A DNA stretch of 49,418 nt from Candidatus Micrarchaeota archaeon (GTDB lineage: Archaea; Micrarchaeota; Micrarchaeia; CABMEP01): the NCBI GenBank assembly GCA_964358895.1, contig CAYHPR010000005.1, positions 1,189 to 50,606 on the forward strand, written 5' to 3'. The position numbers were made by a program, and so were the translations under genes. Below, piece by piece: positions 1 through 49,418 of the stretch; within the stretch, counting starts at the first letter, position 1; each line of letters begins with the position of its first letter. Below the pieces are notes generated by a model. That model was given only the letters and a program-made list of their open reading frames with translations, had not been told where the DNA came from and made no database searches.

Positions 1-45
1 ATATATCGATAGCTATTTATTAGATATGTAGTCTGTTCTGTGCAA

Positions 46-1269
46 TCAGCGCCTAATGATAACTTTTTCACCTACGTTTGTTATCTCTTCCATCTTCAGC
101 GGTACTATCGAGCCAATAGGTGTCTGTACTCTTACCACGCCGTTCTTTTTGTCAATTCCAATTATCTTTCCTATGTAAACTCCTATGTCAGTTATTACTT
201 CCTTATTTTCAAGCTTCATTCTGCCGGCGACACTTGTCTTAAGGATTCGTGATACTTCAATAGCTAAAACTGCAATAACAAGGCATGCAAATGTAGCAAG
301 AAGAAATTCGGAGAACCAGGCATCGCCAACAATCCATGATACGGCCATGAATCCGACAAATGCAAGTAGGATGCTGTTTGTTGCATACAGTCCGATATCT
401 AAAATTTCAAATTTTCTTCTTTCCGGATAAAGCTCAATCAGTTTTCCTATGAACAGAAGGATGATTATGAATAGTAAAAACGGCCACAATATTGGTTTGA
501 GTGCAAATGATACAGCTTCAATCAGCTGGGTATCGCTTGCACGTTTTGTATATTCAGTTATTCCAATTGAAATTGCAATTAGGATCAATGCAAAAACAGG
601 CAAATAAACAATAAGCGCAGTTCTTGATGACGGCAAGACTAGGCCTCGGATACCTGAAAGTATGGATTCTTCCAATCCGAATCCTTTCAGCAAAAGGTAG
701 AATCCTAAAAGTCCTATAATCGGCCTTAAACCGAATCCCAATGATTCGCTGGCCAGAAATGCAAGAAGAAGAATTGCAGGAATACCAAATATAAGGCGTG
801 CATAATAAGGTTCTCTAAGCTTATTGAGCAGAACAATGTATGTCTTTTCCAGTTCCTTAGCCTGTTTCATTACAACCATTCGTCTCGAATCAATTTTCAT
901 ACGCGAAGCAATCAGCGGTGTTACTTCCTCGTCATCAGCGCCATCGGTTACAAATATGCAGCTGCTTGCCGGGAAATGTTGAAGTACTCTTTCTAACTGT
1001 TCAGCCACCTTTTTGTCCGCGGTGTAGCCAAGTCTCGAATCGCCAGTAAGTGTTACTACTTCTGTTTCTTTGGTCTTTGAAAGTTCATCATATGTTTTGA
1101 CAGCTTGAAACATTGCATTTGCATCCGTCTCCTCCGGATCCTTAAGCATAAGTATAGTTGCTGCCTCTAGATTAGCTTTTTTACCGATTATTGGCCCAGA
1201 GATCTTCGTCTTCTTGCCAAGGTCGTCGTCTCTGTCCACACAAATAACGAGTATCTTTTCTTTTATCAT
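46..1269 (-). CDS. DUF373 family membrane protein with C-terminal PRC-barrel-like domain
   Basis: N-terminal 'LVICVDRDDDLG.K..I.GPIIG...N..AA' and 'DPEETDAN' motifs typical of DUF373; several TM helices; ATG at 1269 preferred over TTG at 1302. Confidence 0.85.
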   Translation of the reverse strand: MIKEKILVICVDRDDDLGKKTKISGPIIGKKANLEAATILMLKDPEETDANAMFQAVKTYDELSKTKETEVVTLTGDSRLGYTADKKVAEQLERVLQHFPASSCIFVTDGADDEEVTPLIASRMKIDSRRMVVMKQAKELEKTYIVLLNKLREPYYARLIFGIPAILLLAFLASESLGFGLRPIIGLLGFYLLLKGFGLEESILSGIRGLVLPSSRTALIVYLPVFALILIAISIGITEYTKRASDTQLIEAVSFALKPILWPFLLFIIILLFIGKLIELYPERRKFEILDIGLYATNSILLAFVGFMAVSWIVGDAWFSEFLLATFACLVIAVLAIEVSRILKTSVAGRMKLENKEVITDIGVYIGKIIGIDKKNGVVRVQTPIGSIVPLKMEEITNVGEKVIIRR

Positions 1270-1468
1270 TTTTTCACCGCAATCCCAAATGGGATTTGAC
1301 AAATGTTTGATGCAAGTATATTACAAGTGTATTATAAGTAGACTACTAATTAATACTCTCGGAAAAGCTATTTAAAATATAACGGTTGAATAGTATTACA
1401 GCTGATTTTGAGGAACTCTATTAGTTGTCTAAGTTGTCGAATTAAAATGAAATTTGTGGATTGATTAT

Positions 1469-2005
1469 ATGTTACCTGGTGAATTAGTCGGTACGGAAGA
1501 GGAAGTTTCTGAAGGAAAAGGAACTTACAATGAGCATGGGAATATCCGTTCATATACAAGTGGCAAATTAGTTGTTGATGCAAATAGACATGCCAACATT
1601 ACTCCTTTTGTTAAAATTCCAGAACTTAAATTTGGCACGGTTGTCTTCGGAAAGGTTGTAGAGATGTTTGAGTCTGTCGCTTTTGTGGATTTAGAAATAT
1701 ACGCCGAAGGCAAAAAGTCAAGAACTATGGTTATGTCTGGAGCAATCCCAGTCTCAGAAGTGAAGAATGAGTTTGTCAGATCACTTAGGGACGAGCTTAA
1801 AGTAGGAGACATAATAAAGGGTACAATTAGTAAAGTTACACCATTCCGTGTTGAAGTTTCATTAAAGGGAAACGGAATGGGCGTGGTTAAAGCGTTCTGT
1901 GGTTTCGATAGATATCCTATGAGTTATGATGGAAAAATATTGAAATGTACAAATTGCGGAAAAGTAGAACGAAGAAAACTTGGTTTTCCATATGGAAAAC
2001 AGTGA
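1469..2005 (+). CDS. csl4: Exosome RNA-binding subunit Csl4
   Basis: 'LPGE..G..EE...G.GTY' N-terminus, S1 domain, C-terminal Zn ribbon (C..D...CTNCG..ERRK); upstream of rpoL as is common in archaea. Confidence 0.9.
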   Translation: MLPGELVGTEEEVSEGKGTYNEHGNIRSYTSGKLVVDANRHANITPFVKIPELKFGTVVFGKVVEMFESVAFVDLEIYAEGKKSRTMVMSGAIPVSEVKNEFVRSLRDELKVGDIIKGTISKVTPFRVEVSLKGNGMGVVKAFCGFDRYPMSYDGKILKCTNCGKVERRKLGFPYGKQ

Positions 2006-2037
2006 CATAGTTTCGATTATATCGTGAGGTGTTTTGA

Positions 2038-2304
2038 ATGGTTGAAGTGAAAATAGAAATGAAGGACAAGCATCATGCAGAAATAACTTTCGTTGGCGAG
2101 GATATCGCTATGGTGAATATGATAAGAAATATCTGTTCCGAAAGTGACGACATTGATTTTATTGCAGTTGTAAAGGATCACCCTGAAGTTGGTCATCCAA
2201 AACTCATAATCAAAGTCAAGAAAGGAAACCCAGTTGCACTTGTAGCAAAAGCAGCCGGAAAGGTCGCAAAGACTGCAGAAGACTTAGGAAAGAAGATGAA
2301 ATAA
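2038..2304 (+). CDS. rpoL: RNA polymerase subunit L (Rpo11)
   Basis: 88 aa, 'GED....N.IR' and 'DHP....PKLII' motifs; GAGGTG RBS; follows csl4. Confidence 0.85.
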   Translation: MVEVKIEMKDKHHAEITFVGEDIAMVNMIRNICSESDDIDFIAVVKDHPEVGHPKLIIKVKKGNPVALVAKAAGKVAKTAEDLGKKMK

Positions 2305-2342
2305 TCGAACTAACTAAAACCGACTAATCGAACTAACTTAAA

Positions 2343-3290
2343 GTGAATCGAGTGGTAGAGCCGAAACCTCATAAACCGGAAAATAAAAAAGAAAATAAAA
2401 AAGAGAAGAAAATAGGAACGGAAGTGGAGGGTTCAGAAGATCTTAGCAAATCAACCATTCTTGTAAAGCTTCAGGATAGTAATCTACTTCTTATCCTTCT
2501 TGTTATCTCATTCATAGCATTTTTAGCCACCAGAGAAATAATGTTTGCAGTCACAACTGGTGCCTTGATCATTTCAGTATTCTTTTTAGACATTATTGCA
2601 GGAATTCAGCGGCACGGTTTCTCAAAGGAACTAATAGAGATTGGAATTGCGGTTATAATCGCGTTGGCAGTATGGTTCAGCCTAGTATTTTTGCTTAACA
2701 CGTCCTCCCCTGTCAGTGCAATTGTTTCCTGTTCAATGTTACCTGCATATGAAAGAGGAGATCTAATCATTTTGCGAGGTGTTCCTCCCTCAGAGATAAA
2801 AGCACAAGCTATCGAGGTTGATCAGAACTCATTAAATGTTATATCAAGTTCATTGCATTCCTCCTGTGGTCAAACGCAATTTGGAATTGATTATCAGTGT
2901 GGAAGTTGCGTAAGAACAAGTATCGCAAGCGGACAACCAGGTCAGGAAAGATTTGTTCAATGTGTCAAAGGAATAAGTGTAAATGGAAAACAGATAAATG
3001 AGGATCTGACAAATGACGTCATCGTTTATACTCCTCAGCAATCATTAAGCAGATTCCAAGGTGATATTATTCACAGGGCTTATGCAAAGCTCACAGCAGG
3101 AAACAAAACTGTAATCCTAACGAAAGGAGATAACAATGATTATTTCGACTCTTCTCTTTTCGGAGCAGTTCCACAAGAGAATGTAAAAGGAAAAGTCCTA
3201 CTGCGTATTCCCTACCTTGGCTATCTTAAACTTTTCATCAGCGGATTCTTCAGCGAACCAGCTGGCTGCGATACAGTCCTGCAGCATTGA
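2343..3290 (+). CDS. Signal peptidase I (S26, Sec11-like) with extra TM helices and Cys-containing insert
   Basis: 'VSCSMLP...RGDL', 'IIHR', 'TKGDNN..D', 'V.GKV..RIPYLG' motifs; start uncertain. Confidence 0.85.
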   Translation: MNRVVEPKPHKPENKKENKKEKKIGTEVEGSEDLSKSTILVKLQDSNLLLILLVISFIAFLATREIMFAVTTGALIISVFFLDIIAGIQRHGFSKELIEIGIAVIIALAVWFSLVFLLNTSSPVSAIVSCSMLPAYERGDLIILRGVPPSEIKAQAIEVDQNSLNVISSSLHSSCGQTQFGIDYQCGSCVRTSIASGQPGQERFVQCVKGISVNGKQINEDLTNDVIVYTPQQSLSRFQGDIIHRAYAKLTAGNKTVILTKGDNNDYFDSSLFGAVPQENVKGKVLLRIPYLGYLKLFISGFFSEPAGCDTVLQH

Positions 3291-3396
3291 TTATTGATTC
3301 TCTTGAGGCGGCAAAAATTCTTCAGGTTTTATGTCACAATTGCCGTACATGATTAATCTATTTTTTGTATCTGAGAAAGTTAATTTTGCGTGTTGA

Positions 3397-4659
3397 CTAT
3401 TTATTCTTTTTCTCAAGCTTTTTTGAGCTGCCAATGAATAGGCCTGCTGCAATAAATGCTCCGATGGCAGCTACCTGAAATGCATAGACGGAGGAGAAGT
3501 CCCAAAGAAGTCCAAACACGATTCCGCCTCCGAGTGTTGCAAAACCAACAGATGTCTGATAAGTGCCATAAGCGCTAGCCAACCTATCTTTTTCAATAAG
3601 CGAAGCCACATATGCCTTTGTCTCAACTTCAAGAAGTCCTACAAAAAATCCATATATTGCTAGCAATATAGTAAAACTTTCAATATCTGTTACTTTTGCA
3701 GTGAAAAGAAATACTACGGCAAGTCCTATCAAACCAATTACGATTCCCTGTTTTTCGCTAATTTTCTTTATTTTAGAAATCAGGGATAATGCGCCAGCTC
3801 CAAATATGTATGTGATGCTGAAAAGGAATGCAAGCAAGAGCACACCGCTGAGGTCAAATCCTAAACCTGATGCTTTTAGATAAAAGAAAGCAAGTGCTGG
3901 TGCCAAAAGCGAGAGGATAACAAAGGAAATCACTAACGTTCTAAATCCAGTTCCATAAGCAGATAAATTGAAGATTTGACCGAAGTTAAATCTCCTTTTT
4001 TTATCTTCTGTTCTTTCTTTTGTAGCTGGGGGTTCTCTGACAAAAAATACTAGGACAGCAACAGCAATCAAACCTGGGATCAGTGCTAGAACGAAAATAG
4101 ATCTAGCTGCGGTGTTTATGTCGTTGTTGAATTGTGCAAGAAGACCAATTGCAATCAGTGGACCAATTAAGGCGCCTCCTGTATCCATGATCCGATGTAG
4201 TGCAAACCCAGCCCGTCTTTCTTTCACTTCCACTGATTGTGCAAGTATTGCATCACGTGCTGGAGTGCGGATCGCTTTTCCTGAACGTTCTGCAAATCTG
4301 ACAAAAAGAAACTGTGGCCAACTTGTCGTAAATGCAAATGCTCCTTTCATCAGATTGGCAAGTAAGTAACCTGCAATGACAAGAGGCTTTCTTTTTCTTA
4401 TCTTGTCAGAATACCAGCCAGAAAATATTGAAAGCAGTTGTTCAGCTGCTTTTGCTGATCCCTCAATAAGGCCGACAGCAAAACCAGATGCACCAAGGAC
4501 AGATGTCAAAAAGATTGGCAATATTGGAGTTATCATTTCTGTTGCCATATCATTTAGCAAACTTGCGAGGCCAAGAAAATAGATGTTACTTTTCAAATTC
4601 TTTTTCTTATCTCTCTTCAGATGCTGTTTCATTTCGGTTTTTGTTTCTGATTTTGCCAT
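3397..4659 (-). CDS. MFS transporter
   Basis: About 12 hydrophobic segments, motif A 'GWYSDKIRKRK', 'GKAIRTPARDA'. Confidence 0.9.
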   Translation of the reverse strand: MAKSETKTEMKQHLKRDKKKNLKSNIYFLGLASLLNDMATEMITPILPIFLTSVLGASGFAVGLIEGSAKAAEQLLSIFSGWYSDKIRKRKPLVIAGYLLANLMKGAFAFTTSWPQFLFVRFAERSGKAIRTPARDAILAQSVEVKERRAGFALHRIMDTGGALIGPLIAIGLLAQFNNDINTAARSIFVLALIPGLIAVAVLVFFVREPPATKERTEDKKRRFNFGQIFNLSAYGTGFRTLVISFVILSLLAPALAFFYLKASGLGFDLSGVLLLAFLFSITYIFGAGALSLISKIKKISEKQGIVIGLIGLAVVFLFTAKVTDIESFTILLAIYGFFVGLLEVETKAYVASLIEKDRLASAYGTYQTSVGFATLGGGIVFGLLWDFSSVYAFQVAAIGAFIAAGLFIGSSKKLEKKNK

Positions 4660-4831
4660 CTAATATCACTTAAAGTGTTTTAACATTCCTGACGTCAAAT
4701 TTGCTGTTGACGACCATTTCTCCAAATGTAAGGAACAATTCGCATACAAAAACCAAAAATAGTAGACAATGTGTTAATTGATAATAAGATTTTTATGTAT
4801 GTCTATTTGTTTATTTCTTTTAATTTTAGAA

Positions 4832-6892
4832 CTACCAGTGATCTACGATATTCTTCCATATCCTGTTAAGTCTAGATTCTGGTTTAGATGACTTTTCTGT
4901 TTGTAACGGTTGAGTTGATTGTGTTTTATTGTGCTGAATTACGACTTGAGCAGTTCTTTCTTTAAGGTCTTGTTCTTCTTTTGTTGGTCCTTTGTTCAGT
5001 GGGTCTAAGTTTAATGCAGAACTTAACTGTTCTTCTATCTTTTTCATAGATCCTGGATCCGATTCAGGTATTTGCGGTTCAGGTTTTGGTAATTCTTGTT
5101 CACCTGGAACTGTAAGTTCGTTACGAGCTTCCGAATCTGTAAGAGCTAGCGGTTGTGTCTTTCGAGTTTCTTCCAAAACTATGAGTTGAACATTATCCTT
5201 TTCTTTTACAGCTTCATCTATAGACGGACCACTGCCAGGTCTATCAATGTGAGCTTCTTCAATTTTTTTAGTGAGAAGTGCAACACTTCCTTTAGCTTCT
5301 CCAAGCTTTAATGCGTTGCCTTCAATTTGTCTAGCAACCGAAGAAGCAATTTCTGCTAATTCTTTTTCTATTCTTCGAATATTTTTTTCGGAGTCTTCCT
5401 TTATAGTTTTTAAAGCGTTAGAAAGTTCTAATTTTAGTTCTGAAACTTTTTCACTAAGTTCTATAGCCTCAGTATTACGTTGATTTTTCGAATCGGCCAA
5501 TTCTTGTTGAACAGAACTGTAGAGCTGCCCAATTTTGTTAAACTGATTTTCTAATGTTTCATATCTCGATAAGCTTTGTTTGATTGAATCCTCAGACACT
5601 TTTCTTATTCTTTCAACGCTCTCAGCAAAAAATTGCTGAGTTCTCTGTAAAATCTGCTCCCTTTCATTCAGTATCTCTTTTAATCGTTGTTCATGTTTCT
5701 CTTCCGCGTTTTTGTTATATCCCTCGGCTTCAGTTCTATTCTTCTCAAAATCTTCTTTTATCTGACTCATCTGTTTGTTAACTAATTCCACATTCTCCTG
5801 ATAATTTTTATGCAGATCTGCAACTTTATCTCTTAATTCACTTATAACAAGTTTATTTTGATCTATTAACTCTCGGTACTGGACATCTAATGCGCCTTCA
5901 ACAGATTTCACTTCTGTTTTCATTTCAGAAATTAATAGCCTAAAACGAGAGGTAATACCTTCATCAATAGTTCCATTGATTTCATTAAGATATTTTTCAA
6001 CAGATTCTAACCCATTCCGGATTCGTGTAACCAATTTGTTCGTTAGTTCTAAATCGGTATTAAGCTTTGCAAATTTATCATCAATTTTTTTATCCAAAAA
6101 TTTAACAGCTTCGGTTATTGTTTTATCCGTTTTTTCATCCAAGTGATTTATTTCTTTTTTTACTGTATCTATCTGATTTCCGATCTGTTTTTCTAGTTCT
6201 TCTATTTGTGATCTATATGTTTTATCTCTCTGCAAAATCGCCTCATTTAATATTGTCACTGTGTCTTTGTTTGCTTTATTTTTTTCTAACGAATCGACAT
6301 TGTGGTTTATTACGCTTAATTTATGCCCAATATCTCTATTTTCTTCTGAAGATCTATCGGCAGTTCTTTTATGCGCAGCTAAAAGTTCAGAAATACTTCC
6401 GTAATATCTTTTCCTTTCTTTTTTTAATTCTTCCAAAGATTCGCTTATTTGCTGGATTTTTTTTGAATGTTCTATTCTATCTTTTTCAATTTCTCTATTT
6501 AAATTTTTTATAGCCATATCCTGTTTTTCCATAGTTCCAAATAGTTCTTTATTTTTTTGTTCTAATGCGATTTTTTCTTTTTCATATCTATCTTTAGTTG
6601 ATTGCAGATCCTGTCGTAGTCTTTCATTTTCTGCCAAATCTTTTTCAAGTGTTTGTTTTTGACTATCCTGTTTTTCAATTGTTCTTCTTAAATTCTTTGT
6701 ATCGTCTTCCAATTTCCGTAACTCATTATTTAGATTTCCAACGCGAGTATCTAACTTTTGTCTAGCATCCTGTTCTGAAGCTATTTCTTTTGATAAGCTA
6801 TCATTACTTTTTAGAGTCGATGGCATCCTCATTTCTAACTCTCGAATTTTTCTGAATAAGTCCTCTATATCCCTTGGATCATTTTCTCCCAT
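4832..6892 (-). CDS. Long coiled-coil protein of unknown function
   Basis: 686-aa ORF, E/K/L/Q heptad-rich over about 550 aa, no Walker motifs, Pro-rich tail. Confidence 0.75.
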   Translation of the reverse strand: MGENDPRDIEDLFRKIRELEMRMPSTLKSNDSLSKEIASEQDARQKLDTRVGNLNNELRKLEDDTKNLRRTIEKQDSQKQTLEKDLAENERLRQDLQSTKDRYEKEKIALEQKNKELFGTMEKQDMAIKNLNREIEKDRIEHSKKIQQISESLEELKKERKRYYGSISELLAAHKRTADRSSEENRDIGHKLSVINHNVDSLEKNKANKDTVTILNEAILQRDKTYRSQIEELEKQIGNQIDTVKKEINHLDEKTDKTITEAVKFLDKKIDDKFAKLNTDLELTNKLVTRIRNGLESVEKYLNEINGTIDEGITSRFRLLISEMKTEVKSVEGALDVQYRELIDQNKLVISELRDKVADLHKNYQENVELVNKQMSQIKEDFEKNRTEAEGYNKNAEEKHEQRLKEILNEREQILQRTQQFFAESVERIRKVSEDSIKQSLSRYETLENQFNKIGQLYSSVQQELADSKNQRNTEAIELSEKVSELKLELSNALKTIKEDSEKNIRRIEKELAEIASSVARQIEGNALKLGEAKGSVALLTKKIEEAHIDRPGSGPSIDEAVKEKDNVQLIVLEETRKTQPLALTDSEARNELTVPGEQELPKPEPQIPESDPGSMKKIEEQLSSALNLDPLNKGPTKEEQDLKERTAQVVIQHNKTQSTQPLQTEKSSKPESRLNRIWKNIVDHW

Positions 6893-6935
6893 GTAAAATC
6901 AGTTATTATAACTACTTTCTAGTATTTATATGTTA

Positions 6936-7088
6936 TGGACCAGGCGAGAGTCGAACTCGCGGCCTCGTCGTGCTTCGGAAACTTTCTTTCTAAGAAAGTT
7001 TCATCAAAGAACTTCCGCTTTTTGATGAAACTTTTTCCCTGAAAAAGTTTCTTGCGAACGGCGCGCTCTACCACTGAGCTACTGGCCC
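6936..7088 (-). tRNA. tRNA-Ala(CGC) with 81-nt intron at 37/38 (intron 6972..7052)
   Basis: Mature sequence GGGCCAG TA GCTC AGTGGTA GAGC G CGCCG TT CGC A|A CGACG AGGCC GCGAG TTCGACT CTCGC CTGGTCC A; G3-U70 identity pair; BHB with central helix TTCG/CGAA and bulges CA|A and GC|A. Confidence 0.95.
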
Positions 7089-7112
7089 TTTGTAATGGAC
7101 TAATTCATTTCG

Positions 7113-7120
7113 TTATATAA
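7113..7120 (-). promoter_or_regulatory. TATA box of tRNA-Ala
   Basis: TTATATAA ends 24 nt upstream of tRNA G1. Confidence 0.6.
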
Positions 7121-7420
7121 TATATTAACTAATAATATGCCTAAACTCTAAACGTAGTTAAGTTATTACTAAACTTACCTGGTATCCTGATGAAGGCCCT
7201 GTATGGTGAAATCTGTATAAACTTCATGCTGCTGGATGGGTTAACCCTTAGTTTATGGAAGTAGAAGTTATTTGAAAAAGATTGAAACATTGTTGACGAT
7301 ATAGTATGGCGATTAATTAGTCACCACAGTATCAGCTGGTCAGGGTTCCGTTTGATTTATATATCCTTGTTATTATATAACCTAGTTATCTTAATTTATT
7401 TTTACTTGTGTGGGTATATA

Positions 7421-10400
7421 ATGGGAGAGCTTAAAAATAAAATTAGTGGAATTGATTATTCGCTTTCGCGAATTTTATTTGTAGCCTTTGTCTTTTTTGC
7501 ATTCACCACTTTTGTTTCCGCATTATCACTCCCATATGTTTGGATTGGAAATGGAGTTAGTGGAACTATCTCTGTAATTAATAAAACGTCTAACGCTGTT
7601 GCATTCAATATATCCGGAGTAGGCCAAGGCGGGTGGGATCCGTTAGGTATCGCAGTCGACAATGAGTCAATTTGGGTGACTCGAAATTTAGACAACAAGA
7701 CTTCTCGAATTAATATGACTTCTAATCAAGTAATTGCAAATATTTCACTTAACTTCAGCCCTGTAGGAATCGCAGTCGACCCGCAATTTGTTTGGGTTAC
7801 AGGTTACAATACTTCAACGAATGTAAGTTCTCTTGTGAAAATTAACAAAACAAGCAATGCGATTGATACTTCTTATTTTGCAGGCACATTTGCTTACGGA
7901 GTAGCTGTCGATAATAATTTCGTATGGGTTGCTAATGAAATGAATAATTCAATCTGGAAGCTAAACAAGAGCTCAAACTTTACGATAATTCCTCTTCCGG
8001 GCATACGGCCCAAAGGTATCGCAATCGATCCACAAGGCAATGTTTGGTTTACTGACTCTCTTGGAGGGAAAGTATTCAGGATGAACGGTGTAACAAATGC
8101 GCTAGAGCTCAACGTTTCAACAGGTGTTACTCCCGTAGGTATTGCAGTTGACAACGATTCTGTATGGGTTGCAAACAATGGAAATATGACTGTCGTTAAA
8201 TTAAACAAAACAAGCGGTGCAATCCAGGGAGTGATTGTCACAGGTTCCGATCCAGTTCTTCACAATCCATTCGGTGTATCGCTTGATGATAACTTTGCAT
8301 GGGTCACAGTGTGGAATAGAAATGTAACTATGAAGCTAAATAAAACATCCGGGGCTTCAATTGAAAATATAACAGTGGGTATTGATCCAACTTCATTTGG
8401 TGACTCAACAGGGTATGCTTATGAGACACTTTTCGGTGGCGGTGCGCCACCTTCAAACGGAACAGGTAATATCAATGGTACAGTCTATAACGCATCCAGT
8501 AATCAGACTATAGCAAATGCATCTATTACTTTATTCGGGTTGAATATTACAACGCTTACAAATGGTTCTGGATTCTATAACATCACTAATATTACTGCAG
8601 CAAATTATTCTATACTGGCTAATGCATCAGGTTTTACAGCACAAGCTGCTAATATTTCTGTTTCTGAAAATCAGACAATTGCTCAAAACTTTTATCTCAA
8701 TGGAACAGGGGGTGCGCCACCTTCAAACGGAACGGGCAATCTTACAGGTTACGTCTGGAATTTAACTACTGGCGTTCCGTTATCCGGTGCAAATGTAACA
8801 TTATCTCCATTTAATTCTACTTTTACAAATTCCTCTGGATATTACACATTTACTAATGTCTCAGCAGGATCGTACTCACTTTTTGCCTCTGCAGATAACT
8901 TCTCAGTCGGTTACAATCCAAATCTAACAATAGTTGCAAATACAACAACTTCCTTCAACTTTACATTAAATGCTACTGGACCTGGCGGCGGATTTATGGC
9001 GCTAACAGCGTATTGTTCCGGTAATTCTAGCGGTAATGCGACAGTTTATGGGCGTATTACAAACAGTACAGGCGGCAACGTTTCTGGTGCCGGAGTCAGT
9101 GTTCATATCGATTACTCTCAGTTACAACCTGGCCAATTCGCAGAAGGGTGTTCAGGATGGACTCAAACAGATGGGAATGGAACATACAATTTAACTGGTT
9201 TCGGTACAGGAATCTACGAAATTTTTGTTGATCCTCCTCTTGGTTCAGATTACTCTTCAGCAAAAGCAAATAATGTTAATATTTCATCAACAAACCAAAC
9301 AATAGGACGCAATTTTACACTTGGATCTGGAGGTAAATTAATTGTTAATGTTACCGCAGGGGGTTCTCCAGTGGCATTTGCAGGAGTTAACGCATTTGTT
9401 CCATGGGATCCAATGAATCCATCTGCTGCAAGCAGCGGTGGGTTTGCATGGGGTCAGACAAGCGCTAACGGCACAGTTACGCTCTCAGGACTGACAAACG
9501 GTACATATATGGTTCACGTTGAGCCTCCATTCGGTTCAGCTTATTCAAGAAAGGATGTGTCAAACATCTCCGTAACCGAAGGAACAACTCAGGTCATTAA
9601 TATCACGCTCAGTACAGCTGGTTCAATTTCAGGCTTTATTTTTGCCCCTAATGCCACTAATACAAGTCAATTACTTCCAGTTGCTAACGCATTTCTTAAC
9701 GCGTTTGTTCCATGGGAAGACGGCGGAGGATTCGGCGGTGGATCTGGCTGGGCTCAGTCAAACTCAAGCGGTGGGTTCACAATTTCCGGATTGCCAAATG
9801 GATCTTATCAAGTAGAAGTAGAACCACCTTTCGATTCCAATGTTTCTAGAGGTTTCGCCAAGAGTGTGGTTGTAATTGAAGGGAATACTACACTAATTAA
9901 TTTCACACTTAAAGCAGGTTCCGCACTGTCCGGGCGCATCAAGTTGGCAAACGGCAGTGGAGTAGGATTTGCATTCGTTAATGTTTTCATTCCATCTACT
10001 TCTCCATTCACACCACCATCTGATTTCGGTTATGCAGCAACTGACGGTAACGGTGATTATATTATTAGAGGTCTGAAGGCTGGGAAATATGAAATAACTG
10101 TATGGCCACCATTTGGCAGCGGTCTAAGTACGGGTTTCGCTCATGACGTTAATATAACTGCAGGACAAACAACTGTTCAAAATCTTACTCTTAGTTCCGG
10201 TGGAAGGCTCAGCGGCCGTGTAACCGCTAACGGCAGCGGTATTGCATACGCTTATATCAATGCGTTTATTCCATCAACAGACCCAGGCAAACCGCCATCT
10301 GGATTCGGATGGGGACAAACAGATGCCAACGGCAGTTATAACTTAACAGGTCTTGTTTCTGGGTTATACAAAGTTCATGTTGAACCACCATACGGTACTT

Positions 10401-11506
10401 CTTACACAAGCGGTAATGGTGACGCAAATATTACGGAAGGAAATGAAACACAACTCAACTTTACGCTCGGTAGTGGTGGTTCGATAACCGGAAAGATCGT
10501 TAATGCAGCTAACAGTTCAGTTAGTGGAGCTTTTGTTAATGCATGGTCTCAAACAGCATTCAGTTTTGGTTATGATGGAACATCAGATGACGGAACATTC
10601 ACAATAAGTGGACTTTCACCTGGATCTGATTATGTACTATTCATCAACCCACCTTATGGAAGCACTACTGGATACAAGACTGTAACTGGTGTAACTGTTT
10701 CTAGTGGAACAACTGATCTAGGAAACATAGCACTTGTTGCAGCATCAGGAGGGCTAGATGGGTATATAACTTACTCGAACGGTACACCTATAACCACCGC
10801 ACGTGTGAATGCATGGTCGAAAACTGCATTCAGTTACGGTAGTACGACTGTTAATGACTCAGGATATTACAACCTTACAAGCCTTGAAGCAGGCAATTTC
10901 GATATGTTTGTTGATTTCGGAATAGTTGGAGTACCAAACAAGTTTGACTCAAACGTATCTGTCAATGCGACAGTAGTTCAGAGAAATTATACTTATAACG
11001 CAAGCACCTTCGCAACGCTTAATGGAACTATAAGCTCTAACGGATCAGGATTATTTGGTGCATTCGTTGATATATGGAATGAGACTGCATTTGTTGGACA
11101 GCATGCTGAGACAAACGTCAACGGCACCTATATCATATCTCTACCTGTAGGGTCTTATCACATGAACGTGTTCAAACCAGGTTACTTCTCCTATTTCAAT
11201 GACTCTATAACTGTAAATAATGTGATACTAAATATTTCATTAAATTCAACTAGTTCCGTAACAACCTATTCAATCTCAGGAAACGTTTCAGTAAATGCAA
11301 CCGCAACCTCAGGATTGTTAGTTATAGCAATAGATCCATCATCTGATACTTCATATTCAAATGTTTCAATAGTCGGAGGAGCATATTCAATCAGCGGATT
11401 GCTTCCAGCCGTCTATAATGTTACTGCTGTGAGCGGTAACTTAACTGCATCTGCTGTTGCCAATGTTACGACATCAAATGTGACTAAGAATATTACTATA
11501 AGTTAA
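7421..11506 (+). CDS. Large secreted surface glycoprotein: YVTN/NHL-like beta-propeller plus tandem carboxypeptidase-regulatory-like beta-sandwich repeats
   Basis: Signal peptide; 'P.GIAVD...VWV' propeller blades; repeated 'G.I.G.V....G..V..A.V...QT..NG.Y.LTGL..G.Y.V.V.PP.GS' units; very many N-x-S/T sequons. Confidence 0.8.
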   Translation: MGELKNKISGIDYSLSRILFVAFVFFAFTTFVSALSLPYVWIGNGVSGTISVINKTSNAVAFNISGVGQGGWDPLGIAVDNESIWVTRNLDNKTSRINMTSNQVIANISLNFSPVGIAVDPQFVWVTGYNTSTNVSSLVKINKTSNAIDTSYFAGTFAYGVAVDNNFVWVANEMNNSIWKLNKSSNFTIIPLPGIRPKGIAIDPQGNVWFTDSLGGKVFRMNGVTNALELNVSTGVTPVGIAVDNDSVWVANNGNMTVVKLNKTSGAIQGVIVTGSDPVLHNPFGVSLDDNFAWVTVWNRNVTMKLNKTSGASIENITVGIDPTSFGDSTGYAYETLFGGGAPPSNGTGNINGTVYNASSNQTIANASITLFGLNITTLTNGSGFYNITNITAANYSILANASGFTAQAANISVSENQTIAQNFYLNGTGGAPPSNGTGNLTGYVWNLTTGVPLSGANVTLSPFNSTFTNSSGYYTFTNVSAGSYSLFASADNFSVGYNPNLTIVANTTTSFNFTLNATGPGGGFMALTAYCSGNSSGNATVYGRITNSTGGNVSGAGVSVHIDYSQLQPGQFAEGCSGWTQTDGNGTYNLTGFGTGIYEIFVDPPLGSDYSSAKANNVNISSTNQTIGRNFTLGSGGKLIVNVTAGGSPVAFAGVNAFVPWDPMNPSAASSGGFAWGQTSANGTVTLSGLTNGTYMVHVEPPFGSAYSRKDVSNISVTEGTTQVINITLSTAGSISGFIFAPNATNTSQLLPVANAFLNAFVPWEDGGGFGGGSGWAQSNSSGGFTISGLPNGSYQVEVEPPFDSNVSRGFAKSVVVIEGNTTLINFTLKAGSALSGRIKLANGSGVGFAFVNVFIPSTSPFTPPSDFGYAATDGNGDYIIRGLKAGKYEITVWPPFGSGLSTGFAHDVNITAGQTTVQNLTLSSGGRLSGRVTANGSGIAYAYINAFIPSTDPGKPPSGFGWGQTDANGSYNLTGLVSGLYKVHVEPPYGTSYTSGNGDANITEGNETQLNFTLGSGGSITGKIVNAANSSVSGAFVNAWSQTAFSFGYDGTSDDGTFTISGLSPGSDYVLFINPPYGSTTGYKTVTGVTVSSGTTDLGNIALVAASGGLDGYITYSNGTPITTARVNAWSKTAFSYGSTTVNDSGYYNLTSLEAGNFDMFVDFGIVGVPNKFDSNVSVNATVVQRNYTYNASTFATLNGTISSNGSGLFGAFVDIWNETAFVGQHAETNVNGTYIISLPVGSYHMNVFKPGYFSYFNDSITVNNVILNISLNSTSSVTTYSISGNVSVNATATSGLLVIAIDPSSDTSYSNVSIVGGAYSISGLLPAVYNVTAVSGNLTASAVANVTTSNVTKNITIS
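8441..8733 (+). repeat. 23-bp exact direct repeat (GGTGCGCCACCTTCAAACGGAAC) at 8441 and 8711
   Basis: Identical DNA encoding the GAPPSNGT linker, 270 bp apart. Confidence 0.9.
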
Positions 11507-11548
11507 ACAAGGTATGTGTTCTAAAAATTTTATAAGCGAGTGTATTTT

Positions 11549-13879
11549 ATGAAATTAAATCTTATTTCAACCCAGTTAGCTGTAGTTGTAATAGCCTTTT
11601 TATTTTTACTTTCTTTTGCATTTGCAGCGCCAACGTCAAATGCAGGATCACCACAAACTGTTAATATTGGTGCAAATGTTAGTTTAGATGGCTCTGGATC
11701 GTCATGTAGCTCTTGTTCAATTGTCAGTTATAACTGGAATTTCGCAGATAACACGAGTGCCACAGGTGTGAATACTAATCACACATATTCCTCTTCAGGA
11801 GTTTATACTGTTTCACTTGTAGTTGTAGCAAATGATGGTTCTGTCTCAAGTTCAACCGTTGCCATTACTGTTCAGAGCAGTGATACAAATCCTCCAACTC
11901 TAAATCATACAACTGTTACTAATGGAACAAATAATACTGCAATAGCAATTTCAGCAGTAATTACAGACAATGTTCTTGTCAGTTCTGCGACACTTTATTA
12001 TAAAAACAATAATTCTGGGTCATTCTCTTCAACATCGATGTCTGCATCAGGTAATACTTACAGCGCAAACATTCCTTCAAGTGTTGTGAATACTTCCGGA
12101 GTTCAATATTACATTTCAACAGTTGACAGTTCATCAAATTCAAATACATCGCCAGCAAGTGCTCCAACAGTATATTATAACGTTAGTATCGGTGCGACTG
12201 ACACTATCCCTCCGTCAACTTTCCTTGTATCTGTTGAAGGGGATACTGCTTCGTCATATTGGGATACATCAAACAACAGTGCAACCTCTATAGCTATCTC
12301 CGGAGAATCGGGAATGTCTTGCCGATACGGAACATCAGATTCCAATTATTCATCCATGTCCAGCGGCCAGAGTTGTACGGTAACAAGCAGTTCAGGAAAC
12401 TGTACAATTGCATCACTTAACCAAGCAAATTATAACTATTCAGTTGCATGTCAAGATTCCTCAAGCAACATACAAAATGCAACAAACAACGTTGATGTTT
12501 CCTTTGGGATCGATTTCACAGCTCCAACAAATGTCTCTTCAATATCTGCAATACCAAGAGCAAATGCAACAATACTTCTGAATTGGACTTTACCAAATGA
12601 TTCAGTCAGTGGTGTCGCAAACCAGAAGATATACCGAAATGGAACACTTATAACAACAACCTCAAGTACGGCAACAACATATTCTGATACGAATGTAACA
12701 AATGGTCAGGTCTGGTCATACCAAGTAAGAGCAACTGATAATGCAGGTAATGCTCAATCGACAGGTACGAATGCTTCAGCAACTGGTGATTCAGTTCTAC
12801 CGAATATAACTGCCGTTGGGCCAAATGAAACTTTCACTGTTTCGACAGTAACATTAAATGCAACAACTAGTGAAAATTCGACGTGTCGATATTCAACGTC
12901 TAATCTGACTTATTCAAATATGTCCTCTAATTTCTCAACAACTGGTACAACTATCCACAATATAAGTTTGACTAGTCTTTCAAATGCTGCTTACACTTAC
13001 TTCATAAGCTGTGCTGATACGGCTGGAAATGTGATGACAACTAATAACTTTACTTCATTCGCGGTTTCTGTCGCGTCTTCATCATCCTCATCAAGCAGTA
13101 CAACAACTACAACAAATACTACTACAACAACACCTCCAGTTGTTACACCAGTAACTCCTCCAGTTACGCCTCCATCTACAACTCCACCTGAAACAACTCC
13201 AAGCGGTGTTCAACCACCAGCTTCACAGCTTCCTGACATTGCAAAGGAAAGAGTCGAAGTTGTTACAACAGGCGGAGTAGAGATCACAATTCCACGTGTT
13301 GCAGCTGAACAGAGAGCAAGCGCAAGCATCTCTCAGCAAGTAGTAGCAACCACGGGTGTCTCAGATGTTTCATTCACAGCAACAAAAGCACTTACAAATG
13401 TTAAAATAGATATTAAAAAGATTGATACAAAGCCTGCAGAGGTTCCAGAACCACCAAATCAGGCATTCAAGTATCTAAGCATCAGTGTAGAAAACATCGC
13501 AACATCAGATATCAGTAAGGCCGCCATTACATTCAAACTGGAGAAGTCAGCTCTTAATGGGAAAGCAGCAACCAGCATCGTCCTAAGCAGATTTGCTGAT
13601 GGGAAATGGAACAATCTTCCAACTTCTGTTAAAGGAAGTGATGACCTTTCCTTCAATTTCGAAGCAGAAACGCCAGGTTTCAGTTACTTCGCAGTAACAT
13701 TCAGCGAAGAAGAGATTCCTGTTGCTCCTGCTGCAGAAACAGTTGCAAATATTATCGCGCCAACCGCTCAACAGAAGCTGTTCGGCTTGGATACAACTAT
13801 GCTAATCGGACTGGTCATTGTTCTAATAGTTCTAGCTTACATCTACATGACTTTCATAGTTAAGAAGAGTAAGAAATAA
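11549..13879 (+). CDS. Cell-surface protein: PKD domain, Ig/FN3-like domains, S/T/P linker, PGF-pre-PGF-like domain, C-terminal TM
   Basis: 'SYNWNFAD...HTYSSSGVYTVSL.V' PKD; 'YQVRATDNAGN' FN3; 'FEAETPGFSYFAV'; TM followed by KKSKK. Confidence 0.85.
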   Translation: MKLNLISTQLAVVVIAFLFLLSFAFAAPTSNAGSPQTVNIGANVSLDGSGSSCSSCSIVSYNWNFADNTSATGVNTNHTYSSSGVYTVSLVVVANDGSVSSSTVAITVQSSDTNPPTLNHTTVTNGTNNTAIAISAVITDNVLVSSATLYYKNNNSGSFSSTSMSASGNTYSANIPSSVVNTSGVQYYISTVDSSSNSNTSPASAPTVYYNVSIGATDTIPPSTFLVSVEGDTASSYWDTSNNSATSIAISGESGMSCRYGTSDSNYSSMSSGQSCTVTSSSGNCTIASLNQANYNYSVACQDSSSNIQNATNNVDVSFGIDFTAPTNVSSISAIPRANATILLNWTLPNDSVSGVANQKIYRNGTLITTTSSTATTYSDTNVTNGQVWSYQVRATDNAGNAQSTGTNASATGDSVLPNITAVGPNETFTVSTVTLNATTSENSTCRYSTSNLTYSNMSSNFSTTGTTIHNISLTSLSNAAYTYFISCADTAGNVMTTNNFTSFAVSVASSSSSSSSTTTTTNTTTTTPPVVTPVTPPVTPPSTTPPETTPSGVQPPASQLPDIAKERVEVVTTGGVEITIPRVAAEQRASASISQQVVATTGVSDVSFTATKALTNVKIDIKKIDTKPAEVPEPPNQAFKYLSISVENIATSDISKAAITFKLEKSALNGKAATSIVLSRFADGKWNNLPTSVKGSDDLSFNFEAETPGFSYFAVTFSEEEIPVAPAAETVANIIAPTAQQKLFGLDTTMLIGLVIVLIVLAYIYMTFIVKKSKK

Positions 13880-14001
13880 ACCTAAGCAGTTATATATAAA
13901 AAAATAAAAATATAAAAAAATAAAATAGCAAGAATTAGCAAGAGATAAGTTATTTCACTCAGCTTTAAAGCATCTATTCTTAAGCGTTCAATACTTCTTA
14001 A

Positions 14002-14565
14002 CTAGCAGAAACGTTGGAGCACCAAAGATCTGAAAATTTTTCTAAACTGCTCAGCATCTTGTGTGAGATACATCATTCTCCAAAGTTTAACTGCTTCCTC
14101 TTCTGAAATAATGATATTTGTGTTTGTCCTGATTTTCTTAGACAGTTCCTTCAGCTCTTGAGCACCTTCTTCAGCATATTTCGCAGGCACTAAGCTACAC
14201 ACTATACTAATGTTACTATCAGAAGCTTCTTTCGTTCTCTCTTTCCTAAACACTATGCTAATGTTACTGTCAGACTCCTCTTTCGTTCTCTCTTTCCTAA
14301 ACTGTTCAAGCATTTTGGTTCTTTCTTCCAAATACTCTCCGTTTGAATTAAGTGCAGGCATTTCATTAAAAAGCGTTAAATTTTCTTTATGAAGCCAATT
14401 CCTTTTTCTTTCAGCTTCGTCTGCCTTGCGTTGTTTGCTGGCAACCCTATATCTTTTAGGTGTGCCAAGCATAGCTAATTCAGGATCTATCTGTCTTTTG
14501 CTAGGTGGCGTATCGCCAAACTTATATGTCATTTTCCCACACACTTTACTTTCTGAACTAAGCAT
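14002..14565 (-). CDS. Hypothetical protein with internal 17-aa tandem duplication
   Basis: 187-aa ORF; FRKERTKE(E/A)SDSNISIV twice; start may be 14532. Confidence 0.6.
   Translation of the reverse strand: MLSSESKVCGKMTYKFGDTPPSKRQIDPELAMLGTPKRYRVASKQRKADEAERKRNWLHKENLTLFNEMPALNSNGEYLEERTKMLEQFRKERTKEESDSNISIVFRKERTKEASDSNISIVCSLVPAKYAEEGAQELKELSKKIRTNTNIIISEEEAVKLWRMMYLTQDAEQFRKIFRSLVLQRFC
14199..14300. repeat. Tandem 2 x 51-bp repeat
   Basis: 14199..14249 vs 14250..14300, 46/51 identical. Confidence 0.9.
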
Positions 14566-14649
14566 TAGCTAACATCTAATTATTTTAAACATTAAGCTTA
14601 TACATGTCTTATCGTCTTTGTTACTACTATCTCTTCAAGACTATCAAGC

Positions 14650-15045
14650 TTAATTAGTATTTGTTTTGTTTATTTTTTCTAGGTTGTCAAGAAGCTCTTC
14701 ATATTCCAGTTCAGCAAACACCCACAACTTTCTGCATTCAGAATCATATCTTAGCTTATAGGTATCTTGTTTAACCTTATTAATTGTTTTAAGATATTCC
14801 TCTGGGGGTTGGATTTCTTTAAGTATTCTGGAAAGAATTTTTATTTTCTGGTCCGAATTTAATCCATTAGCTACTTGTGCCTTCAAAAATGTGACCAAAG
14901 TCTTTGTTGGTCTAAACTCTTTTTGATCTATACGTTCTGTCACTTTTGAAATCCAAACATCCTCATTAGAAAAATGTTGTCTCATTCGTGGTAAAAGTTT
15001 TACTGGTTGTTCTGATATTCCTATTCGTCTCGTCTGTGTCGCCAT
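14650..15045 (-). CDS. Hypothetical protein
   Basis: 131-aa ORF preceded by GGAGGAG RBS. Confidence 0.75.
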   Translation of the reverse strand: MATQTRRIGISEQPVKLLPRMRQHFSNEDVWISKVTERIDQKEFRPTKTLVTFLKAQVANGLNSDQKIKILSRILKEIQPPEEYLKTINKVKQDTYKLRYDSECRKLWVFAELEYEELLDNLEKINKTNTN

Positions 15046-15081
15046 GTTTTCTCCTCCTTATTAATTTCTATTCTGTGTCGC

Positions 15082-15408
15082 CTAATTTATTACGGTCTGA
15101 TCCTTTGGTTTAATTTTCAATTCTTGTAATGTCTTAGTTGAAATAATTTTATGTTTTGATAACGTTGCTTGAGCAAGTATTATTTCAGCATTTGTCGCAT
15201 TTACGTCGTTAATAGTTCGAATACATTTTTGTATCTCTAAACTAGTAATGTGGACATTTTTTCCTTGTTCAACAACTCTCGCAGCACCTATCTCGGCTAT
15301 AGTAAATTCAGAAACTAAAGGTTTAGCACTAAATTTAATGCTTGGTTGGATATCTGGGATCTTCACGCCACCGACCATTTTCATTATTCCATTTCTTTTA
15401 TTCATCAT
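15082..15408 (-). CDS. Hypothetical protein
   Basis: 108-aa ORF, co-oriented with neighbours. Confidence 0.6.
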   Translation of the reverse strand: MMNKRNGIMKMVGGVKIPDIQPSIKFSAKPLVSEFTIAEIGAARVVEQGKNVHITSLEIQKCIRTINDVNATNAEIILAQATLSKHKIISTKTLQELKIKPKDQTVIN

Positions 15409-15498
15409 TTTATCACTCAGTTATATTCACTCTAATCATATATATTAGCTTTTCGGTTCTTTCCAACCCACCGCATGTAAAAAAACAAAAAGAAATAG

Positions 15499-15532
15499 AA
15501 AAAAAAGGAAAAAACCTGGAGTTTAAACCAGG
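15499..15532 (-). terminator. Hairpin plus T-tract downstream of ftsZ
   Basis: Minus strand CCTGG-tttaaact-CCAGG followed by TTTTTTCCTTTTTTTT. Confidence 0.5.
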
Positions 15533-15574
15533 GTTTAACCAAGATTAACCAGGAGATGATAAGAACCTCGGTTC

Positions 15575-16648
15575 TTATCTCCAGCTGATCTCTTCGATCT
15601 CTAGTTTTTGCTTCTCCTTCTCAGGCTCTAAGTTACCCAACAATTGAGTCGAAGTGACTCCGGTCATAATGGATGTCACAGTTACCTTGTCGCCAAGTTC
15701 TGGTATGATTCTTGCTCCCCAGATGACGTTTGCATTCTTGTCGAACGCATCAGTAACTCCTTCACCAATCTTTGTTGCTTCACCTAGTGTCAGATTAGGT
15801 CCACCAGTAATGTGAACAAGAGCACCCTTTGCACCCTCATAACTCACATCGAGAAGTGGGTGTGACAGAGTCGATTCGACTGCTTGTTCAACTTTGTTTG
15901 TACCTTTACCTTCACCAACGCTAATCATTGCAACTCCACCATTGCCCATTATCGATCGGACATCAGCAAAGTCGATATTGACTAGACTTGGGAACATGAT
16001 CGTGTCAGCAATTCCTTTAACTGCTTGCGCAACGATCTGATCTGCAACATTAAATGCCTCATTTATTGGAAGGTTTGGAACATACGAAACCAATCTGTTG
16101 TTATCAATAACAACTACTGTGTCACATGCTTTTCTTAGTTCTTCAAGTCCCCATCTTGCCTTTTCGGTTCTTGATTTTTCAAGTGCGAATGGGTAAGTAA
16201 CCATACCAACTACGATTGCTCCTTCCTGCTTTGCAATTTCTGCAACTACAGGTGCTGCTCCCGTACCGGTTCCTCCACCCATACCTGCTGTTAAGAAGAC
16301 TAGTTCACTCTTACCAACAATCTCACGAAGCTTGTCTCGGTTTGCCTCAGCGCACTTGCGTGCAACCTCTGGGAATCCTCCTGCTCCAAGTCCTCGTGTT
16401 ATATTCTGACCGATTAGTAGTCTCTTCTGAGCCTCAGTAATCTTTAGATGCGTCATATCGGTGTTTATAGCAACTGTATCTGCAGACTTAATACCCATTC
16501 TCGTTATACGAGAAACTGTATTACAGCCTCCACCGCCTACACCAACAACCAAGATTTTTATCTTGTCGGACCCAAGGTAGTCCTTTTCGCTTACATTTGT
16601 ACTGTGTCCTGTTCCAGATCCCCGAAGGGAATCAAGTATACTATCCAT
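15575..16648 (-). CDS. ftsZ: Cell division GTPase FtsZ (paralogue A)
   Basis: [28 protein letters not shown]7 loop NIDFADV; ATG at 16648. Confidence 0.97.
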
Positions 16649-16849
16649 ATCATCAAGCCTCACATCGATTTACGATGATTTTTACATGTCATTTTCTTTT
16701 TTTGCCTATTTTGTTAATCCATGATCAGATTGGTAGGTCGCACCACCAAACCTTCACTTCATACTTTTCTTATTTTTTACTATTTTTACTTTGTTTTACC
16801 TGAATTTTGGTCGGACTTTTACATCCGACCATCCTTCAAGCTCACAAAT

Positions 16850-17911
16850 TTATCCAATTATTTCAATGTCACCGTATACTGGTCCTTCTTTTTGTTTGTC
16901 TTCAACCTGTATTCCAGCAACTGATACTCCTTTCACACCAGTGACGATTGCTACGATTTCAATCTTGCCATCGTATCCTGGGATCAAACGAGCACCCCAC
17001 TTAACTGATGCTTGGCTGTCCATTCTGTCTGTTATGATTTCTCCAGCCTTGATTGCATCACCAAGTGTCAGATCATTGCCACCACTAATGTGGATCAATG
17101 CTCCTTTTGCTCCTTCAAAGTCAACATCAAGCAACCTGTTCTTCAATACACCTTCAGCTGCAGACTGCACTTTGTTTGTACCGCGTCCTTCTCCGACTGC
17201 GATGAATCCGACATCTCCGCTGCCCATGATCGATCTTACATCAGCAAAATCGATGTTGATCAGTGATGGTTGTGTGATTGTCCAGACAAGTCCACCGATT
17301 GCTCTTGCAAGTATCTCATCAGCAACTCCGAATGCCTCAGCCATTGGCAAGTTCGGAACAAGTTGTACGAGTCGGTTGTTATCAATTATGATAACGCTGT
17401 CTGTGTGCTTCCTCAGCTTCTGAATTCCTTCATCTGCTTTGGATCTGCGCGCTTTTTCAAGTGCGAATGGGTATGTAACCATAGCAACTGTAATTGCTCC
17501 TTGTTGCTTTGCAATCTCGGCTATAACTGGTGCGGATCCTGTTCCGGTTCCTCCACCCATACCTGCGCATAGAAATGCTAACTGAGCATCTTTGAGTGCT
17601 CTTTCAAGCAACGGTCTGTCAATTTCTGCTGCTTTTTGACCCACTTCAGTGAATCCTCCTGCTCCTAGACCTCTTGTTATAGACTTGCCGATTAAAATTT
17701 TCTGTATACGTTCGTCAAGTGTCGCAAGATGTTGGTTGTCTGTATTAACAGCAACTAGTTCTGCTCCTTTAACTCCATACTTCAGAAGTCTGCTAAGGGT
17801 GTTATTCCCTCCTCCTCCTGCACCGACCACAGCAATTTTGATGTGTTCGATTGGTCCTAAATTATCTTCGCTTGCGCTACTGCCTGTAACTGATCTGATT
17901 AAACTTTCCAT
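16850..17911 (-). CDS. ftsZ: Cell division GTPase FtsZ (paralogue B)
   Basis: [24 protein letters not shown]. Confidence 0.97.
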
Positions 17912-18132
17912 ACAATCGCCTCAATTTGCATTTCTTATAAAATACCTTTAAATACCTTTCTTTTTTTTCAACGTCTCCGACGTTAAAAAAATATTTATTT
18001 TTCACTTTTTACCGTCGAAAATGATTCATGTGAATTTTCTGAAAAATTCACAAAAAATCTTCAAAATTTTTGATAAAAATATAAATTTCTTTCAGTAAAT
18101 TTTTACGTCGAGAAAATGCATCAATTTTCAGT

Positions 18133-18603
18133 TTATGGTATTTTTTGATACTCGGAAATCCAATCTGTAGACAAATTTTGTTTTATTTTTTCAATTTCTT
18201 TCTGCAATTCTTTTTCATTTACTTTTATTTTATCAGAAAGTGGACAATATTCTTTTTTGACAAAGAAATTCTTTTTCTTTTTAGTTGCTTCATCAGAAAA
18301 TTCCATAATTACTGGATAAATCTTACATTCCAGCGGTCTATTCTCATAAATTCCACACTTTCCATCTTCTTGTAAAAAATAGCATTTTCTTTTTGTAGTT
18401 TGTTTTAGTGTATTGATCGTAGTTCCATTCTTATTCGTAAATTCCATTATTGCATTTTCAGCATCAGGAACTTTTTTCTTAAAACTATCTACTTCGCTAG
18501 GAAAAAGTACAACTGTCTCTCTGTTGGTACAACACTTCGACGTGCATTCTATACAAGTTTGCGGTGCGTTTGAAGGAAAATTTACTGCAGAGTTTAATTT
18601 CAT
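18133..18603 (-). CDS. YkgJ/UPF0153 cysteine-cluster protein
   Basis: CxxCxxxCC ... CYFL ... CGIYENRPLECKIYP. Confidence 0.9.
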   Translation of the reverse strand: MKLNSAVNFPSNAPQTCIECTSKCCTNRETVVLFPSEVDSFKKKVPDAENAIMEFTNKNGTTINTLKQTTKRKCYFLQEDGKCGIYENRPLECKIYPVIMEFSDEATKKKKNFFVKKEYCPLSDKIKVNEKELQKEIEKIKQNLSTDWISEYQKIP

Positions 18604-18698
18604 TATTATTTTTAGAAATTTATTCCTTAAATATCTATTCTACTGGTTCCTTATACTAAAAAATAACTAGTGTAAAGCTAACTAATTTAAAAATAGAT

Positions 18699-19160
18699 TT
18701 AATTCAAAGATTGAAGATATTTTTCCAATTGTTTTTTAGTATCTCTGTCTACGTCATCAAATTTAATTCTAGCTGAATACACTCTCGTTTCATTTCCATT
18801 CAAAGACATTTCAGTAGCAGTCTCTTCAATTTTTACGACTGTACTCTCGATGCTTTTGCTTCGCTCTCCATTGAACTCTATTGCAATAAACAATTTTTCA
18901 GCCGGTCTCACATTTTCTATTTTAATTCGCGCACCGCCGGAACTTAGATCCAATATATTAACCGGTTTAGAGCTAGCTATCGATGAGGTTCCCCACATGT
19001 CAACTCGGTAGACGTATCCAACCAGATTAACTTTTTTGCGTGTGTGCATACGATTCTCACTAGGACCTTTGTGTTCAGTAAATCGTTTCACAGTTTGATT
19101 CGATGTCTGTGTCTGCGACATACCTGCCACTGACCTAAACATGGATATTATTGTCGCCAT
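18699..19160 (-). CDS. PilZ-domain protein
   Basis: 'ENRMHTR' (RxxxR) and 'DLSSGG' (DxSxxG), followed by beta strands and C-terminal helix 'IKF..VD......LEKYL'. Confidence 0.85.
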   Translation of the reverse strand: MATIISMFRSVAGMSQTQTSNQTVKRFTEHKGPSENRMHTRKKVNLVGYVYRVDMWGTSSIASSKPVNILDLSSGGARIKIENVRPAEKLFIAIEFNGERSKSIESTVVKIEETATEMSLNGNETRVYSARIKFDDVDRDTKKQLEKYLQSLN

Positions 19161-19201
19161 TTTTTCACTTTTTTATTCTAAGTCGCTTAGCACGGCTGAG
19201 T

Positions 19202-19369
19202 TTATTCGTGGGTTCTACATCTCTTAGTTGGTACGTGTTTGTTTACATCCTCGTTTATAGAATAAAGTGCGCAAACTTTATTTGTCATTGTGTGAAACAC
19301 ATTTTGTTCGCTAGGACACACTTCACATTTACCAAAATTTTCTTTTAGTTGTCTTAATAGTTTTGTCAT
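19202..19369 (-). CDS. Small putative Zn-finger protein (55 aa), not in ORF track
   Basis: MTKLLRQLKENFGKCEVCPSEQNVFHTMTNKVCALYSINEDVNKHVPTKRCRTHE; GGGAGG RBS; CxxC...CxxH. Confidence 0.6.
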   Translation of the reverse strand: MTKLLRQLKENFGKCEVCPSEQNVFHTMTNKVCALYSINEDVNKHVPTKRCRTHE

Positions 19370-19524
19370 ATTTTTGCCTCCCTTTTTTGATATGTTTGTC
19401 GCCTTTCTGTAAATTTATTTCTAATGTACTTTCTGGCCTCAAACTTTCTTAGAATAGATATGTAAGCAAAATATATAAAGCTTTGCCAACTCGAAATAGG
19501 TTTACGACGAAGCTTATCCTAAAA

Positions 19525-20115
19525 CTATCGTGTTTTAACTGCGTTAAGCCTTCTTCTAACTGTTTCTTTTGATGTACCCAGTTCCTTAGCAATTTCTCCT
19601 AAGCTTTTTCCTTCCTTATTCAATTGAAGAATTTTTTCAGTTTGATCATTACCTCTCGGCCTTCCGAGAGTTTTTCCTTCACGTTTTGCTCTTTCAAGCC
19701 CTGCCTTTGTTCTCTCACTTATTTTTTTTGCCTCTTGTTTAGCAATCCAAGCAAAAATAGGAATCAGCATCTCAGATAGCTGATGAGTTGTATCAAGAAA
19801 AGGTTCCTGGTAACTGATAAATTTGACGCCCCACTCGTTTAAATCAAGAATATTTTTGATATCTTTCAACCCCGCTCTGCTAAAACGGTCGTAAGCCCAA
19901 ACAAGGACGGCGTCAAACTTTCTTTTCCTAGCCTCTTCCATCATCTCTTCAAATTGAGGTCGAACTTTTTTGCCTGTTCCAGTTATGTTCTCTTTATACT
20001 CCTTATAGATCTCATATTCTCTGGCCTTGCAAAATTGCCTAAGTTGAACAAGCTGGTTCTCTACGTCCTGTCCTTTCTCTTCTGTTGAGACTCGAGCATA
20101 GATTGCAACCTTCAT
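19525..20115 (-). CDS. Small serine recombinase (resolvase/invertase family) with C-terminal HTH
   Basis: 'YARVST', 'RPQF', 'DRFSR', 'ISERTKAGL.RAK..GK.LGRP', HTH. Confidence 0.95.
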   Translation of the reverse strand: MKVAIYARVSTEEKGQDVENQLVQLRQFCKAREYEIYKEYKENITGTGKKVRPQFEEMMEEARKRKFDAVLVWAYDRFSRAGLKDIKNILDLNEWGVKFISYQEPFLDTTHQLSEMLIPIFAWIAKQEAKKISERTKAGLERAKREGKTLGRPRGNDQTEKILQLNKEGKSLGEIAKELGTSKETVRRRLNAVKTR

Positions 20116-20404
20116 GTAACAATTTCTAGTAGGTATTAAATATTTGTGATGTTTCAGTTTAACATAGAATTAGTGTAATAAAGGGATCTAAAACAAACAA
20201 TTGGTTTAAAATTAAAAGAACAGGTAGAATATAACTCATTACTACTTTTTTACTTAAATCCTAAATAACTTTTGAGTATAGTGCATGTTCATTAAACGAA
20301 CTAATTGGTTTGATAATGCGATACGATTTTTTGTCGATGTGGATCCATTTATTTTATTTCGGATTTTTGTTATTTCTCTACTTATCTTTTGAATTTGTTT
20401 CATT

Positions 20405-21118
20405 TTATCCCCATCTCTCTAAGATAATTTTATCATCTGGAATCCCTATATTCCTGAAAATCTGTACGCCCATCTCTACCATCTCATTAGGCCCGCAGAT
20501 GAAGCTGTATCCATCATTTGCTTTGTCAACGTGCCTTTTTACCATTTCTTCATTTATCCTGCCTTTTTCTCCATTCCATTCGTGATTAACTTCCCTTGTA
20601 CACGTGAAGACTACTTTGATATTTTTGTTTTCCTTCTGAATCTTATTCAGCTCATCAAAGTACATGATGTGTTCAGGCGTCCGCGAACTATAAAATACAG
20701 TTATTTTTGTGTCAAGTTTCTTTTCATTTACATATCTTATCATTGAAACAAATGGAGCTATGCCTGTTCCTCCTGCAATCATCACAATTTCCTTCATCAT
20801 AGCTTCGTCAAGGACAAATCTTCCAAATGGGCCATTGAGCTTAACGACGTCTCCTTCCTTCAGCTTGTCGACCTGCTGAGTAAAGTTTCCAGCTATCCTT
20901 ATAGTCAGTTCAATTCCTTTCTTATCCAAAGGAGAAGAAGAAATGGAATACGGCCTAGCATTGATCGGTTCTCCATCTTTGTTTATGTAGAGATTCACAA
21001 ATTGGCCTGGCTTGAAACTGACGTCAAATGGCTCAATAGGTTCAAATCTGAGCATTTTTACCTCTGGCGTCTCCTGAACAATCTTAGAGATCTTAAATTT
21101 AACAAGTGGTTTTACCAT
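20405..21118 (-). CDS. FNR-like FAD/NAD(P)H oxidoreductase
   Basis: 'FKPGQF', 'RPYSISS', 'GPFG', 'IAGGTGIAP', 'ICGP..MV'. Confidence 0.92.
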   Translation of the reverse strand: MVKPLVKFKISKIVQETPEVKMLRFEPIEPFDVSFKPGQFVNLYINKDGEPINARPYSISSSPLDKKGIELTIRIAGNFTQQVDKLKEGDVVKLNGPFGRFVLDEAMMKEIVMIAGGTGIAPFVSMIRYVNEKKLDTKITVFYSSRTPEHIMYFDELNKIQKENKNIKVVFTCTREVNHEWNGEKGRINEEMVKRHVDKANDGYSFICGPNEMVEMGVQIFRNIGIPDDKIILERWG

Positions 21119-21188
21119 ACTAATACATTTTCGCTAGAAAACAATATATTCTGTTCTATTTGTAGAACGAAACATATATAAATAAATT

Positions 21189-22085
21189 ATGCACCATATA
21201 ACTATGCATAGCATGGATCAACATTCTAAACTATCAGGAAGCGGCGATGAGAGCTTGCCAAATTCTAGAAAAGGCAGACAGGAGATTGTTAGTCACGCAA
21301 TTAATCAATTTCCAAAGGCATTCGAACGCTTAGAAACACAATCTGAAGGTCTTACTAGGATGCTCCTAGGTAGGAGAAAACGTATTGTCAGAGCGGAAAG
21401 TGTTAAGTCCTTATTCCATAAGATTCATATTTTTGAAGTAACCAGGAAAACGGAACGGTTAGAGAAACTACCGCGTGAAGAGTTGATAAGTAAAGTTTCT
21501 TCAGCTCGAAAAAACATTCTTGTTACAGGCTACTGTTTATGCATTCTGACAGAACGTTTTGATGAAGAAGCTCTTATGGAGATAAGAAGACAATCCTCAG
21601 ATCCGGATGTTAGAAAAATGGTACGTATCTGTGAATTAGACCTGTTAGAAAAGAGCAGAGAAGCGTCTCTAATTGACAAGATTAATCAAATCGAAGAATC
21701 GATAAAGGACGTTGAAAACAGGGAAATAGGAGGAGAAAGTGAAGAAAAGGATAGAAAAACGTTATGTGAACGCATAGAAATGATAAAAGATCTCAGAAAG
21801 CTTATTACACTATATGACTCTGGATCGTACGATGCTAAAGATCTGTTAGATCACGCATTGGATGTTAAAGATGTCTGGATGATATCTTACGTGGCGTATA
21901 TCTTGTATCAGAATAAGAAACTATCTGCCATGGACTTGTTAAACCTTGGTCTAAAGAAAGTTGTAGCCGAAACAGAGCCTAGTGCACAAAAAGATTGTTT
22001 GACACGTTTCAGTCAAATTGTTGACGGGCTCAATACTCAGATGGAACGAGAAGCAATCAAAGAAGACTACGAAGGATACGATTAA
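21189..22085 (+). CDS. Hypothetical helical protein
   Basis: 298-aa ORF; no recognisable motif. Confidence 0.65.
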   Translation: MHHITMHSMDQHSKLSGSGDESLPNSRKGRQEIVSHAINQFPKAFERLETQSEGLTRMLLGRRKRIVRAESVKSLFHKIHIFEVTRKTERLEKLPREELISKVSSARKNILVTGYCLCILTERFDEEALMEIRRQSSDPDVRKMVRICELDLLEKSREASLIDKINQIEESIKDVENREIGGESEEKDRKTLCERIEMIKDLRKLITLYDSGSYDAKDLLDHALDVKDVWMISYVAYILYQNKKLSAMDLLNLGLKKVVAETEPSAQKDCLTRFSQIVDGLNTQMEREAIKEDYEGYD

Positions 22086-22141
22086 TTTCGTCGATTGTCT
22101 AACACAAGTTTAAATACCCTACTTCTACTAATCGTCGTTAG

Positions 22142-22185
22142 GCAGATTAACAGCAGATAAACAGCAGATTAACAGCGGCATAACG
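22142..22185. repeat. Four tandem 11-bp units
   Basis: GCAGATTAACA GCAGATAAACA GCAGATTAACA GCGGCATAACG. Confidence 0.85.
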
Positions 22186-22544
22186 GGGCGACGAAAACGA
22201 GAAATGGAACTAGTATACCTGCAGGTCTATTACGGGACTTAGCAAACGTTGAAGGCGGAGAAGCTATAACTAGAGTACTCTGGATCAATCTACATGAAAA
22301 AAAAGGTTCATACAATCTATTAAGATTTAACGAATTGAATAAACTTAAAAAACAGGATCTGTTAGATGTTAAATCAAGATTAGAATCCCTAGACCAAGAT
22401 AAACGAATCTACGAGATTACGGGATTAAACGGCCAGCTTAGCGGAAGCATAAAAAAACTTGTTCAAAAGATCAACGAAGCAGTCGATAAGCTAAACAGTT
22501 CTACTGGGCAAGATGGAAAAGAACGAGATCAGTGGCAAGGTTAA
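22185..22544 (+). pseudogene. Open frame of about 119 codons lacking a canonical start (or the 69-aa TTG-start ORF from 22335)
   Basis: Frame is open from 22173; GGG GCG ACG AAA ACG AGA (G-ATKTR) at 22185 looks like a mutated start. Confidence 0.4.
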
Positions 22545-22545
22545 C

Positions 22546-23055
22546 CTACAAATCTGAGTAAATCGGTCCTTCACTGGTAAGTGTGCTTTTCTTTAGCTTT
22601 ATTTCCTTAACTTCAAACTGGCCAAAATAGTCGTTTTTATGCTTCGATAAGAAGTCTTGCAAGTCAACTTTTTCCCTTAGTCTTGCTATTGTAAGATGTG
22701 ATACAAACTTCTCAGATCTGAAACCAAAAGATTCTAGTCTTTTGTCCAGTTCCTTTGCAATCCCAGTCAGCTTTTCATTATCTGCTCCGATCCAAACAAC
22801 GCGGACAAACTGTTCACTTGGAAACACTCCTACTCCGGTTACATCTACAGGGAAGGGGTCGAACCGAACTGATGAGACTATCCTCTTTATCTCGTCTGTA
22901 TCTTTCTCATCCATTTCCCCAAGAAATTTAAGTGTGATATGAATAATCTCCGGTTTAACCAGCTTGATTTTATCTGAAACTGGAAGTTCCGACTGGAGCT
23001 TTGCTATTTTTTCCTTAATCTCCTTCGGGATTTCAACCGCAATAAATGCTCTCAT
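22546..23055 (-). CDS. thpR: RNA 2',3'-cyclic phosphodiesterase (2H family)
   Basis: 'MRAFIAVEIP', HITL and HLTI motifs, 'STLT..GPIY'. Confidence 0.93.
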   Translation of the reverse strand: MRAFIAVEIPKEIKEKIAKLQSELPVSDKIKLVKPEIIHITLKFLGEMDEKDTDEIKRIVSSVRFDPFPVDVTGVGVFPSEQFVRVVWIGADNEKLTGIAKELDKRLESFGFRSEKFVSHLTIARLREKVDLQDFLSKHKNDYFGQFEVKEIKLKKSTLTSEGPIYSDL

Positions 23056-23103
23056 TATCCTATTTAGCGAAAGAGATAAAAATAAACAAAGTGTCAGGTA
23101 GAT

Positions 23104-23544
23104 ATGACAATTGGCACGTCTGTCGATCCTGGCTACATACTGAAAAAGTACAAAGTTATTGCAGTTGTCGGATGCTCACGCGATCCATATAAGGATGCAA
23201 ACAGTGTGCCTGCGTATATGCGGACACACGACTATCGTATAATTCCTATCAATCCTTTTGCTGTCGAAATCTTCGGTGAAAAAGCATATTCAAGCCTTAG
23301 TGAAATGCCAGAGGAGCTAAAACGATCAGTTGAGATCGTTAACATATTTAGACCTTCTTCAGAAGTTCTGTCAGTTGTTGAGGAAGCAATCGAGATCAAA
23401 AAGAAATTCAACCGCCCTTATGTTATTTGGATGCAATCGGGCATCTCCGAAGAGGCAGCAGCAAGGAAGGCAAGAAATGCCGGGATGACTGTTTTCATGG
23501 ACAAATGTCTGAGAGTTGAGCATCAAAACTCCCTAAAAGGATAG
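23104..23544 (+). CDS. CoA-binding domain protein (YccU-like)
   Basis: 'IAVVG.S', 'IIPINP', 'IFRPS', 'IWMQSGI', 'MDKC'. Confidence 0.9.
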   Translation: MTIGTSVDPGYILKKYKVIAVVGCSRDPYKDANSVPAYMRTHDYRIIPINPFAVEIFGEKAYSSLSEMPEELKRSVEIVNIFRPSSEVLSVVEEAIEIKKKFNRPYVIWMQSGISEEAAARKARNAGMTVFMDKCLRVEHQNSLKG

Positions 23545-23574
23545 GTATTTATATAAGAAATAGGTAGTATAATT

Positions 23575-25125
23575 ATGCCTCCAGATATGTTTCCAGTTAG
23601 ATCTGACCGAAAATCGAGTCTTGAACAAGAACTGAAAACATACGATATTGATCTAGAAAAGTTTCGAGAGTATATCTATAAACAAGAGCAGAGAGTTAGA
23701 GAATTAGCGGATTTAGAAAAAATAAACAAAGGGTTAATGTTACGAATTCAGGACTTTCAGAATAGTAAGAAATTGGCCGAAGATCAGATACAAATCTATT
23801 CTAAAGAGTTGGAGTTATACTCTGAAAAAATAAAACTTCTAGAGACAAATCTAGTTAGAATGCAGGAAGAATTAAAACAGAGCGAATTAGCTAAAGAAAA
23901 CCTGAATCTGCAAGTAGGTACACAATCTAATTTAATCAGTATTCAAGCTAACAAAATCGCAGCGCTTGAACCTGAAATAGAAAAACTACGGGAGAGTATT
24001 AAGGATGCAACTAGAGACATGCTTGAGGCTGTTAAAAGAGCTAAAGAAGCTGAAATAGCTTATAAGAAAGCACATGAATCCGGAAAGCTAGCCGAACAAA
24101 ATGAAATATTTTTACGAAACCAGCTAAATGATCAAGAATCCCATTACAGGCATGTTCAAGTCGCGCTTGGAGACCTAACCAAAAGGTTGGAATCTGAACT
24201 AGAAAAATATCGTATTTCATTTAATGAAAATTTGACAAAGGAAGACGATCTCAAAAAAGCACTCAGGGAGCAAAGAGAAGAAAAAGATAAGGAAATTGAA
24301 TTTTTGAAAGAAAAAGTAAAGAAGTTAACTCAAGACATAAATGGGCTGGAAGATATCCTGCGTCTTAATTTAAAAATTAAAATGAAAGAAGTTTCAAAAC
24401 TTGATAAAGAAATTAGTAGTTTGAAGAAAGATTTAGACACTAAAACTGCAGTTGCTAATCGAATAACTCTTAAGAGAACTATGATAATTGCAGGAGTTTC
24501 CTTGTTCCTTGGTTTTTTTATTTTCTACTGTGTCAAACTTTATCAGAGTAGGCAAGAAAGACAGATATTGAAAGTATTATCCACTGGTATTTCAAATCCT
24601 GTGATTTCAATGCAGCTTAGTCGTTTGCTTTTGAGCAAGGATCCAAAAGAACGTTGGTCTGCTGTTGAGGAGATCTATAAAGATCCAGATCCGCAGACGT
24701 TGCCTGCTTTAGCTTGCCAGTTGGAAAACGAGTCCATTTCTGTTGTTAAGCTAAAAATTATTGAAACCCTTGTTAAGCTCGGTGACAAGACTGTGTTGCC
24801 CGAACTAGTGAATTTACAACTTAATTCTAGTGATCCACTTATTAGGCAGGTTGCAAGCGAAGCAGTAGGTGAGATCTCTGAGGCATCCAGAAAAGCAGAT
24901 ACTCAAAAGGACACCGATTATCAAAAAACTTTGGGTGCTTACCAAGCTCAAGCAAACAATCTGATTGATGCACTTAATAAGAAAGTTAAGGAAAATAACG
25001 TGCTTAAAATAGAAAATCAAAAAACCACTGAAGTACTAAAAGGATTTGTGGAAAAGGATGCAAGGGAGAGAGTTAAATCCGCTCCATCTTCTAAAGGGCA
25101 AAACAAAAACGTCTTGAGAAGATGA
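23575..25125 (+). CDS. Coiled-coil + single TM + HEAT-repeat protein
   Basis: About 300-aa heptad region, TM 'MIIAGVSLFLGFFIFYCV', HEAT-like 'DPLIRQVASEAVGEI'. Confidence 0.7.
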   Translation: MPPDMFPVRSDRKSSLEQELKTYDIDLEKFREYIYKQEQRVRELADLEKINKGLMLRIQDFQNSKKLAEDQIQIYSKELELYSEKIKLLETNLVRMQEELKQSELAKENLNLQVGTQSNLISIQANKIAALEPEIEKLRESIKDATRDMLEAVKRAKEAEIAYKKAHESGKLAEQNEIFLRNQLNDQESHYRHVQVALGDLTKRLESELEKYRISFNENLTKEDDLKKALREQREEKDKEIEFLKEKVKKLTQDINGLEDILRLNLKIKMKEVSKLDKEISSLKKDLDTKTAVANRITLKRTMIIAGVSLFLGFFIFYCVKLYQSRQERQILKVLSTGISNPVISMQLSRLLLSKDPKERWSAVEEIYKDPDPQTLPALACQLENESISVVKLKIIETLVKLGDKTVLPELVNLQLNSSDPLIRQVASEAVGEISEASRKADTQKDTDYQKTLGAYQAQANNLIDALNKKVKENNVLKIENQKTTEVLKGFVEKDARERVKSAPSSKGQNKNVLRR

Positions 25126-25475
25126 GTTCAATCAAACTAAACCGGTTATCGTTATCTGAAGAATTACAAAAAGCACTTCCATCTGAAGCAAGAGCTTATA
25201 TTTTTCATCTAACCAATCTGCTTGAAACTAACTCTATTCTAAATGATCGATTGAATGCTTCGTTGGAAGATAGACGAGTTCACATTTCGATTCTTGAACA
25301 AGAAAATAGGGAATTGCGTGAACAGCGTGAAAATTTAATGGAAAGGATTAAGACAGAAGAAAAAGGAACGGCGGATTTAACTAACGACATTAAACAACTT
25401 ATGAAAGAAATCGAAAAAATTACAAATATTATATCAACAATTCCAAATCAAGGAGATTCAGAAGGAACTAAATAA
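25122..25475 (+). CDS. Small coiled-coil protein
   Basis: 117 aa, ATGA overlap with the previous gene. Confidence 0.7.
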   Translation: MSSIKLNRLSLSEELQKALPSEARAYIFHLTNLLETNSILNDRLNASLEDRRVHISILEQENRELREQRENLMERIKTEEKGTADLTNDIKQLMKEIEKITNIISTIPNQGDSEGTK

Positions 25476-25528
25476 CTTTATAAATTCTTTTAACCAACAA
25501 CCATCATAGAAACATAAGAGGCAATTAG

Positions 25529-26602
25529 ATGGTTAAGGACTTCTCTACTTCAGGTGTGCAGGTTATTGTTGTAGGTGTAGGTGGAGGAGGCTGTAATACT
25601 ATTAAGAGACTAATAGACTACGGGACTAAAGGAGCTAAACTGCTTGCAGTTAACACAGACAGAATTCACTTAAACACAGTTACTGCACCGGCAAGACGTG
25701 TTCTGATTGGAGCTAATATTACTAAAGGTCTAGGTGCTGGAGGTTATCCAGACATCGCAATGAAAGCAGCAGAAAGTTCACGAGCTGAGATAAAGTCAGA
25801 ACTTGAGGGTGCTGACATAGTATTCTTATGTGCAGGTATGGGTGGAGGAACAGGCACGGGAGCATCACCTGTGGTTGCTGACATCGCTAAGCATGAAGGT
25901 GCGATCGTAGTCGGAATAGTCACATTTCCATTCAAAATAGAAAAAGCACGACTTGAGAAAGCGTTTAAGGGGTTAGAAGAACTAAGGAAATCTAGCGATA
26001 CGCTAGTAATTATCGATAATAACAGGCTTCTTGATTTTGTTCCAAACCTACCGATAGAACAGGCATTCATGGTTGCTGACGAAGTGACTGCAAGAGCAGT
26101 CCGTGGAATCAGTGAAACATTGCTGCAACCCTCATTAATCAACCTGGACTTTGCTGATCTAAGGTCAGTCATGTCAGGTGGTGGAGTTAGTATGATTGCA
26201 GTTGGTGAAGGAAAAGGAATCAATAAAGTTGATGATGTTGTAAAAAATACGTTAGATCATAAGTTGCTTGATGTTGATCCAAAGGGCGCAAGAGGAGTTC
26301 TTTTGCATTTGACTGGTGGACCTGATATGACTCTCGGCGACGCTAATAAAATAGGAGAGAAATTGACTGATCACGTAGATCCTCATGCGGAAGTAATCTG
26401 GGGAGCAAGAATGGATCAAGAATTCGGTGAAAAGATCGAAGTAATTGCAATATTCACTGGCCTTAAGGAAGGGCCTGCACTTCTCGACCAACGTGCAGAA
26501 AAAGAATGGGGTGTAAAATCGGTTAAAGCTGAAAGGTCAAGCCAATCCAGCGGTTATTCTTCGCCAGCACCTGCTCCAACAAGATCTATTTTCGGTTTCT
26601 AA
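25529..26602 (+). CDS. ftsZ: Cell division GTPase FtsZ (paralogue C)
   Basis: [24 protein letters not shown]; flexible tail ending SIFGF. Confidence 0.97.
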
Positions 26603-26683
26603 TCTCGTCGGTAGAACACTAGTAATTCTAAAACTCTTTTTCCATTAGATTAAATATAAATAGTATAAAAATATCATTATATT

Positions 26684-27433
26684 ATGAAAAAGATGTTAGA
26701 TCAGACAAAAAATAGCGGACTTATCCGTTCACCAAAAGTTGCTTCTTCTAAACCTTTTCAATTGGCAGAAATTCCTCCAGAACATATGATGAAAGCCGTC
26801 AAAATTTATTCAGCACTTAATTTTGATCGCGGCACTATGCTCCATAGTATGCGTTGTGCAAATACTGCATACAAGCTTGCATCAGCACTCGAACTGCCTG
26901 AATTCGATCGAAGAGTTGCTTATCTTGTTGGGGCTTTGCAGGATGTTGGAAAGGAAAACTTGTTTAGAGAGCACAGACAGCTTATGGAAACTCCAAGAGA
27001 TTTATTAACGGAGGAACAGAAAGACTTGATCAGGGCTCATGTTTCGAATGGTGAGAAGAAAACAAGGGATATATGCGAAGGATGGAGAGAGCGAGAAGCA
27101 GCTGCGGCAGGGGTTGGTTGTCATCATGAGCATTTAGACGGAAGCGGTTATCCCAATAAGCTAAACGGAGATCAAATCCCAATTAGCGCCAGGATAGTTA
27201 CGCCAATTGATGTTTTCGATGCAATGATGCAGAAAAGACGTTACAGGACTTGGTCGATGACGAAAGAGGAAGCAGTTCATTATCTTGTTTATAGAAAAAC
27301 TTGGTTCGATGAGCAGGTACTAAGAAAGTTAATTGAGATTATAGGTTATAATTTTGATAGTGTACTGTTGAACTTACCAAAAATGCTTAAAAAAATAAAA
27401 GAGTACGATATTCCTAGCGTTCCTAGTTTTTAA
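26684..27433 (+). CDS. HD-GYP domain protein with HD changed to QD
   Basis: 'HS.R.A', 'ALQDVGK', 'HHEHLDGSGYP', 'IPISARI...IDVFDAM...RRYR'. Confidence 0.9.
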   Translation: MKKMLDQTKNSGLIRSPKVASSKPFQLAEIPPEHMMKAVKIYSALNFDRGTMLHSMRCANTAYKLASALELPEFDRRVAYLVGALQDVGKENLFREHRQLMETPRDLLTEEQKDLIRAHVSNGEKKTRDICEGWREREAAAAGVGCHHEHLDGSGYPNKLNGDQIPISARIVTPIDVFDAMMQKRRYRTWSMTKEEAVHYLVYRKTWFDEQVLRKLIEIIGYNFDSVLLNLPKMLKKIKEYDIPSVPSF

Positions 27434-27434
27434 T

Positions 27435-28820
27435 TTAACTCTTCCAGAACCATGGAAGAACATTGAACAAAAATGCGATCATAATTGTATACGAAATAAG
27501 TTTAACTGCAGCCTTATTCTTAACTCCAATCTCAAACAGCCTGTATCCATCAAATGCAGCTACTGGAAGAAGGTTGATTATCCCGATAAAGAAATTCAGG
27601 ACAGTAATCAGACCTAATACGGTATAGATGCTTTTTATCCAAAGAAATTCATTTTTAATCGGTTGTGAGAGATAAATACCCATCCTTGCGTTTTCATCTG
27701 TTTTGACTATCGTTGTCCCTTTATCTGTGATCAATGTTACTTCACTATTTGGTTCAAATGTTTGCTTAACTTTGGAAAAATCATCAAATGAACTTATTTC
27801 AATTCCATTAGCATATGCAATTTTCGTATCCATTGTCAATGGGGCACCTACTGATGAAATATTTCTAGCAAAACCAGACACCATCAGTTCGTTAGAATAA
27901 AAGTTAGGCAGCAGCAACAGCAGAGCAAAAGTCGGGATAAAGAAGACAAGTGTTGTAAATAGGTTTCCTGTCGATCCCGCAACTGCAACTCTTAGTTTAT
28001 CTGCTTCTTTTCTTTTTTCCAACTGTTTTTCATCAATATCAACAAATGCACCAACTGGAATTATCCCAAATGTCAAAAATCCTGTTGACTTAATCTTAAC
28101 TTTCGAAAGCAATGCAGATACGCCATGGCCGCCTTCATGTACTATCAGAAGGGCAAGTAATGCAATTATTCCTTCGAATAATGGGATAGTTAGGCCTGGG
28201 ATTATCAGTGATACGCCTGGACTTGTTCCAGCTAGTGCGACCGGACTGCCGGACAGAAATAATAAAATTGAGTAAAGAACTGAGAGTGCTTTGATAAGTA
28301 AGCTATAGATTACGATTCCAACGAAACCAAAAATAAGTAATATTCCTAAAATAATATACACCGAATCCGATCCATTAGTAACTGCTTCGCCTTTTGGAAG
28401 TTCAATCAATGTTAATGCAATTGCAGGTAATGTCGGCATTATAATAAAGACAAAAACTGCAAGGACAACCAAAGAAGCAGCCATAATTTTTTTCGTCATA
28501 TGTTTGAAAGCAAAAATCGAAGAGAGTCCAAAACTGATTCCTAATCCAATATCTGTTATTTCATTCCAATACTTGCCCAACAGCTGTTTCATTGCTTCGA
28601 CTATTTTTATTCCTTCTTTTGTTTTTACCATTACAAAGCCATGCCACCCTTCCGCTTTGGTCAGACGGCGAATTGCAATACCTGTCAAAAGAAGAAGCAG
28701 AATTGCAGCTATTCCCTTCATTAGTGCAGTTAAATCGCTAGTCACAAGATAGTAAAATCCCGTGAATGAGAGGATAACTAATAGTGCCAATTGAATTATC
28801 TCTGTTCTCAAAAACAGCAT
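27435..28820 (-). CDS. Site-2 protease (M50) with PDZ-like insert
   Basis: HEGGH, 'GAFV', 'AG...N', 'NLLPVAAFDG'. Confidence 0.92.
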   Translation of the reverse strand: MLFLRTEIIQLALLVILSFTGFYYLVTSDLTALMKGIAAILLLLLTGIAIRRLTKAEGWHGFVMVKTKEGIKIVEAMKQLLGKYWNEITDIGLGISFGLSSIFAFKHMTKKIMAASLVVLAVFVFIIMPTLPAIALTLIELPKGEAVTNGSDSVYIILGILLIFGFVGIVIYSLLIKALSVLYSILLFLSGSPVALAGTSPGVSLIIPGLTIPLFEGIIALLALLIVHEGGHGVSALLSKVKIKSTGFLTFGIIPVGAFVDIDEKQLEKRKEADKLRVAVAGSTGNLFTTLVFFIPTFALLLLLPNFYSNELMVSGFARNISSVGAPLTMDTKIAYANGIEISSFDDFSKVKQTFEPNSEVTLITDKGTTIVKTDENARMGIYLSQPIKNEFLWIKSIYTVLGLITVLNFFIGIINLLPVAAFDGYRLFEIGVKNKAAVKLISYTIMIAFLFNVLPWFWKS

Positions 28821-28899
28821 ATACTATTGTTGTACAGATGATTTTATATGCTTAATTATATGCTATTCCTTGGAGAAGTTTAGTCTGAGAGGTTTATCT

Positions 28900-29346
28900 A
28901 TGTCTGATTGTGAAGTTTGTGGAAGAACTGGTGCACGAATTGACTGCATAATTGAAAGTGCAAAGCTTAGAGTGTGTGAAAACTGCTCTAGGCTTGGTAA
29001 AGTTGTTTATGTAGAACGCCCTCCTGTGCTCGGTAAAGGGAATAAGATGATCAAAAAAGAATTTGAATTAGAACTTGTGGAGGATTACGCTGAAAGGATA
29101 AAGAATGCAAGAAATAAACTGCAATTGAATGTAAAGGAGCTTGCCTCTCTCATATTAGAAAAAGAATCATTTCTTGATGGAATTGAAAAAGAAACAACCG
29201 TTCCAACTGAAAAGACTGCAAGAAAACTTGAAAGATATCTGAAGATCAAGCTTCTGGAAGAAGTTCCAGCAGAAAGCTCAGCAAAAGGAAATTCAAAAAG
29301 GAACGCGGACATCACACTAGGTGATGTAGTTGATATAAAGAAATAA
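28900..29346 (+). CDS. Archaeal MBF1 (Zn ribbon + HTH)
   Basis: CEVCG...VCENC..LG, 'ELVEDY..RIK.AR', 'TLGD'. Confidence 0.92.
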   Translation: MSDCEVCGRTGARIDCIIESAKLRVCENCSRLGKVVYVERPPVLGKGNKMIKKEFELELVEDYAERIKNARNKLQLNVKELASLILEKESFLDGIEKETTVPTEKTARKLERYLKIKLLEEVPAESSAKGNSKRNADITLGDVVDIKK

Positions 29347-29416
29347 AAGATAAGTTAGTAAAAAAGAAGCAAAATAATTTAAGCAACGATAGTAAGCGTA
29401 AAAAAGAAGTGATTTT

Positions 29417-30442
29417 GTGGGAGTAGATATCGGTTCAATTCTAGTTAAGCATGATATAGAGTTTGAATCTCTTTCAGGCTATAAGATAGCTATTGATGCA
29501 TATAACACAATCTACCAGTTTCTTTCAATTATTCGACAACGTGACGGAACCCCTCTTATGGATAGCAGAGGAAAAATAACAAGTCATCTTTCTGGTCTTC
29601 TTTACCGTACAACTAGAATGATGGAAATGGACATTAAACCAATTTTTGTCTTTGATGGAGAACCTCCAAAGTTCAAAGCTAAAACAATTGCAGCACGTTC
29701 TGCATTGAAAGAAGAGGCAAAAAGAAAAATGCAAGAAGCAAAGGAACGTGGGGAACAGGATCTAAAGACTTATGCTCAAGCAACTGTCAGAATCACTGAC
29801 GAAATAATTAGCGAATCAAAACTCCTTCTAGAATTACTTGGTATTCCAGTTGTCCAAGCCCCTAGTGAGGGAGAGGCACAAGCATCTTACATGGCAAGAG
29901 AGGGACTTGTTTATGCAGTCGGATCTCAAGATTACGACGCAGTTCTTTTTGGAGCTCCGAAACTTGTTAGAAACCTAACCTTGAGTGGCAAACGAAAGCT
30001 TCCTAGCAAAGGAATCTGGATCGACATCGGTCCTGAAATGATCGATCTTAACGAATCACTTGGTGCAATCGGTCTTGATAGAAAAAGGCTGATCTGGACT
30101 GGCATCATGATAGGAACGGATTACAATCCGGGTATCAAAGGGATTGGTCCTAAAAAAGGTCTGGACATTGCTAAAAAAGCCACATCGATTAAAAATTGCT
30201 TTGAGCTTGCTAAAGCATCAGACCAATACGAACATGAAACTGAGGAGATAGAACGATTCTTTATGGAACCGCCTTCAAAAGATCCTTCAATTAAATTCGG
30301 AGAAATACAAAAAGACAAACTTATTGACTTCCTCTGCGGCAAACATGATTTCTCAATCGAACGTGTCGAGTCAGCAATCACAAAAGCAGAAAAAAAACCA
30401 TCCGACACGGGCCAGTCAAAACTCGAAGGATGGTTCGGATAA
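29417..30442 (+). CDS. fen: Flap endonuclease 1
   Basis: MGVDI, 'IDAYN.IYQFL', 'SEGEAQA', 'SQDYD', 'GTDYN.G..GIGPK', PIP-like 'QSKLEGWF'. Confidence 0.97.
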   Translation: MGVDIGSILVKHDIEFESLSGYKIAIDAYNTIYQFLSIIRQRDGTPLMDSRGKITSHLSGLLYRTTRMMEMDIKPIFVFDGEPPKFKAKTIAARSALKEEAKRKMQEAKERGEQDLKTYAQATVRITDEIISESKLLLELLGIPVVQAPSEGEAQASYMAREGLVYAVGSQDYDAVLFGAPKLVRNLTLSGKRKLPSKGIWIDIGPEMIDLNESLGAIGLDRKRLIWTGIMIGTDYNPGIKGIGPKKGLDIAKKATSIKNCFELAKASDQYEHETEEIERFFMEPPSKDPSIKFGEIQKDKLIDFLCGKHDFSIERVESAITKAEKKPSDTGQSKLEGWFG

Positions 30443-30458
30443 TCGATTTATTATCCGT

Positions 30459-32762
30459 TTATCTGCCCGCATAAACTAGATAGAACAGATATCCAATAAT
30501 TATTACAAGTGGAATTGTAATTATATCTTCGTATAACGCAAAATTTCTCCAGACCCAAGATGCAGTCTTGAACCATGGTTGGTTTCTTTTTTCAATAAGA
30601 CCGACAAGCTCCCTGAAGTATTCACGTTCACCTGCAGGCATTTTCGGTTCTTTGATTCTCTTGTATTCTTTCCCTTCTACAGTTTCAACTTCTTCCTGCT
30701 TGCCAATTTCTTTTTTAGCACTTTCATACCAAGGGGGCAGCGAGGATCTTTTTTTTCTAACTGCTTTCAGATAATCCGCCATTCTAATTTCACGATGCTT
30801 TCCTGTTTTCAGTGCTTCTAACCATGGAATTGCAGCGGCATCGTCGCAAATTGCCTTCATATCTGCAGCAGCATAACCATCCGTAGCTCTGGCCAGTCGG
30901 CCCCAACTGACGCCTTTTTCATTAGGCCTGTTTTTGGAATGGTATTGAAATAATGCTTCTCTAGACTTTTGGTCCGGTTCACCAACGTAAATAAGTTTTG
31001 TAAAACGACCAGCTCTTCTTAGTGCTGGATCTACATCCCACGGTGAGTTAGTTGCAGCAACAACAAGAACATTTTCATTTCTTGATTCAACTCCATCCAT
31101 TTCGTATAGCAATTGATTGACAGCCATTCTCATATATTGGCCACTTTCTTTCATCTGCTCTCTTTTTCCACCAAGTCCATCAATTTCATCTATAAATACA
31201 ATGCATGGTGAATTCTTTCGAGCAGCTTCAAACACGTTTCTAATATTTTTTTCTGTATTACCTACATACATATCAAGAACATCACTCAATTTAACATTCA
31301 GAAAATTGGCTCCGCATTCTCCTGCAGCTGCTTTCATGATGAATGTGTTATGGACTATAATCCCACTTCCAACAACAAACGTATGGTTGTGGTCAACTGT
31401 GAGATCATAAACAAAATCATCAATCTCTTCTTTTCTTATTTCAGTTACTTCCTCCCAGATAAGATCCGAGCTGGAGAAGGAATTAGCCGTTTTATAGAGA
31501 AGCAGTTCTTTATTGCTGGTCTCAGTTTGAACAAAATTCTGAAGAGCATTTAATGATTCTACCTGTGAAGGTGAGCCTACTTGGTTTAGTGCTGCAATAT
31601 AAAAGCCAATTTCTAGGTCTTTTGCCTTAATCTTTCTAACTCCATTCTCATTGGTTATGAAAGGATGTTCTGGTGTAACACGTACTTTTCTTTTCGAACG
31701 AGTAATAACTTCATATACTATTCCTTTGTACTTTTGTTGATAAGCAAACAACACCTTCTTTTTTTCCATAAGTAAAGTTTCTTTATTCAAAGACCAGACT
31801 TCGTACCCGGGGTTTTCAACAGCCCATTCTTTGTCACCTATAACTTCATAATAACGAGATTTAGACTTTTCATATAATTCTTTTATTTGTTTAAGTTCAC
31901 CATTAGCCAGGAGAACAGTCGTGTCACCTGTCACACATTTCCCACAACCAGGTGGACCATAAAGAATAACTCCACCACCACCTAACTTTCCATATTTTCT
32001 TGCCAGTTCTGGGTCTTGCAACGGATAAACAATATATTCTCTGATCAGTTCCTTTACTTTTTCCATTCCCACAATATCATTAAAGTTCAGTTTCGGTTTC
32101 TGCATGAACTTAACTGCGGCAACTCCTTCTCCTCCTGCACCAGATTCTTTTTGTGTCTTCTTACCTCTCGCTGCTTCTAGGTGTTCTTTTGCTTCTGCAA
32201 ACTCCGGATTAAGTTCAACTGCTTTTTCATAATCTGTTATCGCATCATCAAACTTTTCCAGATACTCATACGCAAGGCCGCGTGCGTTATACGCTTCGCT
32301 GAAATTGGCATCTAATTCTGTAACTTTTGTGAAATTCTGAACAGCGGTTTCATAATCCTGCACGCATGCATACGCCAACCCTCTATTGTAATGTGCTTTG
32401 AGATAGTCTTTATTCAGGCTTATTGCCTTATCATAATCTGCTATAGCCTTTTCAAATTCCTGTTTTCTGTAATAAGCATCTCCTCTGTTGTTATAGATTA
32501 GTGGATTGTCAGAATCAATATCCACTGCACGAGTGTAATCCTCTATAGCTTTGTCATAATTTTTTTTGTTGTAATAGCATAATGCACGATTGAAATAAGA
32601 TTCCAAAAAATTAGGATTTAGTATGACAGACATATTGTAGCTTTCAATTGCCCTATCGTAGTCTCCTTGCTCATAATATTCGTTCGCTTTTTCGTAGTAT
32701 GCAGTCGCGCTAAGAACGTCTTTTTCGCCTTTCCCTTCTGGAGTTTCTCCTCGATCTGCCAT
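30459..32762 (-). CDS. TPR-repeat AAA+ ATPase with intein and C-terminal TM helix
   Basis: About 5 TPRs; Walker A GPPGCGK|T split by intein; Walker B FIDEID; SRH 'ATNSPWDVDPALRRAGRF'; hydrophobic C-terminus. Confidence 0.9.
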   Translation of the reverse strand: MADRGETPEGKGEKDVLSATAYYEKANEYYEQGDYDRAIESYNMSVILNPNFLESYFNRALCYYNKKNYDKAIEDYTRAVDIDSDNPLIYNNRGDAYYRKQEFEKAIADYDKAISLNKDYLKAHYNRGLAYACVQDYETAVQNFTKVTELDANFSEAYNARGLAYEYLEKFDDAITDYEKAVELNPEFAEAKEHLEAARGKKTQKESGAGGEGVAAVKFMQKPKLNFNDIVGMEKVKELIREYIVYPLQDPELARKYGKLGGGGVILYGPPGCGKCVTGDTTVLLANGELKQIKELYEKSKSRYYEVIGDKEWAVENPGYEVWSLNKETLLMEKKKVLFAYQQKYKGIVYEVITRSKRKVRVTPEHPFITNENGVRKIKAKDLEIGFYIAALNQVGSPSQVESLNALQNFVQTETSNKELLLYKTANSFSSSDLIWEEVTEIRKEEIDDFVYDLTVDHNHTFVVGSGIIVHNTFIMKAAAGECGANFLNVKLSDVLDMYVGNTEKNIRNVFEAARKNSPCIVFIDEIDGLGGKREQMKESGQYMRMAVNQLLYEMDGVESRNENVLVVAATNSPWDVDPALRRAGRFTKLIYVGEPDQKSREALFQYHSKNRPNEKGVSWGRLARATDGYAAADMKAICDDAAAIPWLEALKTGKHREIRMADYLKAVRKKRSSLPPWYESAKKEIGKQEEVETVEGKEYKRIKEPKMPAGEREYFRELVGLIEKRNQPWFKTASWVWRNFALYEDIITIPLVIIIGYLFYLVYAGR
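31347..31937 (-). mobile_element. Mini-intein, 197 aa
   Basis: Begins CVTGDT after GK, block B 'VTPEHPF', 'VYDLTV...HTF', ends 'IVHN' before T; no LAGLIDADG motifs. Confidence 0.95.
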
Positions 32763-32821
32763 AATTGCCTTTCGAAAGATAAGCTTTTAAACATAAATAG
32801 AAAATCAACTTGTGAACGTCA

Positions 32822-33283
32822 GTGGTTAACCAAACAACTGTTTCTCCAGAGGAGTATTCAAGGCTTGTTGATGCAACATACAGCGAGTTTATGGATCTAA
32901 GCGCTAAGGCGGAGGAAGCATTTACGGATGCAGTTATTGCAATCCGTGATAAAAAGCCAATAGACCTGTGCAGGGCTCTTATCCTTAAATCAATTGAAGA
33001 GAGCAGCAAGGCTAGTTGGTTTTACATAAAAAGAAAACATAGTGATTATGAAGCATTCAAACCCCATGATACTGCGACGGAAATTAAATTTGAAGAACTT
33101 GAAAATAGGCTTCAGATCGAACAAGTAAATATAAACAAGGAATATACACAACTTCTACTATTAGCAAAAGATCATGAGTTGTTATCCAAGGTATTTGAGC
33201 AATATGACCGACAGCAGAACAGGCTTTTTGGTCGATACAGAGGGGAGACGAATACGTTGCTATTAAAAACATTAGCAAGATAA
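32822..33283 (+). CDS. Hypothetical protein
   Basis: 153-aa ORF with GTG start. Confidence 0.65.
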   Translation: MVNQTTVSPEEYSRLVDATYSEFMDLSAKAEEAFTDAVIAIRDKKPIDLCRALILKSIEESSKASWFYIKRKHSDYEAFKPHDTATEIKFEELENRLQIEQVNINKEYTQLLLLAKDHELLSKVFEQYDRQQNRLFGRYRGETNTLLLKTLAR

Positions 33284-33292
33284 TTGGTTTGT

Positions 33293-34396
33293 ATGGGTTT
33301 AACTGATTCAATTAAATCGATGTTTATTGGCTTGTTTGTAGCTGTACTTGTTGCAGTAGTAACCTTGTTCATTCTTTCTAACACTGTTAAAAGCACTCTT
33401 CTAAGTCCTGAGTTTTATGAAACGCAGTTTGAAAAAGCAAATATCTATTCAAAGATTCAGGATGCACTCGTAGATCTGTTAGCTTCTTCTTTAACAAGTC
33501 AAACAGGTTCGGCACAGGGCAGCAGTCCTATTCCGGGAACAACTTTAACAGAACAGCAAATAAAGACTGAACTGAGAGCGGCCTTCACGCGAGACTGGGT
33601 TAAGACTGAAATAAATCGTTTAGTAAAGGGATTTTTTGCATATCTGAACGGGCAAACAAATCAGTTTTCACTTTCTGTATCAGTTAAGTCGCGTCTTGTT
33701 ACGGCAGCAACATCCGTATTATCTAAGCAGTATCCTGAGCTACCCTCGACTTTAGTTAAAGAACAGGTTGAAACGGTCCTTCTAAAAGACATACCAGAAC
33801 CTCTGGATCTAGCTAATCTTTTAGGCATGCAGAGTCTTAATTCGCAGCTAACGTCAGCAAGAGACGCTGTCCAAACATTTCGTAGCGTATCTGGATTGTT
33901 TCCAATTATAATCATTCTATTAGTTGTCCTTATTTTCATCCTTATTCGAGACGTAGGCCAAACTGCAAAAACTATCGGCATTCCTCTTTTCTTATCTGCA
34001 ATTCCCTCAGTAATCTTAACTTATCTAGCGCCAACAATTCTCACAAGTCTCATATCTAGCTTATTGCCAGGAATAATTGGCACCCAGGGGGCACAACAAA
34101 CAGATCAGTTAGGCACGTTGGTTTCTGACTTATCTAAATTCTTTGAGCCAGTGGTACAGGATCTCGGCGTCCAATACGTGTATCTGACAATTATCTCAGT
34201 AATCCTTATTGGAATCGGATATCTGTTGCCAATGATGGGCAAAAAGAAAGAAACTAAAGGGAAAAAAGATGATTCTGAAGAGAAAACAGATGAAGAAGAG
34301 GAAGTCGAGGAAGAAGACGAAGAAGAGACTGACGAAGAGGACGAAGAAGTAGAACAAAAAGAAAAGAAAAAGAATGGAAAGAAAAAGAGTAAGTAA
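33293..34396 (+). CDS. Membrane protein with large loop and highly acidic/basic C-terminal tail
   Basis: N-terminal TM, about 3 further TMs, E/D-rich run flanked by Lys-rich stretches. Confidence 0.75.
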   Translation: MGLTDSIKSMFIGLFVAVLVAVVTLFILSNTVKSTLLSPEFYETQFEKANIYSKIQDALVDLLASSLTSQTGSAQGSSPIPGTTLTEQQIKTELRAAFTRDWVKTEINRLVKGFFAYLNGQTNQFSLSVSVKSRLVTAATSVLSKQYPELPSTLVKEQVETVLLKDIPEPLDLANLLGMQSLNSQLTSARDAVQTFRSVSGLFPIIIILLVVLIFILIRDVGQTAKTIGIPLFLSAIPSVILTYLAPTILTSLISSLLPGIIGTQGAQQTDQLGTLVSDLSKFFEPVVQDLGVQYVYLTIISVILIGIGYLLPMMGKKKETKGKKDDSEEKTDEEEEVEEEDEEETDEEDEEVEQKEKKKNGKKKSK

Positions 34397-34481
34397 CTAA
34401 GTAACTTTTATAGCGTTTCAGCTCTTAAAACGTCTTTTCAACATCTTTTTAATTTTTAGTACAGAATATGGATTGAGAGTA

Positions 34482-36332
34482 ATGAAGATACTTACAACGC
34501 ACGCAGACTTTATTGAGTTCCAAGCACTTTCAAAAGCACTAAAGACAGCTGAAGAAGTGTCGATGGATAAAAAAAGAGTAGATGAATGTCTAGTCGTATT
34601 CAGTTCAATTGAAGACGGCGATACTCAGGAAGTTGTAGAACAGGCAAAAGCAGAAATAGTTAAGATTGCGAAACAAGTTAAGGCAGATAAACTTGTCATT
34701 TATCCTTTCGTTCATTTGTCATCAAAGCCAGCTAAACCTGACGTAGCACTTACATTCCTTAAAGAAATGGAAAAAATTGAAGGCTATCAAGTAAGCCGCG
34801 CACCTTTCGGTTGGTACAAATCATTTAATCTAAAAGTTAAGGGACATCCACTATCCGAATTATCAAGGACATTTGATCCATCAATTAAAGGGCCAGAGAA
34901 AGAAGTTATTTCTGATTCGTTAAAGGCTGAAGAAACACTTACAAGTAAACTTTATGTCTTAACACCAGATGGCGAAACAGTTGAAATCGACAAGTTTGAC
35001 TTTACCGGTAAGGATGATCTAAAGAAAATGGTAGAATACGAACTGAAAAAATCTCGTGTCTATCAGCAAGAACCTCCACATATTAAAATAATGAAAGGAC
35101 ATAGGATTGTAGATTATGAACCTGCGTCAGATCCTGGTCACTTTAGATGGCTGCCTGCAGGAGTTGTGATCAAACACACACTAGAGAAGATGATAACTGA
35201 TTGGTGTGTTGGAATGGGTGCCTTACAAGTTGAGACGCCTATTATGTATGATCATGCACATCCTGCTCTTGCATCTTATCTTAATCGATTTCCTGCCAGA
35301 CGATATGTTATAGAAAGTGAGGACAAAAAATTATTTCTAAGATTCAGTGCATGTTTCGGTCAATTTCTCGCACTTCATGATGCAGTTATAACTTATCATC
35401 ATCTTCCACTGCGAATCTATGAATTGACCCATTATAGTTTCAGAAGAGAACAGTCAGGTGAGTTAGCAGGTCTCAAGAGATTACGTGCATTCACAATGCC
35501 GGATATGCATACTCTTTGTGCAAACATAAACACTGCTAAAAAAGAATTCATTGTACAATATGAAAAGTCCCTTGAGTGGAATAAAGTTCTTGAATTAGAA
35601 ACAGAGCTTGCTTTCAGAGCAGAGAGAGCATTTTTTGAAAAAAATAAAGACTGGTATGTGGGTATGATGAAAAAACTTGGTAAACCTGCATTAATAGAAA
35701 TTTTTGATACGCGTTACGCTTATTTCATAACAAAATTTGAATGCAATTTTATAGATAATATGGGCAAAGCATCCACACTGTCTACAGTTCAGATAGATGT
35801 TGAGAATGCTGAGACATACGATATAAACTATGTTGACAAGGATGGAAGTAAAAAGAAACCAATCATACTTCATGCTTCAATCAGCGGAAGTATTGATCGA
35901 GTAGTATACTCATTACTTGAAAATGAGGCCGCAAAAATAGCAAAAAATCAGACGCCGATGTTTCCTTTGTTTCTTAGCCCCATTCAAGTGAGAGTAATTC
36001 CATTTTCTCCATTATCCAAAGATCATATCAAAGCAGCCAAGTCAATTTTGAGAAAGCTACAAAAAGGAAATATTCGGGTGGATGTTGATGATAGAAATGA
36101 AACCATCGGGAAGAGGATAAGAGATGCGGAAACAGAATGGATTCCTTATACTATCGTACTTGGAGATAGAGAAATTAAGGAAGGAAAACTTTCAGTCAGA
36201 GTTAGGGGTAAAAAAGATGTAGAAGTGACGGATATCAAAGCTTTGCTTAAACAGATCAAGTCGAAGATAAAAGATTATCCGACTGAACCACTTACCTTGC
36301 CAATTTACTTAACTGAGAGGCCTTTAATTTAG
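34482..36332 (+). CDS. thrS: Threonyl-tRNA synthetase, archaeal type
   Basis: N-terminal editing domain 'IYPFVHLS', 'RAPFGWYK', 'GHPLSELS'; 'FRREQSGEL.GL.RLRAFTMPDMH'; anticodon domain. Confidence 0.97.
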   Translation: MKILTTHADFIEFQALSKALKTAEEVSMDKKRVDECLVVFSSIEDGDTQEVVEQAKAEIVKIAKQVKADKLVIYPFVHLSSKPAKPDVALTFLKEMEKIEGYQVSRAPFGWYKSFNLKVKGHPLSELSRTFDPSIKGPEKEVISDSLKAEETLTSKLYVLTPDGETVEIDKFDFTGKDDLKKMVEYELKKSRVYQQEPPHIKIMKGHRIVDYEPASDPGHFRWLPAGVVIKHTLEKMITDWCVGMGALQVETPIMYDHAHPALASYLNRFPARRYVIESEDKKLFLRFSACFGQFLALHDAVITYHHLPLRIYELTHYSFRREQSGELAGLKRLRAFTMPDMHTLCANINTAKKEFIVQYEKSLEWNKVLELETELAFRAERAFFEKNKDWYVGMMKKLGKPALIEIFDTRYAYFITKFECNFIDNMGKASTLSTVQIDVENAETYDINYVDKDGSKKKPIILHASISGSIDRVVYSLLENEAAKIAKNQTPMFPLFLSPIQVRVIPFSPLSKDHIKAAKSILRKLQKGNIRVDVDDRNETIGKRIRDAETEWIPYTIVLGDREIKEGKLSVRVRGKKDVEVTDIKALLKQIKSKIKDYPTEPLTLPIYLTERPLI

Positions 36333-36337
36333 TTAAA

Positions 36338-36829
36338 ATGTTGATAGCGATGCACGCAGAAGTATTTTCTATCAAGAAGGAGCAACTGATTGCGAATCAG
36401 ATTTATAAATTCGTCAACGATTATCTCTCAAAAAAAATAAAGCCTGAAAAAACAGAATTTTTTAACACATATTTTAAAGGACATGCTAACGCCTACACTA
36501 GGCCATACAGCAACGGAGCATTGGATCTTATTATATTGGAGGGGATAGGAGTAGGGATCTACACGGGCAGTCCGGATTTCGCCAATAAAAAAATTGTCAT
36601 AGGCGATAAAGGGATCAACATCAACAACAAAACTACTGAAATTTTTGTATTTGCATTGCCAAGTAAGTTCAGATACGAAACTGCATTTCAGATAGCCAAG
36701 GGCACCATTAAGCTTCTCGGTGCACAATTCTGTGACATTGAATGTGCAAGAGATGAGGGTGGCAAGCCGCTTAAAGATCAGGCAGTATTTATTCACATTG
36801 TTCGTGTTAAAGATCTTACGTCGATTTAG
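36338..36829 (+). CDS. Hypothetical protein
   Basis: 163-aa ORF directly after thrS. Confidence 0.7.
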   Translation: MLIAMHAEVFSIKKEQLIANQIYKFVNDYLSKKIKPEKTEFFNTYFKGHANAYTRPYSNGALDLIILEGIGVGIYTGSPDFANKKIVIGDKGININNKTTEIFVFALPSKFRYETAFQIAKGTIKLLGAQFCDIECARDEGGKPLKDQAVFIHIVRVKDLTSI

Positions 36830-36892
36830 GAATAAGTAATAATAAGAAATATACGTGACAATACTCTTTAAAACTGCATTCTAAATTGTGTT

Positions 36893-38626
36893 ATGAAGAA
36901 TGCAGATATTGCGTCTATATTTTATTCAATTGCCGATATTCTTGAAATTCAAAAGGTGCAGTGGAAGCCTATTGCTTATAGGAAGGCGGCTAGGACTATC
37001 GAATCTCTTTCTGAAGACATTGAAGAGATCTACAAAAAAGGCGGACTAAAAGAACTTATGGAGATCCCAGGTGTCGGAGAAGCACTTGCTAAAAAGATTG
37101 AAGAATTCATAAAAACTGGAAAGATAAGCGAATATGAAAAATTAAAGAAAGAGATGCCAGCTGGCTTAGGAGATTTGGTCAGTATTCCTGGCTTAGGTCC
37201 AAAAAAGGCATACAGGCTATTTAAAGAATTGAAAATAAAAGGAATTTCCGATCTTGAAAAAGCTATAAGTGTACACAAGGTTGCAAAGTTGGAAGGATTT
37301 GGTTCAAAGAGTGAAGAAAATATCCTGAAAGCTCTTCAACTTGTTAAAACAGGTAAGGAAAGAACATTGCTCGGTGTGGCGTTTCCAATTTCCGAACTGA
37401 TTGTTAGTAGATTGAAAAAGGTTAAGGGCGTTCAACGAATAGAAACAGCTGGTTCACTGAGAAGAAGGGCAGAAACAGTCGGAGACATAGATATCCTCGT
37501 AACTGCTGAAAAGTCTGAACCGATAATGGACGTATTTGTTAAAATGCCGGAAGTTATCCAGGTTCTTGCAAAAGGTCCGACTAAATCCGCCGTAATTCTA
37601 AAATCCGGCAGCCAAACAATCCAGTGTGACGTAAGAGTCTTAGAAGATAAATCATTTGGTGCAGCTCTTCAATATTTTACAGGAAATAAAGATCATAACA
37701 TCGAAATGCGTAGAATCGCAATCAAGAAGGGCTACAAGCTTAACGAATACGGGGTCTTTGATAAGAAAGGAAAAATGATTGCAGGGAAAAACGAAGAGGA
37801 TGTCTATAAAATTTTGGGAGTTCCTTGGATGCCTCCAGAATTAAGAGAAAATAGAGGAGAGATAGATGCTTCAGTTAAAGGAAAACTGCCTGATCTTGTG
37901 AAGCTATCCGATCTCAAAGGAGATTTACACATGCACACAAAATGGAGCGACGGTGCAAACAGTGTTCAAGAGATGATCAAAGCTGCTGAAAATCTGGGCC
38001 ATGAGTATATCGTATTAACTGACCACTCAAAATCAGAGAGAGTTGCAAATGGGATGACTGAAGACAGGTTGTTGAAATATCTCAAAGAAGTTAGATCAGC
38101 TGCTAAACAAAGTAAAAAGGTGAAAGTATTTGTAGGGTCAGAAGTTGATATTACATCAAATGGTGAACTGGACTACAGCGATGAATATCTCAAACAATTG
38201 GATTTTGTTAATGTTTCAATTCACTCGCGCTTTAAGGCAACAAAAGAAGAGATGACTGATAGGGTTTTGACTGGATTATCTAATCGGTATGTCAAAATTT
38301 TTTGCCATCCAACTGGGCGTTTAATTCATAGACGTGAACCATATGCTATTGATATCGATAAATTATTTGAAGAAGCGGCTCAGAAAAAGATTGCTATCGA
38401 AATAGATTCCATACCTGATCGTATGGATATTAATGATTTATACATAAAGAAGGCTATTGAAGCAGGCGTCAAGTTAGCGATCGATAGCGATGCCCACAGT
38501 ATAGATCAATTGCGCTATATCAAATATGGAGCTGCAATGGCACGCCGTGGTTGGGCTGAAAAGAAGGATATCATTAATACCTATCCTCTCAAAGAGTTTG
38601 CTAAATTTTTCAGCTTCAAAATGTAG
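36893..38626 (+). CDS. polX: DNA polymerase X with PHP domain
   Basis: HhH motifs, 'AGSLRR...GDIDIL', 'YFTG', PHP 'DLHMHT.WSDG', 'TDHS', 'DSDAH'. Confidence 0.96.
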   Translation: MKNADIASIFYSIADILEIQKVQWKPIAYRKAARTIESLSEDIEEIYKKGGLKELMEIPGVGEALAKKIEEFIKTGKISEYEKLKKEMPAGLGDLVSIPGLGPKKAYRLFKELKIKGISDLEKAISVHKVAKLEGFGSKSEENILKALQLVKTGKERTLLGVAFPISELIVSRLKKVKGVQRIETAGSLRRRAETVGDIDILVTAEKSEPIMDVFVKMPEVIQVLAKGPTKSAVILKSGSQTIQCDVRVLEDKSFGAALQYFTGNKDHNIEMRRIAIKKGYKLNEYGVFDKKGKMIAGKNEEDVYKILGVPWMPPELRENRGEIDASVKGKLPDLVKLSDLKGDLHMHTKWSDGANSVQEMIKAAENLGHEYIVLTDHSKSERVANGMTEDRLLKYLKEVRSAAKQSKKVKVFVGSEVDITSNGELDYSDEYLKQLDFVNVSIHSRFKATKEEMTDRVLTGLSNRYVKIFCHPTGRLIHRREPYAIDIDKLFEEAAQKKIAIEIDSIPDRMDINDLYIKKAIEAGVKLAIDSDAHSIDQLRYIKYGAAMARRGWAEKKDIINTYPLKEFAKFFSFKM

Positions 38627-38685
38627 CTTCATTTGACCAAGCTTCGCTAAGTACATAAAACTAGTACAATAAACTATTGTACTTA

Positions 38686-38782
38686 TCTTAAATTTTATAA
38701 GAGCAAAGCTAAGCGTATAAAAGTCAAAATCGCATAACAGATTGTTATGTTTCTCTTAATTTTTATATGAGCAAAGCTAAGC
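38686..38782. repeat. Two 29-bp direct repeats separated by 39 bp
   Basis: TCTTAA(A/T)TTTTATA(A/T)GAGCAAAGCTAAGC at 38686 and 38754, 27/29 identical. Confidence 0.85.
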
Positions 38783-38830
38783 CCTTAGATAGAATCTAAA
38801 ATTAGTTACTATTTTTAACTAGTTTTGATC

Positions 38831-39025
38831 TTAGATTTTGTCTACGTTTTCTGCTTTTTCGCCTTTCTCTCCTTGGACAGCGTCGAAAGAAACTCTATCT
38901 CCTTCGTTAATTGAGACTCCTGGTTTGAGTCCGCTAACGTGGACGAAATAGTCTTTTCCGTCGTCTCCATGGATGAAGCCGAAGTTCTTCATTCTATTGA
39001 AGAATTTTACAGTTCCTTCTACCAT
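38831..39025 (-). CDS. Cold-shock domain protein
   Basis: 'GTVKFFN..KNFGFI', 'DYFVH.S'. Confidence 0.95.
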   Translation of the reverse strand: MVEGTVKFFNRMKNFGFIHGDDGKDYFVHVSGLKPGVSINEGDRVSFDAVQGEKGEKAENVDKI

Positions 39026-39093
39026 GTTGATTTCACCTAAATATTATAAGAAGATTCAGCTTATAAATTAATGCTTTTCTTAGACGCTTTTAA

Positions 39094-40260
39094 TTAATTT
39101 GTGGCTAAGATAAATCCAAATAATCCCTCATGACAAGAGCCATCAGGCCAGCAAGCACTGTAATCAACTCGGTATATCCCGTCTCCATCATACGTCAATG
39201 GCGTTTCCAAGTTTAAATTGCTGATTACCACAGTGTTTCCGTTTACAAGTTTTCCATTATGAGTTACATTCATCTTTGATTTTGTATGCAAATTAAAATT
39301 GAAAGTTATTATAACCTTAGATGGTGCCTGCGTTAATGTTTGGCCATGTGGCGGAGTGCTGGACACAAAATGTGCAGCTCTAATGTGATTAAAGTTTATA
39401 CTATAATTTTTTGATGTTGTTTGATTTGATATCACTGGAGTTACATTTGCAACTGTCGTAATATCTGATCCATTAGAAACTATGACTGGCAGAATTGTCA
39501 AAAGTCCATCTTCAATTACAATTATACTGGCAGTCATTCCTGTATGAGCACTGCAGTGATAATGGAATTCGCCAGCTTCATTAAATGTATAGCTATAACT
39601 GCCACTCTCGTTAATCCCTCTAGAATTAAGCGTTTCTAGGTAATTGTGAGATGGATGCGGGTCGCTGTTAACAAAGTGTTCAACTGGATCATTATTGATA
39701 TACGTTACTTTTGTTCCTTTTGAGATAATAATATTTTTTTGCTCAAATTTTATGTCTTTCATTCTTATGGTTATTTCAGACATTCCAGTCATATTAGCAT
39801 AGTCTTTAATTGAAGAGCCATTTACTGCAAAATAGAATTCTCCGTCATGGCATGTTCCATCCGGCCAACAAGCCTTATAGACAACTTTGTACAAACCCTC
39901 TCCTATTTTAGGATCAATATCTACTTCCATTTTTAATCTGTCAGCTAAAATTTTAGTTTCACCCGAAGTAACTTCCGTATTGCCGACAAAGACTTGGATC
40001 TTCGAAGGAGCAACTACGTCAAAATTTGTATTTATCACAATTTTTGTTGGTACTAGAACAAAAGCTTCACCATGAGCCGGTGCACTATCTACAAAATGCG
40101 GCGTTTTTATTTGTTTTAGATCCTGCATCGTTTTTTCAGTTGGTTTTTCAACCATCTTTTCAGATTGTTTTTCCGTTATATTCTGTTGTACGCCCGGAGC
40201 TATACATCCAAAAAGTAAAATAGAAAATATTATAGTAAATATAACATAATACGTTTTCAT
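39094..40260 (-). CDS. Lipoprotein with CopC-like / cupredoxin / CopC-like domains
   Basis: Lipobox-like 'LLFGC'; two 'HFV.S.P.HG...Y.ACWPDG.CH.G' domains; type-1 Cu ligands H...'YHCSAHTGM'. Confidence 0.8.
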   Translation of the reverse strand: MKTYYVIFTIIFSILLFGCIAPGVQQNITEKQSEKMVEKPTEKTMQDLKQIKTPHFVDSAPAHGEAFVLVPTKIVINTNFDVVAPSKIQVFVGNTEVTSGETKILADRLKMEVDIDPKIGEGLYKVVYKACWPDGTCHDGEFYFAVNGSSIKDYANMTGMSEITIRMKDIKFEQKNIIISKGTKVTYINNDPVEHFVNSDPHPSHNYLETLNSRGINESGSYSYTFNEAGEFHYHCSAHTGMTASIIVIEDGLLTILPVIVSNGSDITTVANVTPVISNQTTSKNYSINFNHIRAAHFVSSTPPHGQTLTQAPSKVIITFNFNLHTKSKMNVTHNGKLVNGNTVVISNLNLETPLTYDGDGIYRVDYSACWPDGSCHEGLFGFILATN

Positions 40261-40298
40261 ATTATTGCTTCGTCTTATGCACTTTTAAATATAAGGAG

Positions 40299-40401
40299 GG
40301 CCTCAGCCGAGAATCGAACTCGGGCTCAAAGGTCCACAGCCAAACGAGGGCCTAAGCAATTACTTTGGCTCTTTTCGTGCTACCATTACACCACCGAGGC
40401 C
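40299..40401 (-). tRNA. tRNA-His(GTG) with encoded G-1 and 31-nt intron at 29/30 (intron 40342..40372)
   Basis: Mature sequence G GCCTCGG TG GTGTAATGGTAGCAC G AAA|GG CT GTG GA CCTTT GAGC CCGAG TTCGATT CTCGG CTGAGGC C; BHB with AGC/GCT, central ACGA/TCGT, bulges AA|A and TT|G. Confidence 0.93.
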
Positions 40402-41436
40402 ATGAGTATTCCATTCCCTTATCTTATTTAAATTCTTTGGATTTCGCCAACCTACCAATCTTTGATATCTATCAAAATTTGAATAGCCATATAAATAAAC
40501 ATCCCAAACTCCATTAGATTTTTTATAGAATTTTGGAGCGAACCCCAGAGTTTTAAACATTTTGTAAACTCCTTCTGCAAGATATCTAGATTTACATGTC
40601 AAGCTGATAGTAGGATAATAATTGGCATATCCATAACGTGCTTTAAAGAGAATTGATCCATCAGTATCCATTATCCCTCTTAAAAATGCACATTTAATTC
40701 TTTTGTTTGATTTACTTAAAATTTTAGGAATGTTTATTTTGTCTTTTTTACCGGGCGTTATACCTACACTATTAACTTTAAATTCCCATAATGCTTTTGA
40801 ATAAATCTCAAAACCGTAAGAATCGATATAATCTCGATTTTCAATATTGATGTTATATAAAATTTTATATAGCTTTTTTAGATGGTTGTCGTAGTAATCG
40901 ATTTCATTTGATTTGTCCCCTTTGACTCTAAAATCATACTTATCATTAGATAAAAATCCGTCACCTAGATGAATTCCTATCTCTTCTGCAAGATTTTCAT
41001 CAAGCCACTTTGGAAAAATTATCTTTTTTTCTTTATCCTGCCTTGAGTATTCAATTCCATTTAAATTAAGTTTTAGTCTTCCCTCATCCTTTTTCAATTC
41101 AAAATTTTTTGTTTTAATGCGTGCCTTGCCTAAACGATAACCTTTTTGAAATGGAAAATCACATTTCAATGCAGAGATTTTCCTCCCACGATATCTCGTT
41201 AAGGTTTTATCAATTTTCCAACTACAAATTTCACATATCTTTTTGAACAAACGCATTGGCAAGGTGCATAGTTGATTGGTATACGATTTGAGTGTTCCAG
41301 GGTTTGTTTCAATTAGAACCGCAAATTCATCCCAAGGCATATCCTGTCTTTTCTTTGCATCCTCTAAGAACTTCCTCTGCATTCCCTCTTCAAAATAGAT
41401 TCTATTGAGCTCATTAATCACATATAATGTTAGCAC
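40360..41436 (-). CDS. Double-motif LAGLIDADG endonuclease-like protein with N-terminal HTH-like domain
   Basis: 'LAEEIGIHLGDG' and 'FLRGIMDTDG'; no intein splice motifs; start may be GTG at 41421; last codons overlap tRNA-His. Confidence 0.9.
   Translation of the reverse strand: MLTLYVINELNRIYFEEGMQRKFLEDAKKRQDMPWDEFAVLIETNPGTLKSYTNQLCTLPMRLFKKICEICSWKIDKTLTRYRGRKISALKCDFPFQKGYRLGKARIKTKNFELKKDEGRLKLNLNGIEYSRQDKEKKIIFPKWLDENLAEEIGIHLGDGFLSNDKYDFRVKGDKSNEIDYYDNHLKKLYKILYNINIENRDYIDSYGFEIYSKALWEFKVNSVGITPGKKDKINIPKILSKSNKRIKCAFLRGIMDTDGSILFKARYGYANYYPTISLTCKSRYLAEGVYKMFKTLGFAPKFYKKSNGVWDVYLYGYSNFDRYQRLVGWRNPKNLNKIREWNTHGLGGVMVARKEPK
40425..40432 (-). promoter_or_regulatory. TATA box for intact tRNA-His, inside the endonuclease ORF
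   Basis: TTTAAATA preceded by purine-rich AAAGAA, ending 23 nt before G-1. Confidence 0.6.
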
Positions 41437-41455
41437 GCAAAATTTTTAAAATTAA

Positions 41456-41481
41456 CGTGCTACCATTACACCACCGAGGCC
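41456..41481 (-). pseudogene. 5' fragment of tRNA-His (G-1 through G26)
   Basis: Exact copy of acceptor 5' strand and D arm, with no anticodon arm following. Confidence 0.85.
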
Positions 41482-41534
41482 ATCTATGGTTTATGTTTAT
41501 ATCTGAAAATAAGCGAATATATGATTATCCTTTT

Positions 41535-42551
41535 TTAGACAAGAAACTCTTTCCCAAGTTCTTTTAGCATATCTTGATTTTTATCAAAATATTCTCTTGG
41601 TTTTTTGAAAATGTCTTTCAGTTCTTTTGCAACAGCAGGTTTGAGGTCATTTGGGTGAATCTTCTTGTCAGTGAATGCTTTTGCAAGATCTTCATAAGAT
41701 GCAAAATCGACATTTCCGCCGAATTTTTCAGGTCTTTCAATATTCATTTTTTCTTTTAGCGGGAAGATTATGAATCGGCAGATCTGAGTGATTGGATTAT
41801 CTGTCAGATCTCCAACGGGGCAGTAAGCATTTTTCATTTTCTCTTCGATTTGTTTTTCAGAATCATAAACTTTGATATGACTCTTCGGATCGGTTGCAGA
41901 CATCTTAGTCCCAGGTCCCTTAAGCGAGGAAACAAGAGGCGTCATTATTTCAACACGTGGCTTATAACCAAGTGCTGGCAGGATTTCACGTGCAAAAGCC
42001 ATTATGTGCCTTTGATCCGTTCCACCAAGTTGAATGTCTGCTTCTAAGTATTGTTCATCTAAGGCTTGCATTATCGGATAAATTAATTCAGATACTTTCG
42101 GATTTTTCATCCGTGTCACTTCTGAAGCAGCTCTGGTAGCTCGTCCAACTGTTGCAATTGTTGCTGCTTTAAGCACGTCTACGTGATACTCTTTTTCTAA
42201 TTGAAAATTAGATCCTTTAACAATCTCCGGTTTTCTTTGCCACGGCAAAGAGAGTTCTATGCATTTACTGTAATACTCTGCTCTTTTGTCTATTTCATTC
42301 CATGGAGTTTTCAAATCATCTAAAGCAGCATGAATGTTAGCAAGTAGAATTTTGGTCGAAATTCCAACTTTTTCAAAATCAAATGCTTTACTTAACGGGA
42401 TTAAGTAGGCCATATGGAAAGGTCCAGTTGGTGCCGTTCCGTAATAAGCAGTAAGTTTCTTTCCGGAAGTGATTAGTTCTTCAAGTTCGTTCAGAGTTAT
42501 TATTTCCTCAGTATTTCGCTTTATCAGCTCAATTTTCTCTTCTGTGTCCAT
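41535..42551 (-). CDS. tyrS: Tyrosyl-tRNA synthetase, archaeal type
   Basis: '[13 protein letters not shown]', 'YPIMQALD', 'GGTDQR', KMSAT, 'RPEKFGG', 'HPNDLK'. Confidence 0.96.
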
Positions 42552-42613
42552 ATGGAGATATTCCAAGAAGCCTTTTAAACATATACAGCCAAAAGAATTC
42601 ATTAGTGATTATT

Positions 42614-42727
42614 ATGGGTGCAAGGCCAAGGAAATGGAAAAAGAAAGGAAAAATGCGCTGGAAATGGATTAAGAAACGCAGAAAAAGAATGCGCCGAATG
42701 CAGAAGCGAAGAGTAGGCGAACTTTAA
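42614..42727 (+). CDS. rpl41e: Ribosomal protein eL41 (eS32), not in ORF track
   Basis: [37 protein letters not shown]. Confidence 0.88.
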
Positions 42728-42736
42728 GGTGAGCAT

Positions 42737-42904
42737 ATGCCAGGCCTACTCAAAAATGCATCTGCATGGTTAAGATCCTCATTCTGGGATAAAGTTTTCA
42801 AGTCTAAACCAAGGATTTTTGCTAAAAAAAGAAAGGAGCCGAATTCCTTTAGCAAAGCAAAGACAAAGCAACAGACTGAAAATAAGGCGCGATTAAAGCG
42901 CTAA
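42737..42904 (+). CDS. Small basic protein (55 aa), not in ORF track
   Basis: MPGLLKNASAWLRSSFWDKVFKSKPRIFAKKRKEPNSFSKAKTKQQTENKARLKR; GGTGA RBS; fills the gap between rpl41e and the ThiF gene. Confidence 0.65.
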   Translation: MPGLLKNASAWLRSSFWDKVFKSKPRIFAKKRKEPNSFSKAKTKQQTENKARLKR

Positions 42905-42920
42905 CTTTGGCTGTGATTCT

Positions 42921-43658
42921 ATGCCAGAGTATAACATCTATCCTATTTTATTTCAAAAAAACATAGGTGCAATTTCGAGAGAAGAGCAAGAAGTCCTCGG
43001 AAAGTCTTCAGTTGCTATTATTGGATGTGGAGGAATAGGTGGGATCGCATTTGAACTGCTAGTTAGATCTGGCATTGGTAAATTAACTATCGTAGACGGT
43101 GACACGTTCGATATTTCAAACATTAATCGTCAGATCCTTTGCAATTACAAAAACATAGGCAAAAAGAAAGTAAAGGAAGCAGAAAAATTTGCAAAATCAA
43201 TCAACGCTGAAATTGAAATTACGGCAATTGATAGAAATCTAGATGAAAAAAATGCGAAACAGATTCTAAAAGGGAACAAATTAGTTGTAGACGGTCTTGA
43301 CAATGGTCTCTCAAGAGTGATCTTAAGCAGAACTGCCAAAGAGCTTAAGATTCCTTACGTCTTCGGGGCATGTGAAAGAACAAAAGGTTATACAACTGTT
43401 TTTACACCTGCAGATGTCAGTTATGAAGATATATTCGATATTCCTTCAAAAGGTAAAGTGTTAACTGAAAAATTGAGGGAACAACTTCTAGCTTCACAAA
43501 GATGTGACGCAATACTAGGAGTGGTTTCTAATCTAATCGGAAATTTGGAAACGATGCAGACACTTTGTGTTTTGCTTGGAAAAAAATTTGTAGAAGCACC
43601 ACAATTTATACATGTGGATGCATTTGAGCTTGATAAACTAAGGATAGGGCGGTTATAA
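42921..43658 (+). CDS. ThiF/MoeB/E1-like adenylyltransferase
   Basis: 'IIGCGGIG', 'D.D....SNINRQ', 'DGLDN...R'. Confidence 0.92.
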   Translation: MPEYNIYPILFQKNIGAISREEQEVLGKSSVAIIGCGGIGGIAFELLVRSGIGKLTIVDGDTFDISNINRQILCNYKNIGKKKVKEAEKFAKSINAEIEITAIDRNLDEKNAKQILKGNKLVVDGLDNGLSRVILSRTAKELKIPYVFGACERTKGYTTVFTPADVSYEDIFDIPSKGKVLTEKLREQLLASQRCDAILGVVSNLIGNLETMQTLCVLLGKKFVEAPQFIHVDAFELDKLRIGRL

Positions 43659-43671
43659 CTAATCTAATCGA

Positions 43672-43980
43672 TTATCTCTCTCCTTCTTTTTTGCTATCGT
43701 GGTTTTTAACAAAAGAAACTATCATTTCGTTTAAGTTTGATAATTCTGCTGCAGCACCCTTGAATGGATAGAGCGTAACAGAACGAAATAATAATTGACT
43801 ACCGCTTATACGCATCTTTGTTGAAAATGCGTTTAGTAGTCCTATGGTAAAATTTGAAGCACCAAGTGCAATTGCGTACGGTGTTATAAAATATATCTCT
43901 GCTCCTGCCATTACAGCCGATGCGCAACCTTCAATGATAGATAATCTTTTCGTTCTTTCTTTCAATTCCTTAATGTTCAC
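43672..43980 (-). pseudogene. Truncated MFS-like N-terminal fragment
   Basis: 'SIIEG....VM.G....FITPYAIALGASNF.IGLL' resembles MFS TM1-2, then loses hydrophobicity and stops at 102 aa. Confidence 0.55.
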
Positions 43981-44028
43981 AATTTTTTTGTTGCCATGAG
44001 TGTTTTTTCTCTGTAATCTCTTTAAATG

Positions 44029-45156
44029 CTATCTTCTGTTTGCTGCATCTTTCATTATTGACAAAATTATGTTTTCATTCAATATTGTATCATGTAATTT
44101 CGGATGTGCCTTTTGGATGTGCAAATACGCCGGAACTGCTTGATAGATAACCATAGGCTTCCCGTCTATCAGATTTTTTATTCCCTCCGCTTTTGCTAAT
44201 CTGAGCGATATCGATTCACCACTTTTCGGCAAAACAATATCTGCAATAATAACTTTCGGATTCAATTGGTACAAATACCTCAATCGCTCCCTTGAGAGTT
44301 CAATGTTCTTTTCACCTGCTTCTGCAAATGCAGAAACGTTTTCTAATGGTCCATCGGATCCCTTATCTGTTAGATTGACTATTGCATCTGGAATAAACTC
44401 AGAATTAAGTATGGAACCGCGTATCATCTCCTCACCAAGTCCCGTTGCAATATCTCCATATCTCTTGTTTAGTTCATCTGCTATCGCAACCGCTTTGCCG
44501 AATGTCCTGTTTATGACGCGGATTCGTTTCGGTTTTTTCTGTGCAATCATGTCAGCAACTTCTTTTGCAACTCCTCCTGCTCCAAAAATAATAATTGTGC
44601 TACCTTCGATTTTCTTTTCAATTTCTGCAAATTTTTCCTCCAGACTTTTGACAAAGCCTGCCGCATCTGTATTATACCCTATCAAATTTTTTCCGTTGTT
44701 AACGAGAATATTAACCGATTTCAAGGCAGGCGGAATTGTCATGTTAAGATGTTGTAGTGAACTTTCTTTGAACCCAACACCTGCGCCGCCGCCTAAATAT
44801 TTCGTGTCTTCCTTTAGATGATCAAAAATTTCTTTTCCATCATTTGGATTTGCGATAACCATAATATTCCTTATGTTAATCCCTTGTTTTTCGTATACTG
44901 TATTCCACATTTTTGGAGTCAATGCCCCATAATCGTGTGCAATAAGTGGGACGGTATAACCGCCAAGTTTGTCCAATAGAGTTAGATTCACATATCTAAA
45001 CGGTTCTGTTTCTATCATTTTATGTAGTTCTTCTACCTGTTCCTTCCCCATTCTCTGCCTTTGTCTTTTACCCTCTTCGGTAAGTAAATAATCGTTCTTC
45101 TCAGGCAGCAACGCCAGTTTGACTTTTTTAGTAACAAATAATTCCTTTAATCCCAT
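44029..45156 (-). CDS. Shikimate dehydrogenase-like oxidoreductase
   Basis: 'GYNTDAAGF', 'GAGGVA', 'INRT..KA', 'DG..M.IYQA'. Confidence 0.85.
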   Translation of the reverse strand: MGLKELFVTKKVKLALLPEKNDYLLTEEGKRQRQRMGKEQVEELHKMIETEPFRYVNLTLLDKLGGYTVPLIAHDYGALTPKMWNTVYEKQGINIRNIMVIANPNDGKEIFDHLKEDTKYLGGGAGVGFKESSLQHLNMTIPPALKSVNILVNNGKNLIGYNTDAAGFVKSLEEKFAEIEKKIEGSTIIIFGAGGVAKEVADMIAQKKPKRIRVINRTFGKAVAIADELNKRYGDIATGLGEEMIRGSILNSEFIPDAIVNLTDKGSDGPLENVSAFAEAGEKNIELSRERLRYLYQLNPKVIIADIVLPKSGESISLRLAKAEGIKNLIDGKPMVIYQAVPAYLHIQKAHPKLHDTILNENIILSIMKDAANRR

Positions 45157-45181
45157 TTAACCAACTCTCAATCTCTATTGT

Positions 45182-45197
45182 TATCGGTTAACCGATA
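45182..45197. promoter_or_regulatory. Perfect 16-bp palindrome, candidate operator
   Basis: TATCGGTTAACCGATA in the divergent promoter region. Confidence 0.6.
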
Positions 45198-45237
45198 TAT
45201 GCGGTTAAGTTATATAAATATTTCGCATAATCGATAT

Positions 45238-45564
45238 ATGCACGAGAAATTGTCTGCTCCAAAGCCACAGCATATAAAAATGAAGGGGTTTCTGACCTTC
45301 AGGATTTTATGTTTCTTGCTTGAAAACCCAATGGACGGGCAGCAGATTGCAAAACTAATCCAACGAATGTCCGGAAAGAAGCCTAGTCCAGGTACAATCT
45401 ATCCAGTCCTTAAATATTTGAGATCTAAAGGATTAATCACTACGAATAAAAAAGGAAAATCAGTTATCTATCAATTAAGCACAAAAGGAAAGAAAGAAGC
45501 GGGTGTTGCCTGCAAATATTTTTATGATACATTTCATGATGTTATCCGACGAGAGAGAAAGTAG
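45238..45564 (+). CDS. PadR-family transcriptional regulator
   Basis: 'P.DG..I', 'PSPGTIYPVL..L...GLI', 'Y.LS.KG'. Confidence 0.92.
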   Translation: MHEKLSAPKPQHIKMKGFLTFRILCFLLENPMDGQQIAKLIQRMSGKKPSPGTIYPVLKYLRSKGLITTNKKGKSVIYQLSTKGKKEAGVACKYFYDTFHDVIRRERK

Positions 45565-45582
45565 TTTTGAGAAAGTGAAAAT

Positions 45583-46416
45583 ATGCGATTTGGAACTGCA
45601 GGCGTACCGGTGAGTTGTAAAGAAAGATCATCATATGCTGGCATTCAATGTGCAAAAGATCTTGGACTTGATGCATTCGAACTAGAGTTTGTCCAAGGAT
45701 GTAGGATGAAACCAGAAAAAGGAACTGAATGTGGAGAACTAGCAAAGAAGTTAGGAATTTCACTCAGTTGCCATGCGTCATACTACCTGAATTTTCTTTC
45801 TCCAGAAAATGCAAAGTTGGAGAAGAGTCATAAAGAAATGATGACTACGGCAAGAGTAATTAATTCAGCAGGAGGAGGACGAATGGCTTTTCACACAGCA
45901 TTCTATCTTGGAATGCCTGCGGACAAAGCTTACGATAAGGTTAAGACAGAATTCAAGCAACTGCTTTCAAATATTAAAAAAGAAGATCTTAACGCCACAC
46001 TTGCGCCAGAGGTCACTGGCAAACCGAGTCAGTTCGGGTCTGTTGAAGAACTGTATAAATTGGCGGAGGACATTGGTTATGATAAAATAAAACCAACAAT
46101 AGACTGGGGCCATGTTCATGCACGTGAAAACGGCAGGATTAAAGGAAAGGCGAGTTACGTTGAGGTATTAGAACTAATTGAGAAAAGAGTTGGAAAGGAA
46201 GGTCTGAAGACTCTTCATTGTCATATGGAATCGATAAACTTCACTGAAAAAGGTGAAAGGAACCATCTTACGATGGACCATGACGTTCCACCCTACAAGC
46301 CGTTGGCAGAAGCATTACACGAATTCAAATGTGACGGCACAATCATCTCTGAATCACCTAACATAGAGAAAGATGCATTGTACATGAAAAATATTTTTGA
46401 AAAAATGAGAAGCTGA
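45583..46416 (+). CDS. nfo: Endonuclease IV-like TIM barrel (AP endonuclease family 2)
   Basis: 'FGTAG.P', 'E.EFV.G', 'HA.YY.N', 'PEVTGK.SQFG', 'IDWGHVHAR', 'GE..H', 'ISESP'. Confidence 0.9.
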   Translation: MRFGTAGVPVSCKERSSYAGIQCAKDLGLDAFELEFVQGCRMKPEKGTECGELAKKLGISLSCHASYYLNFLSPENAKLEKSHKEMMTTARVINSAGGGRMAFHTAFYLGMPADKAYDKVKTEFKQLLSNIKKEDLNATLAPEVTGKPSQFGSVEELYKLAEDIGYDKIKPTIDWGHVHARENGRIKGKASYVEVLELIEKRVGKEGLKTLHCHMESINFTEKGERNHLTMDHDVPPYKPLAEALHEFKCDGTIISESPNIEKDALYMKNIFEKMRS

Positions 46417-46424
46417 TTGATTTA

Positions 46425-46871
46425 CTACCTTGTTTGTTTTTTCTTCTTTTTTCTATCTTTATTAAAATATTTTACTTCGATAATTCTAACAATCGCAAGA
46501 AATACAACGGCTATAATCGATACAATTAATGCTTCATATACAAAACCGTATCCGATTGTCATTCCTATCCCTGCAGACAACCAAATTGTTGCAGCAGTAG
46601 TAAGTCCTTTTACATCGCTTTCAGTTCTTAGAATTGCACCCGCACCCAAAAATCCGATGCCAGTAATAATACTTGAAGTTATAACGCCTGGATTTTGGCC
46701 TACGGAAACTAGAATGGCCAGTATGGTGAAAAGTGCTGAGCCAAGACTAACGAGTGCTAATGTACGTATGCCTGCAGCTGTACCTCTAAGCTCACGTTCA
46801 AATCCAACTGCTGCACCAAGAAGACTTGCTGTAATTAATCTAAATACTATCTCACTTTGTTCTAGCGCCAT
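46425..46871 (-). CDS. MgtC/SapB family membrane protein
   Basis: 'G.ERE....AGIRT..LV.LG', 'GIGFLGAGAI', 'GLTTAATIW'. Confidence 0.95.
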   Translation of the reverse strand: MALEQSEIVFRLITASLLGAAVGFERELRGTAAGIRTLALVSLGSALFTILAILVSVGQNPGVITSSIITGIGFLGAGAILRTESDVKGLTTAATIWLSAGIGMTIGYGFVYEALIVSIIAVVFLAIVRIIEVKYFNKDRKKKKKQTR

Positions 46872-46921
46872 GGTTCAAATTGATAGATATCCTTTTTAAT
46901 TGTTTATAACAAACCAACATT

Positions 46922-48043
46922 ATGAGAGAAGTGTACCTTGATTATGCATCTACTACTCCTGTAAGAAAAGAGGTAGTCAAAGCCATGATGCCATACTTTT
47001 CAGAGAAGTTTGGCAATCCTATGTCAACTCATTCTTTCGGTGAAGAAGCATTAAATGCAGTTGAAGCGGCTAGGGAAAAAATAGCTAAAACGCTTAATTC
47101 TAATCCAAATGAAATTATCTTTACTGCAAGCGGTACGGAGTCGGATAATCTTGCAATAAAAGGTGCAGTTTATGCAAAGATTCAACAAGGAAAGAATATT
47201 ATCACCAGTCCGATAGAGCACGAAGCAGTTGCTAATTCCTGCAAGTTTCTGTCTGAAAACGGTTTTTCAGTTACATCTCTTCCTGCTGACGTAGATGGTC
47301 GAGTAAGCGCTGCAGATGTTAGGGCGAGTATAACTCCTAAAACTACATTAGTGACCATAATGCATGCGAATAACGAGATCGGTACAACTCAGCCTATTGA
47401 AGACATAGCTAGAATCGCAAATGAAAAAGGAGTACTAACTCATACAGATGCTGTCCAGTCGTACGGACAGCTTCCAGTTGATGTAAAATCTTTGAGGATT
47501 GATCTTCTATCAATTTCAGGTCATAAAATATATGCGCCTAAAGGTATCGGTGCACTTTATGTCCGAGAAGGAGTTGAGCTTTCTCCAATAATCCATGGAA
47601 AAGGTCAGGAAAAAGGAATACGTGCAGGAACATTAAATGTGCCTGCGATAGTGGGTTTTGCAACTGCTGCTGAATTGGCAATGAAGGAAATGAAGAAAGA
47701 AAGTAAAAGACTTACAAAACTGCGAGATCTTTTCATTAATCATACAATCGAAGCAATGAAGGGTGTAAAACTTAATGGCCATCCAACAAAAAGACTTCCG
47801 AACAATATCAATCTCTCATTTGATGGAATTACTGGCGATGAAATAGTCAAGGAAATGGGCAGACATGGCATGGCTGTTTCTACTAGTACGAATAGCAATA
47901 TACTTCGAATAATTGGTGTCAGTGGCCAAAAGGCAATTGGATCCGTAAGAATTTCACTCGGAAAGGATACAACTGAAACTGATGTAAGAAACGCAATGAA
48001 AACACTTCAAAAGATTGTTGAAACTGTAAGGAAACGATACTGA
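46922..48043 (+). CDS. IscS/NifS-like class V PLP enzyme lacking the catalytic Cys motif
   Basis: 'YLDYASTTP', 'GNP.S.H', 'NNEIG', 'HTDAVQ', 'SGHK'; expected 'SxGSACS' reads 'STSTNSN'. Confidence 0.9.
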   Translation: MREVYLDYASTTPVRKEVVKAMMPYFSEKFGNPMSTHSFGEEALNAVEAAREKIAKTLNSNPNEIIFTASGTESDNLAIKGAVYAKIQQGKNIITSPIEHEAVANSCKFLSENGFSVTSLPADVDGRVSAADVRASITPKTTLVTIMHANNEIGTTQPIEDIARIANEKGVLTHTDAVQSYGQLPVDVKSLRIDLLSISGHKIYAPKGIGALYVREGVELSPIIHGKGQEKGIRAGTLNVPAIVGFATAAELAMKEMKKESKRLTKLRDLFINHTIEAMKGVKLNGHPTKRLPNNINLSFDGITGDEIVKEMGRHGMAVSTSTNSNILRIIGVSGQKAIGSVRISLGKDTTETDVRNAMKTLQKIVETVRKRY

Positions 48044-48139
48044 TCCATTAACCACTGTCTGCTAGTCTGATATTACGGTAACATTATCAGTGTATTTCTG
48101 AAAAACAGCTTGCATTTTAACATGAAGTCTTGTTGAGAT

Positions 48140-49108
48140 TTAAACGGCTTCATCAGAAAATTTTTGAGTCAATAATCTATCAGGTCGAAAAACGGCAGGG
48201 GGGCGTATGCTATTTTTGATGTTCTTAGCTATCTTTATTTGCGAACCAACGTTTATTAGAAAATTATCAATTCTTTGATGTAATTCTGGATATTCTCGTC
48301 TATTTAATTTCAGACGTGAATGTTCAAGTTCCTCAAATATCAATTTTTTGATTTCTTTTTCTTTTATAGATCTGTACAGTTCTATAAGCTTGTCACCTAC
48401 TGTGACGATTTTATCCCCTAAATCCATCATCACAGTTGTAATCCCGGCTGAACTTATTGCTCTAACTGTAGAACGTTTTATTTCAATAGGTTCACCGTTT
48501 TTAAGTATACTCTCAAAAAATCCTATCACTGGTTCTGGATACCTTATCTTTTCAACAGCATTTATGGCCGCATTCTTCAGCAGCCACTGATTTGTAGAAT
48601 TGATTACATCGTAAAAAAACTTTTCAAATTGATTTAGTTCTTGACCAGGCCCTATCTGATCCCCTGGCAGGTAGTATCTTGTCATTAGGTAAGCCTCTGC
48701 GTATTTTTCAAGCGTATATGCCTTAACATACAAATCTATACAGGTATCATATTCCTCTTTAAACGAGTAGAGGTGTCTCTCCTCTTTTTCTGTAATTTCC
48801 TTTAGCAATTGAATACGTGCCATAAGTTTTATTCTTCTAAACCTCAAAAATTCAAAAGAATTTTTGAAACTAATGGGTCCACCGACTAACGGTTTGTCAC
48901 TTTGCAAGATTTCTATTAATTCTATTTTTTGTAAATTTCCAATATTTTCGTACTTCTGTCCTGTTTCTTCAGCAATTTGAATTTTTTGTTCGATTAAAAG
49001 AGACTCTGCTAATTTACGATAGGTTCTATACTGTGCCTTCTGAGAATTGATTTCCGTCCTTGTTATTTGTACATGAACCAATGACTTTTGACCTGCTAAC
49101 GTCTGCAT
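48140..49108 (-). CDS. Hypothetical helical (HEAT-like) protein
   Basis: 322-aa ORF; 'WLLKNAAINAVEKI' and 'EIKRSTVRAIS' HEAT-like segments. Confidence 0.65.
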   Translation of the reverse strand: MQTLAGQKSLVHVQITRTEINSQKAQYRTYRKLAESLLIEQKIQIAEETGQKYENIGNLQKIELIEILQSDKPLVGGPISFKNSFEFLRFRRIKLMARIQLLKEITEKEERHLYSFKEEYDTCIDLYVKAYTLEKYAEAYLMTRYYLPGDQIGPGQELNQFEKFFYDVINSTNQWLLKNAAINAVEKIRYPEPVIGFFESILKNGEPIEIKRSTVRAISSAGITTVMMDLGDKIVTVGDKLIELYRSIKEKEIKKLIFEELEHSRLKLNRREYPELHQRIDNFLINVGSQIKIAKNIKNSIRPPAVFRPDRLLTQKFSDEAV

Positions 49109-49197
49109 CTCTGTCGTTTTTATCGCCTCACTTCGTTGTTGCCGTCGTAAACTTTTTTTGATTGTATTTAAAGGTTAGTTGGACAATTGACGAACTT

Positions 49198-49416
49198 TTA
49201 ACCTGTACGAATCTGGTAACGTCCTCGTTGCTTGATTTCTTCCATTCTACCTAAGACCCGTTTCCAAGATGGATTTGCTTTGTAACCTTCAAGAAAAGCA
49301 GTAAATTTCTTACCAATTGACTTTTGCATCAGTAATAGGTCTACAGCTTGTTCTTCCGAATCTTTTGAAAATACAGCAAGGCCTAGGTCAATTATCCATG
49401 GCTGCCCTTTTTCTAT
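49198..49416 (-). CDS. bud32: KEOPS kinase Bud32, C-terminal part (gene runs off window end)
   Basis: IEKGQPWIIDLGLA...EEQAVDLLL...FLEGY...EEIKQRGRY. Confidence 0.88.
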   Translation of the reverse strand: MEKGQPWIIDLGLAVFSKDSEEQAVDLLLMQKSIGKKFTAFLEGYKANPSWKRVLGRMEEIKQRGRYQIRTG

Positions 49417-49418
49417 AA

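What the first reader, a model, noticed from the sequence alone, without database searches (positions are those of the whole stretch)
40299..41483. tRNA-His-parasitising LAGLIDADG element that duplicates the tRNA 5' end and overlaps the tRNA
Seen: a perfect 28-bp direct repeat of the tRNA-His 5' end 1080 bp apart, enclosing only an HTH + double-LAGLIDADG ORF. The ORF reads through the intact tRNA 5' exon (HGLGGVMVARKEPK) and stops in the tRNA intron. No integrase or intein motifs are present. Established: LAGLIDADG homing endonucleases usually reside in introns or inteins, and tRNA-end duplication is typical of integrase elements. Inference: a minimal homing element that inserts at the D/anticodon arm junction, restores the tRNA and may use the original tRNA promoter. 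Alternatively the unit is a very large excisable tRNA intron.
Basis: partly seen in the sequence, partly recalled or inferred. Interest (0 to 1): 0.9.

Follow-up and report, generated by a model that had tools for sequence, protein, structure and literature searches.

The report
Endonuclease gene cassette rebuilding tRNA-His
A selfish endonuclease gene sits inside the only histidine tRNA gene of a tiny archaeon and keeps the gene working by bringing its own promoter and a fresh copy of the tRNA's first 26 bases; relatives of this gene do the same at many other tRNA genes.

Summary
A perfect 28-bp direct repeat (AT + tRNA-His G-1 to G26) lies 1080 bp apart and encloses only a double-motif LAGLIDADG ORF. 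That ORF runs into the intact tRNA-His and stops in its 31-nt intron. Contigs from two studies bridge one repeat junction each, so it is not an assembly artefact.

Two same-family genomes keep the TyrRS to tRNA-His order with no endonuclease gene. In one the tRNA 5' end lies 57 nt after TyrRS. The orphan copy here lies 53 nt after it, so it marks the ancestral site.

The arrangement is family-wide. All 25 labelled rows of the 27-row protein clade holding this ORF lie just upstream of tRNA-His. Sister clades sit at tRNA-Arg, Leu, Ile and Thr. Several loci carry decayed orphan tRNA 5' pieces that end at the D-stem and are followed by a TATA-like box.

Best reading (0.65): a free-standing homing-type LAGLIDADG cassette inserted at tRNA position 26/27. 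It supplies a promoter and a replacement 5' part. Cleavage, target and immunity are inferred, not shown. A 1080-nt BHB intron, an integrase remnant and a domesticated regulator are less likely.

Eight literature searches found no description. New variant of a known kind; interest high.

The parts
41456..41483 (-). Orphan copy A: AT + tRNA-His G-1 to G26, with no 3' part. It lies 53 nt after the TyrRS-like stop, at the ancestral tRNA position.
   Evidence: position compared with G002 (57 nt)
41443..41450 (-). TATA-like box TTTAAAAA directly after the orphan. Its centre is about 26 nt before the in-frame GTG at 41421, so this is the inferred promoter of a leaderless endonuclease mRNA.
   Evidence: read; the same orphan-then-TATA order is seen in other loci; promoter function is inferred
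41425..41468 (-). Inverted repeat: tRNA D-loop/D-stem 13-mer (41456-41468) and its near-perfect inverted copy (41425-41437, 12 of 13), flanking the TATA-like box. Folds as a hairpin of -15.2 kcal/mol. Unexplained.
40360..41436 (-). LAGLIDADG ORF: 358 aa from the GTG at 41436, with the probable start at the GTG at 41421. It has an N-terminal helical domain and a two-motif LAGLIDADG core. Its last 14 residues are read from the tRNA and its intron.
40425..40432 (-). TATA-like box TTTAAATA about 27 nt before G-1 of the intact tRNA, inside the ORF's 3' end (codons of the conserved KNLNK). Inferred promoter of the rebuilt tRNA.
   Evidence: read; KNLxK conserved; function inferred
40376..40403 (-). 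Copy B of the 28-bp repeat, forming the 5' part of the intact tRNA-His.
40299..40401 (-). Intact tRNA-His(GTG) gene, G-1 to C73, with an 8-bp acceptor stem including G-1:C73 and no encoded CCA. It is the only tRNA-His called in the genome.
40342..40372 (-). 31-nt non-canonical intron between positions 29 and 30, three bases downstream of the repeat end. It has an hBHBh' motif: central helix ACGA/TCGT, bulges AA|A and UU|G. It is absent from the tRNA-His of both relatives and has no other copy in the genome.
   Evidence: (BHB structure -10.5 kcal/mol against a local MFE of -14.5)
41535..42602 (-). Class Ib aminoacyl-tRNA synthetase (TyrRS-like), the conserved upstream neighbour of tRNA-His in this family. 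Context only, not part of the element.

Best explanation
The 1052 bp between the repeats, plus repeat copy B, form a free-standing LAGLIDADG homing-type cassette lodged in the single tRNA-His gene between positions 26 and 27. Read along the tRNA strand, the locus has six parts in order. First comes the old tRNA 5' part, now an orphan at the ancestral place behind TyrRS. Next is a TATA-like box, then the endonuclease ORF. The ORF's 3' end holds a second TATA-like box. Then comes a new copy of the tRNA leader and positions -1 to 26. Last is the old 3' part, now carrying a 31-nt BHB intron at 29/30. The tRNA is therefore restored by replacing the cut-off 5' part and its promoter, not by splicing out the insert. 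Shown: the anatomy, empty sites in relatives, conserved catalytic motifs, a predicted I-DmoI/I-Tsp061I-like fold, and family-wide, clade-specific linkage to cognate tRNA genes with orphan 5' pieces. Inferred: the protein cuts endonuclease-free tRNA-His genes near the D-arm/anticodon-stem junction. Repair from an occupied allele then copies the cassette, with the orphan serving as the left homology arm and tRNA 27-73 as the right arm. The occupied allele may escape cutting because the sequence next to position 26 is changed; here that is G27A plus the intron 3 nt away.
For: 1) Anatomy as described.

2) Empty sites. G002 has TyrRS, then 57 nt, then an intronless tRNA-His. G001 has TyrRS, then about 536 nt, then a tRNA-His with an intron after the anticodon. 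Neither has the ORF. The best non-self match to the ORF in the 40 other genomes searched is 31% identical. The matches in the 8 same-family genomes are weak, and most lie inside open frames of 1094-1681 aa.

3) The orphan lies 53 nt after TyrRS, matching G002's 57 nt.

4) The protein belongs to a family: 46 proteins at E<=1e-3, the next best 55% identical. GDG and DTDG of both motifs are invariant in 20 of 20 aligned members. The model has mean pLDDT 84.5. Foldseek top hits are archaeal intein and intron LAGLIDADG enzymes (I-Tsp061I TM 0.73, I-DmoI TM 0.75 by target length). A PDB profile search agrees.

5) tRNA linkage. In genome contigs 39 of 80 loci have a same-strand tRNA starting within -60 to +250 nt of the protein match end by aragorn. 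Rfam adds 4 more, and 13 more have a convergent tRNA abutting the ORF end. In metagenome contigs the same-strand figure is 46 of 80.

6) Clade specificity. On a FastTree of 148 cores, the 27-row clade holding the window has 25 of 25 labelled rows at tRNA-His. Separate clades sit at Arg-GCG, Arg-TCG, Leu-TAA, Ile-GAT and Thr-GGT. tRNA labels change 29 times on the tree, against a mean of 55.5 and a minimum of 50 in 200 shuffles.

7) Orphans elsewhere. L082, L116, L055, L101 and L110 beat all cross-locus controls. L090, L091 and L095 (Thr), L118 and L120 (His) are clear by inspection. Each ends at the D-stem 3' side and is followed by a TATA-like box. An alignment of 16 His-clade upstream regions that I chose shows a conserved D-arm-like block. 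One convergent locus, L104, has a 24-nt orphan of the tRNA 3' part (22 of 24 identical, score 38 against a shuffle maximum of 24).

8) Genes flanking His-clade loci differ while the ORF-tRNA-His pair stays constant.
Against: No cleavage, target site or transfer event is shown.

The rebuilt tRNA (copy B plus the 3' part) would recreate any target that lies wholly inside the tRNA. Most endonuclease-linked tRNA-His genes elsewhere are intronless (12 of the first 15 loci), so immunity is unexplained in general.

With strict scoring only 5 of 39 other loci have an orphan fragment better than every control. A sixth, L103, also beat its controls but matches a second complete tRNA-Ser gene, not a fragment. 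His-clade orphans do not match their own resident tRNA significantly (scores 12-22). They resemble each other instead, so they may be carried or conserved for another reason, such as a protein-binding site.

The window's paralogue at tRNA-Asp (L003) has no significant orphan: score 13, reached by 313 of 500 shuffles.

Both repeat copies and the 3' part are of the host family's own tRNA-His type. No foreign donor can be named, and the nearest homologue is only 55% identical.

No contig with an empty site was seen in 4 runs, but these were contigs only, at depth 2-5.

A perfect repeat alone cannot tell 'cassette plus copy B inserted at 26/27' from 'copy A plus cassette inserted just upstream of the tRNA'.
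Confidence: 0.65

Rival explanations
1. Domesticated LAGLIDADG DNA-binding protein, WhiA-like. The protein no longer moves; it binds the D-arm-like DNA block upstream of its own gene and/or the tRNA gene, regulates tRNA transcription, and is kept beside its cognate tRNA for that reason.
For: The D-arm-like block upstream of the ORF is conserved between His-clade loci even where it no longer matches the resident tRNA. In the window two inverted copies of the D-arm 13-mer flank the ORF's TATA-like box. WhiA appears among the lower fold matches (ranks 38 and 40). The protein has an extra N-terminal helical domain.
Against: Both catalytic motifs are invariant in 20 of 20 members. The gene is missing from both same-family genomes whose tRNA-His locus I read, and no close match was found in 40 relatives. 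A regulator would not explain why a piece of the tRNA is duplicated.
Confidence: 0.12
2. Campbell-type integration of a small circular element carrying a 28-bp tRNA-His 5' match. This could be a reduced integrase-type element, or a circle recombined by host enzymes, perhaps helped by an endonuclease cut. Either way it leaves direct repeats at both ends.
For: Direct repeats of a tRNA part are the signature of archaeal integrative elements. A 5' fragment of tRNA-Thr 1.8 kb upstream of the gene, with a predicted recombinase between them, is described in Caldiarchaeum (PMC3293823, passages read). The perfect 28-bp repeat fits a single crossover.
Against: There is no integrase or recombinase here: the only ORF of 60 aa or more wholly inside the unit with a family match is the LAGLIDADG gene. 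I examined the flanking ORFs of 24 His-clade loci and the ORF translations of 9 further loci. In these the stretch between the orphan piece and the tRNA holds just this one ORF.
Confidence: 0.08
3. The 1080 nt are one very large BHB intron or a step towards a split tRNA. Copy A would be the real 5' exon, and the splicing endonuclease would remove everything up to the same point in copy B.
For: The host clearly splices BHB introns: many intron-bearing tRNAs and a good BHB at the 31-nt intron. A palindromic GGCC at G-1 to C3 in both copies could form the central helix of a BHB.
Against: Of all equivalent cut positions tested, that GGCC candidate is the only one with any flanking helix, and those helices are just 2 and 4 bp. 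The other three self-pairing 4-mers have none. Copy B with its own TATA-like box already makes a complete gene. In other loci the orphan has decayed, and in L120 its acceptor strand by my reading would not pair with the resident 3' strand (3' strand as parsed). So the orphan is not an exon there. No group I intron or other RNA family was found in the unit at E<=10.
Confidence: 0.04
4. A local duplication or gene-conversion accident unrelated to the endonuclease, or an assembly artefact.
For: Short perfect repeats can be produced by assemblers. The data are metagenomic and of low depth.
Against: Contigs from two studies bridge one junction each with 0 differences. The same layout recurs in many unrelated assemblies.
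Confidence: 0.03

Closest known systems
Archaeal intron-encoded and intein LAGLIDADG homing endonucleases (I-DmoI, I-Tsp061I, PI-PfuI, VMA inteins)
   Same: Two LAGLIDADG motifs with conserved acidic residues. The predicted fold is closest to these enzymes. They also target highly conserved RNA or protein genes.
   Different: This ORF lies in no BHB intron, group I intron or intein. The host gene is repaired by a duplicated gene part with its own promoter, not by RNA or protein splicing. The protein also has an extra N-terminal domain of about 120 residues.
Integrase-type archaeal integrative elements (SSV1, pNOB8 type) and the Caldiarchaeum tRNA-Thr fragment case (PMC3293823, passages read)
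   Same: Insertion in a tRNA gene, a rebuilt tRNA, and a direct repeat or orphan fragment of the tRNA at the other border. That paper also links intron gain in the tRNA to the element.
   Different: There is no integrase or recombinase here. The unit is only about 1.05 kb with one LAGLIDADG ORF, and the linkage is clade-specific for many different tRNAs.
Free-standing homing endonucleases of T4-like phages (Seg and Mob proteins). mobE: abstract seen in the listing, PMC2790892. SegB: abstract in the same listing, PMC13096335.
   Same: An endonuclease gene outside any intron, sporadic in distribution, thought to spread by cutting endonuclease-free alleles nearby and being copied in during repair. 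That SegB lies in the T4 tRNA gene region is recalled, not stated in the abstract I saw.
   Different: Those enzymes are GIY-YIG or HNH types, sit between genes, and do not duplicate part of the target gene. This one is cellular, archaeal and LAGLIDADG.
Mitochondrial endonuclease ORFs that enter a gene's end and bring a replacement copy of the displaced end (Allomyces atp6; recalled from memory, not seen in any call)
   Same: The mobile unit carries a substitute for the gene part it cuts off and leaves the old part behind as a fragment.
   Different: That case concerns a protein gene's 3' end fused in frame. Here it is the 5' part of a tRNA gene, and a promoter has to be supplied as well.
Synthetic 'cleave and rescue' gene drives (recalled from memory, not seen in any call)
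   Same: A nuclease aimed at an essential gene is linked to a version of that gene which still works.
   Different: The natural element would rescue only a part of the gene. Resistance of the rescued copy is not shown.

Membership tests
LAGLIDADG homing endonuclease (Pfam PF14528, monomeric two-motif type) | Two LAGLIDADG motifs, each ending in a conserved acidic residue | tested here: met
   G158-D159-G160 and D257-T258-D259-G260 are invariant in 20 of 20 aligned family members. Pfam LAGLIDADG_3 matches at E 1.2e-10.
LAGLIDADG homing endonuclease (Pfam PF14528, monomeric two-motif type) | Two alpha-beta-beta-alpha-beta-beta-alpha half-domains forming a DNA-binding saddle | tested here: met
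   AlphaFold model with mean pLDDT 84.5 and the core at 130-346. Foldseek finds I-Tsp061I (E 3.4e-10, TM 0.73) and I-DmoI (TM 0.75), both by target length. This is a prediction, not a solved structure.
LAGLIDADG homing endonuclease (Pfam PF14528, monomeric two-motif type) | Site-specific double-strand cleavage of an allele that lacks the gene | not testable with these tools
   Needs an enzyme assay.
LAGLIDADG homing endonuclease (Pfam PF14528, monomeric two-motif type) | Residence in a self-splicing intron, BHB intron or intein (the usual setting) | tested here: not met
   No intein or Hint family. No group I or II intron or other Rfam family in 40200-41600 at E<=10. Only a weak BHB candidate for the 1080-nt unit. 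The gene is therefore free-standing.
Archaeal BHB intron (the 31-nt insert at 29/30) | Helix, 3-nt bulge, 4-bp helix, 3-nt bulge, helix, with cuts that give a correct tRNA | tested here: met
   ACGA/TCGT central helix, bulges AA|A and UU|G, a 5-bp outer helix and a 5-position inner helix with one mismatch. The structure scores -10.5 kcal/mol. Removing the insert gives a 75-nt stretch (the 72-nt tRNA-His plus 3 trailing bases) whose acceptor and T arms fold as expected. Splicing itself is not shown.
Archaeal BHB intron (the whole 1080-nt unit) | BHB motif joining equivalent points of the two repeat copies | tested here: inconclusive
   Four self-pairing 4-mers exist. Only GGCC has any flanking helix (2 and 4 bp, partly G-U). 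Relaxed motifs cannot be excluded by sequence.
Integrase-type integrative element (SSV or pNOB8 type) | Direct repeat of part of a tRNA gene at the borders | tested here: met
   28-bp perfect repeat.
Integrase-type integrative element (SSV or pNOB8 type) | Tyrosine or serine recombinase gene in the element | tested here: not met
   The only family found in the enclosed ORF is LAGLIDADG_3. The other ORFs in the unit are 40-50 aa on either strand.
Free-standing homing endonuclease gene ('intronless homing') | Sporadic presence at one conserved site, with empty sites in relatives | tested here: met
   Empty tRNA-His sites with conserved TyrRS synteny in G001 and G002. No close homologue in 40 relatives. 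The same clade sits at tRNA-His in different gene neighbourhoods.
Free-standing homing endonuclease gene ('intronless homing') | Occupied allele is resistant to the enzyme | not testable with these tools
   Only a lead: G27A and the intron at 29/30 lie next to the junction here. Most other linked tRNA-His genes are intronless.
WhiA-like domesticated LAGLIDADG regulator | Loss of the catalytic acidic residues (feature recalled from memory, not from any call) | tested here: not met
   Both acidic residues are invariant.

The most novel reading that the evidence does not exclude
These cassettes are natural 'cut and rescue' drives on single-copy tRNA genes. The endonuclease cuts an intact tRNA gene at the D-arm/anticodon-stem junction. 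The cassette that repairs the break brings a promoter and a new 5' part. In this window it also brings a BHB intron 3 nt from the junction, which would make the rebuilt gene uncuttable. If so, LAGLIDADG cassettes are a recurrent source of non-canonical tRNA introns, of orphan tRNA halves with their own promoters and, by later rearrangement, of split tRNA genes in DPANN archaea. That would be direct evidence for the idea that tRNA gene disruption protects against mobile elements.
Probability: 0.25. Interest if true: 0.9.

Novelty: new variant of a known kind. Interest (0 to 1): 0.8.

Why it matters
1. It shows a third way for a homing endonuclease gene to live inside an essential gene without killing it. 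Besides RNA splicing and protein splicing, the element can carry a promoter and a substitute for the cut-off gene part.

2. This is not a one-off. A whole superfamily in small-genome archaea is tied, clade by clade, to particular tRNA genes. That implies many natural meganucleases with tRNA-gene-sized targets.

3. The arrangement produces orphan tRNA 5' pieces that keep the old upstream region, and rebuilt tRNAs with introns next to the junction. These are the raw materials proposed for split and intron-rich tRNA genes. The link between mobile elements and tRNA gene disruption therefore becomes testable on defined loci.

4. For annotation: ORFs that run into tRNA genes, and stray tRNA 5' fragments in DPANN genomes, have a common explanation.

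Tried and rejected
Mega-intron. I enumerated every equivalent cut position in the two copies for a self-pairing 4-bp central helix. Only GGCC has flanking helices, of 2 and 4 bp. Rejected as the main reading.

Group I intron or other RNA. Rfam at gathering score on the window and at E<=10 on 40200-41600 gave only the tRNA.

Orphan at the paralogue L003 (tRNA-Asp). A by-eye match to the D-arm was not significant: score 13, reached by 313 of 500 shuffles. No direct repeat of note in L002 or L003.

His-clade orphans against their own tRNA. Strict local alignment gave scores of 12-22, within the controls. The D-arm-like block shows only when the upstream regions are aligned with each other. For that alignment I picked 16 of the 27 His-clade loci after seeing the motif, so it is not a blind sample.

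Convergent class. Of 18 loci tested for an orphan of the tRNA, only L104 was clear. L100's match lies in AT-rich sequence and is doubtful.

Origin of the 31-nt intron. No other copy in the genome: the best other hit is 13 nt.

Empty-site alleles in the population. Contigs of 4 runs from 4 studies showed no joint across the 1080 bp. These are contigs only, at depth 2-5, so this says nothing about rare alleles.

Base composition. The unit is 29-34% GC against 35-41% in the flanks. The difference is too mild to argue for foreign origin.

'GGCTGTGGA' upstream of the L118 ORF looked like an anticodon-loop remnant, but it overlaps the likely GTG start in the family's usual start context. Treated as chance.

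Acceptor-stem parsing failed for several loci because aragorn's boundaries vary. Only the rows with G-1 correctly placed were used, and only as a side note.

Tree. 13 of 161 rows were dropped because the matched stretch held a stop codon. aragorn labels for intron-bearing tRNAs are unreliable, and I relabelled as His any tRNA with CTGTGG or TTGTGG at the anticodon position. The tree is FastTree only.

Literature. Eight searches found no paper on LAGLIDADG genes linked to tRNA genes with tRNA-part duplications. The library lacks most subscription journals. Supplements were not consulted.

Full report
WHAT IS THERE

On the minus strand the window reads as follows: a TyrRS-like gene (41535-42602), 53 nt of spacer, then a 28-nt block (41483-41456). 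That block is AT followed by tRNA-His from G-1 to G26. Next comes an A/T-rich stretch with TTTAAAAA (41450-41443), then an ORF open from the GTG at 41436, with an in-frame GTG at 41421, down to the TAA at 40362-40360. The same 28 nt appear again at 40403-40376, this time continuing into a complete tRNA-His gene that ends at C73 (40299).

The repeat is perfect and 1080 bp apart. With up to 3 mismatches it occurs only twice in the 938-kb genome. Rfam scores the tRNA at 40.2 bits against a cut-off of 29. aragorn with introns calls it tRNA-His(gtg), the only His among 25 tRNA calls in the genome.

The tRNA is interrupted between positions 29 and 30 by 31 nt (40372-40342). These form a good helix-bulge-helix-bulge-helix motif with central helix ACGA/TCGT and bulges AA|A and UU|G. 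The structure scores -10.5 kcal/mol against a local minimum of -14.5. Removing the 31 nt leaves a 75-nt stretch (the 72-nt tRNA-His plus 3 trailing bases) whose acceptor and T arms fold as expected.

The ORF's last 14 residues are read from the tRNA and its intron.

IS IT AN ARTEFACT?

In Logan contigs of public runs, a 1166-nt contig (X1, 0 differences) spans 40747-41912 and bridges the upstream copy. A 213-nt contig from a different study (X4, 0 differences) spans 40270-40482 and bridges the downstream copy. X1 may be the source sample. No contig skips the 1080 bp, but only contigs at depth 2-5 were available, so this says little about rare empty alleles.

THE PROTEIN

Pfam finds only LAGLIDADG_3 (E 1.2e-10), with no integrase and no intein family. 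The large protein database holds 46 relatives at E<=1e-3, and the next best is 55% identical. In an alignment of 20 full-length members both motifs (GDG at 158-160, DTDG at 257-260) are invariant.

The AlphaFold model (mean pLDDT 84.5) has three parts: a confident helical N-terminal domain (about 9-88), a floppy linker, and a two-lobed core (130-346). The tRNA-encoded tail is disordered. Foldseek's best matches are archaeal intein and intron LAGLIDADG enzymes (TliVMA intein, I-Tsp061I, PI-PfuI, I-DmoI). WhiA appears further down the list. A profile search of PDB sequences agrees.

'HTH' for the N-terminal domain remains an inference.

EMPTY SITES

No close homologue exists in 40 related genomes; the best is 31% identical. 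Most matches in the 8 same-family genomes lie inside open frames of 1094-1681 aa, which is consistent with inteins.

The tRNA-His loci of two same-family genomes keep the TyrRS to tRNA-His order. In G002 an intronless tRNA-His starts 57 nt after TyrRS. In G001 a tRNA-His with an intron after the anticodon starts about 536 nt after it. Neither has the ORF or the 29/30 intron.

The orphan copy here starts 53 nt after TyrRS, so it sits at the ancestral tRNA position. Both copies and the 3' part are of this family's own tRNA-His type. There is one compensated change (U4:A69 against G4:C69), plus G27A with C43U.

THE PATTERN IS GENERAL

The C-terminal tails of many homologues read like translated tRNA-His 5' ends, so I fetched loci.

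In one-genome-per-species contigs, 359 stretches encode relatives and the best 80 were kept.
- aragorn finds a same-strand tRNA starting within -60 to +250 nt of the protein match end in 39 of 80.
- Rfam, run on 40 of the 41 remaining loci, adds 4 more (L043, L057, L059, L080).
- 13 further loci have a convergent tRNA abutting the ORF end.
- One locus, L099, lies in 16S rRNA.

In metagenome contigs the same-strand figure is 46 of 80, and several of the rest have no room after the match. Of 9 LAGLIDADG hits of relatives that I scanned (8 in open frames of 124-354 aa, one of 583 aa), 5 also abut a tRNA, as does the window's own paralogue L003.

A FastTree of 148 core sequences was built; 13 of 161 were dropped for internal stops. 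It puts the window in a 27-row clade in which all 25 labelled rows, the window included, are at tRNA-His. The two unlabelled rows, L049 and L127, are His by eye. Other clades sit at Arg-GCG, Arg-TCG, Leu-TAA, Ile-GAT and Thr-GGT. tRNA labels change 29 times on the tree, against a mean of 55.5 and a minimum of 50 in 200 shuffles. Related sequences share labels, so this is a description rather than a probability.

Genes flanking the His-clade loci differ while ORF plus tRNA-His stays constant. By my eye a HisRS-like gene is often downstream, and other genes elsewhere.

ORPHANS ELSEWHERE

I aligned each tRNA's first 45 nt to the region upstream of its ORF.
- The window scores 56, against a control maximum of 20.
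- L082, L116, L055, L101 and L110 also beat every cross-locus control.
- L103 scores high too, but the match is a second complete tRNA-Ser gene.
- 33 of 39 do not beat their controls.

By inspection the Thr loci L090, L091 and L095 and the His loci L118 and L120 carry well-kept 5' pieces. In every clear case the piece covers the acceptor 5' strand and D-arm, stops at the 3' side of the D-stem, and is followed at once by a TATA-like box and then the ORF about 25 nt further on.

I chose sixteen His-clade upstream regions and aligned them. They share a D-arm-like block (GTnTAAy..GnTAGyA) just before that box.

These orphans resemble each other more than their resident tRNA. By my reading of the sequences, L120's orphan acceptor strand would not pair with the resident 3' strand. 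So the orphans are not exons.

One convergent locus, L104, shows the mirror image: a 24-nt orphan of the tRNA 3' part on the far side of the ORF. The window's own paralogue at tRNA-Asp (L003) shows no significant orphan.

HOW IT MOST LIKELY WORKS

The shared left border at the D-stem, the promoter-like boxes, the empty sites and the clade-specific tRNA linkage fit a free-standing homing-type element whose insertion point is tRNA position 26/27. Because it cuts the gene in two, the element carries what the 3' part then lacks: a promoter and positions -1 to 26. Here the promoter would be TTTAAATA about 27 nt before G-1, lying in the codons of the conserved KNLNK.

The following steps are inferred.
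- The enzyme cuts endonuclease-free tRNA-His genes near the junction.
- Repair copies the cassette, using the old 5' part (against the orphan) and positions 27-73 as homology arms.
- The old 5' part stays behind as the orphan.

Open problem: the rebuilt tRNA would recreate a target that lies inside the tRNA. In this window the only differences next to position 26 are G27A and the 31-nt intron 3 nt away. The relatives lack that intron, and it has no other copy in the genome. It may give immunity. Most other linked tRNA-His genes are intronless, though, so this cannot be the general answer.

A perfect repeat alone cannot tell insertion at 26/27 from insertion just upstream of the tRNA. The decayed orphans elsewhere, which end at the D-stem, favour 26/27.

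RIVALS

- A WhiA-like domesticated regulator would explain the conserved D-arm-like block and the window's inverted repeat around the TATA-like box. It does not explain the invariant catalytic residues, the sporadic presence or the duplication.
- A reduced integrase element or a recombined circle would explain the repeat, but no recombinase is present in any locus I looked at.
- A 1080-nt BHB intron has only a weak GGCC-centred motif.
- An artefact is excluded as far as contigs allow.

WHAT IS KNOWN

The closest analogues are:
- archaeal intron and intein LAGLIDADG enzymes (same protein, different way of sparing the host gene);
- integrase elements that duplicate tRNA ends, including the Caldiarchaeum tRNA-Thr fragment case with intron gain (PMC3293823, passages read);
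- free-standing phage endonucleases (abstracts in the listing);
- mitochondrial endonuclease ORFs that bring a substitute gene end (recalled from memory);
- synthetic cleave-and-rescue drives (recalled from memory).

The survey of archaeal group I introns found them only in rRNA genes: all 39 (PMC6125680, passages read). Eight full-text searches found no description of tRNA-linked LAGLIDADG genes with tRNA-part duplications. The library misses most subscription journals.

VERDICT

The mechanism is plausible but unproven. It is a new variant of a known kind of mobile element, and of high interest.

Noticed in passing
window 41425-41468 (-): The 13 nt of the orphan's D-loop/D-stem (41456-41468) recur as an inverted copy (12 of 13) at 41425-41437. 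The ORF's TATA-like box lies in the 18-nt spacer between them. The hairpin folds at -15.2 kcal/mol. By eye I did not see this in the other His-clade loci. It could be an operator, a terminator for the orphan transcript, or a repair scar.
   Followed up: partly
L003 (G000:C4:67323-70775) and L002 (G000:C2:83996-87616): The same genome holds two more LAGLIDADG ORFs. One (226 aa) lies directly upstream of tRNA-Asp on the same strand and reads into it, with no significant orphan. The other (239 aa) lies between tRNA-like genes on the opposite strand; one of these looks like tRNA-Arg(TCG) with extra inserts.
   Followed up: partly
L104:about 2100-3170; also L060, L066, L069, L073, L076, L084, L089, L094, L100, L108: A second arrangement exists in which the ORF ends head-on against the 3' end of a tRNA on the other strand. 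In L104 a 24-nt copy (22 of 24 identical) of the tRNA-Thr 3' part lies upstream of the ORF. This suggests insertion in the T-arm side with replacement of the 3' part.
   Followed up: partly
L039, L047, L048, L118, L122, L123, L124 (tRNA-His genes after the ORF): In one tight subclade the endonuclease-linked tRNA-His genes have one or two U-U mismatches at acceptor pairs 6:67 (and 5:68), and T at position 73. L050, L045 and the unlinked tRNA-His of L058 and L100 pair fully; L041 has one mismatch at 7:66. This could mean mixed-origin 5' and 3' parts, or a lineage quirk.
   Followed up: partly
L038, L041, L042, L044, L049, L119, L125 and others, downstream of tRNA-His: By its N-terminal motif (read by eye, no family search) the gene after tRNA-His is often histidyl-tRNA synthetase. 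A tRNA-His to HisRS pairing seems common in these archaea, unlike the TyrRS to tRNA-His order in the window's family.
   Followed up: no
L127:about 985-1140: By eye, a tRNA-His behind a His-clade ORF carries three inserts: in the D-loop, after the anticodon and in the T-loop. aragorn and Rfam miss or mislabel several such genes (L049, L119, L121, L128).
   Followed up: no
whole genome G000; window 6936-7088 (-): Most tRNA genes of this 0.94-Mb genome carry introns: 18 of 25 aragorn calls, with inserts up to 84 nt. Only 25 tRNAs are found by either tool, so several are probably missed because of unusual introns or the fragmented assembly.
   Followed up: no
L099:1-3235: One member of the protein superfamily lies inside an archaeal 16S rRNA gene, which Rfam matches in two pieces. 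This is the classical intron setting, and it shows that the tRNA-linked clades and the rRNA-intron enzymes are relatives.
   Followed up: no
L117:2406-2493 and L062:2274-2384: In these two loci a complete-looking tRNA, not a fragment, lies directly upstream of the ORF on the same strand. I did not examine whether this is a tandem tRNA or a whole-gene duplication.
   Followed up: no
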